Positions 1 to 64,000 of a stretch of DNA of 64,000 bases are shown in pieces (the first letter of the stretch is position 1; the number at the start of each line of letters is the position of its first letter). Both the position numbers and the translations under genes were made by a program. The stretch is from Hydrolagus colliei. Lineage: Eukaryota. Where the stretch lies: positions 16,244,001 through 16,308,000 of the forward strand of contig CM068748.1 of assembly GCA_035084275.1 (NCBI GenBank), given 5' to 3'. The notes under the pieces are model-generated. The model saw nothing but the letters and a program-made list of their open reading frames with translations. It did not search any database and was not told where the DNA came from.

Positions 1-1578
1 AACAAGCTAATAGTTTATGATAATTTTTTTTATTCTTGCCCTTTGTCAGTCTATCAATGGATTGCCTCTAGCTGCAGTTTTATCGAAGGGCTATAAAAAT
101 ATAGTTTATACAAGTTCATTCATTCATAATTGATATTTAAATCACTTTCTCTAATTTAGCTATTCTGACCCACTAACAGTCTCCAAATTATAATGTAATT
201 AAACCACCCTGTATTACAAAGAATTTTATTTCAGGACTAAATGGGCAAGTAAGCGAAAGAGCCTTCCTGTTCAAGAAGATCACTTCAGTGCTAAAATTGG
301 CAAACTACAGAAGTATTACACACATTTTAAAGTTACTAAAACTATTATAGCATATTATGAACAGCCAACCACAGAATAATGCTGCACAAGATATATTTCT
401 GACTCTCTTGCATTCCTACAAACCAATAATTTTCAGTGTTCAGAGAAGAAGGTGGTGCTAATCCAGTTAAAAGAATAATTGGGGAAAGGATTTTGAAGAA
501 AATCACCCCTTCAGGTCCAAAGGTAATTATACAGTACATTGTTCTATTATGACAACTGCATTCCTTGTTTAGATACATGCAACAGGAAACGTGGAGAAAC
601 AGAGAATCAGGTGGATTTGTGTGTGGAATGCCACAGTTTTCAGTCTGGTGGCACAGTGGAGCCTGACTACTGTAGTATCCAGTGCTAGAAATTAAACAAA
701 TCCTATTGGTAATTACTGTAAAAGGAAGAGAGAGTGTGCAGTTTTAGTTGAAAGGCTCCATATGAATACAAGTTGTGCTCTTGTTCACACTGGAATTGCC
801 TTTCCACAGTGAAGTGGAAAACTTCACTGACGAAGGTAAAACCGAATGAGTTCAAGTATTCTGAAAGTCTAACAATGATTTACTTCCTTCAAGCCTTCTT
901 ACACATTTAATGCCAAGTTTATCTTCACATATGGGTGATGCAGAACAATTTCAATCCAATATGGCTCTGCATCACCTTGCCCTGCCACTTCCATCAACAA
1001 TCACTCCTTTTACATCGCTGACAGAGCCAGAGGTAAAGCGGGAACCAAAGAAACTGATTCAAAGTTAGGTTTGTGGCATAAATTCTCTGCCTGTTGAAAC
1101 CTTCCACAATTTTTGGCAAAGATCAGCATAGATCAGGGGTGTTAAACATAGCTTGCAGAGGCAGCTCAGTTCATCCATGTATAAAAACAAAATGGCTGGC
1201 AGTAACACAGATATTTTAAAGGTTGCTATTTCCAAAAGTAAAAGTGCCTCCCCAGACTGCACATTTCATTTATGTGTTGCTGTAAAGTGAATACAACACT
1301 GGAGAGGATTTATTTTGAATAGCAACATACAAAGAAACCCATCATCATGCTTAGGAGTATCCAACCAAACTGATGCAGACCATCTATACACTAGAATTCC
1401 TGTGAATTGGAATGCAGAGGGGAACGAAATCTAGGCACAGTAGATAACATATTAAATTTAATATAGGGTGATCAAAACTCGTGATATCTACCCTATTATT
1501 TAAGACTTATTAGACATTGTAATAGAATTACAACTTTTTGGTCACCCAGTAAGTATATATATTTATTTATTGTGTATC

Positions 1579-1790
1579 CTTACATTTAATGTAGTGCTTG
1601 TCACATCGAGAGGATGTTTCAAAGCGTTTCATGGGATATATTGTAAATTGCAGTGACTGAGTATTTTGTAGGTAAACGTGGCAGCCAATTTGAACACAGC
1701 AATAGCCAACAAACAGTCATGCAGTTTTTTTTAAGAGGACTGTTAAGTTAGCCAGATCACTGGGAGATCCTTACTTCACTTTTCAAATAT
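1579..1790 (-). mobile_element. DeuSINE-type SINE, 3' part
   Basis: Reverse complement of the recurrent tgctgtg..caaattggctgcc..gttt..cctacaaaata...aatgtaag body and tail seen in many copies in this window. Confidence 0.7.
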
Positions 1791-4700
1791 GGAGGACAGC
1801 AGTCCAGGAGATACAAATTCACTTCAAAGGCAATAGAAAAATGCTCAACTTAGCTCAAAATGTTTTGCTAGCCTACAATTATAGCTTTAAGTGAACACAA
1901 CATAAATGAGACTTAAGTAGATAATATCTCTCCAGGTGTGATAAGAATAGAAGTTTAGTCAAGAGGTATTATCTAATCCCTTTGTGCACTGGTTTGCACA
2001 ATGAATAGCCACCAAGAGAAAAACATTCACCCAACCATGTTTTTGTAACCTCATTACATCCAAGTCAATAAATCTCTCCTGAAAAGGGGGATTTTTTATG
2101 TGTAGATTTTCTGTCAAATTGTTTTCCCTTACAGATGCAATCACCAAAAATAAGTAAATTTGGGGATGAATTCATCATCCATATCAACTATGTAAGCAGA
2201 TATTCAAGGAGAAAGGATCCATGAAAAAACGTGGAACTCTTGTTTGGTGAATCATAAAGCCATACAGACCAGAACATTGCAGGTTGTAAAACTCTTTGAT
2301 GTTCTTCATCATCAATAGACTGGCAACACTCAATGTCAAGACTGAAACATGAGTAATAGGTACTTCAGTGAGGTATTGGAGGGGTGATTTGTGCACTTGA
2401 ACTGTACTTCAGTGGAAGGTCAAAGGAGGTCAGCAGTCCCCTCGGGAGTGAAGAGAAAAACTGGCAAAATCGGAGGACTTTTTTTTTGAAAAACGGTAGA
2501 GAACAAATCTACTGAGGCGGGAGGGGTCCCTGTGGCTATGCCCTTATTGATCTGAAATTGTCAACTGCTGGTCAACAACATGAGATTAAAAAACCCCTGA
2601 AATAGTCAGCACTTGAGGTCACCTGTACATGTTTCCATCACAATGGACATCCCATCATGCTGCCTACACACCACTACACAGACACCAGCTGGAAAATTCG
2701 CAAAGCACATTGCAGCACTGTTAAAACTGCTCCAGGCAACCCCTCCCAATCCTTCAGAGACTGTTTACTTCTTTGTAAACACTGTTGCTTACAGACTCTC
2801 AGGCACCAGCTGATATTAGCCCTCACTTCTCCGAAACTGTTCAGAAAGTGAACTCTGTGATCTTTCCTATGATCTTTGGTGCTAAGCTGTGGTCAGCAGC
2901 ACAGTGAGTGCATTTAGGAACATGACATCTTTTTTTACTTTTCTTGGAATTTGCAAGTTCTTTTTTAAACTACCATATTAATTGCAGATCAAAGTCTGAG
3001 TATGGTTTGTGTGAAGAAAATAGAATGCATTAGCCCATTTAGAAATAAGTTTAAAGTGCTTCTCCAATGATTTTCAAAATATCTTGCTTGCTAATGAAAA
3101 TTCCTGCTTGTAAACAAGGACTGATTTGGAGAGCCTGTACATTCGTGTTGTCTCATATTTTATAATAGCATGAGAGATTGAGCAGGTTATATGAATAATG
3201 AACTTGTAATAAATTGAACTCTAATTATTTTTCTCACCGTCTGACACCTGCGAAAACCCATGGTGAAGAGTTTCTAAACCCAGATAGTAGTTCTACTTAT
3301 GCATGCCACCTACAAATGGAAATTTCCATGTATCTGAATGGGATAAGCACTCTCACTTCAGAGTGATTCACCTTGCTTACCAAGTTCTGAAGAGTAGTAT
3401 TATGCACAGATTGACAAGAGCCAAAGCTTGAGGACACCACAGTGTGCATTGGGGTTCTACTGGAGTTTAACCGCATTGCTTGTGATCTGTGTAGCAAGCT
3501 ACCAACTGCCAGCCTGGTTAGGACCAACTTACCTGTTAGGACTTTGGCTTGCAGCTTTAACAAAAGCCAAGCAGAAAGAATACCTTTCCCCAGTGAGCAA
3601 TCTGCTCCCAAAGTCCTTCCACTTTTTATAAAATACAAATGGAGAATAAACCAATTAAATTCGTACACAATTTAATCAATTCTATTTTGAAATGGAGAAT
3701 AAACCAATTTGAGATATTCAATCTGCATAAGGTAAAGCAAAACATTTATTTGGCATAGAGCTAAACAAATATGGAATCTCTATTGGGCGAGCTTTCTGGC
3801 TCTGAAAATATATCATCCCTTCAAATGCTGTAGTTCACCAGTGGGGGTGCTCCGAGCATGCTAAAGTATGTTATACATCAACACTTCAATATGGCAGATT
3901 TCCAACCCTGGACATGGCCTTACTCTGGAACACATGACAGCATCAAGCTCAGCACATTGCAATCTATTCCCTGAGAAGCAAGATTGATACAATGTGCACA
4001 TTGTTAAAAGTTCATCTTGCTTCCATTATAGTATGCAGAGTAGTAATAAATTACATTTAGTTTTCACAGGCTCAACCATGTGAACACCAAGTGTAAGCCA
4101 AGCCAGAGGAGGCCTGGATTTATAAGTACTACATCTGTATGAACAGAAGGTATTGTCATAAATTTTGAAGAAAGAATACACTCCAACAGATTTCAATTGA
4201 CTTTTATAACTTTTCTATAAATGTAAGTTTACAACTGCTGTTGTACCTCCTTCATTCATTTCCCCCTCTCATATTATTTGTGTGTATTTCACTCTACTTT
4301 TCAATCGCTTAAACTCACACGCCATTCCTCAACTAAAAGCCAAAGGACTGTCAAACCTCTGCCAATTCAAAATACTAAAAGATGTGAAAAAGCTGCCGGA
4401 GATGAATTACCCAACAATCTTTGTTGCCCACCATTGGAGATTCATCCAACGGGTGAGTTCTGTGCCCCCTTTCCTCCCACGGGGTGTGGAATACCCTGCC
4501 AAGAAAGGTGATAATGGCAGAGTCCAGTGTAGAATTCAAAAGGAAATGAGATCATCTACTGACTCAGGAATAATGTACACAGCTCATTAATCTCATTAAC
4601 GGGGATGGAAATGCAATTGTACATCAGATGCAAGTACAGTAGTAGTATTCATTAGCACAGAGGAATTTTGGGGTCCAATTAAGTAAACATTTATAGCAAA

Positions 4701-5229
4701 TCTTAACTAGAATACAAAACAGCAAAATTACATTTATAGAGCGTCTTGCACGTTGGGAGGACGTCCCAATACAGACTATGTAGGTGAATTGAACTTGGTT
4801 TGCAACAAAACTGATACCATTTTTTAGTTCTCGCTAATATTTTACTGTGGTATACAAGATGCCCTAGGTTTTTGCCTTGTAATTCATGGTGAATATTAAC
4901 ATGTAAAATAATATACATAACAAAACTAATTTGCAATTCCAACACGTTTTCAAAAATGCTAATGAAAAGCAGCTAGCGCAGAAAAGTTTATTCATTAGGG
5001 CAACTTGAGTTCAAAGAAATGTCAACTTAACAGGAACAATATGAACCTTGGTTGCAGGAAAGAACAATGTTAGTCAAGATGATATCAGTTTCCATTCAGT
5101 AATAACTGTGGGTAAGGTAATTGCCACATTGTCAACCAGGATTTTCAACATGACAGTTTCGTCATTTTTACAAGTAGTATAGAGTTACACATGAGATTCC
5201 AATTTTTGTAGATTTAAATTTTGGAGATT

Positions 5230-5445
5230 TGTTTTCACTCAAAGAGATGTTGTGGAATATCTGGCCAAAGAAGTTAGTAGAGCGAGTTCATTGTGGGATT
5301 CAAAAGGGAAGAAAGGTTTATCAAAGTTAGATGCTTGAGCTAGGTGTTCTGCTGTTGGCACTGGGATTGAAAGTGCTACTTGCTGTGTGACCTTTGAAGA
5401 CTCAATCGGCTGAATGACCTTCGTTGCATTATGATTCTATGAATT
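5230..5445 (+). mobile_element. Decayed CR1 LINE 3' end
   Basis: ggctgaatgacct...tatgattctatga CR1-type tail, similar to the 48430-48806 copy. Confidence 0.55.
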
Positions 5446-5792
5446 TAATCAATGCAGAATGAATCTCAGAAATAGATGTAATTCTCCACTTCACCGCTTC
5501 CAACATTCAACTTTGTGACATAAAATCACATGCTGTCCGATTTTCCTCAACTCATTGGTGGCCATCAGAAGAGTAGTTTCAGATGAAGAAAATAATTCTG
5601 TCTATTTCATCTTATATTTTAAGAATACAAAATACTGTCAGCACATTTCTCCACAACCAATTACAGAAAATAGCAGGGCTGAATCAGGAGGTTGAATGAA
5701 ACCTTGATTGGATATTACAATAAAAAATTATGTAAATGTAAATTGTATTTTCTCACTCGCAATATAATTTAGCTTCTGCTCAGAAATAGCTT

Positions 5793-5970
5793 CAACAACA
5801 AAACTTACATTTATATATATAGCGCCTTTCACGTCGAGAGGACGTCCCAAGGCGCTGTACAGTCAGGTAGGACAAGAGCAGGGTGGGAAGGATCAGGGCA
5901 GGATGAAGAATAGTAGGAAAAGTAACTGTATATTAGTGGGCGAAACGTGGCAGCCAAATTGCGCACAGCT
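5793..5970 (-). mobile_element. L2-type tail plus adjacent DeuSINE fragment
   Basis: caacaacaaaacttacatttatat..agcgcctttcacgtc..ggacgtcccaaggcgc tail, followed by gtgggcgaaacgtggcagccaaattgcgcacagc. Confidence 0.7.
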
Positions 5971-6299
5971 TCTTGCAGTGGAAGCACGGTAACTTTTGAA
6001 CTTTGGTATTCTAATGCCCAACATTGGAGTTCAGCATATGTGGTTAAGTTATATGTGTGTTTAGTTGTGTATTCTCAGACTGTCCAGAGTCTCCCAAGCT
6101 GGAATCGGGAAATATTAAATGACGCCCGATCATGATCACTTTACGCTTCACTTTCAGTAGAATAAACTAGGCATTTATTTCGCACGGCAAGTGAACTATA
6201 ATTTATAAACTTGGTCTCACATCACAAAGCTAAGTCATCATCTATAATGTATTATTCCATGACTAAATACTGAAATGTATTACATTAAGCTAGAGAAAT

Positions 6300-6560
6300 G
6301 AGTAGCAGAGTGGGTTAAGCACATAGTCATTTCACCCCTGGGACTGGTATTCAAATCTTACCCAGAATGATGGAATAAAGACATACTGACTTCGACACCT
6401 GTAATAGTCCCAAGTGAAATGAACTTGGCCATTCTCAATCACGTGCTTAGCAGTGGCAAGTCCAAAGTACAAAACTACTTAAACTTTGCCTGTAACTGGG
6501 ATTAGATTGGTATTATAATTCAAAAAAGGCCATGAGGATAGCCAGTATGAAAAATGGGAA
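6300..6560 (+). mobile_element. LF-SINE-like ancient tRNA-derived SINE (may extend to about 6720)
   Basis: Colinear similarity to the recalled LF-SINE consensus: tttcacccctgggactggtattcaaatcttacccag vs TTTCACCTCTAGGTCACTGGGTTCAAATCCAGCCCAG, and gtgaaatgaacttgg..tctcaatc..cttag..gtcca..acaaaactac vs GTGAAATGAGTTGG..TCTCAGTC..CCTAG..GTCCA..ACAAAACCAC. Confidence 0.55.
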
Positions 6561-8209
6561 TGTCACATTGGTGCAGTGCTAAAGTTGAAGTGCAAGCAAT
6601 AGTTTGCGAGAGAAAGCAAAGCAAAATTTTGTTCTGCGTCTAACGTATGATGCATTTTATCTGAGATTGCCCACCCTGGCATTAAGGGTAAAAAGTAGAG
6701 AGCTGTTTCATTCCACAGAACTCTCATCTGTTGGCTTGATGAAAATAGAGTAGAAGCAATTGGTATACAGGTACAGTATTTGTTTGAGGGTCATCTTGAT
6801 GTGGTAGCTGACTGATAAAGGTATTTCTATGCAATTCTGTTCTGAAATTTTTTTGCACCCACCAACATAATAATCCCATCCATATATGTTTTACCTCATC
6901 CCACAACCACAATAATTTCAGTGCTTCAGTCACATGCTTAATTCATTGAGTGATCAGAAGACTACAATATTTATTACATGAATGGTTACTGCCAGAATAC
7001 AAGCATTCAAAGTGCAAATGGTATAATTGTGAAAACTGTGGCAGGTGTCTTCTGCCCTCAGATAATGTTTCTGAAAGATTATAATTTTTCCATTGAATCT
7101 CCAGAATATGAACCCCATACACAAGAGTGTAGATCAAATGTCTACATCTTTGGGCCAGGGAAAGCTACGTGAATTGCTGCATACAAGCACGTCATATTGT
7201 ACAATGAATACGCCGAGTGTGGCTTACCTTGTGAAAATTGGTTGCGGGCAACAAGATATCAGTTATAAAATAACCCGCTGTGCATATGCCAGCTCAGAGT
7301 CAACATCACACGAGTCTAGCAAACTTTTCACACAAACAGTAATGAAGATTTTTCTTTACTGTAATTTCTACTGTACAGTTTGGGTTTAGAGAGATTGTAG
7401 TAGTAGAATGTTTTTGTTGACTAGACTATTGCCAATTTATATTTGGCATGATGTCCAATTATCTGCACTATGTGTTTATCCACAATAGGTCTGGTCCCAA
7501 TTAAAGGAAACATTTGGCTGTCCACTCACCAATGAAAAAGAACACCTGGAAATGCATCCTCTCTAGTCCATGGATCATAGCAACTGATGCTCACACCTTT
7601 TGTTTTCATCGCCTTCCATCTGAAAGGACCCTACTGTTCTAATTGAGACATAAACCAATGTCAATATAAAATCTAGTGTTGCCACCTACCATTTTCTTCC
7701 AAACATCATTGCGACATTCTGACAATCAAATCTTTACTTTCTCCTGAAAAATCAATCTTATTTAAATACTGACAAATCAAGGATAACAGCAAGTAAAGAA
7801 CCTTGTAAAAGCTGGGTACATTATAATTGAAATTATGTGAAGGGTAATATAATTACCCTTCACGTTTCTTTAAGTTAACCGTATGTAATTCAAAGTAATT
7901 ATTATGATATTCAATGTCACAGAAGGAAGGTGTTTATAAAAGACAACTAAATTAAGCGATTTGTTATGAAATTGCATAGGGTTAGAAATTCTTCAATCTA
8001 TGTTCACCTTTTCTCTTGCTCGGCATCTAACCTAAGCACTGTGCAGTGCTTCCAGGCCCTATCCTGCAAGAAAGACACTTTAAATTCAAGTTATTGTTGT
8101 AGGGTGATGCAGCATGTTAATGACTTATATCCACATAGAGTAGCAAAGACTTTCATTTCGACCACTGTACAAAGAGGTTCGGGGTCCAAAGATAACATTT
8201 CACAAACAC

Positions 8210-8400
8210 AAACAGAAGTTGCTGGGGAAATTCAGCAGGTCAGGAAGCATCCATGAAGAAAGGAAAAGGAGTCAACGTTTCGGGTCTACAACCCTTCGTC
8301 ATGAGTTCTGATGAAGGGTTGTAGACCCAAAACGTTGACTCCTTTTCCTTTCTCCATGGATGCTGCCTGACCTGCTGAGTTTCCCCAGGAACTTCTGTTT
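8210..8400. mobile_element. Palindromic Penelope-like element terminal fragment with target-site duplication
   Basis: Inverted arms 8210-8301 and 8309-8400 (92 bp each, 6 mismatches). Flanked by 15-bp direct repeats TAAC(A/T)TTTCACAAAC at 8193-8207 and 8404-8418. Confidence 0.8.
8303..8341 (+). ncRNA. Minimal type I hammerhead ribozyme motif, probably inactivated
   Basis: Stem I GAGUU/GACUC, core CUGAUGA, stem II GGGU-UGUAG-ACCC, AAAA in place of GAAA (the opposite arm keeps GAAA), palindromic AACGUU stem III. Confidence 0.6.
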
Positions 8401-8632
8401 TAGTAACTTTTCACAAACCTGGTACACTGCTTCTATCGTTATGATATCTATCACAATGGCTTCCTCTGTTAGTGAAAGTTGTCATCAATTACATTGCTGA
8501 AAGACAAGCATTTCAAAACATAGATGATTTGGACAGTAGTTTTAAACAACAAGTTCCCATCTAATCTCTATTGCCAGCTTCATCCTGCATTGCCAATTTT
8601 ATGTCCAATACTTATGACGACAACAACAACTT

Positions 8633-8770
8633 CATAGAATCATAGAATGTTATGACACAGAAGGAGGCCATTTGGCCCATCTAGTCTGTGCCAGCTCTTT
8701 GACCGAGCAAGTCACTTTTGTTAACCCCAAACACCAGCTTTCTCCCCATAACCCTGCAAACCCGTCTTCC
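8633..8770 (-). mobile_element. CR1 LINE 3' end
   Basis: catagaatcatagaat...cacagaaggaggccatttggcccatc is the reverse complement of a CR1 tail with (attctatg)n repeats. Confidence 0.75.
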
Positions 8771-10774
8771 CCAGAAGACAAAGAAATGCAAATAAACTTG
8801 CATTTATCTAGCACCCTTCACACTAGGTGGCTATATGACAGCCAATCTTAAATCACGATTCCTTAACATCAGAGAGAATTAATCTTATTGCTTGCAGAAG
8901 GTTAGCAGGTCTACAACAGCATTATTATTATTGCAGAAATACAACCAAAATACTGTCTGCAGAACCCATCAGACCATGACGTTGGCTATTTTGCATTCTC
9001 AAGAGAATGTGCAGAATTTGTTTTAACCAATGTGAAAAATTAATAGACTTCACTCCATTCTTTGTTTGACTCCCAATCCACTTGAAATCTAAGTCCTATT
9101 CTTTTGAGCCCCCTGTTCTATGACTAATCAGCACATTATATTTTGTGCACTAGAACCATATGTTATGCAAATTGACATCAATAAGCAGCTTTTCAGCTTT
9201 CTTTGTGTTACAGCCACTTACTGAGAAGTAAATGATCTCACTGCCATTATAGTTAGGAGCAGAAAAGCATTGTTTCCAGCCTGTATCATGCATATCCAGT
9301 ATTTAGGCCAGTAAGGGTGGTGGGGGGGGGAGGAGAAATTCTATTGAGTATTAACAACAGTATTAAGGAGTATTTTATATTTCATATTATGTTTACACAC
9401 AGGCTGACATACTTCAAATCACCTGATAGATTTATGATGATAAACATTCAATGCAGTTGCAGCCTCTTGATTCTCAGTGCCAATAAAGCTTGAATCTGCC
9501 AAAATGCAATGAAATGATTTCTGGCAGTTTTTTTTGCCGGGCTGATGATTATGTCACAAATAAATTTCCATCAACAGAGAGATGATACTGAGCAATGAAA
9601 CACCAATACACAACTCCACAAAGTGTGAAGACACAAGGATTGATCCCTTATGCCTTCATTTGCATATTACTGTATATGTTTTGCAATTCTTTTGGCTGAG
9701 GTATTTGTTCTCCAAAACATAGATTGCATGTGTCCCGAGCATATGTGTACATTTAAAAAAATAAATGATTTTACTCAAGAATATTTAGCAAATAATTTTT
9801 CAACTAAAACTAGGAATGGACTCTCTTCTCTTTGGTATGTTTAGCAGTCTTAAATAAATTGAGACTGGGTAGTACTCAACCAAAATCCAGTTTATCGACC
9901 CAGAGAACAAAACTGGTCATTATTCTACACTAATTGACAATCATTCAGAGACAGCATACAGATGGATAACTGTCATGGGACACTGTAAGAGAGATTCAAG
10001 CTTTGGGTTGGGAAAAGATGGATAAGTGTACATATCTCTGTGGAAGTTGAGCATGGTGTGTAATGGGCAAAGCCAGTTCTTGCAAAACTCATTCAGATTG
10101 CTAAACGCCCATTAGTTCATTGTCCACATTCCACATATCTGTTGTGTATGTATGTATGTGGTCGTGGTGGTGGTGGTCGGGGGGTGGCGGGGGGGGAATT
10201 TTACATCAGCATAAGAAAGTGAAAAAAAACTGACTATTTGATTGGCAACTGTGGAAAATAAAACTGGTGAAGTATAGCAATTTGTTTTTGGAGGTAAGGG
10301 ATAAAGTATACTCTTGAAGCGAACTTACTCCACACAGTTATTAATTTATTATTATATCCAGTTACAATTATTGTTCTGTATTTCAGCTGAGAATCCTTAC
10401 ATGAGTTATCCAAAGCAGGATAGGTATTTCCTAACATTTTGTTTCTCTCTTTGATCATTAAACAGGCAAGTACTATAAAATAATGAATTAATGGTGTTGG
10501 TTTTGCAACCTACTGTATCACGAAAAATTAGTGCTGATGGTTTACAAGGTGTAAACTGTAAAATATCTCATTAGTACAATTTTTTGACGATATGTCAATG
10601 AGTTGAACCTCATGGCTACACTGGAGTTGCTGGCATTGCCTTCAATGTTATCAGACAGTGAAAATCTTGTCAAATTTATCATGTATTCATTTACTGTTAA
10701 ACAGAACATTTCTCAAATTTCTTTCTCTTACTCCCCCCACCCACCTGTGAAAGGGCTATCTTTTCCTGGGGTAC

Positions 10775-11100
10775 GGATGGTATCAAAGCAACTATGTCTC
10801 AGCGACCATTCTTTATGTGTGAAAGTAGGGAGTGCGTGTCAGTAGGACACTCAACCATAGGGGGCAACAAAGCAGTGCTTGATACAGTTCTCACCTCACA
10901 CACAAACACGCGCAAGCAAGCACACATGTACATTTTCTGACAGGGGTCACTGGATAACAATCAGAAGTAAGGACTCTCCCTGATTTTCTCCTCAGTGGCT
11001 GAGAGCACTGAGACCAATTGTAGATCTCCAACTGCTGCCCGGTCCAGGAGTCAGCACAGGTCTGAGATTGATCTTGTGACCTTCATCATGTGCAGGTTTC
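10775..11100 (-). mobile_element. Old SINE-like repeat, family B
   Basis: caggggtcactggataacaatcag..ctgattttctcc..gcactgagaccaattgtag..tcagcacag motif order is shared with the 24075, 26440 and 58690 copies. Confidence 0.6.
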
Positions 11101-12125
11101 CATATTCAGATATACACCACGTGGGTACATTTGCCCAGTGAACTAGAGGCTTAACTTCATTAAAGTACGTTACAAAACAAAAGCTGAAGCAAAAGATCTT
11201 ATCAAATGGAAGACTTGTCCAAGGTTTAATGATCTAGTCAAATTTGCATAACATGTAAGAAACTAATCGAATTTGGGATCACCAATAGAAAATTAAGCTT
11301 GCTATATGGGGTTTTAGGCAACTTTGGCTGCAAATCTCTTTTTGATTTATTTAATTGAATGAAACAGCTGTGTAGCATAGGATTACACTAAACAATTATA
11401 TGCTCTGAAAACTAATAGAATAAACTTTCAAACAGATGTAATCTTTAGCAATTAACTATATTTTGTGACATCCTGTAATAGCTGCAACAATCCTCATGAA
11501 AATACAAGCTTCCATTCAGGCATCCAAAGCCATATCTAAAGGCCTTCACTTTCTAAAAGGGCTTGCTGATGTTTGTTGACAAGACTGAATGGGGTTACTT
11601 GTTGTCATGGTGCAAAACACTGTATTTATTTTCCTTTTATTGCTAGCAACAGGGAGCCTTTTTTAAATATACAAACCAACGTGCTTTGTATCTCCATCAC
11701 TATCTGAATTTCACAGTCCAGTTTCCTACTGTGTACTTTGTGTCATCTATTCAAGCAGTCAATTATTGCAGGGCTTCATCAAAATTTTTGAAGAATTAGC
11801 AAAAGTGGGGAAATTAAACATATTATCTTAAAACAGCTCGATCTCTTCATTTCACACAAGTCGTCAAAATCTTTCACACACAAACTGCTCACTTTTATGC
11901 TGACCATTCCTTTCTCAAGAGTGATTATTTCATCAATATTGAAGTCACTGCACAGCACTTTGAAACTTAGCGCTGGTTTACTTCAATGGTCTTGAATTGC
12001 AGTACTGTAATTAGGTATGCAAAAAATTCTCACACAAAGCCAATGATGTGGAAATCTAGACAACTGTACATTACTAGTTTATAGTTTTTTTTATAGTCTC
12101 CTACTAAGTTTTGACTACATTTTAA

Positions 12126-12302
12126 ATCGGTCATTTCAATCCATAACTGTTTCTAGGACACTGATGTGTGCAATTGGCTGTCGCGTTTCGCCCACAAATA
12201 TACAATCAATTCATTTTACAGTATATTCTGTGAAGTGCTTTGAGATGTCTGGATGACACGAAAAGCGCTATATCAAATGCAAGGATTATTATTATTGTTA
12301 TT
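12126..12302 (+). mobile_element. Younger tRNA-headed DeuSINE (family A), 5'-truncated
   Basis: ggacactgatgtgtgcaattggctg..cccacaaatatac..aaagcgctatatcaaatgcaaggattattattatt; closely similar to the 27k, 37k and 53k copies. Confidence 0.8.
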
Positions 12303-12494
12303 AGAACAAGAGATTTTGATCTCTACAGGAAGCTAACGGTCTCCTGAACTCATACTGGAGTTTCTCTGCTTTCTCCCTCCCTATGAAATTAAGCATTAGA
12401 CATCAGACTATGCCTTCAGCCACATTTCTCCTTGGCCCTGGCTCCCCACCCTTAGTTGTGTGCAAATTTACAGAGTTTTAGCAAAACACACCAA

Positions 12495-12725
12495 GAGAGA
12501 AAAAAGGTTAAAAGCAGATCAGAGCGAATGAGGGACACCATGGGATAAAAGAAATTCAGAGAGGTAGAAAGTTAGAATGAGTCAGGGATTGAGCCAGAGT
12601 GAGAAAATGGCAAAAGGTGAGAAAAAGAGACAATGTTAAAGTGAGGTAGAAAGATAGAATTTCAGGAAAGAAAGTGAACAAGAGAAAGTTAGAGAAAATA
12701 GGCAGAAAGAGACAAAAAAAAAAGG
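12495..12725. repeat. Purine (GA)-rich low-complexity tract
   Basis: Strong A/G bias over about 230 bp; explains the F/L-rich ORF 12556..12744. Confidence 0.6.
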
Positions 12726-13083
12726 CTGGCACAATGGGGTACACAAGAGAGTTACAAGCTTTTGGTTAGCTAAGTTGCATTGTGTTTAACAACGTGTTTG
12801 TTATCCACATGGTTTCCACATCCATAATGGGGCCTGTCCTAATTTGTATGGATATCAGGCTTTTAATTTTATATATCACACTTCACCTCAGTGGGCATGC
12901 ACTTCCTGGCAAGTGGTCTCCAAACTATCAGACCACTAATGAGCCACACAGCTGATTATTGTCAGGTGATGGGGCTGATTGAGCAACTATCAGGCCATCT
13001 GCACCATGGAGCAAGGGAGCCTCCACTTAATCGCTGATAAAGTGCAAAGATTATTATCCGAGACTGTAACACTCACAGCAAAC

Positions 13084-13245
13084 ATAATGATAATCCTTGC
13101 ATTTGATATGGTCTCGATGTCTCAAAGCACTTCACTGGATATGCTGTAACGTTGTTTTGACTGTGTATTGTGTGGGTAAAACGCAGCAGCCAATTGCACA
13201 CAGCAATGTCTCACAAACAGCCATGGAGTGAGTGATCAATTTGGA
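13084..13245 (-). mobile_element. Family A SINE fragment
   Basis: taatccttgcatttgatat..aaagcacttcac..gcagcagccaattgcacacagcaatgtctcacaaacag. Confidence 0.75.
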
Positions 13246-14289
13246 GGAATTTGTTGGTTAGACTCTTAAGTGAATATCTACCAACTCCCTCCTTCCCTCC
13301 ATACTCAGCTTCTTCTAAAGTTAAAGATCCTTTGACCATATTTGAAAAAAGAAAGTTTCTCCCAACATAATTGGCTTTACAATCCACCAGGTAAATTAAT
13401 CATTCACATCAATGCCTGATTGTGAGATTTCTCTGTGTGTCAATTGGCTGTCAAGTTCACCAACAAAAATACTATGCTATGTAAGGATTATTATTAAAGT
13501 GCAGGGTTCAACATGAATGCTCCTCAATTTTAAAAAAAGTTTAATTTTGATTAATATAGATCTTCCTTCAAAACTGATAGAATTTGCCATATTTTTGCTT
13601 TAATAGGGTGCATTGATACAACTAATGGAAGAATTGAATCAGGAAAGTAACTGAGTGTGGCTGAATGAAAATATATACAGGTTAGTTGAAGCCACATAAT
13701 CGCTGAAGCATCCTGTCACTGACAATAGCGGTGCCGACATTAATTTAATCTCAGTAACTCCACCCAGCTAATTCCTCCACTAATTATCTGTATTTAGTCA
13801 TTGACTGAAACAAATTGAACAACTAAAATTCCCCAAAATAATTTATATTAAATTGTGATTCCGTGATATTTAAAGAGTAGTCGTTGTACTTGTGGTAGAC
13901 TCCCTCTTAGTTTTAATAGGCTGCTGCAGAATGGGATCAAAATAATTAGGCAAATTATATCATGTTGCGATACATTAAAATAGTAAATGTGAAGTACAAT
14001 TTTTCTTTCAATTTAGCTGTTATTTTGTTGGTGCCAACCACCTGAGATTGTAGACTCTAGTTTGGGGTACAATTTCACAGCCACCAGCTGCCTCTGATGC
14101 CTTGTCCAAGTTGACTGTTCTTGAAGTGTGGACAATGGACAGTGTTGGCAGACGATGTGTTCACAGTAGCCAAGCCTAATTGAATCTTTACCCAGCTTTC
14201 ATACATTGGATTCCCATGATTCATGTGAGAATCATAAACCACACAAAATTGTACACTCTGTACTCCTTGACCTTGCCACACCTTCGTAT

Positions 14290-14825
14290 CCCATTCTTTG
14301 CCAGTAATTATTCAATTTTTAAAAAATGGATTAACAAAGTCACATATTTAAACTATCGAATTAATCTCAGCAACCCTGAGTTTGTGAAGCAAATAAATAA
14401 AGTTCTCAAATTCTACAATCTCATTCCAAACGTTATCAATTTCCTTCGACATTGTCCTTTCCTTGTGCCTGATCACGTCTTCTTTCAATCTTCGTTTGAA
14501 AACTGGTTCAGCTCTGTGAGTTCCACTGACAATCTGGAGCCCTGAGTCCCGAAGAAACCATTGTTACTATGGTAGAAACCTTCTCTAATGCATGTTTGAT
14601 GTCATCCACAAATCCTATATTTTCTCAATCCATGTAAAATTGCCAGAACTGACCCTTGAAACCTTCACTTATCGCTGGCTCCAATCAAAGCTTTGTTCAT
14701 TCTCACTTACTACATGCTATTGCTCAACCAGTTTTGAGCCAGTTAACTAACTTGCTACAAATTACAAAACCTTACATTTTCTTTATAAATCTCATAAAGG
14801 GAGCTTTATCAATAGACTTGCAATA
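14290..14825 (-). mobile_element. Highly decayed CR1-like LINE fragment
   Basis: Scattered CR1-like strings (cacatatttaaact, ccattgttac, tttgatgtcatccaca, agctttatcaa); no intact reading frame. Confidence 0.35.
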
Positions 14826-17371
14826 ATAAGAAACAAAATAATTCAACCAATGAACACTTTGATATGTTTTCTATTGGGTGAGTTGCAAATAGTTTATTGA
14901 ACAGTCACAGGTTTCCTGTCTCAGGACATGTAATGGAGAGGTTATGTACTCACACTATGCAACCCTGATAATACATTTCCATGGCAGTCAATAATTCATA
15001 ATGATATATTTTGGACTTTAGTTGCAGTATTGAACAATACTGCTTCACATGCAATTTAATTACTAATCAAACATTCTACCCAACAATAATATTTGACAAC
15101 ACCTTAGCTAATATAAAATCTTCCAGTTGCAATGCTAAAAAGCCAATATTGTTATATAAAATACGCAAGTTAAAGTATACAAGTGCATTGTGTTAACTAC
15201 ATTGATATTTTCCACAAGTCATGGTACTGAAGGAGTACCACCTGTTTGGCTTTGGAATACTTCAATGTATCAATCTGTCCAGAATTATAGTGACAACAAT
15301 TGTTTTGAAGGACAGTCCTTCAAGTCCCCATTCTTGCCTTGTCCTGTTAACTTGATTCAGATAATAATTCCTAAGGTAAATCTAACTTCTATGGCATATA
15401 TCTAGTAAATAAGTTACTCAGTTACCATTACTTAAAACTAAGGCTGTGACATGCCCCCATAAAAATGATGTGTATTGGAAAAAAAAGACAAAAACTATTC
15501 TGTATAGGTAAAGCATCAACTTGAACTTTGGAATTTCCAGTCTCTGGATTGTCTCCTTTATTGTAATCAGTTTTCATTACAGCTCTTTGATCTCTATCCT
15601 TTCTTTGTACACAACACTTCATCACCCTTATTTTGTGCCATAATTGCTTGAGAAAGATTTCTTCTTTGATAGAGGTTGGATGCCAAATCACTATTGGAAA
15701 GAGTGTTGAAAAGTGTCATATGTGCCGTCTGTGTTTTTTTTATAAAATCCATACACCTGCAGAAGAAAAACAATTTTTCATAGATATGACATATCTATCA
15801 TCCCTCTGCAGGATATGAGCTGTTCTGTGTGCTTAATAGTGAGGGCTTTGCATGGTGGAATACTAAGTGCTGAAAGAAATTTGCAGCATGTTACACACTG
15901 TCTGGCAGCCTTCCCCGACCTCATCTCATCTAGCCCTCTGATAATTCACAATTTGTGTTCCACAGGGCTCATCACTCTAGCTGAGAGAGTGCCTAGATGG
16001 GGCCCTGTCTCTGCTCTCTGTCAGTCTGTCAGTCAGGTGTGTCTGTCTCCCATCACCTACTGACAGAACCACATGCTTCTCAATTATAGCCTAGCCACCG
16101 TTTTCACTGATTTCAACAACTGATGAAGACATTAATTCTAACATGTTTATACCAAGATATCAGAACCTCCCCCTTTGGATTTCTAAAATATCCCAAAGAA
16201 GAAGAAGAAATAGGATGATTCCTGCACTCCCCCCAAAAAATAGAACTCCTACTTTGGCACCACACATCTCTATTGACATCAGAAATGATAATATCTATCA
16301 GCGATCTGCCAACTCCCAAGTGGATTGGGTGGAGAACAAAGGCACGACTGTCTCTCTCTGTTGCGGTTACAAGGAGATGTTGATGTACCTGCCATTCAGG
16401 TGCAAATAGTATCATCATGACTGCATAAATCAAGGCTTTTAGCCACTCAAACCACCCACTGAAAATGGGCTCCGTTTGCCTTTTCTGTTCATTCCATAAA
16501 CAAAATCCAGGGATGCTGCAATCAACAGTGGAGCAGACAGTAACGAGAGACAAAAGCAAGCATTAGCTATACTTGCCATTGGTATAAATAGTTGAGGTGA
16601 TGATTAATGACTTGAGGGAAAGCATTAGCCGGCGTGATGAACAGAGACAAAGCCTGTCTGCTCAGCTGCCCACAAACAAGACAGGCTGCATCCACATAAC
16701 CGCTGAAAGTGACAAACAAAAAAAAGGCAATGCAATGGACAGCACATGAAGACTTAATTGAACCCCAATGGCTCCTCAGAGCTTTATTAACACTTTGACA
16801 TTCTCAGATGATGAGGTCAAAAAGGCTCCAAGCATGCATTTGTTGAAAAAAGTGCACATTGATGTGCTACAGTCAGACATTAAACTATATAGAGGAGAAG
16901 ATGGGGTGACCCAAAAGGACACTTCAATGTTCAGATGTCAAATGTGCCAAAACTGAGTTAGTTAAAAGAAGTTTATTTTCTGTCTCAACAAAGAGAGAGA
17001 AGCAAAAAGCTGAAATACCCCAGCAGGGATTTCTCCACAGGCTTTTCACACGCTATAGCTTCATTGGAAGATCTTCATGTTAAAACAATAAAACAGAACA
17101 GTGTACATCAGTTTGGGGAAATAAAATTGCAAGCTTGCGAGTTCGATGCTTGCAAAGGATGTTTGTCTAAGTTTTGAGCTTGCAATGCTCAAAAATGTCT
17201 GGGAATAACATTTTTAAAACTCGTCAAAAGAAAAAGTATTCTTTTACAGAAAATAAACTCACGCTTTTACATTGCCTCATTAAAAGTGGTTTTGAGAGTT
17301 GGTGGCATGCCTTTATTATAACTCACAAACATAATGGAGATGTAATGGTCCTTCGCTTCAGTTCCTCTATT

Positions 17372-17435
17372 GGCGGGGGAGGGTGGGAGGGGGGGTGGAA
17401 GGGGGGAGTGGGGAGCGCGGGGAGGGAATGGGAGG
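17372..17435 (+). repeat. G-rich tract with G-quadruplex potential
   Basis: Nine runs of 3 or more G separated by short loops. Confidence 0.7.
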
Positions 17436-20400
17436 TTATGCTGGGAAAACTGAAAAGTTCTGTAAATCAATAAGTTAAATATAACATTGGGTTTAGTTTG
17501 AAACAATTGCAGATGCTGTCAGTGGAAGATCAGGAAATACCTAATCAGAAATCTCAGATAGTTTTAAGACACACTGCTACAATGGAGGATTAATTCTGAA
17601 TAATTACCTTTCCTCATGCAGAGTTATGTCTATAATCACAATCACTGCCTTTATATTCTCTAAGTTTGAAATGGAAGCTGGGGAATTTTTTGAAAACTCA
17701 TAAAAAAATACATAAAATTTTTCATAAATATTAATGGCTTGGGACTGATGTGATAGAACATTTGTATGTGTCATCATATTAAGTGTCAAAATAGCAGTAA
17801 CAATTTATGAAATAAAAAAGCTCTAAATCATCCAAATAGGTATCAGATCTTTAGTTTGCTATCTTTTACAGCCCACGAAGAAAAAAAATGTCATGAAATT
17901 GAACAGGCCAATAGTTAATACAAATCATTGAGCACGTCACTGTCAATTGAGGGAGATTGATTTTCAAATTGATGACAAGAGGATAATACCTTAATTCTAC
18001 ATATTAAAATACTGCGGCCCAATAAGTAAAAATAGCTTTGAACGGTAGCTTTAGCCTGCATTGCAGGTCTGAAAAGGATAATCTTATAAGAATGGTAAAG
18101 TGACATATCACAGCTCAACATTCTGCATGGAACACAGCATTGAGCATTGAGGCATTTTTAATCTAAGTTATCTTAGATGAACAATTGGCTGTAAAATATT
18201 ATTAAGATTACTGCTTTACCCCAATGAAGAATTTATAATCTCCTTTGCAACCTTTAGTCTTCATCATATTTAATGGATTACTTTGAAGTTTGTATGGATT
18301 ACTTTGAAGTGGAAATGACAGAAACTATTTAAAACTTAGTCACATTGATTCTTATTGTGACAGGAAGCTTACTGAGTTTATGCTCTCCTCATATGGAAAA
18401 ACAGAACATCTTGTAGCAGCAGTGAGCTATCCAAGCCCTGCTGACTACTTCCAATTCTACCATCAGTTTTACCATTATGCTATAAAGTGCTGAGTATTTA
18501 CCTTAAATAAATAGCCATTACTTCCCTTCAAGGGCAGTTCCCATCTTGAAACTAAGCTGTACAGATCAGGAAGGTCAATCCCAAATCTATGATAACCTTA
18601 GCAGTGGCCTCTTGGGATGCTGCAGTTGGGTTTTAGTATCTCGGGATAGGAAAAGGACATCTGGACACACATGTCTGCCCTTTGTTCTGTGATTTCTTAT
18701 ACTCATGGTATGGGTCTTTCTTGATAGTTTAATAGAATGTGTGGTTGGGTTAGCTCATGATGCCAGCAGAGCACTAAAGTCATCTTCATCGCTACTGGAA
18801 TAGGAAGAGAGACAGGGAAATCTCATCATTAACTGCCACTTTCAGAAAAGGAAACTTCGGGAATGGGGAGGCAGAATTCACCTTTTTCACGATTGAACAT
18901 ATTGTTAGAAATTATCTTAACTGCAGACTCTACGTGGAAAAAATTATATACAGTAATGTAGACAGGTGTTTCATACATTAGAAATATATAATATTTATGG
19001 TAACTTGTACACATGAGTTATGAGACAGAGATACTGGAGAGTAAGACCTTCAGCTAACAGCACTACTGAGTCATTATCTTCACAATACAGATAATACAAC
19101 AAATCATTTACAATCACTATTTAAGTAACATATACGACCAGATTTTGAGCTTCACACCCAGCTCGTATTGCAAAATTGAATTGAATGCAGTCAAGTGGAC
19201 TCATCCAGATGTTTATCTGATAATTACTTCTAGATGCGCTTGAGAACTCCAAATGCAGTGTTTACATATCTAATATTTATTGAATTAAGGACATTATTAA
19301 TTATCCAAAGAATTTTAAAAGCAAGCTAATTTTCACTTTCAGTAGCATTACCTATTTCTGCTTTGTTTCATTTTGGCTTTGTTCTCCAAATGGTTTTGAA
19401 GCTCATACTTTTGTGACTATTTAGAAACAAGTACAGTAACATTTAGATTTAGATTGTCCCAATGTGAAGTGCAAAGGATTGACCAAATGTGAAGCACAAA
19501 GGGTACTTAGGTTTTTAAAAGGTTAATATTCATTTTGACTTGATATGTATGCATTGCATCCCAGTAATAAGAATTATAAAGTGTACTATAACGATATTTG
19601 CACACTTTACAGTCTCGTTACCTTGTATGTATAGCCCATTAAAAAACAAATAAATATGATATATGATATAATTATTGATTTGCTACCACTGTTGAAAAGC
19701 ACTGCACTCAGCTGCATAAACATGATGTTTCCAAAATGTAAATTTAACATAATACAACATTACAGGCTGCGGCTTACTTACAGCTTCCAGTTATACATTT
19801 TTTTAAGATTAAAACAATAATTTCCAGCAAGCGGTAGAGAATGTTTGGCAAAATGAAGAACTCCATTTGCAAGAGTTTATGGGTTTTGAGAACCTGCTGC
19901 TTTTAAGTGCAGTGATAAATGCAACACAACACTCTGATTTGGTGCAAGACTTTTGTTTCTAGGGAAATTTCTTCTTTTTAACTAAGTACTCAATCATATC
20001 GTACAGTTCATTCCTTCCCACAACTCCCCCCACCACCACCCCCACCCCACCCCCACCCAAACACGTAATAGATTTATCTTTCAAATAAATGAAACAAGAT
20101 TATTTACTGCTTTTCATTTCACATTTTGTTGCAACAGATACATCTACTGATTAATTTTTCAAAAGCACTGCATACAGTCTCTTCATCTTGAGAATTCAAT
20201 GTGTGTAAATAAATGAAGCATAAATGCATGTACTTCCTCCATTGAGCAGAATGTTTTCAAAAACAAATCCCACAAAAAATCCCATACATCTAACAGAAAC
20301 TTTCTGCAGGTCAGACAAAATACTTTAAGTAGAACCCACATTATTGAGTTTTACTGATGTACAGTAATTTGAATATCTAGAACGTCAATAATTAGTTTCT

Positions 20401-21050
20401 TGCTACTTGTAACAGAAAGATTTGTCGACACCCAACAGATATTGAGTTCCAACATCTAATGACATCTTTTGACTTTTGTATTGGGCAGCGATATTGCCAT
20501 ATGGAAAATTACTGCACCTCATTCACATTTAAAATGAGCTGCACATTACCAACAGTAAGTTATGTCTGCTTGGCAGCTTAATACTGCAGTTTAGATGCAC
20601 AAGTTCTCATGGACAGGGGCCAGAAATCATACAGCTTATCCAGTCTAGGATCACCCCCAACTAGAACTCAGCGAAATGCCATAAATTCAGGTTAAAACTT
20701 TTCATTTAAACTAAGAACTCTGTTAAAGATTTTTCAAACAATCATTTGTCAAAGTCTCCAATTAAGCTACCCTGAGTGAAAGATCAGTGAAAGGATTTTA
20801 CTAATAAATGTCAAATTGTTTGTGCAGCATTGCACTGTAACAATTCAGAAAACCACCTCAAACCTTTTTTAGAAACATCCCACCCACCCCCCGAACACAA
20901 TTAAGAATTCAAAAGTTGAATTAAGTCTGTTGTGTAATTTTCCACCATTATACTTGCATTCCCGCAACGTGATGAAAAAAAAGCTATACTGTGTACAAAG
21001 CACTAAACACATTAATTCATCTGCCAGTTTATTGATAAGTCATACTTTAT

Positions 21051-21535
21051 ACAACAACAAAATGCATTTATGTAGCACCTATCACATCAGGAGGATATCC
21101 CGAGGTGCTAGGCAGTCAAGGGTTTGCACCCAAGCTCCGAGTTGTATTTGGAAGGAGGGGCAATGGGGAGAAAGATGACCCAAAACTTGGTCAAAGCGAA
21201 GTTCTTCAGGCAGACCTTCAAGAAGGCGAGGTAAGGGGTGAGGCAGAGTGACTTTGGGATGGATTTCCAGAGTATGGAGGCAGAAAGTTTAAAAGCCTGA
21301 ATCCAGTACCTGCCACGTTGAGGGAGTGGGTGGGTTTGTAAGGTTTTGAAAAGTCACAGAGATAGGATGGGGTAAAACTGTGGAGGGATTTAAAAGCGAG
21401 GAAGATCTTCAATTCGATTTCTGGGGGGATGGGGAGCCAATGGAGCTGGGCAAAGATGGGGGTGATAGGCTCACGGAGTCTATTGTGATGGAGGACAAGA
21501 GCTGCAAAGTTTTGGATGGTATACAGAATGTTGCA
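21051..21535 (-). mobile_element. L2 LINE 3' fragment (ORF2 C-terminus and tail)
   Basis: ORF 21218..21550 contains PITPIFAQLHWLPI..IELKI..FKSLH..PSYLCD..PY.P, the typical L2 ORF2 C-terminal motif; the tail reads acaacaacaaaatgcatttatgtagcacc on the + strand. Confidence 0.85.
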
Positions 21536-24074
21536 TTCATTAATTAACATTTCATTGAATTATGTTTAAACATACATAATTGCCAGGTTAAAACACTAAA
21601 GGAGAATTTGTTGAGTACTGTATTGTTAAAAATATAATGACTCTGGTATAAATAAAATAGTGCATTAAAGCATGAATGTGTGTTCAACCCAACAGAATCG
21701 AGACAGATTGTACTCCAAATGTACAGATTTCCAACAGGACTCCTCCATGAGGAAATCAAATGCGGAGCTTCTTCTGTGTAACCGAAAGCCACGGAAACAC
21801 TGCTTGGAAAGTAGGTTTTTTTCAGAGCTGAGAGTCTGCAGCTTGGCATGACGGATCTCTGGTTTTCTTAGTGAAGACTCCTGCCACATGTTAAACCCCG
21901 GCTTGATTCTGAATCTATGCCCTGCTGTGGGGAAGTTGGAAGTGGAGACCAGGTATTTCATCGCAAGGAATGAAAAAATGGGGTATTATCCACCAATAGA
22001 TCTCACTCCTTTCAATCATTGGTTTTAGATCAGCAACTATTCCCCTAACCTCCAGAATTTCCACCCTCTACCAATTTGGTTTGCTCCTTCACGTCCCACA
22101 TCAAATTCTACCTCTTCAAAGATACCTAAGGCCATTTCCCTCTCCTCCTGTTCCTCTCCCTTACCAACCTCCATTCCCGAAAAGTGCTCAAAGACCATAT
22201 GTGATGGTCGCAATATAAATGCAAGTTGTTGCTGTAGTTGGGAGACGTCTGCAAACAGGTTGCAGAGTGTGGGAATGTTATGTTTAAAATGCAGTCATCC
22301 AATATAACTGAAACTTCTACAATACCCAAAAAACCCCAAACAGCAATATTCTATGCTTGTAAAACATCCATAATTCGGTTTTCATTTCACATGCGCTGAA
22401 AACATGGTAGGCAATCTGATCTACGGGACCAGACTGCCTCCAAATAACTCGGCTTGATGGGCAGATTTTGTGACCTATAAACCAGTTGATCAATGCGTGG
22501 TTGACTGCATCATCTGAAACCTTTGAATAGATTACTGCCTTGTAATACAATTACAGGCAGGCATTATCCTTTATTTGATTTACTTACTGCTGAAACGAAA
22601 GGCATCTCCTGCTTTCTACAAATGCATCAATGACAGGGTTTGCACGTTCAAGAATGAGCAGCCAACTGCTTTTAATCAGAGGTTTGCCTGCAGTCCAGGA
22701 ATGGAGACAAGCTGGCGAGGCCTGATGAGGGAGCTCGGAGACTGATATCAAAATCATCAGTTTGTACTGAACTCAATAACCCAAACAGCCTCCATTTCCA
22801 CAAGCACCATCCTGCCTTTTGTTCTGACAGAGATAAGATGTATAAATTATGAGTGGTTGAGAAAGTATACTCCGGTGCCCGAGGCAGCTCATCAATCATT
22901 TTCAGCATGTCGGCAGGTAACTGATGTGGCCCCTGCAGGCACTTCCCATTCAGGTAAGAGGCAAAGAATAAAAGCATTGCCAAAGGACAAACACAGCAGC
23001 AGAGCTTTATTTAAGATTTTTTTTTACTTGGAAGTTGTTTATCTTAAGATATCCGCGGTTTTCCCAAACTTGCTTCTCTTGGATTTGGAGGGCTGCACAG
23101 CTCATCGGTGCTAAACAATAATTGCTGTCATAGATGAAACACGGCTCTGGAGACCACCCATTGACTGGTTTGTGTAAGGTGGGGCGGAGCTAGTCTCTTG
23201 TTCTTCTGTCTCCAGTCAACTTCAAAGGCCCCCAAGTGTCATTGGATTCCCTTAAATTATTGCAGGCTTTGGCCAAGCTACACTGGGTCTCAACACACAC
23301 AAATTAAAAAATACTCCAATTACTGCCTACAGATCATTCCCCATCTTTCCAATTCTGGCTCTGCGCCAGAGCTTTCAATGTTCTTTGCTTTTCCCAAACA
23401 GAAACCTGAAGCAAATTAGTTTACCGAGTGTGAGACTGACATTGTGGATAGACTGATCTCTTTACTTTAGTCACTTGTTCAGTGTAATCAGATTGGTTGG
23501 GTGGGAGTGGGGGGGTTTGAAGAAGTGCTGGTGCTGGTGTAAGCTGACATTTCGGCTGAGCTTTTAATGTGTCAAGATCAGGCTGGGTCTTACTGATCAG
23601 CAGGTCACCACCAGAAGAAAGATCCTTCAGTGTCAAAGGGCTCCGACCGAGATGTGACAATGTGATTGTTTTCACCTCCAATACAAATAAAGGAAAAAAA
23701 TGTAATCTCTTCAAAAGCTTTAACTCGCAATAGGTCAATTGCCAGACATCTTGCATATTTGACACAGCTGCTGCTGTATTAATTAAACATTGTGCTTTGT
23801 ACTAGTTTCATAAGAGACTACTTGCTTGCAATTAATATTCTTTCACCAGCCATGTGAAAATGGTTAATGTTTTTACTGTAATTACAATGATACACCTATC
23901 ACGATAAAAAAAAGTGTTGACACTTTAATACTACCAAGGAGAGCAGATTAGCAACTGCACCATGAATACTTTGTTCCTCACAGATGTTTCAGGCAAATTT
24001 TACTTCCCCCACCCCAGAGGTGAAACACAACACAGACCTCAGAGCTGAGGTTTATTCACTGAAGATCTGCTGGA

Positions 24075-24430
24075 TCATCACCATGCAGAACCAAGCCATT
24101 TAGACAAGGGAGGTCACAGGTTTGAATTCCAATCTGTTGCTGGGTTAGCTGATTTCAGACAGGGTAACAATTGAAGCATCACAATTCACATCAGCCCCCC
24201 CCCCCCACCCCCACCCCACTATGTTAGGAAGATAAAAAAAATCAACCATTGTTCCCACCTCCGATCACTACCTAAAGTTTTCTGCTAGAGGATATCCACA
24301 TGTAGATGTCCAGTCAAGAAAAAGATCAGGCGCAGGTTTGTTGTCCACGCAGTTGAATTGTCTGCTGAGATTCACTGTTGAAGCTCGTTATATGAACAAT
24401 GGCTGCTTAGGTGTGGGACTGGAACCATAC
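24075..24430 (+). mobile_element. Old SINE-like repeat, family B
   Basis: ggaggtcacaggtttgaattcc (B-box-like), ctg..gttagctgatttcag, aaaatcaacc..ttcccacctccgatcacta, ttcactgt..gaacaatggctgcttagg. Confidence 0.6.
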
Positions 24431-24929
24431 AAAAGTAGATGAAAGAAGATTCAAATGCCCTTCACATTGGGAATTAAGCAAAAATTAATGGTCATATAAT
24501 AATCCATATCCTTAAAAGTTTGATTAATGCACCAATAGGCCCCCAATATTACTTTTGCAACACTGGGTTGTGTTGTGTTACACACGAGCAGAGGATTTCA
24601 CTCTGCAAAGTAGCAACAACTTTCATAATCAAGAAAATCATTCTATTCTATCATCTTGGACCTTATGCAATTCTATTGCTTCATTGGAATAAATGTTCCT
24701 TGAATGCTTACATAAAACAAATTCTCCCTATAGTTCTTCAACTGATGCTTTCACTCAGTTGACACTTCCTCCACTGTGAAGATATTATAAAGCAACTCAT
24801 GGGACTCTTTCATCTTTTCCATTCAAGTTTCTTGAAGCTCATGACAGAACCATTGCCCTATCAGGTGGTTTTCGAAGGGATAATGCCTCAATTGCCATAA
24901 TCCCAGTAATCTGTCTATTAAAGGTCCTG

Positions 24930-25150
24930 GGTACTATTCAAAAAGAGAAGGGAGTTTCTCTCAGTGTCCTGGCCAACAATCCTCCAGGCAAAATGAGTCA
25001 TTAACTTCATGGCTGGTTGTGAGACGTTGAAGTGTACAAATTGTTGTTTACCTACAAATACACGGTACATCCTTTATAAAAACCTCTGAAGAACTTTGAA
25101 CTCTGAAGAACTCAACAATAATAGGCACTATATTAAATGCAAGGATTATT
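24930..25150 (+). mobile_element. SacSINE/DeuSINE-type fragment
   Basis: actattcaaaaagagaagggagtttctctcagtgtcctggccaaca..ggcactatattaaatgcaaggattatt. Confidence 0.65.
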
Positions 25151-26439
25151 TTTAATTTGGTTGAGAAAGAGCGAAGCTAGTGAACTGGAATAACAACAAC
25201 AAAACTACATTTGTATAGCACCCTTAATATTAAATTTGTTGTTGTTGTAAATAGTAATGCTCCTTTCTTGTCATTCATAGCCTGTGAGTCAATGTCAGGT
25301 TTAAAATTCAATGCACGTTTGTTGCTCAGAAATATAACACTTTACCACTGTCAAATGTAGTGACTGTATATTTGTAAGCCAATGTAGGAGCGCATTTGCT
25401 CCAAGCAAGTTCCACTCATAACCAAAAAGTAACTAACCAATGTAGCTGGAGGATTGTTGGCAAAGACATAAAGAGAAACTCCTTTCTTTGTTTTTGTAGT
25501 ACCTTTCCCTATTCCATCCTTCCACAGTTCCTCCTCACGCCAGCTGTGGCTCACGGTCAGCTATGTGAAGTGTTTTGAGACACCCCCGAGATGAAAGGTG
25601 ATGTGTAAATATAAAACTGCTGTTACTCTTTGGATGAGGGAGTGCATTGTTCAATGTATACTTGGGAATGTTATGATTATGTTAATTTAAAGATCATTAT
25701 ATCGCTGACAATGGGATGTGGATTATATTTTATTTCTCTCAAATCAACTGCAGCTATTCCTGTGAGGTTGCTCTCTCATCATTCCAGGTACAGCTATCCA
25801 CACACTTGAAAATTCCCTTTGCAAGAAGGAAGTTTTCAATTCACAGGTTATTTCAAATGCCGAGTGAATTATTGAGCTGCTGTAAATATACTGTTTCATG
25901 ACTCCATACAAAGAGAAATTGAAATGCGTTGCCAAATTTACTGTCAATCATTGCACAGAAACAAACACTGCTGCAGTACAACCTCATAAAGCAGCAATTG
26001 GAAAGGTTAAAGCAACTCAGTTTGCAATGTTGTAACTCTGATAAATTACATGTGATAACATCCTTTTATCAAAACAGAATCTATCAGAATTCCTTTTTAC
26101 CTAAGAGCATCGTAACAGTGGAACAGCTCGACACCAACCACTTAAATTGTTAGAAAAAGGAGCACTTCATCTTATTGAAAGGAACAGGAATATTCATTAT
26201 TATACCCACAAATAAAATCCTTGGCCATGTCTCCTGAATCACGCGTTACTCCAATGTGTGTGAATCCAGTTTATAACTTTGCATTCTTTGACTCCTCACT
26301 TAAAACAAAAACTTTCAAGCTATTTGTTATAGGTACAGTTCTTGTTTTTCCACAAATTGATGTTGTCAAATTATTTCTCAAATTTTCTCCACAATGGCAT
26401 ATGCTGATTTGGCTTGTTGTTGTCATTGTTGAACGCTAG

Positions 26440-26710
26440 TTACCCACCCACTCCGCCCAAGTGGCCGTTGTTCATGCGTGAACCTTGGCAGAGTGTCGGC
26501 AGGCCATTAGATTTTCGAAGGTACCACATCCGAGTCTGACCTCTTCACAACTGCTGTCACTATTAGAGGGTGCTTTAGAGGGACCTGGGAAGTCTGAGGC
26601 CAATTTTATTTCCTATTCAACTCCAGCCGAAACTAGCAAAAATCAGTATGGGGGAATTCAAACCAGTATATTCCTGGTCAGTAAGCTCCATTCACTACAC
26701 TATTGGAGCT
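26440..26710 (-). mobile_element. Old SINE-like repeat, family B
   Basis: cgcccaagtggccgttgttcatgcgtga..gagtgtcggcaggc..ctgaggccaatt..ggggaattcaaacc. Confidence 0.55.
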
Positions 26711-26965
26711 GGCTTACACATATTTCTGAGTTCGGTGACATCACTCTCAACAGTTCCTTCCATTCAACAGTGAGATTGCTGAATGATAATGTGCAATGTT
26801 TGAATACACCGAATCATTGTGATCCAGAAATCATTAGTCAAATTTGTTAAGCAGTTTTGGAATCTGTAAACGTTTAGTGAATTTTGTTTGCTTTTGCACA
26901 CCAAAATACATAACTTCACCGACATGACACAATTCATAAGCATCAATTCACATACAACATTATCA

Positions 26966-27275
26966 TTAATAATAATAATGCTTGCATTTGATATAGCGCT
27001 TTTTACGCCTTCCAGATGTCTTAAAGTGCTTCACAGAAAATACTGTAAAGTGAATTGAATGTATATTTTGTAGGTGAAACACGGCAGCCAATTGTGCACA
27101 GAAGTGTCCCACAAACAATCATGGATTGAGTGAATAAATCATTTTGTTTTCTGGAGGGGTATTATCAGGCGTGTGGAGTAAGTTAACTTGTTCAAGGTTT
27201 CGCACTGCCTGGAATCGAACCCAGGTCTCTTGCTTACCAGAGGAGTGCTCTAACCACTGAGCTACAGAACTCCTA
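26966..27275 (-). mobile_element. Near full-length tRNA-headed DeuSINE (family A)
   Basis: Minus-strand head GTAGCTCAGTGGTTAGAGCAC..GGGTTCGATTCC carries intact Pol III A and B boxes, followed by the shared body and a (tta)n tail. Confidence 0.88.
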
Positions 27276-28445
27276 CATTGGATGATATGAGGAATAGGCA
27301 CAGACAGATGAAAAATATTCCCACAGGGCAATCATTTGTGTGCTGCTGGGCTTGGTTGGAAAGAGGAAGTATCTGTGGAGAGAGGAGGCTGGGGTTGAAT
27401 AGTGATGATGGATGAATAGTTAACACTTTTTGCTCGATTAATTTTGGAAATCAAGGAGCATCTGTGCAGCACTTTTTACCAGGACATAGAATGGGTAGTG
27501 AGATGAAATCCATGATCAAATTAGATTTACGTGGTTTTGGGGAAGGAATGCACTCGATGAACTGAATGCCCTTTACTCATTCTATGTTTTCTTTTGTTTG
27601 TACAATTCTACTAATGCTGCATTTTTGCTGTAGTTTAAGTGTGACAAATGGAAATATAGTTTTATATACCTGGCTTTATGGTATCATCCCAGAAACAAAC
27701 TGTGGAATTTCAGTGATCCCTGGAAGAGTTATAAGCTAGCTTGTGTTTTGCAATTGAGAGTGTCTTTCTGACAACAATATTTCCAGAGGAATGCAGCAGA
27801 AGATATGATGAGACCTACAATCAGGAATGAAGTCACCAGAATAGCTAGTTCATTAAGATGATTTTCTTGCTCAGCACTGCATGGAAACAAATCAAGCTGC
27901 TATTAACATCTGCAACATACTTTTGTTATCACTTATGGGACTGTAAGGCAAGTGAGCAATTATAAAAGACAGCAAATTCTAACGCTTAAGCACCTTTGGC
28001 TGTTTAATGTCATCCGCTGAAACAATGACAGGATTTCCCACATAAAGTACTGGTTTTGTGTATGTATGAGTGCGTGTGCACCTCTCTCCCTCTCACTCAT
28101 TGTCTGCAGGAGAAGTGGGCTAATTTCTGGTTTTGTTGAGTTTAAATGTGGATGGCAAATTATGCAAGACATATGTACGCTTCTGAAAACAAAGGGAAAA
28201 ACAAGGTCTGGGTTTGATTCCTGATATTCTGCTGATGTGTTTCATCCCATATTATTCTTTTGCCTCCACTCATCATGAATTGTGGATGCTATCCAAAAGC
28301 TGTTCCAGGTATCGATTCTTCACATGTGTGCTTTGATAGTAATTTTCAACAGATTATTTATACATCATCACAGCAGACTCTAAACCTAATGTCCAAACTA
28401 CCTAAACTCAATACAATGATTCATTATTATTATTACCAATACTAC

Positions 28446-28690
28446 TAATAATAATCCTTGCATTTGATATAGCTCCTCTCTCATTGGGAGGACATCTCAA
28501 AGCACTTTACAGGATTTCCTGTGAAGTGTAGTAACTGTATTGTGTATATGAGCACATCAGTCAATTTTGCACCCAATACTGTCCTACAAACCGCCATGAA
28601 ATTAATAGAAAATTTTATCTGTTGGCCAGGACACTGGGAAAAACTAAATTTTTGTTTTCAAATAGAGGCATGAGATTGTGAGTTCTAAAT
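28446..28690 (-). mobile_element. SacSINE/DeuSINE-type fragment
   Basis: taataataatccttgcatttgatatagc..ttggccaggacactgggaaaaact. Confidence 0.7.
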
Positions 28691-31600
28691 TCCATGGTAC
28701 AGTAGGAATATTTGGCGAACATTTGATTCAAAGCAAGATACAAAGTTATACAATGGATGAGCCAGTTTTGATAATGTTGGAATCTGGCAGTAATGAAGCA
28801 TGAACCTGCAGTTTGCTTGAACACAGCTATTGTCTCATATAAGATATTAAACCTTTGCTTTCTGACAATTAGTTGCACCCCTTTCACAAGGAACCCACTG
28901 CAGTGTTTTTCTGAAGGCATTTCTATATTAGAAATGTGACAAGAACAGTTATGATGGGAATCCCTCAACTGTGTCACATCATGTGACAGGGCGGTGATAC
29001 AGGAGCATTTGTGTTCAAGCGACACTGGTAAATGACATAATCTCTAATATGTTATAATAAACTAAACGATCTTTGTAGTACACTATCTTGTCTCTTAGAT
29101 TCCGACCATTACAAAACTTCTAAAGAATTGCATAAATTTAGAATCCTGGTATTGGAGGGAAAATCAATGCACACTGAAATCATACTTACTAAATATAGCA
29201 TGGGGAAGGTTTTACTACCCTATTATGTGAAAAAGAAAGGATTTCATGGTATTTGCTCTTATATCAACACCATACTCCAACTACATAATTGCCAGCACAT
29301 TTTTAACAAGTTCAGACTTCTACTTTATCCATCAAATTAGAGATTAGTAGATCAAGGGCAGGAAAAGAGGCAGCAATAAGAACAACTATAAGTGTTATAT
29401 GTGGGTGGCAAAGCTGCTTTATCTTGCGCAAATCATCCTTAGCAACTGTGATGGAAAGAGTGCAAAGTGAAACGTATAAACACTTGCATGTGATCACTAT
29501 CTCTGTACTGTCTGCCGCACACATAGCTACTTTATCAGGTGATCAGAGAGATAATGTTCAGTCACCTCGGGCAATTGCATTGATTAAAGAGAAGTTTTGC
29601 TAATGAATGGGTTATTATGAGCGAGCAAAATGTCTGGATAAACTGATACCTCGCTACTGGTAAACTTTCTCCACAAGTCAGCATCAAAGCCGTCACAGTT
29701 CTTGACAGAGTGGGAAGAAATACAGATCACTGAGAGTGCGTTATTGTAGGGAAGTGCAAGTTCACCAAATTATATTTATCTGGGCCATCAACATTTTTTT
29801 TAAACAAAGATTTTTTTAAATAAAGAAAAGAGCATTAATGTATTCTCCTATGCCTTGGTTGTAACTAGCAGGGACTCAGTGCAATTGGGATCAAAAGGCA
29901 TTATGACATTGCCTCTTATTTTCTCATTTATTCATCTCATATGCTGGTGTGGCAGCATGTGTTCCCATCAGTGTTTTCTGAACCTCAAAAGCACAAAACC
30001 TCAAGCCCCTAATGTATTGAAATCAGTGCTGACCTGCCATTTACACTACCAGAGCACCAGACGCTATAGCTGCTTGTCATCCTGCCTATTAACTTGACGT
30101 CTTTATTCACAGGCCATCTGCAACAGTGAGAGATTTAACTAATGTCTTCCATACAACAAGGTGGCAAAAGACAGAGCGCAGTGTACTGTCGACCTTTGGG
30201 ATTCTCAAAGATCCTAACTACCAGACATGAAAATCAATCCTCACTACTGGCATTAATTAAAATAAACTAAAGGGCAGAATAAGATAAAATGTACATTCTG
30301 TCATGTTGAAGGTTTCTGAAGAACCTTACAAGCATTTTGCTCTGTATTATTAAGCTCTGGTTTAACTGGAATTCTTGATTTTGTACTGTTTTGTTGTTAG
30401 TCTCATTGAATCTTTCCATAGGTGTTTGAAACCCCACGTGTTACAATTTTATAAAATAAAAAAACGACAATTTTTTCCCCTATTCTCCCCTAAATGTGCT
30501 GACTCTTTACTGGGTCTTTATTGGATATGCACTGTCGTCTCCTATGGAACTCAAATGACGTGAACCACAGAAATATATGTAATTCAAGCACAAAATGTCT
30601 GCCAGTATCCCAGTACAGTGTAACACAGGTGGAATGGTGGGGGAAATTTGTACCCATGGCTACTATATATACACACACAGTCTGTTATGTTCTCAAAAGC
30701 TCCTTCTCTCATTTTGTCAGTGCTCCAAAATACAGGACTCATCATCAATAATCCACTGTGCCAAATACTGGTGAAACTCAGGCTTTTTCTTGTGAATCTT
30801 CACCAATCATTTAACAGGATTCCTTGTTGAAACCTGTTTAATGGAATGAAGGCAAGGCACTGCATATCAGGGAGTGAGGGTAACAGAGAGATAGCACAAG
30901 GGAAAATCAACTGAAAAGGTACAAGATTAACAACAAGTAACTTTTATCTGCAGTGTATTCCACTCTAAACTTACATTATGTTCTCTAGTCAAAATTACTT
31001 ATATCAAAGCTCTGTTTTTGGTCTATTAAGAGGATAAATGCAAGAGTATATCTGTACTCATTGCCTTCACTCCAGAAGAATACTTCAGCTGTGATCTTCT
31101 CATAACAATGCATCTCATCTTTCAAATCGCACAATCCTACAATTTACAGTGGTTCCTATTATGTGTACAATCTACAGCTAAAGGTAACACAGTGTGACAT
31201 GGATTTTTAGACCAATTCAAAGACATTTTTTTGGTCTGGCATTTCATTGTTAGTCATTTAAAAGATTTCTGGGCAAACATCATCCCACCTTGTTCATTTC
31301 CATTCTCGGTGATGCTTTGGAGCTAACAAAGGATTATATTGTGATCCACCATGTCTTAGAAAGAAGTATTTATAGAGCAAATTTCATCCACTACAGCTAA
31401 TATAGTTAACCTTGGCGTCACCTATCCACTACTTCTTGACTAATCCAATTTTCCTTTTTATTCTTTACAACCTTGGTGGTGTCCTCTCTGTGGGGCTTGG
31501 CCTTTCACCTCTATTTGTCAATAAACACAACTCCAACTAATACATTAAATAGGATTTCTTTATGTCAAATGGATAGGTAACTGTTAATACAATCAATGGA

Positions 31601-34600
31601 GTACACAACTAAAGAGTTGTTCAAAGCAGGTCAACATCGGGTCTTATTTTAATGACAGATTGGAAGAATTTAGAAACATCTGAAAAAGGTCTGTAAGAAT
31701 TCCAGTGGTAATCTTCAAAGTTTTTACAAGATTTAGAAAAACATGTGAAAATAGACCAAGGAAAAAAACCACAAGAAATATATTCACTTCTAAAGACAAA
31801 GAGAGATTTAATGTACCTTCCATGATTAGTTGTATCTGGCAGCTACACACACAAAATGACCAATATTTCTAATGTTTGGACGCCACACACGTTGAAGCAT
31901 TAACTGCAAGATCTGGTCACCTTGGCATTATGAAGAATAATGTACCCAAAATGGACAACTTTAACAATGGCCAAATTCATATATGAAACCAAGTAGGTAA
32001 ATTCAGGATTATACTACTATATTACTAGTATATCTTGTAATTTTACGGTAAATAATTGCGGGGCGCTATAACTTTGATATAAACAGGTATATCATATTGC
32101 ACCACTGATAATTTCTATAATTATCTACACTTTCCGATCATCAGGTATTATAAAGCAGCCCACAAGAGCAAATCGTGATCCATTCTTGAGCATTTATTTA
32201 TTTTGTAAATGTAACTGGCGATCTAAAATTTTACTTCATATCTGGTTTGAAATCCAGAAAATGAATCCAAGAGGCAGATGAACAGAAGAACAGAGCTCAC
32301 AATTTTTTTTTTTCCAACAGACCAGGTCGATTTAATCTTTAATAAAGTCAACAAACAAGGCTCGCAGTTTGTGATCATCCAATAATGTGGGAAGGCTCAA
32401 GGAAATTGTGAACAATTAATACCATTGAAATTGCTGCATTTCAGAAATCTATTTAAACACTTCAATCATACTTTTTGGTTTCCTAAACAAAGTTTCCTAA
32501 ACAGTGCAACTTTTAACATACCCTTACAATCCGCCAATCCTGTCTAAAACAGTTTGTAAGGTAGCCTGCCACAAACATACCAATTTGTTCAATTTTTTTC
32601 ATGTGTCATCAACATGCTGAAATGTGTCTGGAAGAGAAAATGTAAATTTCATTCCTGAAGTGATAATTTTAGCAAATGGCTGTGATGCTAAGTTACAAAC
32701 ATATAAGGCAATTGAAGGAAGTATCCCCACAAGTTATCCTTATTTTTTAACTAAACACAAAGGAATACTTGAAAATTTGTACACATGACTCCGATTGCAG
32801 GTTAGAAAACTACATTAGGATATGGCGCCTCAAGAAATTAGTTGAAGTAATCATTCTGGTAAATATTCAGTATTTAGTAGCACAGTAAACATTTGTCTCA
32901 ATAAATAAACACAGGAAGATCTAAATACTAGATTTAACCCATCTTTGCACTGTATTATTTACTACATTCCTTTCAGCTTCAATGATAGCAAATGAGCTCT
33001 TGTTTTCCAATGTACTATCCTCCAGGTGAATGGCTTTTATGTAAATGTTTCTGAATTACTGAACCTATATTTATTTAAAAATATTATACTCTTTGGGTAT
33101 ATTTACAGTAATGGTGAACATTCTATCTTATTCTGGTAGAATAATTGATTGTCACACACTACAACTGAAGGGCAACAATCTAAGGCCTGAAAGAAAGCTT
33201 TCATAGAATGGAGTTTAAAATGCTTGTCCTGGTCTTAAAATCCATTCATACCTATCTTTGCAATCTTTTATTGCCCTGTATTTCAGCCCACTCTTCCATT
33301 TCTAGTGTGTTGTCCGCTCCTTACTCTCCATTTATTGGTTGTCAAGACTTCAGTGACCGCACCACAGTCCTTTGAAACTTACCTTACTACCTCATTCCCA
33401 GCGAGAAATGCATGTCCCACAATGTTGCCTGTGTTATGTTCTCCTCTCCCAATGTAAGGGGATTGTGGAGGTTTGATCAAATGGTTGGTAAACTAAGAGA
33501 ACAGGCTGAATAATTTGAATGGAATATTAAGAATTATCTTCCTGAAGACTATCCATTATTTTCTATTTGTAGAGATCATTATTACTAAATACACTCACTT
33601 TCGCATATATCTCAGAACCATCTTGTTCGAGTTACAAAATCATGTGCTCTGTACCTAAATGTCTCCAACAACATGATAAAGTGCAATATCAAATTCAAAA
33701 CTTATTATTATTAAAAGGAGAATGGCATTTTTGTAAAAATGGGCAATTAGTTCTCGATTATGCAACAATTGCTTTGCTTGTAATCCTCCCCTCCCCCTAT
33801 GTGCAAACTGATTTATTTTGAGATACCTATAATGAGTCGACTTTCAATCTGCAAATGAACATCCCTGATTAGAATAAAAACATGCATATGTCATATGACT
33901 AATTCCCTGCAGTCTTGAAAAAGATAGATGGCAAGTTAGTTCTTTGCTGATGCTATGTAAGGAAACCAATCACACAGTAATCAAGGAAAGGGTATGAGCA
34001 CCAAACAAAATTTTGCGTCTGATGTGTTCCAGCTGAGTGGGTAGACTGAGCAGTGAATGTGCAATGTAGAGAGGAAGGTGGGATTTGAAGAGTTCTTCAC
34101 ACATATTCGAAAGGTGGATTAAGGTGCGTTGCTGTTCACCCATAAAAGCTGATGCAGATGCAGTGTACTCTGTATTGGTGTGGCCAATTCTGTCAATCCT
34201 TACTAATGGCAACCTTCAAATTTGCAAAGCTAAAAAAAAAGAACAAAGACTCTCGTCATAATAGTTGAGAGCATATTCTCCTTTTCCAAGTGATTAATAG
34301 TTCCTCTCATTTCATTACAGCTTCTGTAAAAGTAAAACACCTGCAGTTATAAGCTCCTTTCAGCTCATTCCCATGATGCATTTTATGCCTGATCACAGCA
34401 CGAAGGTCAAATACCACATCTGGAAACCTTCTCATCATCTCCTCTTGTGGAGGCAGTCAAGTGTAGGTTGTCAGTTCCACCTGTTCTGACAGGTTTAACC
34501 TGCCTGACCTGCAGCTAGCCCTCGGGGACATTAATTATAGAAAAGCCCGAGATGTTGGAAAACAAGGCCAAGCTGGATGTTGTTACAGTCCTTGTCACCT

Positions 34601-35407
34601 ACTAATCACGTCCTGTGACATAGGGCTTTGGATAGTCAGACTTCTCATTAATCATCTGGCCTTAAACTTAAACGCTTTTTCTGCTAGATTAAAGCTCCAG
34701 ACCATTTCTGTCCACTCCACCTGGCATTTAGAGCCTAATAAGTTCTCCGCTCTATAATTTAAGTCCCCTTGAGGCTTGTAAAACCTATTCATTTACAATG
34801 GCCTTGGTTCGCAATAGCTTGCTGACTCAGATACTCTGAAATTCTGCAAATAAAACTGTTCAGTAACTTCAAAGAAAGTGACTGATAGAATCATTCTTAT
34901 ATTGTAACTCATTTTGAAAGCAAATTCAATATGTTGTTTACTTTGGTAGTGCAGAGCAATTATGGGAAACAAGTTTAATATTTGCACTTAAAACCATGAA
35001 GCACAAATATTTCAACAGCAACTAAATCATCTGTCATCCTGTCAAGACGAAAGCCAAAGCTTTCAACAACTGAGTCCAGACTGGTACCTGCCAGAACTTG
35101 ACCTACCAGCTAGGGACAAAACAAGTTAAAGCACCAGTTTAAACCTTCCTATCGACTCCAGCTTTGCCAGGTTAGTAAGCAATAAGTATTCACTAAATGC
35201 ATCTGAACAGGCCCACAACAATATCTGTCTTGCTGCACAAAGACCAGCGAAGGGCTACTTTTTCTGTTGGCTGTATTTATTTCTATTCACAGATCCTCTG
35301 TTGCTGGCCTGGACTGACAGTGGGTGGAAATGCTATCTTTCATTACACAAAGTATAAATAGTGTAATCTATCAACACTGTCAATCAAGATGATTGATTAC
35401 ATGCTGT

Positions 35408-35619
35408 NNNNNNNNNNNNNNNNNNNNNNNNNNNNNNNNNNNNNNNNNNNNNNNNNNNNNNNNNNNNNNNNNNNNNNNNNNNNNNNNNNNNNNNNNNNNN
35501 NNNNNNNNNNNNNNNNNNNNNNNNNNNNNNNNNNNNNNNNNNNNNNNNNNNNNNNNNNNNNNNNNNNNNNNNNNNNNNNNNNNNNNNNNNNNNNNNNNNN
35601 NNNNNNNNNNNNNNNNNNN
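35408..35619. other. Assembly gap (212 N)
   Basis: Run of N. Confidence 1.
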
Positions 35620-36534
35620 CAAGTCTGACAGGCCCAAACCACAATGAGTCTTTGTGTAAGCACATACTCAATGAGGGACTTTCAGTTTTCTCTTTCTTTT
35701 TTTGTAGTAGACTGCAAAAGAAGCAACTATTCTTTCAACTACACATAATAAAGCAACACTATGAACTGTGAACTCCCTCCTACCAAATTCAGGGAGAAAA
35801 AACATTTTACACGAAGCTGTTCAGAATCCAATGCCCTGGATCTGTCAGATGAGCAAATACCTTCAAAGGGTTTGAGGTGTGATAGAAAGCGGCAAAAGCA
35901 TTAGCGCAGAGGCAATGGTTGCAGATAGTACTGCTCTCTGTCAACAATACCCTCAGGCAAAATGTACCACAAACATTAACAGAGTAATTTAATATGGAGA
36001 CTGCTGGCATTCCAAAGTTGAAAGTTCCTGTTAGGTTTATGAGCAGCTGGAACTTTCCAGATCATGCACGAAAGATGGAGTTACAGTCTGCGGCTCGCAG
36101 GCCAAGACGGACTGAACGTAATGAAGTGAGAAGTGCTAGCACCATTGCATTGCCGACAGTTCAATGATTTTACATACAGACAGGACCTCCAAGAATGCAG
36201 GTTAAAAATATAAGCTAACAAAAGACATTCAAAATTTCAAACCTTATAAAATATTTCCTACTGTGTTCAATGAACAGGCACGTGTAGAATATAACTTGTT
36301 TGGATCATTGGCAATTTTAGGTGCCTTTCAATAAAGGCTGCAAAAGAGTGGATAGATTATTTATTATGTTGTGCTTAATTCAGAGGGATGTAAGGTTCCA
36401 AACAAAACCACGGTTTACGATTGAATAGATCTGACCGCAAAGAATGTCGCAGGGATGTAGCCCGATAATGTTCTGTGCTTGGGCTTTCTGTCTGTTATCC
36501 AGCTGCCAGAGTTGTCCAGAAATGCCACTTTAAT

Positions 36535-37245
36535 ACAATAATGATACTGTACTTGCTTTTTATATAGAGCTCTAACACATGGTTGAAATGTCTCAAAGTC
36601 CTTCACAGAACTTTTACTGTAAAGTGTAGGTACTGTGTAATTGTAGGACCTAGCAAACTAGCCAGCTGATTGTTGGCCAAGACCTTTGCACACATTTTGC
36701 GTTGTGATATGGAATGTGTACAGGCAGACAAGACCTCACCTCAATTGAACAATTTATAAAATAAATAAATAATAATCCTTGCATTTGATACAACGCTTTT
36801 CAGGTCTAGGCATCCCAAAGTGCTTCACTGAATATACTGTGATGTGAATTGACTGTTAGTTTGTGGGCAAAGTGCAGCAGCCAATTGAGCACAGCAGTGT
36901 CTTACAAACAGTCGTAGACTGAAGTGACCAATTTATTATTGGGTTTTTTCTTGAGGGATTATTATTGAGGTATGCAGAGTAAGAAAACTTGCCCAAAGTT
37001 TTGCCTTGCTGGGAATCAAACCCAAGTTTCACGCTTGCAAGGTAAGTGTTCTAACCACTGAGCTACAAGAACTCCACCACTAAGCTGCAGGACTCCACAA
37101 TGGGACCTCTGACAATGCAGCATTCCCCAGCATTGAGTTTCAGCCTTAGATTATGAGTAATGAGTTCAAAGTTTTGGTAGGAGGCTAGAACCTGCAACCT
37201 TCTGATTTAGAGGCAAGCATGCTAATAACTGAGCCAAGTTGACTC
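36535..37245 (-). mobile_element. Nested SINEs: family A copy (about 36764-37100) inside an older SacSINE-type element (36535-36755 and 37100-37245)
   Basis: The inner copy has a tRNA head and (tta) tail. The outer pieces (..caggcagacaagacctc..aattgaac / gggacctctgacaatgcagcattccc..aactgagcc) are colinear with the uninterrupted 56952-57355 copy. Confidence 0.8.
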
Positions 37246-37656
37246 ATAGCTTCTACATGAATCACACAACAGCTACTTGGACACAATGTTTGTAATTATT
37301 AAAGAGTATAGGTAATGCCCATTGTGCTATCTTTTAAACATTTCTGTATGTCTTACTCTTACCTGCCATTTAAGCCTTTCAACTTTGGTAATGTTGATGA
37401 AAAAAATGTTTGGATGTGTTGAAACTCTAAAAACTAAGTACTGCATAACCAATATTCATAGCGTCTTTACAGGAGAAACTATTCTAACTGTAAAGAAGCA
37501 ACCCTTTCCAGTAAAACATGCTCCCTCAGCTAATACTATTTCAATCCTGACCCAAGGTTGCCATGCTGTAATCCCTCCCTCTTCCTATTCATAGGAACAC
37601 AGCAATGTACACAACATTGCTGGAAAATCCATTTAGCTGATCTGAAATGTGAGCAT

Positions 37657-37742
37657 GTATATATAATCTCTCTCTCTCACTATATATATGTATATATATA
37701 TTTACACATTACTCTGTGTGTGTATATAGATGTGTGTATATA
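37657..37742. repeat. Compound (TA)/(TC)/(TG) microsatellite
   Basis: Directly visible dinucleotide runs. Confidence 0.75.
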
Positions 37743-37959
37743 AAATAAATAAAACACTATTTTCAGTCACATTCCTCAAACCAATTTATTCACTGAATAA
37801 TTCTTATTCCCTCTCTATTTCATGAATTGACCACACAATTCCTTCAATATATTTATCTCTGAATCTAATAACACTGAATCTTTCCAGTGAACACTATATT
37901 TTTGCTGTATATATCACTAGTCTAGAGAACCTCAGAAACGGAAGAAAACAAAGAAAATG

Positions 37960-38460
37960 TAAGCTGCAAAAGTCATACTCAAGCAGTACCGTGCTTTGGG
38001 CAGGCCACACCTACAATGTGTACTGTATTTAGGTCTTGTTGCTCTGACTTATGGTGGCTATCCAGATCCTAGAGGCAGTACAGAGGAGAGCCACAAGCAT
38101 AATTACCAGGGTCAGTGGAATTAGTTATGATCGACAATTAGCTAAGCTAGAGATCTACAGTCTTCTAAGGAGATGTTTTAAAGAGAATCGTATAGAGTTA
38201 TATAAGATTTTAAGTGGGGCAGAGAAAGTGAACCCAAATGTCAGAACATAAGTGTAGAGTTGCAAAGGCTAATTTCAGGACAGACTACAGGAAATGTTTC
38301 TTTACCCAGAGAGTAATTAACAACTGGAACAGGTGATTGAACCAAGACGCTGTACTCGTTTAAAAAACAGCAAAATGCTTTGATCGGAGGATCATAGGGT
38401 GGGTATTTTGGAAGGGTAAGATCAAATGGACTTCTTCATCCAAACCTCTCTTTGTGATCT
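37960..38460 (+). mobile_element. CR1 LINE 3' fragment (ORF2 C-terminus)
   Basis: ORF 38051..38251 LEAVQRRAT..I..SY..L..L..YSL.RR...IELYKIL.G is the CR1 ORF2 C-terminal signature, followed by ttctttacccagagagtaattaacaactggaac. Confidence 0.85.
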
Positions 38461-41130
38461 TACGAAAACAGATTGGGGAGTGAACCTGGGACACTTTAGA
38501 TCTCTTTGGCTCTGATAGATTTATTAGCTGAGGGGTCAGAGGGACTTTAGAACACTCATTTAAACTCTCTTGAAGATCTTTAGAATGGTCCTACAACATT
38601 TATGTTGAAATTTACCTTCACAAAAGTTACCAGTTCTCTACAAGTTCATTTTCGTCACATTGGCTAACCTGCCTCTATAATGAACAGAGTAAATAACACA
38701 CAAAGGCATCAAAGTTCAGCAACTGTTATGCTGGACACAATAATCTTTTGCCATGGTTATTGCCCACAGAATAAACTCATTATGCAATCTAGTCTTAAAA
38801 ATAATAAACTTTAGAAATGAATTAACTTCAACATACACAACAGGATTAAAGGTTTACTGGAAAAATACAGCAGTCAGACTTGCCTAGCTCACTCACTTTT
38901 CAATCTGTGAGTTATGCATTTGATGTTTGTTTCCCCAATACCACATCCTGTTACCAACTTTCTGTGTAACATGCTGCCAAGTATCCATTACATCTGTTTT
39001 ATATGCCAATTCAAGGTTTGAATGTACTGAAATTGAGCAACTGTTTCTGGCATTCCAGGTATTTATTCGTCAATCTTTTACTTTTGATTTACAAATAGTA
39101 TTGATGCTATTTTGCTTTTCTCTTTGAGTAACCAGTTCTATTGACTGTCTCAAATTGTTAGAAGTTCTGAAATACACTTAAGGTTTTACAAGATGCAGTA
39201 ACAATTTAGCAACCTCTTTTTTAATATAACGCATCCTGGTGAAACCTAATCAGGACAGTGTCATAATAAAATATAAAGGCTGACATGGTAAAAGGTCTTG
39301 TTGTAAATCATATAAGGAGTGAATTTATTCACTCCTTTGTTAAGGCTGGGATGTACCGCATTTTAAACCTCTGGTGGTTTGTTGGCGTGAAACTTCAGAG
39401 CTTTATGTATACACAGCAATAAGTCAATAGTAAGCTATTTTAAAATAACTACAATACTGTATTTACAAGTCAAGCTCACAGAGGAAATAGCACATGTACT
39501 GTGCAATATTTTGCTGAATTATTAAATACTCTGCTTTAACAAAGGGCAAATTAATCAATCACAGTTACAATAGGGGAAATAAAAGACTGGGATTCTTTCA
39601 CAGGAAGCAAATGCAACATCTGTTACTGTGCTTACAATACAACTTTTAATCCAGAATGAATCTAACCTAAAACAGCATCACATAGTGTGTGCATTGCACC
39701 ACAGGGAAGCATAGTCTTGTCACAGTGTTACCTTCTCTATTGGAACTATGTGCTCTCATCCCAAAGAATCATAGGACGGACAACTAATGCAAACTTGTTC
39801 AATTGTACAGATACAGCAGAGTATACTCAGCACTAGGGTAGGAGAGCATGGAACAAAACAAGCAAAATCAATCCAGGTGCAAAAGATCCAATCTCAGAAT
39901 CAGTTCCTACTATTAGTAGCAGGTTGTAATGATGTAACAACAACAATTTACATTTATATAGCATCTGTCACATAGGGATCATGTCTCAAAGTGCTTTAAA
40001 AAGATAAGAGTGAGAACCTGAGGTAAAGAAGGTTAGTCATCTAAGGTACAGTCAGATTTTTTTTTGACAGGTTTTAAAAGAGAGGAAGCGGGTGAGTTAA
40101 AGGGATTTCTAAACAAAATCCAGGGGGTGGGAGGCAAAGTAACTAGAAGATGGCCTATAAGAGTCAGAAAGGTAACAATCTGCGTATTAATTACCAAACA
40201 AGATTTTACAAAGTTAAATTCACCAGAATGAGTTGATCCGTTGAGTCATCTGAGCAAATTTATATGGAAAACATCAATATATGTGCCAAGCTGAATTTAG
40301 AAGATTTCAGATTGAAACAACCATGGAGCAGGTTTCCAAAGTCAACTTGTATCAAACTCATATATGCCAATTTCTCTGCAGTTTCTCATAATGATTAAAT
40401 GTCTACATGAAAGTATTCAACCTTGGGAGTACACAGTAGTAGGGGATTCCATGCTGGCAGGCAGACACAGGGTGCTGCAAATTCTGTGTAATATAATCTT
40501 AACATAGACCTGTCAAGCCTCAATCATTGAGGTTTAAAAATATAGTCTATTTTGTGCTGCAAAATAAACTGAGCACGGTATGTTTAAAAGGGGTATGCGA
40601 TCTGCCTTGTATATTTGTATCATAAATCTCATTCCCTCAAAGGGCTACTCCTTGACGTGTCAGTGAATACCAGTAAAGGAAACTTGTGTTGGTGTGCGGA
40701 GCAAACACTGGAGGCACATATCAAACACTAATCTGTCTGAATGGCTATGATTCTTAGTACTGTATCAAGTAGAACATAAAGATTACAACTTAACTGAACT
40801 ATGTTTTTTTTTAAAAAACGTTTCTCAAACATGCTGGATATGCAACGCTTGCAGTGAATGAAGCTTAAGTTCATGTGCTACGGAGTCACTACATGCCTCA
40901 TTATTGTTTACGAAAAGCAAACTGTTCAAAATTACTTCTGAAGCACTTTTTAAATTATAACTACAGTAAATGGATATATGCTATATGTTATTTCTAAACC
41001 TAATACAGTAATATTTGAAGGATTTATATAGCCAGCAGTATAGTACAACAACAACTTTGATTTATATAGTGCCCTCCACGCCGGACGGCGTCTCAGAGTG
41101 CTTTTCACACAGTAGTGTGAAGCCTACTAA

Positions 41131-41300
41131 TTGTGGAGTCCTCTAGCTCAGTCCTGTACTTCAGTGATTAGAGCACTCACCTTACAAGCAAGAGACCTGG
41201 ATTTAATTCCAGGCAGGGTGAAACCTTGGGCAAGTTTCCTTACTCCAAGTGCTTAATAATAATCCCTCAAAAAGATAATAATTTGGTCACTTCAATCCAC
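41131..41300 (+). mobile_element. Family A SINE 5' half, next to an opposite-strand L2-type tail (41045-41110)
   Basis: tagagcactcaccttacaagcaagagacctggatttaattccaggcagggtgaaaccttgggcaagtttccttactcc. Confidence 0.8.
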
Positions 41301-44300
41301 GCCTTAGATCCCTGCCTTACATCAGCAAGTTCAACATGGTCTGGGATTCTAAACCGCAAACTCCCATCTTCAGCTCCCTCCATACCATTGGGACAGCCCT
41401 GAGGAACTAATATTTATATATAATTGGAATGAGCTCCTATAAACCCAATTCATCAGAGCAATACCAATATGAATAAGTATTACAATAATGCAAGTCATGA
41501 CTGATTTTACAGGTTTCTTATGGCTGGGTCTTACTTCTGATGGGAGTCAATGAGGCTATGCCTATATCAGTATGACTATGCAACAAAATCCTTTATTCAG
41601 TTGTAGTTGCTGCACATTAAAAGGCACAAGGGACGGAATCCCTTACTAAGCACAGCAAATTTATGCGGCACCAACCTTAATGATTTTCTTCATAGATTCA
41701 AGCCTTTGTTATATAATATCCCTCCAATTTTCATGCATATGGATCCAAACAGCCAGTTGTTTTGTCTGGTATCAATCCCAATTACTGAACTGTATGCAGA
41801 CATTATATAGTATCACGTTCCAAAAGTTTTATAACATTTTTATTAGCTGCATGAAACACGTCTGTGGTCGGCATCCTTCGAGTGTATCTAATGGCCTATT
41901 TATACTGCGCTTTTCGCACCAATTTGACATGAAAATGTCAGTGAATCAACACTAAAACACAGCATGAATCTAGTTCAAAGTTCGTGATCTGGAAGCAAAT
42001 TGCACTAACTCCAGAAACACTTTGAAGTGGTTTTGAAGGGAAGCGATTCAGAGATAAATTTCAAAATCATTCAATCTTTGCTCTAGAAATGCCCGCCAAA
42101 ATATTCTTCCTTGCTGTTACATAATTTTATATTGTTTAAGAGACAATCATTTTCCTGGTTCTTCAATTGCAATTTCGGAACCATTTACCAGAGCCTGCAC
42201 TGATTTCTCCTCAGTTTCCATTGAATGCAGTATTGGAACAGAAAAGATGTATATCCATCTTCTTGCTCTCTGGGACTTCATGATTTCATGTTGGTCCAAC
42301 AATATCAATGTTGGACCAACATTGTTGTCACTTGTGTTTCTTATCGAAACACAAGTGACAACAACAACAATAGTTATTTTGTCAAAAGTTTCAAAACTTT
42401 TTGGAAAATCTTTTGATCACTTTTTCTCAGTCTTGTAAATGGCAATACTTGCGGACATCAGCACTTCTCGCATTCAAGAAGTGGTGACAAAGTAAATCCT
42501 GTTACCAATCGGTGTGGCATTCCTGAGCCAACAGTAGCACTAGGTTATATTGTCAAGAACATAGTCTCAAGGGCTGACAGCTGCCTGGAACAGACAATCT
42601 TGTTGCCATGACAACTTTTAGATTATGCAGAAAATCAAGATAAATCAGAATGCTCAGTTCTAAACAAAACTTTAAAAAGGAATACCCCAGGATCGAGTCC
42701 AATTGGAGTCGACTTTAAATCTCTGCCAAGGCTGATGAGTTTCCAGTAAGCATTTGGGATAAAGCAAACAAACAGAAGTTTTATTGAGTGCCTTTGCTTC
42801 ATTCCAGCCTCAGAGACAGCCAGAAAGGAAGACGAAGCTTATTGATACTTAGAAGGTGCTGGTAGGTTTGCACCCCATATGCTAGCTTTACATTGCCACC
42901 ACACCTCCAAATGGGAGCTGGGGCGGATGTTTATAGTGCAGTGACATTTCTTGCATGCGTGTTTACTACTCACGGGGTAAGTGCTTCAAAGCCCCCCGCA
43001 GTAACCATCAGAAACTTCCTTTTTATGATATCCACTACATAAATAACAGTATAAGAAGAGTACAGGAATTGTGTAAACATTTATTACTGCATGGTGCCAA
43101 TCCAGCTAAGAACAACATGGATTGAAACACTGCCCCTATATCTGATAAAAGGCAACACAGATGGTTGTGCCTGATTATTGGCTGGCATAGCTCACAACTG
43201 TTTTTCCAGTCCCACTATGATTATTTGGTTAGCAGAGATCTTGAAAATAAAGTTCTAGTGTTTTTTTTCATGGTGGTGTGAGGGGTGTGATAACATCACA
43301 CAACTTGTGCAAAGCATCAGTACATCTGATCGTGGAGGCAACGAAAGAGCCAACTCTAAAGTAGGTTCTGCCAAGTTTGGCGAGCGGATATCAGGCTATT
43401 TTTCTTTACGAGTTGTTGCTTGCAGAGATTAGTTTGCCTCTGTGGGTGACACGCAATATAAAAGTGGTATAAATCTCTCATTTCCCTGCACTGTGTGTGT
43501 ACCACTACATTTGTCAAGCGTTACAAAATGTTCTTTTCCAAGAAAGCTGCTATATAAATACAAGTTGTTGTTGTAATTTCTGTGAAGACAAAGATAACAT
43601 GATCCTCCCTGCAGCGTACTTATTAAATAAAAACCGTTCTGACATCCAGCAGCCTGAAATGATGATGCTAATAAATCTTCAGTTGAAATAGTGGTGCATG
43701 ACTTTGTTTTAAATAGCGCAACTGATGATGAATAGTTCTAGGTTTTAATAAATATCTTTATTTTAAGTCACACTCACACACTATTTTTTTGCAGCAGATC
43801 TTCAACTGCACATCACTCACTCACCTCCCAGCTCCTGAGGTCCAAGGTTCAACTCATTTTAATCTGAATGAAACTAAGTGACAAAATTGATTGGTTTCTG
43901 TGCAACAAAATAATCATAAAACCTAGAACAGAATTTAAGATTGTTTGTGTTAAGTTGCATTCCTTGGATATAATCAATACTTAAGGAAGCCTGTAATTCT
44001 CATCAACTCTTGATTCACATTGTAAGGTTACGTTCCCTTTCACTGTAATAAGGTACAACTTTGTAATACTGTATTGGTTGGAAGACTTCCATGCCATAGT
44101 AATATCTCAGAAATAACCTTGAATTCTTCACGACTGCTAGGAAGGATTAATTATAATGGCTGTTCATTTAATTTGGAATGATTGCATCATTAAATGGAAA
44201 CAGTGGACTCTAAACTAGGCATAAATATAAATGGAGATATGCTTTTTACAAGGAGTTCTGTGTTGACAGGCACATTTTATGCTTTATATTTTATGCATCT

Positions 44301-45489
44301 TGTGAGTAAGAAAAAGAACATTAATATTCTGTTACAACATCATGAAGTTCTGTACGTGCAACCAATTAAGTTCTTTGGACTCTTAACTTGTTTCCAAATA
44401 ATTCATAGCAGAAACCTAAAACAGATAACTTATTGTAAAATGCAAGGAACAAATACAACTCTGGTTAAAGAAAAAAACGTGGAATCAAAATAAAACAGCA
44501 TTACTTTATACTACTGTGATAATTTGTAAAACGTTTATGACTTGCACAGAGTTCCAATTTTCATGGTCAGGGTAGTTCTAGATGGATAACCATCAAGAAG
44601 CTTGCCAGAGAGTGCTCTCAATGACAAGTTACGCTGTGGTTTTAGCTGATTAAACTCCAGCAGTACCCAACCCATACATTGGGATCCCCAAACATTGGCT
44701 CTCGCCAGCTAACACTCTCCAAAATTAAGTGAGCAGGGTGCAACCCTCTGGGGAGGGAGTGCATATTCCATTCCCTCCACAGAGAATTTTCCGGACATAT
44801 ACAGATGACCAGCGCCTTGGGACATCCTTCTGCCGTAAAAAGCACTCTATAAATGTAATTTTGCTTGTTTTTATTGACTAAAATAAATGATGCTGACTGG
44901 TGAATGCAGAACATTTTGTGCTATTCAGACCTTTAAAATGTTCTTTAAATCGACTGGAGATGGCTCAAACAGTGATGAGGATGATTAAGCAATTGAGAGC
45001 TCTCAAGTTATGAGAAGCTGACAGAATTGAAATTGTTTTCATTGGAGAAACAAAGACAGAGAGGACATAATCTAGATTTTCAAAATGCCACGCCACGAGG
45101 CTTAAACAACACCAACAACAACAAAATTACATTTGTATAGCGCCTTTCATGCCAGGAGGACAATCAAACAATGTTGATGGCAGAAAGTTATTTAAACAAT
45201 GAGTGCAAACCCTGAGGGCTTGAGTGGTTATTAATATTTTTTCATGCCAGAGGAAAGATAAAATTAGCCGTTTTCCCCAACAGAAACCCAACATTTGTAT
45301 GTGGCAGTAAGAACTGTTGAGAGCATGGTTCAAATCCAAAAAGTTTAATAACAATAAATGAATTAAAGTAATTTTGGATGGTTAAAATCCCAGGTTAACC
45401 TAAATTATCCTATTATCAACCCTTTGCAGATTTGGCTGTTCAAATTTATAGTCATGTCCCAAACCAAGAGGTGAATACAATGTCTATAA

Positions 45490-45735
45490 TACTAATCATC
45501 ATCATCAAAACATCTCAAAGCTTCACAGGATTTATGCAGTGACTGTATTACTGTATTGGGTGAATGCAGCAACCAATTTATGTATAATATTGTTTCACAA
45601 ACATTCATGAAGTAAATGGATGATTGTTGACCGGTGAGAAACTTTTGTCTCTTTTCAAACAGTGCCATGGGATCTTTAACATCCACCTGAACAGGCAGAT
45701 GGGACCTCAGTTTAATATCTGAAGGGATGGATTGA
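45490..45735 (-). mobile_element. SacSINE/DeuSINE-type fragment
   Basis: ctcttttcaaacagtgccatgggatctttaacatccacctgaacaggcagatgggacctcagtttaa. Confidence 0.75.
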
Positions 45736-45919
45736 AACAACAACAATCCATTCTACTGCTGATAAGCAGAAACAGAATCGAAATTGCTTTTTGTGAGTGA
45801 AAGTTGGTTTTGGGGAACAAAAGGAGCACTTATCTCTCTCAAGTGTTGTGTGAATGACAAACTGATACACATTTAAACTTAAATTTAACACAATGAACAC
45901 ACATGTTCCCATTACTACC

Positions 45920-46165
45920 ATTGGTGTCAGTGGCTCTGGGATGTGAAGCAGAGAGAAGGAAGACGTAACCAGGATTCCTGTTCATTATTCAGTGACACCC
46001 CCTCCCCGATAGAGAGTGGATGAGCAATGGCATGAAATAAAAATAGCCTAAGACTCAACAGTAATAGGCCACCATGGTCAAAGAGCCAGCCAGTATTCAC
46101 TGATTAACCTCAGAATAAGAAACAGCCACTTGAGCAAAGCACAAGCATCATCAGAACCCCCTAAA
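45920..46165 (+). mobile_element. Old SINE-like repeat, family B fragment
   Basis: accaggattcctgttc..cagtgacacc..gagccagccagtattcactg..agaaacagccacttgagc. Confidence 0.45.
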
Positions 46166-47769
46166 CTGCATTGTTCATTGAAACATGAGAGAAGATAAAT
46201 TCCCCTGATAAAATTGAAAATAAATCTGTTTTCATTGAATAAGATACTGCACAGTTATAAGGATCTAGGCCTTTTCACTTTATGTTCTGCTTTATTTATG
46301 CACCTTATAACATGCATATTCTTGGACTCCCAAGGGCAGAGTTATAAGGGTGGTGCACATGTAATTTGAAACACACAAATATACTTGCACTGAATGTCAC
46401 ATTTGAAAAATTATAGCATAAATCATGACTGAATTAATATTTACTTCAGTCCTGAAGTTTTCCTGCATTTTGAAGTACAACTCTGTAAACCTGATATTAA
46501 AAGTGAAGACATAAATCATGATCAAAGCTAAACAGGCTTTTACAGCATTGACAGAAACCTGGCATTTCCGTTTCAATGAAGCAGTTATTAAATTAACATG
46601 GGCCTGTGTGTATCCATACCAAACTACAAAGTTATTATTCTTAGACCAGTCAGTAGCATAATCACCTGCAATTGTCGTCAAGTATTTTGATCGTGAAATA
46701 AAATAAAATGCAAAGCCAAGGAGCCCCATAAACTGGAGCAGTTTTACCCCATAAATGGGATCATGTCTTTAATGCAGGCAATAACTGCAGGAATACATGA
46801 AAACAAGTAACAAAAATATCCAATTATGCCATCAACTCTGCTACAAAAATCCAATTATCTGCAGGTCTGGCTACAGCTGCAGTAATTGGTGACCTGCACT
46901 TTTGGTCAGCAGACAATCGGGATGATGAAGGCAATTAAACACAAAGTCTACACATGCCCTGCAGAGGTTATTATGCCTGCTATATCAGACCCCATCAATT
47001 TCAAAACAAAAAAGGATGGAAGCTGCTTCCACATCTCTTCAACCATGGCTGCAACCAAAACATTAGCGAGGTGATCATAAGGTAAATTATGTCAATGGAA
47101 AGACAGACATGGACTTTGCAAAAACAGAGAGGAATAATTACAAACCCGGGATATAATTGAGCAATTTGATTGTCCTGCACTTGAGCTGTCGTTCTGATGT
47201 GAAGCGCTGTCACATCCTGCAACACTACTGGAAATGGACAGGCCCTGTCCACTTTGATCTACCCTTACGCAAATGAAATGAGGTCAAAATCTGGTCATTA
47301 GATATTCCCTCATGTGATTAAGGCGTTTCATCTTTACAGGAGATTTTTATCAGCGATCACATAGCACAAACCAACCATTAATGCTTTTGAGAAGAGAAAA
47401 ATGTAAACAGGAGGCAACAAAGTGAAAAGGTGAATCTGATTGAGGAAGCATGCAATGAAGCAGCAACACCTCCCTCTGAGATAAATAGGATTTTGAAAAA
47501 AAATGTACTCGTTGAAAAGGCAAGTCAACAAAAGATCAGATCACTTAAACAAAGGGCAAACAATGGAGACAAAAACCCTTTTCATTTATATTTCACAAGG
47601 AGGTAAGAAAATCTACCATTTAGAAACTCTCGTGGTTTAATAAAGTCTAAACAATATAGGTCAAAATAGTTATTTAATGCACATTTTCCTTGTATATTTT
47701 CACTGTTTCTGTGATGATGTGCAGCAATGCAGAAAGATTTACCATCTGATCCCTTGGCTGACACCTTAC

Positions 47770-47896
47770 CATATCATCCTTGGGTTTCACAACTTTCATA
47801 AAGGCACCCCGAGTTGTGGCTTCCTCCCGTTCTTTTCTTGTGACTTTTCTTGCATCTAAAAACTTCAGGTTTGTCAGTTTGTGAAGGATGAAATAC
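47770..47896 (-). CDS. LRMDA: LRMDA internal coding exon (127 nt, LRRcap)
   Basis: Translates to (R)[42 protein letters not shown], embedded in ORF 47674..48111. Acceptor is catcttcttttccag|G, donor is ATG|gtaagg. Phase matches the previous exon (AG+G = Arg). Contains an LRRcap-type YRxFxxxxLxxLxxLD motif across the junction. Confidence 0.95.
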
Positions 47897-48429
47897 CTGG
47901 AAAAGAAGATGCTTTGGTTGCTGGTAGAAGTTGCACGTACAGTGTAATATCTACAGAAAACAGTCTGTAGAAAGCAGGTCAATTCAACAAAGAAAAACAA
48001 ACAAACCAACAAAGTAGAGATAATGAATAACTGAGAGACAACAAGGACTGACTGGATTCTATAACAGATACAATAGCCCTGAAGGATTAGGGCAAAAATA
48101 GCAAAAGACAAGAAATAGCAGTGGGGTCAAGGGTGAAGAGAGATAAGGCAACAGAGTCGACTGTGCAGCATAAAAGGTGTACACAAAACTCCTTCCTTCA
48201 CTTGAGAAAAACAGTAAACAGCTTATGCTAGAAAACAAAATTTTGGTTTCTCCAAGCATTCATGGTGTCAGCCTAGCTCATTTGGTAGCAATCTTGCCTT
48301 TAAGTCAATAGGCTGTGAGTTCAAGGTCGCTTGGCCTACACTCCAATGCAATATCTTGTCCGAGTGTTGAAAAAAAAAAGGTACTTTCTTCCAGGGCCCT
48401 GGTTAACAATTCCCCCAGGATACTATCCT

Positions 48430-48806
48430 AAACCTATAAGATTCTTAAGGGGTATGACCGAGTAAACAGTGGGAGACTGTTTCCCCTGGTAGGAGAAACT
48501 ATAACTAGGGGTCACAGTCTTAAGATTAAGGGTCAGCCTTTTCGAACAGAGTTGAGGAAACACTTTTTCACTCAGAGGGTAATGAATTTATGGAATTCTC
48601 TACCCCAAAAGGCTGTAGATTTTCAGTTCTTGAACATATTCAAGAACTGAGATTGATAGATTTCTCATGGATAGAGGGGTTAAGCGATATGGTGTGGGCA
48701 GATGGAGTTATTTTCGAAGATAAGCTGTGATCTTATTGAATGACGGGGTAGGCTCAAGGGGCTGAATGGACTACTCCTGCTCCTTTTTCTTATGTTCTTA
48801 TGTTCT
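48430..48806 (+). mobile_element. Relatively young CR1 3' end inserted in a SINE
   Basis: Encodes TYKILKGYDRVNSGRLFPLVGETITRGHSLKIKGQPFRTELRKHFFTQRVMNLWNSLP; tail (ttcttatg)n; GATACTA repeated at 48419-48425 and 48807-48813. Confidence 0.9.
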
Positions 48807-49002
48807 GATACTAGGAGAAACTCCCTTCTCTTTTTGAACAGTGGCATGGGATAAAACTAGTAATTGACTTCACGGCTCTTTGTGGGACATGGCTGTGTGC
48901 ATATTGGCGGGATGTTCACTTACATATACTGTACATGGGTGGGGGATCACTGCATCTTACAATAAATTACAAAAAAGTACTTTGAGACATCCTCCAAACC
49001 TC

Positions 49003-49310
49003 AAATAACAACAACAAAATTACATTTGTGTAGCAGTTTTCACATCAAAAGGATGCCCAAAGATGCTGGACAGACAGTATTTTTAACCCAAGATGGACCT
49101 CCAGATTGGAGAGGGTGGATTGCAGTGGGGAAGAAGGTTGATTGAAAGCAGTCAAAGATTGAGGGACCTGAAGGAGGCAAGAGATGGAGCAAGGCAGGGT
49201 GAAGTTTCAGAAGGTGGGGGAAGATTGTTTGAAGTCCCACCTGCCAATGATGGGGTGGGCGAGGTGGGGGACGTGAAGCAGGGGGGGGCGCCTGCTTCAC
49301 ATCCAAAATA
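49003..49310 (-). mobile_element. L2 LINE 3' fragment
   Basis: acaacaacaaaattacatttgtgtagc tail plus a purine-rich body like 21051-21535. Confidence 0.7.
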
Positions 49311-50574
49311 AATACCAAAGTTATTATGTATCCACAACATCAACTTGCCCTTATATAGCATCCTCCATGTAGGGGAGTGTCTCAGAGCACTTAAAATGCA
49401 AGGATACCGAATATAAGGATCACTGTTAAGGAGTTTAAGTTGTCTAATTTAGATCAATGTGACTTCACTTGAATACAAGTCTTGTAAAATTCTGCTTAAG
49501 TACTGATTTCTCACATTTGTTTGCCCTCCCCCCCAACCACTATTGGTTATTTACTCAGTTTTATTTACCACAGCTAAGATTCAGCTTACTGGTCTTCCCT
49601 TTAGCCTCAGATTTTTTGCAAACATAGAAAGATAATATATAATATTTAAATTTGGTTTGAAGCTATTTTCTCCATAATTTAATTGAATCAATTATTATTC
49701 TATAAGCTTTAAACTATTTTATTAAAATACACAAAGTGCATAGCTTGAATAACTGAGTTACAGAGCCTTGGAACCTTGTTTATAGGCAGCTTGTAAACTA
49801 TTTCTAATGTCTCACACAAGCACTTAAGAAAAAGACAAGGATCTATTCCAAGCAGCAATTGTGAGGAAACTGCAATGCTCACTTGCAGCAGACTTTAACA
49901 GCCCATAACAGATTGTTTACTGGGAGACAAATTGTGCCAACATGGTAAGATAAGTTACCTCAGTACAAACCACAAATTTAGCTTGGGTTTTTCCTAGTCA
50001 ATGTAGCCCACACCGTAGAAGGCATTTGTTCAGTGAGTTTGTCAAAGGGATAGGGTTAAATATCGCAAGGGCACATCAACTAGCAGTTAAGATGCTGGCA
50101 TGGTTTGTCTAAGCAAATTTAAGCAAAATGTCTAGATCCACCTTTACAGAGGAAAATGGTAATTTCTTGCCTTAAGGGAGCTTAATAAGGAATGCAAGGT
50201 CAATGCCCTTTCCTACTGTAGGCCTAAAATGCTAGTTATTACTTTCCACGATGGTAGAAAAATCTTATCTCAATGGCAATGCTTGGATCCAAAGTGAATG
50301 GAAGAGTACAAGTTTCAGAAGTCAAGTAAATCATTATTTGATTATAATGTGAATTTTTGGAAGTATATTGAAAAAACACTACACAAAGCATAGTGATTGC
50401 TTAACATCGGGCATACACATTAAATTTGGAACATTTACAGGAGCTAAAGACTGTGAGCACTATGGACAATTCTGGTAAATTGAAGCAGTTTTTATTGTTT
50501 TCCGAAGGGAGTGAATTGAGATAACATTGTTTTTCCAAGCTGTTTATCCCTTTTCATCAAGCTCCTGTCATTTC

Positions 50575-50900
50575 TACTCAGATGGGCAGTACGTACGGGT
50601 TACCATGTCCCTTTGCAGTTTACTGTTTGTACTTATGTTGGGAGTGTTCCTGATGTGGATGTCTGCTTTTGGCAGGAAGCCAGGTACATAGACAAGATCT
50701 TGAAGAATTTCTCCAGATTCAGCCTCAGTGAGTACATGATTTTGTTTGGGGATCACTAGTCTTTCACGGTGCATTGTGTCATGCTGGTCAGATGGTGGCA
50801 GGGAAAATCTATCTTCTGCCACTTCAGTGCAATTCAATATCCAGATGCAGTTTGATGAAAACCAAGGCTTGTCCATGTTAAGGATTGGCAGGGTCATTTT
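50575..50900 (-). mobile_element. Possible decayed LINE ORF2 internal fragment
   Basis: ORF 50574..50897 contains DKPWFSSNC, resembling the PW motif in the endonuclease-RT linker of LINEs; otherwise degenerate. Confidence 0.3.
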
Positions 50901-51899
50901 GGATGTTCAAGGAGAAAGACAGATTGAGAACTGGCTAGAGATGAGCAATTGGATTTATTCAAATTGTTTATTTGAGTTCTCCCCCAAGTTTTAGGTAGTC
51001 TAAATCCAAATCTTAATACTGTGCGAGATGTCACCAGACAGTATCTACCTGGATAGTCAAGGAAATGGGTGCCTCAAATTAAAAAAAACTGCTGGTAAAT
51101 ACAACAAACAGAAACACAGAGTTGGTTGTTAAAAATTCCATGCTACTACTTGAAAAGAGATATTCTCAGTGTCCTGGCCAACTATCCACCAGATTATTTA
51201 GTTATTCACTCATGGATGTTCGATTGTATATTTGTCTGTGTGCAAAATAGCTGTCAGGTTCACCTACAAAGAGCTGTCACTACATGTGACATTAATTGGT
51301 GTGAAGTTTGGCTCTGGTCTGTACTGAGTCAGCTAAGGCACAAGAATTGATTTCCCAATCCTGGCATTTTATCCAAAGATTTCGCAGATAATATGAACTG
51401 TGGACTATGGGCGTGCATTTTGGATGATCACAAAATTGCGATTGCCTACAATGCATCCACAGATAAATACCTAACTCTCATAAAACGAAGCTTTATAACA
51501 CAAGAAGGGCCTCTTGATTATGGTATCAGTGGATTGTCGATGCCTGTGAAAAATGAATATATTTTATAGAGTACATATGAAGAATTCACAATTTAAATGT
51601 ATAATCATTTTGAATTATTTTAAAACAAAATTATGCTATTATTTAGTTACATTTACTGCCATAGCTCAAAAGTTAATCAATTTTAAATCAGATTTTTATG
51701 TTGAGGTAATTCAAATCCCCAAATTATTCAGCACTATCAACTAACAGTTTTGAAACTGTCTGAATCCTTCCCTCTTTTGGGCATATGTTGAAGATGGGAA
51801 ATTAAATTCAGTTTGTCTCAAATAAATCTGAGCTCCACCTTATAAAAGCACAACTTATAAAGGTTGTTGAATTGAAGATCCTCAACCTCATGGTCTGCA

Positions 51900-52190
51900 A
51901 GCCTAATATCCCACCTGCTCCCTCTGCTCAGCAAACGCATGCCTGCTGCGTGCCCCATTCTATTGGCAGGTGAGCTTCCTGCCATTTTGACTCACTGGAA
52001 TTCTAACCTGGTGTCCCTCCACCTTACCCCTTCCCTTCCCTCCTTTAAGGCCCATATTAAAACTTATTTTATTCTACCGCGCTTTCAGTCATCTTCCCCA
52101 CCCAGCTCACATTCCCATTTAGCTTTGTGAAGCACTTTCAGAGGTTCTCTGAATATGAACTTGTAACATAAATATAAACTGTTGCTGTTC
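51900..52190 (+). mobile_element. Decayed L2 3' end
   Basis: ctggaattct..ccctccaccttacc..cctcctttaaggcccatattaaaactt..tgtgaagcacttt..ataaatataaactgttgctgtt. Confidence 0.6.
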
Positions 52191-53211
52191 GAGAATTTCA
52201 TATGAAGATAAAGCGCAACACATGATCCAAATACTACTGGAACAAAGGCCATGAACATTACATTGATAGTTTAAATCTGAAACAAACAGCAGAGGCCAAA
52301 ATAATGATAGCTATTACTACCATTAAGTGAAATATAAGAAGAGGAATGTTAACTTAAAAGAACATGTAAAGGCCAGTGGAGACCATCCAAATAAACAGGT
52401 TTGCGATATCTGTACACATCACAATTTTAAATAATTTGAAAATCTTCATTGCGCATAGTTTTCCAGTACTACAACTGGCATTACGTCAAATGGAAGTGAA
52501 AGTAACTTTTGAGAATAAAAACTGGAGGAAACAGTCACATATAAAACTAGTCCACATGTCTGCAATTTCACTCCTAAAAGAGTTACTTGTAATTTCCTGT
52601 ATGGCCTACCACAAGGACCCAGTGATGGAGCTCCATAAATACCATTAAAGTTTTATGGTTTCTACATAGACCCTGTTGAAATATGTCATTACTGAAAGGT
52701 ATTTCATGCTACTAATTCTGAGAGGCAGAATCCAGAAAAAGAAAAACAACATGCAGCAAGAAGTTGCTTTCTAATAGCTGCTTGTCTGATTGTCACAAAT
52801 GCATGTTGACATTTATTTACAATATTTATACAGAATAAAACACATCAAGACATCAGGAAAACGCCTTGTGTCAAAAGATTTATTCCAGCACTGCCTGAGT
52901 TGGTTAATTCATACGTGGGTCCTGCAAAGAAAATTGAGTATGGGAATCAAAGAGTCCTACATTTACTTTTAAATGAAAAAGTTTGCCTTTATTTAGGAAT
53001 ATTTTTTTCTGATTTGAATTCTTTAAAATTATTATTCATGCCTTTCCCCCCATGAGATTGGCTGGGCACTCATGAAGACACAGGATGCAATGGCATTTCC
53101 ACAGAAGAAGCCCCAAGGTACACAAGCCATAATGAGTTGCTGCTTATAGGAACTATCAAACATTAACAATAACTTCACCATACTGAAAAAAGTAATGGAC
53201 AGAAAGTTATG

Positions 53212-53476
53212 AATTCAAGCGAGAAACCTGGATTTGATTCCCTTCAGGAGAAACCTTGGGCAAGTTTTCTTACTCCGCGTGCCTGACGATAATCACCCCC
53301 CAAAACTAATAAATTGGTCACTTCAATTTAACTGTGTGGGACACTGCCGTGCGCAATTGATTGCTGTGTTTTGCCCACAAATATACAATCAATTCACTTC
53401 ACAATATATTCTGTGAACCGGTTTGAGACATTTAAAAGACATGAGAAGCGCTACATTAAATGCAAGGATTATTATT
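53212..53476 (+). mobile_element. Family A SINE
   Basis: caagcgagaaacctggatttgattccc..aaaccttgggcaagttttcttactcc..aaatgcaaggattattatt. Confidence 0.85.
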
Positions 53477-53849
53477 TTAAGATAGACAAAATTGATAAGT
53501 GGCGCTTAATAAGGTAGAGGCAGCTCTGTCGTCAAAAAGCACCTAAAAATCATAGGCATCATTGTATGTTAGATATGCACTGTGACAAATGGAGATGAAA
53601 AAAGAAGATACAATTTCCTAAAAAAACCTAAAAGTGAAGCCGCCTACATCCTAGAGGAAAGACTGCAAGGAGGATAGAAAAAACATTAATGATCTTTGAC
53701 AGCTGATGCCAAAGATGGCTCTCATGTGACTGTTATAAACCATGCTCAAATTTATAGTCCTCTCCATGATGAAGAAGCAGAATGTAGTCTAAGTGTCAAA
53801 AGAAAAAGGTTCAGCCAAGAACTAAAAATAAGAAGTTCGGTATCACCTA

Positions 53850-54118
53850 ACCAGGATTTATTCCTCCGTTCACCGTCAGCGGCTGTGCCTTCAGTCACTA
53901 TGCCCCGTAGCTCTGGAACTCCCTCCCTCCTCACTCCCTTTGCCTCGCCTCCTCTTTTCCCATTTTCGGGTCGCACCTGAAGACTTTTCTGTTTGACCAC
54001 GCCTTTGGTCACCTTTTCCCCCCTCCCACTGGCTCGGCCCCAAGCTCCATTTTGTGAAGCGCTCTGAGATGCTGTCTGGTGTGGAGGGCACTATATAAAT
54101 CCAAGTTGTCGTTGTTGA
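53850..54118 (+). mobile_element. L2 LINE 3' end
   Basis: gccttcagtcactatgcccc..ctctggaactccctccct..ctgaagacttttctgtttgacc..gggcactatataaatccaagttgtcgttgttg. Confidence 0.8.
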
Positions 54119-54469
54119 CTTCATGCATCTCATCTTCTCCCCAAACCTTTGACAATCAGTTGCATTGTAGACATAGGTCACCTATATTAACATGGTTTCC
54201 CAATATACTCATTTGTCCATAGGTTTATGTTTAATATCCATATTAGAGAGGAAAAGACACTTGCAGAATTTGAGAAAAGGGTTGCTGGCTGCCAAGACTT
54301 AGTGCTTCAGGTTTGAGTACATAACAGCAACAACAACAACAAAATTACATTTGTGTACCGCCTTTCACGTCAGGAGGACGTCCCAAGACACTGGAACCTC
54401 TTGGAACCTCTGAATTCTCAGATACTTTCTATCGTTTTGTAAAAGTACAGGAACATCAGCTAAGCTGTC

Positions 54470-54663
54470 CAATAATAATACCTCCAAACAAAACACAATA
54501 ATAATATTGGTCATTTCAATCCAGGATTGATTGTGGGACACTGCTGTGTGCAATTGGCTGCTGCGTTTTGCCCACAAATGTACAGTCAATTCACTTTACA
54601 GTATATTCTGTGAAGTGCTTTGAGACATCTAGAAGATGTGACAAGTGCTATATTAAATGCAAG
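54470..54663 (+). mobile_element. Family A SINE 3' part, preceded by an opposite-strand L2-type tail (54323-54395)
   Basis: ttgtgggacactgctgtgtgcaattggctgctgcgttttgcccacaaatg..gtgctatattaaatgcaag. Confidence 0.8.
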
Positions 54664-56951
54664 CTGCTCATGGAAACCAAATCCCCTGTGCGAATACTAA
54701 TCAAAGTGCACTTGCCATCTTTGAAGACTGGTCGCTGTATTTATGATGGATGGGAACTGAGACTGAATAAGAATTATCCTTCCAAAATGATGAATCCCTA
54801 GGTTTACCTTGATGGAAATAGACCAATTCCACCAATACACTGATTATGATTTTTAAAATCCACCTCTCCCTTCCCAATCCCTGCCCAACCCTCACCTTCC
54901 TCCTTGCTTGCAATCGACTCCATCTTTGTGCTCAGAGACATAATCTTATGCTACACAACAAGTTGCACTTATATACAGCGTCCTCCACTCCGGGTAATGT
55001 CTCAAAGCACTTAAATGCTATTGCCACCTCAGAGACGCAAAAACACGGCTGAGATGAAAATAATGGCCAACAATTTGAAAGCACCTCCTTATCAAACCTG
55101 TCACATCCTTTGGACACGTTACACTTCTCCTCTCAGGATTTTCCAACCTATTTCCTTGAGCACTCTGCTCCATTAATAAATAGAACTTCAATATGCAGCT
55201 TGAATAGATACAAATTGACACGAAAGTCAATGTATAAATGTAAATTTGTATTGTAATTAGCATTATATTGGTGGAGAAAATTGCTCTAGAAAATGAATGA
55301 CAATACTGTACCAGGGGTAAGTATAATACTGTTGTACTAATCAATACTATGAAAAACAATATTTTTGGGGAGGGGAAATGCAGCCAATTACATTCAAGGC
55401 AGAAAACGCATGAGAGGAAACTGAAGAAAATTGAAACAAGTGAAGGGAAGACAACAGACATAATAAACTTTGACAACAAAAATATGGGAATGATGCTGAT
55501 ATGAGGCAAATGTTACTCCAGGAAGGAACACACGGGCTGGTTTGTAGTGGAACTGCCTTCAGGTTGTGTACTGGTATAGGATGTCATGTTATGACTTATT
55601 GCAACGTCAAGCACTCTGAGACGCCAACCGACATGGAGGGCGCTTTATAAATGCAAGTTGTTGTTTGTTGACTTAAAAAGAGGTTGTTCAAGTGATTTTC
55701 ATACGCAGCCGGAATCTATTGAGTCAAAGACAGCAGTAGCAGCGAGGAACATCGTTTTGGGGGCATGTTTGTTAGGAATAATAAACCTATTAATAAGCAG
55801 TGTAACAGGCTGGAAACTGCTGGTCAACAAAGATCTATTTGCAAATGCCTCTGGCTTTGTTGAATTAAGAAATATTATTGTACTTTGAGGAGGTTTATGG
55901 TTTTCACCTGAAGTGAGTTACAGTACAATACCAGATTTAAAACAACCCATACATTGTGTAGTTGAAGCCTGTTAATTGGGACCCCCTGGTGTAAATGAAA
56001 TAGTCCGATTTATCAGATCATTCCCCATCAAGCAAAACCCATCAGTGCTGATTTAAATTGCGAATCAATTAGTGCCTGTGAAAATGTACCCATTAACCAT
56101 TAACAGGCATCAAGTCTAATCATACACTGGGTTTCCCTGTGCTGCTACAGAATTCAGCAATTCTGTTTGGATTGTGTTGCATCACTTTGATCTGCACTGG
56201 CCTGATGTTTTTCACATCATTTTCAAAGACTACAGTGGCTAGGGATAAGACAAAAAATTATTAATTGATGAGAAAATATTTTCCTCTCATTCTCCCCATA
56301 CTGTTGACAAACTCATAGTGATTTTTAAATCCCATTCACGAGGGTTGATGAGAATCAACAGTTTTAAAGGCTCAGTGTTGTCCGAATGTTCTGGCTTCCA
56401 GCCCTGAAATTCATACAAACAGGAACTAGGAAATCTGCCTAAAATGTAAGGACCATTTCCAGGCCCAGAATATGATGGTTACATGGAACATGAAACCAAA
56501 TACTTAAACATCTGCAAAAGAAAAAATAAAGTAGAAATAAATTATGAAATGACTTTTGGGATTGTAACTTGCCCAGGACAGCAGATCGTACCAGTATAGT
56601 GTTCCCTTGTCCAAAATCCAGCTAAAGTACATAAATCAAATCTGAGACATATTTTATAGCACCAAGGCAAAGCTGCATGTATGCCACTATTTGTGCTACG
56701 AATGTAGTTTATTGCCAGTGCAAATGGCAGACAGATCCTTCTTGTGTAGCCAATGATAATAGCCTGTTATGACTTGTACCTGTCAGGACTTGTAGATAAA
56801 GATTCATCTGCTATATGCCATTTCAACAACAACAACAACTTGCACTTACAGTATAAAGCTCCCTCTATGCAGGCTAGAATCTAATAGTGCTTCAAAGAAT
56901 GACTCACCTCCCCTTACACAACAATGTCCTTGACTGCAATTCATTGGATAC

Positions 56952-57355
56952 AATAATAATCATTGCATTTGATATAATGTTGGGAGGATATCTCAGAGCA
57001 CTTCCCGGGATTTTACTGTAAAGTGTAGTGTATATTGTGTAGGCGAATGCAGAAGCCAAGTTGAATAAAGCAACATCCTTCAAACAGCCAAGAATTGAAC
57101 ATTTAATTTTGTCTGGCGAGGGCACTGGGAGAATCTCCAATCTCTCTTAAGAGTAGTACCATAAATGTTTTTACGTCCAACTGAACAGGCAGACGGGCGT
57201 CAGTTTAACATCTCATCCAAAGGATAGCATGCCAACAATGCACACCCCAGGCACTGCAATAGAGTGTCAATCTAGACGATGAGTTCAAAATCCAGTCATG
57301 GCCTTGAACACACAATCTTTAGACTCAATTTTTAGAGTGCTACCAACTTAGACAG
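56952..57355 (-). mobile_element. Near full-length SacSINE-type DeuSINE
   Basis: Tail aataataatcattgcatttgatat, body ccaactgaacaggcagacgggcgtcagtttaacatctcatccaaagga, degenerate tRNA head ccttgaacacacaatc..agagtgctacc. Confidence 0.75.
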
Positions 57356-57923
57356 CATGGATGTGCAGGGGCCCACTCCAATGTGTAATGTCCTTCATAT
57401 GGACATGGCTAAACTTGGCTAAACTTGCATATATTGTACTTGGAAACCATTGTATGGACAGCATTGTACCAAAATCGAGCCATCACTGTACTCTAATAGA
57501 TAAAATTAACGATGCTCATTTAATTCACAGTAAAAAACAGTAAATTTCTGCACCAGCTTTCCCAATGTTTCATGCACAAACCCAGTACAGTACAGTATAT
57601 TGTTTACTATTAATAGCACCAATTTTTGAATGTGCTTCTTCTGATCTATGGTTGGGTGAAACGCTATAAATATTATATCCTACTGTAAAGGTTGTCAGTT
57701 GTGTACGATTTTTTGACAGCGCTAAATGAACCATACATGCTTGCCGCTGAATGCTTTCCTTAAGTCACTCCTATTGTGTTAATGATTAATAGCTTGTGTG
57801 TTATGAACAAATGTGACTAAAAGTTGAAAACGATGAACCGGTAAGGAAGAACATTTACTTTTACACGTTTTGTCAGCAGACGAACAGAAGACATCTCGAC
57901 CCATTCATAAAGAGAACACTAAC

Positions 57924-58063
57924 CTGTATCTCTGGTAGTCACTTTCATCGTTGTCCAAACTAACAAGTTCATTGGGACAGGCTTTATTTCCGAGAAGACT
58001 GAGGTACTTAAGGAAAGGCAACACTTCAGCTAAATGATCCAAAAGGGTGTCTAATTCTGTTAT
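57924..58063 (-). CDS. LRMDA: LRMDA internal coding exon (140 nt)
   Basis: Translates to [46 protein letters not shown](R), matching recalled human [49 protein letters not shown] acceptor follows a TCCTTAAC branch site; donor is AG|gttagt. In frame with both neighbouring exons. Confidence 0.95.
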
Positions 58064-59665
58064 GTGTCAAAGGCCATGGGTTAAGGATTCAATCACGTTA
58101 ATGAAAAAGCATTTATAAGGAAGCACTCATAGGTAAAAAATTATATACATCACTGACTGACAATCAAATTTACTGCAGCACTCAAGACATGTCAAAGTTA
58201 TTGTTTAGGGGGCAATTCATAGCAAACACATGTCAGAACGTTGGCATATATTGAAAGAATGTGGCTCTTTTTAGTTTACTTTCTTTCAAAGGTGGTTCAC
58301 TGAAAACATTTAAAACATTGACAAAATGATGGATGTTGTGTGGCTAAATGGTAAGCAATTGTTGAAACTGAAACTTTTCCAACAGGAAACAAACAGCTAC
58401 TTCACACTACATCCATCACTAATACATTCAGTCCATTGTAAAATGAGTCTGCAGTGTCAAACAATAACAGCCTTATTCCCCACAAGAATATAAATGCTGT
58501 CTGATAGCTCTGTGCAGTCATAATCAAGTCGCCAGCAACTTCTGAGCACCAGTGAGTGCTGTTGTCCTTTCACAGACTCTGCCGGCATCATTATTTTTAC
58601 GTACAGCAGTACAGCCTGGGTAATTTAAGAGTTGTACATAAATCATGTTGGTATTTTAATCTCCTCTTTTCTTGTGAAGGTGCAACTCTCTGGTACCTCA
58701 TCGTGTTGCCCATCCCTTACTTGTGATCCTGGACAGTGAATGTCTCCAATAAATTTGACTTTGGATACATCGCGGCCAAGACTGACTTCAGTCCCGGCTT
58801 CAGGTTACTTATGTGTCCTTCCAGCAGGGGCCGCTGGAGAGAGATCATAAGCAGGAAACCTGGTTAGTTTTCCCCATCCCAAGTCCAGGGGCATTTAAGG
58901 ATGACTGTGACATCACTCCTGTTGCCCCATCTGAGAAGAGCTAACTCAGCACAGACTGGGGATTAAACCTGGAGCCTACCTGATTTGTGTGGATTAGTTC
59001 CATACAAAATCATGAAAAAGGTTATTTTATGGGGGGGGGGGGTGGGGGGGGGACACACACACTAGAGACAGAACCATAAACAGCGTGGGTTGTAATAAAG
59101 GCTGCAGTAAATTTGAGAATGGTGTAACAATTACTTACTCTGCTAGAAATAGTTTGAGATTTCACATTTCCTTCTTCCTGTGAGAGCTCCTGAATGGAAG
59201 CTTCATACATACATAAAGGTACTATTTAGTTGAATAAAGCAATTCAGCATCTATCTAAATGTAATAAAAAAACACAAGGAACACCATTAATACGTTATTG
59301 GTGCATAGCCAATTCCTTGCTTACTTTTTCTGTGGGCCTGATTTTATCTCATTCAATAATCATTCCAGCAGAGGGCTCCCTGCCATCCAAGACAATCTCT
59401 TTCCTGCTTTCTTTTTTTAAAAAATAAGCATTTTCAATCTCTACAGTACTTAAAGATTTTTTTTTACACACCGTAACAATCCTGTGTTACAAAGCAAAAG
59501 TGCAACACAAATAGAGACAAAACAGGATTACAAAGCTTATCCCTCCTTTAGTGTGAATTTTTGCAAGTTAGTTTCTAGCGCACCATCTCAATTTGGACAA
59601 AACTGCAAGTGCTTCCCTTTAATTGGGGCACTGTGTAATTTACAACATCACTGTGCAAAGGATAT
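58064..59665 (-). other. LRMDA: U12-type (minor spliceosome) AT-AC intron of LRMDA, 1602 nt
   Basis: 5' site ATATCCTTT (59665-59657), branch site TCCTTAAC (58087-58080), terminal AC (58065-58064). Splicing here yields the continuous peptide NKNQ|ITELD. Confidence 0.93.
58690..58995 (-). mobile_element. Old SINE-like repeat, family B, inside the U12 intron
   Basis: ctggacagtgaatgtc..ccagcagggg..ctgg..gatc..agcaggaaacctgg..agctaactcagcacagactggggattaaacctgg. Confidence 0.65.
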
Positions 59666-59792
59666 TTGATTCTTGTTGATTGTCAGAGTATGAAGGTGTG
59701 GTAACCTGGGCAACTGGAGGTCATTTGTGAGGAGATTGTTGTCCAGAATCAGCTCTTCTAGGCAGCTGAATGCTTCCAGTCCTTCCAATGAC
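59666..59792 (-). CDS. LRMDA: LRMDA internal coding exon (127 nt, LRR region)
   Basis: Manual minus-strand translation gives (R)[42 protein letters not shown], closely matching recalled human LRMDA ([43 protein letters not shown]). Acceptor is ttcccttgttgttgcag|G; the exon ends at U12 donor |ATATCCTTT. Confidence 0.95.
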
Positions 59793-60314
59793 CTGCAACA
59801 ACAAGGGAACAGGAAAATGATACGCCACTAAATCAGGAAGGCCATTATGCACGGAAATAAATATTTCAACCTTCCCTTTCACGAGCTGGAAAGTTTTGGT
59901 TTGGTCTTGACAAGCGAGTGAATGACAAGAATTAGTGGCAGGGAGAGCGCTGGCACAGGCTCACATCTTTCACACTCTGGCAGGATGAAGGATGGGGGTC
60001 ACTTAGTGAGTAGCCAGGATCTAAAACAAAAGGCTTCAGATATGGGGCCTACAGGATGAATTTGTCAATGTCTTGTGCCTTGAGGCACCCAGCCTTCCCT
60101 GACCCCAACCTTCATTCCCAAGATAAATAACTCTGTCACAGTTCACCCTCATTCCCTGGACACAAATTTAACTTGTCATCCATCATTCAGTGCAAATATC
60201 ATATTCTTAGCGCAGCTAATGAATCCAGTTTTATCATCACGCTCACAAGTGAGCACCGTAATGTGACGAGAAGAAGCGAAAGAATAAAATTAACGTGATA
60301 TGCTTGTTACATAA

Positions 60315-60339
60315 GGGGGGGGGGGGGGGGGGGGGGGGG
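60315..60339. repeat. Poly-G run (a similar run lies at 59031-59052)
   Basis: Homopolymer, directly visible. Confidence 0.9.
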
Positions 60340-62435
60340 AGGAAGCTTCACACTTCTCACAGCCTGCACCTGGAAATCAAAGCAAGGCAGGAAATGAATA
60401 GGGCCGCGGGAGCAAATAGCCCGTGCCCTGGTGCATTTAACCACAAGAATACATATTGTTTCTGAATAATGCTATGTAAATAGAATAATCTTATCATGAG
60501 AATCAGCAAATGGATTGTAACTGGAAAAAAGGCATACATCTAAGTGCTTCAAGGGAAGCATAAAACAAAATGACAGAGCATGAAGTGGGACAAAGGCCTC
60601 AAAACACTAGAGGGAGTTGCCTATTGAAAGAGCCGGGCTCACACCAAAAGCTTGGCTGAGCACTCAAGACAGAGGGAGAGAAAAAAAATTCTCCACAAAT
60701 CCCCTTACACCTGTCTGATTTTGATAATTTTGCCATGTAATGTTATTAGATGCTCAGTTAAAGGGAGATGCATTACACAAGGGCTTCCTTATTAATTGTT
60801 GTTTTCATGTCATCAGCACAGTGTGCATTTCATGATTTAATCAGCTAAATTCACGACTGTGAGCCAAGGGGGAGGCGGAGGGGGGAGAGGAAGGGAATGG
60901 TGGGTGTTGACAGTCTCCAACATAAATCTGTCTGTTGTTTAAATCTCTTTTCTGTTCTGTTCTTCCTTGATGTTATGCACACTTTCACCCCACACTTGAG
61001 ACGACTAGTGAGTGTAGAAACAGCATTTTGTAATAGTTTGGGTTAGAAAGCTGACGAGCTTTGTTACGATTGCTTAGTGCACTTCCCTATTCACACAGCT
61101 CTAATGACCTGAGAGCTGCCATTATCTTACTCACAGGTACCATCTCCTTCATTTCACTCGGGCTCACACCCTCCTCCCAAAGGAGCCCCAATACAGCCAG
61201 ATTTTCATTGCAATTTCCAAAGTCACATCAAGATGACAAAACATCAGAATGCATTTCACTCTTCCCAATTCAAATGGAAATAACTTTTAAGTTTCCACTG
61301 TAATTAACCCTATCCTCGTTAAGATAATTATGATCAAGCTCCCCTGTCATACCTAATATCCCAGAATCATTGCCTATGGCTCACACTTCACCCTCATTAT
61401 CTTACAAAAATGTTGCACACAACAGGCATTGGCAAGGAGCCCCCCTGCTGAGTGCAAAGGAGGATTGCTTTTGAAGGGAGGGGGCGATGTGTTATAAGGA
61501 TCGGCTTTACCACACTAGTGTGAAAAAGCAATGTTTAGATTCAAACAAAGCAGCACAGACTGGGGAGTGACAGGCAAATTGACATGCTGTTCAGAGGGCA
61601 AATGATAAATGTTTGATGAATTGGCAAATGCTGAAGGAGTGATGGGCTTCATATGTGCATAATGGACTAGCTGCCTCTCAGTTCTGATTGCCTGCCAAGA
61701 TAAGAGACCATAATGAATGGGCGAGCAAAGCCCTGCCATAAAAAGTAGGATTCAACTGGTTTTAATAAACTTAATAAAAAGTGCAGAAGCAAGAGACGGC
61801 AGTTGAAATGAGATGTGAGAAAAGAGTAAGATTAGATCTACTTTAAAATCTTGACGGCAAAGTTGCAGGAGAAGGAAGTGGGAATAAAAACAAAGTTCTG
61901 TCACAGGGACTGTGAGACAGAGTGCCTCCGGTGCACTGGGTGAATTATAGACTGCCTCTCAAGATTCACAGCTCTTCGTGGTAGGAGGTTAATATTCTCA
62001 CATGTCATTAGGTCTGCTGGCTCCACTGATGGCTCATTGAATCAGGCAGCAAATTATTTCCTCATGCTAGAAAGGACACCACACTTCAAAGGGAAGGAGC
62101 CCGGGTCAGGCTGGCTCTACAGTTTGATTAATGACTCGGGATCAGCAGTGGTTGCCTGTAGGTATGAATGTGACTGAGGTTTTTGACAACACTGACTTTA
62201 GAGCAGGGCTTGACCCGGGCCCTTACTAACTTTGTTTCTAACATTGCTTCTGACTGACCTGATGGGGCCTGTCAGTTAAGTTTATGACCCTTTATGCCAT
62301 GTTACCAGGGATGGGAGTCGTTGTCTGCACAGCTGGATACCTATTTTCCCCTGAATGTTTAATTCCTCCACTGAACAAATCTTTGCTGTAGTGATTTCAT
62401 GCAAAGTATTCAGATTTGGGATTTTGTTCCACCCA

Positions 62436-62538
62436 TGAAACACAGCCACGTGACAGTCTATTCTGTGAAGCACTTTGAGATGTCTCAACGACTTGATAAG
62501 GCGCTATATCAATGTAAGAATTATCATCATTATTATCA
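62436..62538 (+). mobile_element. SINE/L2-type 3' tail
   Basis: tattctgtgaagcactttgagatgtctc..aaggcgctatatcaatgtaagaattatcatcattatt. Confidence 0.65.
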
Positions 62539-64000
62539 TTTCCTGCGTAATTCATTTCACAAGCCACTTGTGATTTCATGTACTGTGGGACGTGCTTTTT
62601 TTCCCCTCCCCTTGTTTACTGCAACCAGTGTGTTTGAGCAGCAGACTAATGCACTAAGCTATCACTGAGCAACCGTCACTTCCATTCCTTCTGATCAACT
62701 GGGTTTGATGGATGTCATTGACACAACTGTGCCAATGGCCTCTATTAAACCACTCCCTATATCAGACCACATCAAAGCTTTTCAACTACCTCCCCCTCCC
62801 CCACACCTACCTACAAAGGAGAGCCTTTAACACCTAATGGGAGTGTGATTTCACAAATCAGAAACTCAAGCAAAAAACAAAGGCTAAATTACATTTCATA
62901 TCAGTAACTGCACTTTCAGACTTTTAACCCCCCGAGGCCAGAAACAATCTCAATGTTTGAACAAGAAGTTGAAATAAAAATGGCCGATTACTTAATCGTA
63001 CTTGGGCCTCAGGCCTCAGCAGTAAAGAAGGGATTAAAGTCTCCACCACCTGGGCTGCCGATCTCCTGGGCCCCATTATCATCCCCTTATTCATTTTTTT
63101 TAGCCAACAGATTAAAATGCAAGTGCCACAATCTTTGATCTTTCATTCACCGACACAAATCCAATGAAGCCTCTAACATTTTCTGCTGTGGTAATTAGTA
63201 CTCATTAAAAGGTTTCCAGCAGCCTGGGCATTGTTTTTTTCCCCAAAGAAATTGCTTATACAAGTGCCTTATATCTTTCAAATGTACGCATCACTCACTT
63301 TCGTCTTTAGCTAATTCGTGTAGATCAAGTAGATTAGTGACTCCATTATTTTCAGAGACAAGGGAAACAACAGGTTTTCATAATCTATCTGACCTGAGGA
63401 TGCAACAGCATTCTGATCAGGATTTAAATGCATTATTACTTCAGTCTGTTCTAATAGCCCTTTGATTTAGACATTTTGAGAATCCACTTTTTGTTTGGAA
63501 AAACCGCAGATATTTTTTTTGTATATGAATCCATCCATTGGTACCTCATTCCCATTTGTACATCTAAATAATACATTTAAAGATGGTTACATATTTTAAA
63601 TAATTCATCTGACGATTCACTCTTCTGAGTATCCCAGTCCTAGTGCACACAATAAATTCTTTCCCATTTAACATTTAACAGTTCTATGAACTACTGTGTA
63701 AATAATAAGCATGTGAAGGGTGTTATTTACTGTTGTTCATTGCATTACTTTCTTTTTATTTCCTTAGGAATATTAAAGGCAATGATTGGTCATTTAAGTC
63801 TGGTCACATCGCAGAATTTATGAAAATGGTAAATCAAACACTATGTATACACACAGATGTAACAATTTCCGATTGTGTGTTTAAGAATGCAAGCGTTGAT
63901 ATCATGTTTTAGCCTTGGAACGATTTTTTTGCTCGCACAAAATAAGAACAGTTGAATTTGTGCAGTGATTAGCTGAACTATTTAATCAGTTGTGTGTGTT

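Follow-up and report, generated by a model that had tools for sequence, protein, structure and literature searches.

The window analyzed here, a stretch of 64,000 nucleotides, consists of non-coding animal DNA that contains tRNA-derived repeats and is depleted in CpG (observed/expected, 0.28), and we take its repeats to resemble those of cartilaginous fish. It also carries three minus-strand coding exons of a leucine-rich-repeat protein (presumably LRMDA) at approximately 59665-59792, 57925-58064, and 47770-47896, which lie 39 to 51 kb from the element described below. Short motif scans of the window did not recover a last exon of this gene, and the position of the element is likely intronic. 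The intron between the first two of these exons begins with ATATCCTTT and ends with AC and, judged by these terminal bases, bears the AT-AC signature of the minor spliceosome. Other repeats in the window include a dispersed family, probably a SINE (26961-27273, 36767-37101, 53216-53484, 54470-54664, and others), with tRNA-like heads at 27200-27271 and 37002-37072; an isolated inverted repeat with 12-bp perfect arms at 7837-7863; and an isolated 43-bp palindrome, at 88%, at 42322-42364. A fragment of a second very high-copy repeat, single in the window, occupies 8630-8785, 230 bp from the element, and reaches a depth of 2.2 million in contigs of run X1.

The element itself is a palindrome of about 200 bp with no further copy inside the window. 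Its features are as follows.

8193..8207, plus strand: left copy of the probable target-site duplication (15-mer pair test)
8204..8301, minus strand: left arm, a 5′-truncated element end (arm alignment, family contigs)
8302..8303, no strand: inversion junction (depth trough, contig loose ends before 8304)
8303..8341, plus strand: minimal type I hammerhead with G12>A at 8329 (descriptor, published consensus)
8304..8401, plus strand: right arm, a 5′-truncated element end (arm alignment, family contigs)
8402..8403, plus strand: two bases fitting neither family nor duplication
8404..8418, plus strand: right copy of the probable target-site duplication (15-mer pair test)

The inverted arms, 8210-8301 and 8309-8400, are 92 nt each and differ at six paired positions (8221/8389, 8231/8379, 8245/8365, 8256/8354, 8281/8329, and 8298/8312). 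A preliminary description of this DNA had reported 92-bp arms with six mismatches and a flanking 15-bp duplication, and its coordinates are right, with 14 of 15 positions identical between the two copies of the direct repeat (8193-8207 and 8404-8418). The repeat also behaves like the target-site duplication that it was taken to be, in that it is the sole pair of 15-mers with at least 14 matches among the 1,339,275 pairs at spacings of 201 to 221 in the window. No empty site is present among the 15 joints listed, of 141, in contigs of the four runs surveyed below.

Judged against the family sequence, the element extends from about 8204 to 8401. With a start at about 8204, it has its first four bases in common with the left duplication; the last four bases of 8193-8207 also fit the family sequence seen in family loose ends, and this overlap is possibly priming microhomology. 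The inversion junction sits within a 6-bp palindrome (8299-8304). Each arm is cut off at the ribozyme 5′ edge, whereas the family extends farther upstream. The right arm stops before the family tail, at a point 93 nt past the start of the core, and the 3′ tail is absent from both ends of the window copy.

Two incomplete hammerhead cores

On the plus strand, stem I is formed by 8303-8307 paired with 8337-8341, the core reads CUGAUGA (8308-8314) followed by a bulged A (8315), and stem II is formed by 8316-8320 paired with 8324-8328. Positions 8329-8332 read AAAA instead of GAAA, with C-G-U-U next, and the predicted cleavage site is after 8336. The preliminary description had proposed a plus-strand hammerhead in which GAAA has become AAAA, and its core and stems stand, but not its size for stem II, which has five pairs and a 3-nt loop rather than four pairs and a 5-nt loop. 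Its palindromic stem III, AACGUU, survives in part: a helix III palindrome exists, but the shared part is only ACGU, the outer A and U being core A14 and the cleavage-site base. The motif is the sole match, on both strands of the window, of a minimal-hammerhead descriptor that allows one core mismatch. Apart from G12>A, it fits the minimal type I hammerhead of metazoan Penelope-like elements (PLEs) published in the PMC4209133 supplement, a fit that supports the earlier assignment to the PLE type. The Rfam hammerhead models, which the preliminary description had proposed as a check, gave no match in the window either at the gathering score or at E values up to 10; we do not count this blank against the hammerhead, given a mutated core and a missing helix III. 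A hammerhead-like string at 828-860 (CUGACGA, a short stem, and GAA) fails the descriptor and is either a chance match or very decayed.

The minus-strand arm, which carries the core in the sense of the leucine-rich-repeat gene, begins at core position U4. It retains stem II and GAAAC-GUU, as the preliminary description had said, and it has indeed lost its stem I partner: the 5′ strand of stem I is missing and C3 reads A. Neither core is complete, the plus-strand core having G12>A and the minus-strand core having C3>A and no stem I.

As an isolated sequence, the plus-strand motif forms the hammerhead stems with a probability of 0.71 to 0.99. Within the whole element their probability is 0.0, at a cost of 47.9 kcal/mol relative to the hairpin, which folds at -163 kcal/mol on either strand. 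Since the cores lie on opposite strands, no single transcript carries both in sense, and since in addition the hairpin outcompetes the ribozyme fold by about 48 kcal/mol, they cannot act as a dimer in cis. The notion of a meaningful split pair of cores is therefore not upheld, as the two are on opposite strands and each is sequestered by the hairpin. With opposite-strand cores, both broken, and hammerhead stems disfavored in the hairpin, the locus is predicted to lack ribozyme activity.

A repeat family and its hairpin copies

To survey the family, contigs of four of the 12 listed runs (X1, X6, X7, and X9; organisms A, B, and C and one run without a label) were aligned to positions 7800-8800 at 80% likeness. 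In X1, summed contig depth, which we use as a sign of abundance and not as a copy number, is 0.6 to 5.7 million over the arms versus 51 in the flanks, and the contrasts between arm and flank in X6, X7, and X9 are similar. The family whose end the arm represents is present in very many copies. Relatives with an intact core, whose existence elsewhere in the genome had been anticipated, do occur in the same organism: G makes up 38%, 39%, 54%, and 59% of the depth at 8329 in the four runs, and loose-end consensuses of family contigs contain the intact GAAACGUU. These shares are understated because G-bearing contigs fit the left arm too; at the mirror site, 8281, no variant appears among the 40 of 51 rows listed. 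The frequency of G at 8329 also supports the earlier view of G12>A as CpG-type decay. The ribozyme variation listed falls at N7 (8312), in the loop (8323), and at CpG sites 8329, 8333, and 8334, and stem II varies in the family by one compatible change, U-G to C-G, at 8320.

The family is one-armed, with its own upstream sequence and tail. In X1, 194 contigs have loose ends before 8304 at which the family extends upstream un-inverted, and 648 contigs extend beyond 8401 into a common tail, which is 35 nt or longer; in X7, 50 contigs enter the tail beyond 8204, at the left end. Depth in X1 falls to ~7,400 at 8300-8303, compared with 950,000 at 8290 and 216,000 at 8312, so that depth at the center is about 1% of that a few bases to the left. 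The preliminary description had seen here a defined palindromic mini-element, and this is not supported, given the un-inverted upstream sequence, the low central depth, and the gaps in every listed relative that spans the center.

Hairpin copies nevertheless recur within the family. Among the 32 pieces listed, of 53,262, 12 cross the center and have 31 or more bases to either side of it, and they come from all four runs. One such piece in X6 has a depth of 182 versus 23.7 for the single-copy flank, or about eightfold. These recurrent copies, together with the ~7,400 depth at the center in X1, are what would be expected if the palindrome were a non-autonomous mini-element copied as a unit by PLE enzymes. 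However, collapsed contigs of palindromes can inflate depth. All 12 spanning pieces need 2 to 13 gap letters (counted without their positions) and 7 to 26 substitutions to align, and the contigs listed also include inverted junctions of other kinds, in which the inserted letters differ. With so varied a set of junctions, and with unrelated families forming the same kind of pair (see below), we regard copying as a unit as improbable.

Some evidence bears on the age of the insertion. Pieces from X6 and X9 join 30 element bases to the unique right flank with three differences and one difference, respectively, which is a strong hint that the right junction is common to two related organisms, with the reservation that 30 element bases fall just short of the 31-base bridging rule. 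Contigs of X6, X7, and X9 leave the left junction uncovered, to which we attach no weight. The arms diverge from one another by 6.5% (6/92), whereas the flanks differ between organisms at 7/483 and 1/310 positions (up to 1.4%). Because the arms diverge more than the flanks, these sequence comparisons fit an insertion older than the lineages concerned.

A junction apparently common to two organisms might also be read as a sign that the host has kept the hairpin as a functional RNA (a microRNA precursor, an editing substrate, or an intronic ribozyme) in the leucine-rich-repeat gene, and the strong folding of either strand and the location downstream of the three minus-strand exons are compatible with such a role. 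In contrast, the arms hold private mutations in excess of the flank differences, the core in the sense of the gene is the one without C3 and stem I, and Rfam microRNA models score far under gathering (e.g., 55 versus 135 bits), in the manner of generic hairpins. We consider retention for a function extremely improbable.

Comparable ends in other organisms

A search for loci resembling the window motif yielded 94 analogue loci, 93 from metagenomes and one from a genome collection, with many duplicates among them. The search pattern was derived from the window motif, and the constancy of stem II and the core among the analogues is thereby built in. The analogues resemble the arm over the ribozyme only (at best 42 nt at 81%), and they are families other than that of the window. 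The core pattern was found in no viral contigs. A 21-nt arm motif was found in no viral and three bacterial contigs, and the three, which are alike over 21 nt only, were dropped.

At 25 of the 94 loci, a same-strand match to a PLE open reading frame (ORF) ends within 1.5 kb upstream of the core, mostly 70 to 180 nt before it. When 13 of the analogue ORFs were compared with Pfam, GIY-YIG was above the cut-off in three and RVT_1 was below the cut-off in two. In the window we found no remnant of a PLE ORF (best tblastn E value, 0.94).

An inverted, head-to-head partner core is present at 24 of the 94 loci. Merging of duplicates by eye left 19 distinct inverted junctions, of which 13 are no more than 30 nt from the core, a count that is biased to short pairs by short contigs and by the 300-base flanks available in 13 loci. 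Sixteen of 17 pairs were measurable (L073 gave no pair in this measurement), and four of these have a 12- to 16-bp flanking repeat together with a 27- to 45-nt extension at one end, compared with 1 of 300 in the null; L093, which has a 12-bp duplication in one of two scorings, was left out of this count. The arm end falls 87 to 96 nt past the core start in 9 of 16 analogue arms, and in the window arm it falls at 93. A broader form of the copied-unit reading would make of these observations a mobile, MITE-like retrotransposed unit, in which hammerhead-edged PLE hairpins of ~200 bp are born at a reverse-transcription stop at the ribozyme 5′ edge that recurs in unrelated animals and are then copied whole by PLE enzymes. 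We hold this, too, to be doubtful, and the variety of junctions with which unrelated families form the same pairs argues against copying as a unit in the window family as well.

The same geometry bears on a DNA-level origin, either as a miniature inverted-repeat DNA transposon or as a fold-back duplication of an older single copy, with the hammerhead incidental. The element is nearly all inverted repeat, and its arms have minority family alleles in common (8268/8342), both of which such an origin would explain. However, what is repeated is the end of a one-armed family that has its own upstream sequence and tail, the 15-bp duplication lies outside both arms and fits one integration event, and the geometry is that of PLE ends in other organisms. 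A DNA-level origin is thus, in our judgment, highly improbable.

Stem I of the analogues shows covariation. In 15 rows hand-picked for diversity, there are 22 two-sided changes compared with 9.9 after shuffling, and none of 500 shuffles was as high. When all 56 distinct flanks are included, shifting the register by 2 bases gives pairing at the first three positions of stem I no less often than the correct alignment, because one AC/GU-rich family dominates, and this control is therefore weak. A variant with G as the cleavage-site base, in which stem I is apparently shifted by two bases, occurs at L007:3812-3858 and at L055.

Published Penelope-like insertions and the proposed origin of the locus

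Minimal type I hammerheads have been described in the pseudo-LTRs of metazoan PLEs, where they are mostly solo or truncated (Cervera and de la Peña 2014, PMC4209133). The window motif is like them in having CUGANGA followed by one unpaired base, a G10.1-C11.1 pair, and a helix I of 4 to 5 bp, and in having a palindromic C-G at 15.2/16.2 without a helix III loop. The same work reported opposite-strand pairs of minimal hammerheads ~100 to 700 bp apart; in contrast, the two cores of the window nearly touch and both are broken. A term search of two supplement files of PMC4209133 found no shark or chimaera row.

Inverted, 5′-truncated copies, 30- to 40-bp tails, and hammerheads are listed as typical PLE features (Craig et al. 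2021, PMC8557442), and rotifer PLEs have inverted pLTRs with 8- to 10-bp duplications, for which fold-back self-priming has been proposed (Arkhipova et al. 2013, PMC3846280). The window element resembles these published insertions in its head-to-head ends, its palindrome at the junction, its flanking duplication, and a family tail that is optional. It differs from them in being ~200 bp long and tailless and in having no ORF between the arms, and its 15-bp duplication is longer than the 8 to 10 bp of the rotifer elements. Animal non-LTR retrozymes are tandem arrays of units arranged head to tail, every one of which carries a complete hammerhead (bioRxiv 10.64898/2026.07.22.740005). They share with the window element a non-coding nature, a type I hammerhead, and derivation from PLE pseudo-LTRs. 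We rejected a retrozyme for the window, which has a single inverted pair, neither member complete, and no tandem units.

Based on the arms, the flanking repeat, the family survey, and the comparisons with other ends, we conclude that the locus is very probably two short, head-to-head, hammerhead-bearing ends of a repeat with very many copies, which is likely a Penelope-like retroelement. The two ends probably arrived in a single insertion and are predicted to be catalytically dead. What lies at the locus is a pair of outward-facing, 5′-truncated ends of one family within a flanking repeat. By every feature tested the window element behaves like a PLE end. Neither the window nor the analogue loci tied an RT/GIY-YIG ORF to the family, whose PLE identity is likely. 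Structures of this kind are known, and the one here is a PLE-type insertion, head to head and decayed.

Each arm crosses the predicted cleavage site and extends into the core; given that site, the template was uncleaved RNA. Under the proposed mechanism, an RT/GIY-YIG protein of an autonomous relative would have cut both target strands about 15 bp apart, and each free 3′ end would have primed reverse transcription at an internal start ~93 nt downstream of the hammerhead. The two cDNAs would have stopped after ~100 nt at the ribozyme 5′ edge and then been joined, repair would have duplicated the 15 bp, and both arms would have drifted later, with CpG loss of G12 among the changes. Such twin priming of both target strands is, by a narrow preference, the route we favor. 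Fold-back self-priming of one cDNA is a possible but unlikely route; either would give the same product.

Twin priming follows work on the Poseidon PLE of Anolis: in vitro, both strands are cut and extended, reverse transcription starts internally, and cleavage is not needed (Frangieh et al. 2024, PMC11167929). As with Poseidon, the element end of the window is ~100 nt downstream of the hammerhead and the arms derive from uncleaved RNA, and priming on two strands would account for the window structure. The differences are that the Poseidon mechanism was established in vitro and in another clade, that joined inverted products are not among its outcomes demonstrated there, and that the window arm has no evident ORF start.

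As a decayed insertion of a described kind, the single locus carries little weight. Its footprint in the genome is clean and fits priming of both strands on uncleaved RNA, for which the evidence to date is in vitro and comes from a single lizard element. Inversion junctions cluster at the ribozyme 5′ edge, both here and in unrelated families, and a genome-wide count of such junctions could be used to ask where PLE template RNAs begin. Neither this host family nor the clustering of junctions at the ribozyme edge was the subject of any paper listed in our search, which had most subscription papers outside its coverage.

Two of the loci met in the analogue search are of note for their coding content. 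The metagenome contig L067 has, at 17-2899, an uninterrupted Penelope-like ORF of 961 residues (RT and a GIY-YIG-like end) that starts at a minimal hammerhead. L097:6001-6967, in a bacterial genome bin, has a Penelope-like endonuclease fragment with a hammerhead and is probably animal DNA binned by mistake.

What the first reader, a model, noticed from the sequence alone, without database searches (positions are those of the whole stretch)
58064..59665. Textbook AT-AC minor-spliceosome intron in LRMDA
Seen: the LRMDA frame is maintained only if the intron starts ATATCCTTT and ends ...GACAC, with TCCTTAAC ending 16 nt upstream of the exon. Known: these are the U11 5' site and U12 branch consensus; U12 introns are well under 1% of vertebrate introns and AT-AC is the rarer subtype. 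Inference: GT-AG gene finders would mis-model this junction. A decoy CAG 7 nt into the exon and a second AC 2 nt upstream would both frameshift. LRMDA is a melanocyte/albinism (OCA7) gene, so its output may be limited by the minor spliceosome.
Basis: partly seen in the sequence, partly recalled or inferred. Interest (0 to 1): 0.75.

Follow-up and report, generated by a model that had tools for sequence, protein, structure and literature searches.

The report
Conserved AT-AC minor intron in LRMDA
The albinism gene LRMDA of what is likely a chimaera (a shark relative) has a 1.6-kb gap between two coding stretches with the exact signals of the rare minor-spliceosome AT-AC introns; it is likely spliced that way, the same intron is already catalogued in human and mouse, so it is ordinary, although many public protein models misread this junction.

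Summary
Confirmed but already known. On the minus strand a 1602-nt phase-0 gap (59665-58064) starts ATATCCTTT, carries TCCTTAAC 16 nt before its end and ends CAC. It separates two LRMDA coding stretches that match Callorhinchus milii at 42/42 and 45/46 residues, so the host is likely another holocephalan. This AT-AC pair scores best of 270 candidate pairs; no stop-free in-frame GT-AG or GC-AG pair within 90 nt loses fewer than 48 nt. The human and mouse intron at this junction is listed as minor in MIDB; the human one is typed AT-AC and is retained more after CENATAC loss or ZRSR2 mutation. The branch site lies farther upstream than the 11-13 nt optimum, with a frameshifting decoy AC 2 nt closer. 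No reads were laid on this junction, so splicing in this species is inferred. That the intron limits pigmentation is untested. The scan noted AT-AC introns in other genomes before, none in LRMDA.

The parts
59666..59792 (-). LRMDA coding exon upstream of the minor intron (exon A, 127 nt), preceded by a TTGCAG major-type acceptor
   Evidence: 42/42 residues identical to C. milii LRMDA P0003 residues 49-90; acceptor context
58064..59665 (-). 1602-nt phase-0 AT-AC intron of U12 type
   Evidence: best-scoring of 270 candidate splice pairs; same codon position as the human intron
59657..59665 (-). U12-type 5' splice site ATATCCTTT
   Evidence: only RTATCCTTT match in the window; same nine bases as the human and mouse sites
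59648..59650 (-). in-frame TGA six codons into the intron; retention or any downstream GT donor gives a premature stop
   Evidence: 12 of 12 in-frame GT-AG pairs with a donor in the first 60 intron bases stop at this codon
58080..58087 (-). U12-type branch site TCCTTAAC, adenosines at -19 and -18
   Evidence: no CTTRAC in the last 45 nt before the other two acceptors
58066..58068 (-). decoy GAC acceptor 2 nt upstream of the true end (frameshift)
58064..58066 (-). CAC 3' splice site
   Evidence: the human intron also ends CAC
57924..58063 (-). LRMDA coding exon downstream (exon B, 140 nt), with decoy CAG at 58059-58057; ends at a GTTAGT major-type donor
   Evidence: 45/46 residues identical to P0003 residues 91-136
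47897..57923 (-). next intron, ordinary GT-AG, 10027 nt
47770..47896 (-). following LRMDA coding exon (exon C, 127 nt; boundaries inferred from homology and AG/GT ends)
   Evidence: 38/42 residues identical to P0003

Best explanation
The stretch 59665-58064 lies between two LRMDA coding exons and carries AT-AC ends, a U12 donor and a U12 branch site, and it is likely removed by the minor spliceosome to give the in-frame join N-K-N-Q / I-T-E-L. By established mechanism (Turunen 2013, passages) the U11/U12 particle would bind the ATATCCTTT donor and the TCCTTAAC branch site together, either adenosine could serve as branch point, and the 3' end would be chosen by distance; here that is the CAC 17 nt after the second adenosine. 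Failure is predicted to be unproductive: retention meets a TGA after five codons, and the two nearest decoy acceptors frameshift to stops more than 100 nt before the next junction, which would likely trigger nonsense-mediated decay. The intron is the orthologue of the catalogued human and mouse LRMDA minor intron, so it likely dates at least to the ancestor of jawed vertebrates. Shown: motifs, frames, homology, shared position. Inferred: splicing and decay in this species.
For: Motifs at homology-defined exon ends, joint chance about 9e-10. 29 of 32 homologues from the first search abut the two exon peptides with no gap and ordinary residues, down to insects. 9 of 9 Logan proteins in a skate-like cluster, on contigs of at most 2.6 kb and so likely spliced transcripts, read N-Q / I-T-E-L. 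Human and mouse LRMDA are listed as minor-intron genes with the same nine donor bases (PMC6717393 supplement rows). The human intron (chr10:76036135-76047163) is typed AT_AC, with retention 0.035 to 0.647 after 48 h CENATAC depletion (unadjusted p 2.7e-5, few reads, no adjusted p given), 0.028 to 0.173 with ZRSR2 mutation (adjusted p 2.6e-12) and 0.047 to 0.234 in CENATAC patient cells (adjusted p 0.10) (PMC8280824 supplement rows). 71 of 150 protein records read I-S-F straight after N-K-N-Q, the translation of an AT-type U12 donor: 62 bird (chicken included), 3 turtle, 2 sturgeon, 3 C. milii, 1 unnamed (taxa counted by hand from the source names). C. milii has U11, U12, U4atac and U6atac genes (PMC11347168 supplement rows).
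Against: No reads or transcripts of this species were laid on the junction. The branch adenosines are at -18/-19, beyond the 11-13 nt optimum; the human spacer after the branch motif is 9 nt against 16 here. The decoy GAC is 2 nt nearer the optimum. The published orthology table classes the C. milii orthologue as 'major-like'. The MIDB human table gives cryptic 5' and 3' site use a mis-splicing value of 1 in all eight tissues (six pass its filter) for this intron; at face value that means other sites are used, though a junction slide by the aligner would give the same pattern (my inference, untested). No intronIC or weight-matrix score was computed.
Confidence: 0.95

Rival explanations
1. The intron is U12-type but leaky: the long branch-to-end spacer lets the -2 GAC or the +7 CAG take a notable share of transcripts, which are decayed, lowering LRMDA output in this lineage. 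This adds to the main reading rather than replacing it.
For: Branch adenosines at -18/-19 against an 11-13 nt optimum; decoy AC 15 nt after the second adenosine, true AC 17 nt. U12 3' site choice is described as error-prone. The human intron shows an alternative-acceptor flag in ZRSR2-mutant cells.
Against: The true site is CAC like the human one and the decoy is GAC (a preference for a pyrimidine at -3 is recalled, not from a call). Exons A-C are intact and close to C. milii. No read data.
Confidence: 0.2
2. The exons are joined by the major spliceosome through nearby GT-AG or GC-AG sites and the U12 motifs are relics, as the 'major-like' call for C. milii would imply.
For: C. milii orthologue classed 'major-like' in PMC11347168 Table S8. 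GT dinucleotides exist at intron +15, +20, +23 and +35, and AG at exon +7 and +13. MIDB human cryptic-site values of 1.
Against: Only 6 of 153 GT-AG or GC-AG pairs within 90 nt are in frame and stop-free and all lose 48 nt or more of a conserved repeat region; 12 of 12 in-frame pairs with a GT donor in the first 60 intron bases and an AG within 40 nt of the junction hit the TGA. That table used Ensembl 99 models; three UniRef C. milii models read into the U12 donor while the RefSeq protein has the clean join.
Confidence: 0.02
3. It is a major-class (U2-type) AT-AC intron: right ends, wrong machine.
For: U2-type AT-AC introns exist (85 in the human set). Pyrimidine share before the AC is 0.65 against 0.70 and 0.80 at the two major acceptors, so a tract is not clearly absent.
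Against: The donor is the full U12 consensus and the branch site is U12-type, which are the defining features. The human orthologue responds to CENATAC loss, whereas none of the 85 major AT-AC introns did.
Confidence: 0.02
4. The locus is a silent or decayed copy and the intron is not spliced at all.
For: Only three exons fall in the window; the rest of the gene was not found in it.
Against: All three exons are stop-free with 42/42, 45/46 and 38/42 identity to C. milii and intact splice signals.
Confidence: 0.01

Closest known systems
Human LRMDA minor intron (chr10:76036135-76047163, 11029 nt) and mouse Lrmda minor intron (6431 nt), in MIDB (PMC6717393 supplement rows) and the A-type list of PMC8280824
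   Same: Same gene, same codon boundary after N-K-N-x, phase 0, same nine donor bases ATATCCTTT, U12 branch motif, and (shown for human) AT-AC ends with a CAC terminus.
   Different: Shorter intron (1602 nt). Branch motif is the full TCCTTAAC as in mouse (human has TTCTTAAC). Spacer after the branch motif is 16 nt against 9 in human, and it holds a tandem decoy AC that the human site lacks. Spliceosome dependence is shown for human only.
U12-type A-type (AT-AC) introns as a class (Turunen 2013, PMC3584512; de Wolf 2021, PMC8280824)
   Same: Defining 5' site and branch sequence, AT-AC ends, one minor intron between major splice sites.
   Different: Branch-to-end distance above the stated optimum; phase 0, which is under-represented among U12 introns overall (PMC7367187 passages).
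Callorhinchus milii LRMDA (RefSeq XP_042192536.1; UniRef A0A4W3HVP8, A0A4W3IEQ5, A0A4W3IEQ2)
   Same: Nearest protein; RefSeq has the identical N-K-N-Q / I-T-E-L join; the three UniRef models read I-S-F after exon A, which indicates the same donor.
   Different: Five residue differences over 130 and a different intron start (I-S-F-A-Q-stop here, I-S-F-T-R there) point to another species; its genomic intron was not available; its catalogue class is 'major-like'.

Membership tests
U12-type AT-AC intron | 5' splice site of U12 consensus (RTATCCTTT) | tested here: met
   Exact match at the exon end, the only one in the window; identical to human and mouse donor bases.
U12-type AT-AC intron | U12 branch sequence near the 3' end | tested here: met
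   TCCTTAAC at 58087-58080; absent before the two major acceptors.
U12-type AT-AC intron | AT and AC terminal dinucleotides | tested here: met
   of the four equivalent junction positions only this one has AT-AC ends and the intact donor.
U12-type AT-AC intron | Short branch-to-3'-end distance (optimum 11-13 nt) | tested here: inconclusive
   Adenosines at -18/-19: above the optimum but inside the windows MIDB (-40 to -1) and intronIC (-55 to -5) search. A working range up to about 20 nt is recalled, not from a call.
U12-type AT-AC intron | No distinct polypyrimidine tract | tested here: inconclusive
   Pyrimidine share 0.65 against 0.70 and 0.80 at the major acceptors; the branch motif itself contributes.
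U12-type AT-AC intron | Weight-matrix or intronIC score in the minor class | not tested
   No matrices were on hand; human and mouse orthologues score 94 and 98 for the 5' site in MIDB.
U12-type AT-AC intron | Host has U11, U12, U4atac, U6atac genes | not testable with these tools
   No genome is held for the window; none of these RNAs lies in the window; C. milii has all four.
U12-type AT-AC intron | Removal depends on the minor spliceosome | not testable with these tools
   Shown only for the human orthologue.
LRMDA (C10orf11, OCA7) gene family | Orthology of the flanking exons | tested here: met
   Every top named hit is LRMDA, best E 4.8e-20 and 2.6e-18; three exons collinear with P0003.
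U2-type AT-AC intron | AT-AC ends without the U12 donor and branch consensus | tested here: not met
   Both U12 elements are present.

The most novel reading that the evidence does not exclude
The LRMDA AT-AC intron, held in place from chimaeras to humans, is a dosage gate on melanosome building: when minor splicing drops, LRMDA is among the first pigment genes lost, and this explains the skin and retinal hypopigmentation reported in some MOPD1 (RNU4ATAC) patients. Grounds: the human intron is strongly retained on CENATAC loss, LRMDA loss causes OCA7 through the RAB32-LRMDA-Commander complex, and hypopigmentation is described in a few MOPD1 cases. Against: OCA7 is recessive (recalled), baseline retention is 3-5%, six other pigmentation genes are in the same minor-intron gene list, and nothing in this window tests it.
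Probability: 0.12. Interest if true: 0.5.

Novelty: already known. Interest (0 to 1): 0.15.

Why it matters
Little that is new: the intron is in the human and mouse catalogues. Two modest uses remain. It extends the LRMDA AT-AC intron to a holocephalan, so it likely predates the split of cartilaginous and bony fishes. And it shows a concrete annotation trap: 71 of 150 fetched LRMDA records translate the donor, and the 'major-like' class given to the C. milii orthologue in a 263-species study is probably such an artefact, which would inflate apparent minor-to-major conversion. The link from minor-spliceosome disease to albinism through LRMDA would matter more but is only a hypothesis.

Tried and rejected
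No genome is held for the window, so snRNA genes and the rest of the gene could not be sought. No reads were laid on the junction, so it stays unobserved. Motif enrichment over the whole window was tested and is absent. GT-AG and GC-AG alternatives were enumerated and rejected. The N- and C-terminal LRMDA exons were sought in the window and not found. A GT at intron +23 coincides with a C-K pair in bird and turtle read-through models, which suggested a conserved nested major donor; I do not claim it, because here it lies behind a stop, its context is weak (GTT|GTAAAT), and the bird evidence is back-translated from gene models only. Zebrafish, chicken and invertebrate catalogue entries could not be read: the zebrafish supplement was too large, PMC6865273's four supplements had no LRMDA row, and Table S8 rows for other species were not reached or were cut before the LRMDA column. 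File 13 of PMC8280824's supplements was not searched; bioRxiv supplements are closed. Full-text searches with no relevant paper: LRMDA + minor intron, 0; C10orf11 + U12, 6 listings, none on splicing class by title; minor spliceosome + pigmentation + melanocyte + U12, 0; RNU4ATAC + LRMDA, 0. These cover only the open library's main texts.

Full report
Observation. On the minus strand, a 127-nt exon (59792-59666) is followed by ATATCCTTT; 1602 nt later the sequence reads TCCTTAAC, 16 more bases ending GACAC, and a 140-nt exon (58063-57924) that starts ATAACAG. The motifs are not enriched in the window as a whole: RTATCCTTT once against 1.68 expected, TCCTTAAC four times against 2.41. Their placement is what counts: with the exon ends fixed by homology, the chance of an exact donor, a branch motif in a 15-nt band and a terminal AC is about 9e-10 under a simple independent-composition model.

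Gene and host. The exon peptides hit LRMDA (best E 4.8e-20 and 2.6e-18). Against Callorhinchus milii RefSeq LRMDA the three exons in the window match 42/42, 45/46 and 38/42 residues, with sharks and rays at 85-91%. The host is therefore likely a holocephalan other than C. milii (inference; the intron start also differs). No genome is held. The acceptor of exon A and the next intron (10027 nt) are ordinary major-type; neither acceptor has a CTTRAC in its last 45 nt.

Which splice sites. Of 270 AT-AC, GT-AG and GC-AG pairs within 90 nt of the junction, 22 are in frame and stop-free. The stated pair aligns best to seven non-Callorhinchus homologues (mean 377). Only 6 of the 153 GT-AG or GC-AG pairs pass, and they lose 48 nt or more. 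So 'only' is slightly too strong, but no canonical pair can give the conserved protein. Read-through meets TGA at the sixth intron codon, which also closes 12 of 12 in-frame pairs with a GT donor in the first 60 intron bases and an AG within 40 nt of the junction. The -2 AC and +7 CAG decoys both stop at codon 44, over 100 nt before the next junction, so decay is predicted.

Support from relatives. 29 of 32 homologues from the first search abut the two peptides with no gap and ordinary residues; two read into the intron and one lacks exon A. Nine of nine Logan proteins in a cluster whose named members are skates read N-Q / I-T-E-L on contigs of at most 2.6 kb; they are likely spliced transcripts, which shows the product in a relative but not the intron ends. 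Among all 150 fetched records (the 32, 12 further cluster members, and the best 120 of 374 hits, overlaps merged), 76 have a clean join, 71 read I-S-F right after N-K-N-Q, one reads I-S-L (a low-quality record, not counted), one has a gap-free join outside my pattern and one lacks exon A. I-S-F is the translation of ATA TCC TTY, so these records are gene models that ran through an AT-type U12 donor: 62 bird including chicken, 3 turtle, 2 sturgeon, 3 C. milii, 1 unnamed (counted by hand from the names). Many bird records look alike and likely come from one pipeline, so they are not independent, and the set is the top of a ranking, not a random sample.

What is in print. PMC6717393 (supplement rows, passages, sections 9 and 10 seen) lists LRMDA as a minor-intron gene in human and mouse, with the same nine donor bases, intron lengths 11029 and 6431 nt. 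PMC8280824 (supplement rows, passages, section 11) types the human intron AT_AC at the same codon boundary. Its retention rises from 0.035 to 0.647 after 48 h CENATAC depletion (unadjusted p 2.7e-5, few reads, no adjusted p), from 0.028 to 0.173 with ZRSR2 mutation (adjusted p 2.6e-12) and from 0.047 to 0.234 in patient cells (adjusted p 0.10). PMC7507305 (supplement row, passages) lists LRMDA with OCA7 among disease-linked minor-intron genes. PMC3584512 (passages) gives the defining features and the 11-13 nt optimum. [quoted passage not shown] PMC12491506 (abstract and section 9) and PMC9703636 (listing and passages) describe LRMDA as a RAB32-Commander adaptor in melanosome biogenesis, expressed beyond melanocytes.

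Results against or complicating. First, the branch adenosines are at -19 and -18, beyond the optimum; the human spacer is 7 nt shorter and has no tandem AC. Some leak to the decoy is possible and untested. Second, the MIDB human table gives cryptic 5' and 3' site use a value of 1 in all eight tissues for this intron. A junction slide by the aligner would explain it, since donor and next exon both begin AT, but I did not test that. Third, PMC11347168 (supplement rows, passages) classes the C. milii orthologue as 'major-like': LRMDA is ENSG00000148655, column 164 of Table S8, and the C. milii row reads major-like there. That study used Ensembl 99 models. Three UniRef C. milii models misread exactly this junction while the RefSeq protein is clean; that those models derive from Ensembl is recalled. 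The class is therefore probably an artefact, but I could not see the C. milii DNA. Fourth, no reads from this species were laid on the junction.

Mechanism and verdict. Most likely (0.95) this is a U12-dependent AT-AC intron, orthologous to the human one, removed by U11/U12 recognition of donor and branch site and distance-based choice of the CAC. It both works like and is filed as a U12 AT-AC intron: donor, branch and termini were tested and met, distance and tract were inconclusive, machine dependence could not be tested. The claim that it limits pigmentation is open: A-type introns splice less efficiently as a class, but human baseline retention is 3-5% and minor introns are often efficient. 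Skin and retinal hypopigmentation is described in a few MOPD1 cases (PMC4667643, passages), and LRMDA is one of seven pigmentation genes in a minor-intron gene enrichment row (log q -0.84, not significant); four searches found no paper joining the two (open-library main texts only, and supplements I could not see may bear on this). The scan's earlier notes hold 72 findings on U12 or AT-AC introns, none naming LRMDA; they did not change my reading. Novelty: already known. Interest 0.15.

Noticed in passing
PMC11347168 Table S8, column 164, C. milii row; proteins P0010, P0014, P0035: The C. milii LRMDA intron is classed 'major-like' in a published orthology table while three C. milii protein models translate the U12 donor; probably an annotation artefact. 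21 of the 188 cells seen in that row are major, major-like, minor-like or non-canonical and may include more such cases.
   Followed up: partly
proteins P0051, P0068, P0073, P0091, P0093, P0144, P0150: The first 20 codons of the intron read through identically in a turtle and several birds (I-S-F-Q-R-N-T-C-K-M-S-N-E-F-Y-V-S-A-K-L). Zebra finch 'isoform X4' records extend exon A by about 60 nt and then join exon C, skipping exon B in frame, which may be a real major-donor bypass of the minor intron. The window has a stop at codon 6 and cannot make it.
   Followed up: partly
window 59643-59638 (-): A GTAAAT at intron +23 sits where bird and turtle read-through models have C-K (58 of 64 C, 56 of 64 K); turtle models P0047 and P0048 carry the +5 residues that a +22 donor with the +7 AG would give. 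Possibly a conserved nested major donor, possibly chance.
   Followed up: partly
window 60152-60048 (-): The N-terminal 35 residues of C. milii model P0014 match this stretch at 100%, although they are unlike the N-terminus of other LRMDA proteins; likely intronic sequence taken as an exon by that model.
   Followed up: no
window 8210-8400: Near-perfect inverted repeat of about 190 nt, 92% self-complementary; possibly a small DNA transposon.
   Followed up: no
window 26961-27273, 36761-37075, 53216-53484, 54470-54664, 12123-12301 and others: A dispersed repeat family of 150-320 nt with tRNA-like heads at 27200-27271 and 37002-37072, consistent with a tRNA-derived SINE.
   Followed up: no
window 35408-35619: Assembly gap of 212 N; downstream LRMDA exons were not found in the window.
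   Followed up: no
window 49432-49425 and 49407 (-): Inside the next intron, a TCCTTAAC lies just upstream of a GTATCCTTG; order and spacing do not fit an intron, likely chance.
   Followed up: no
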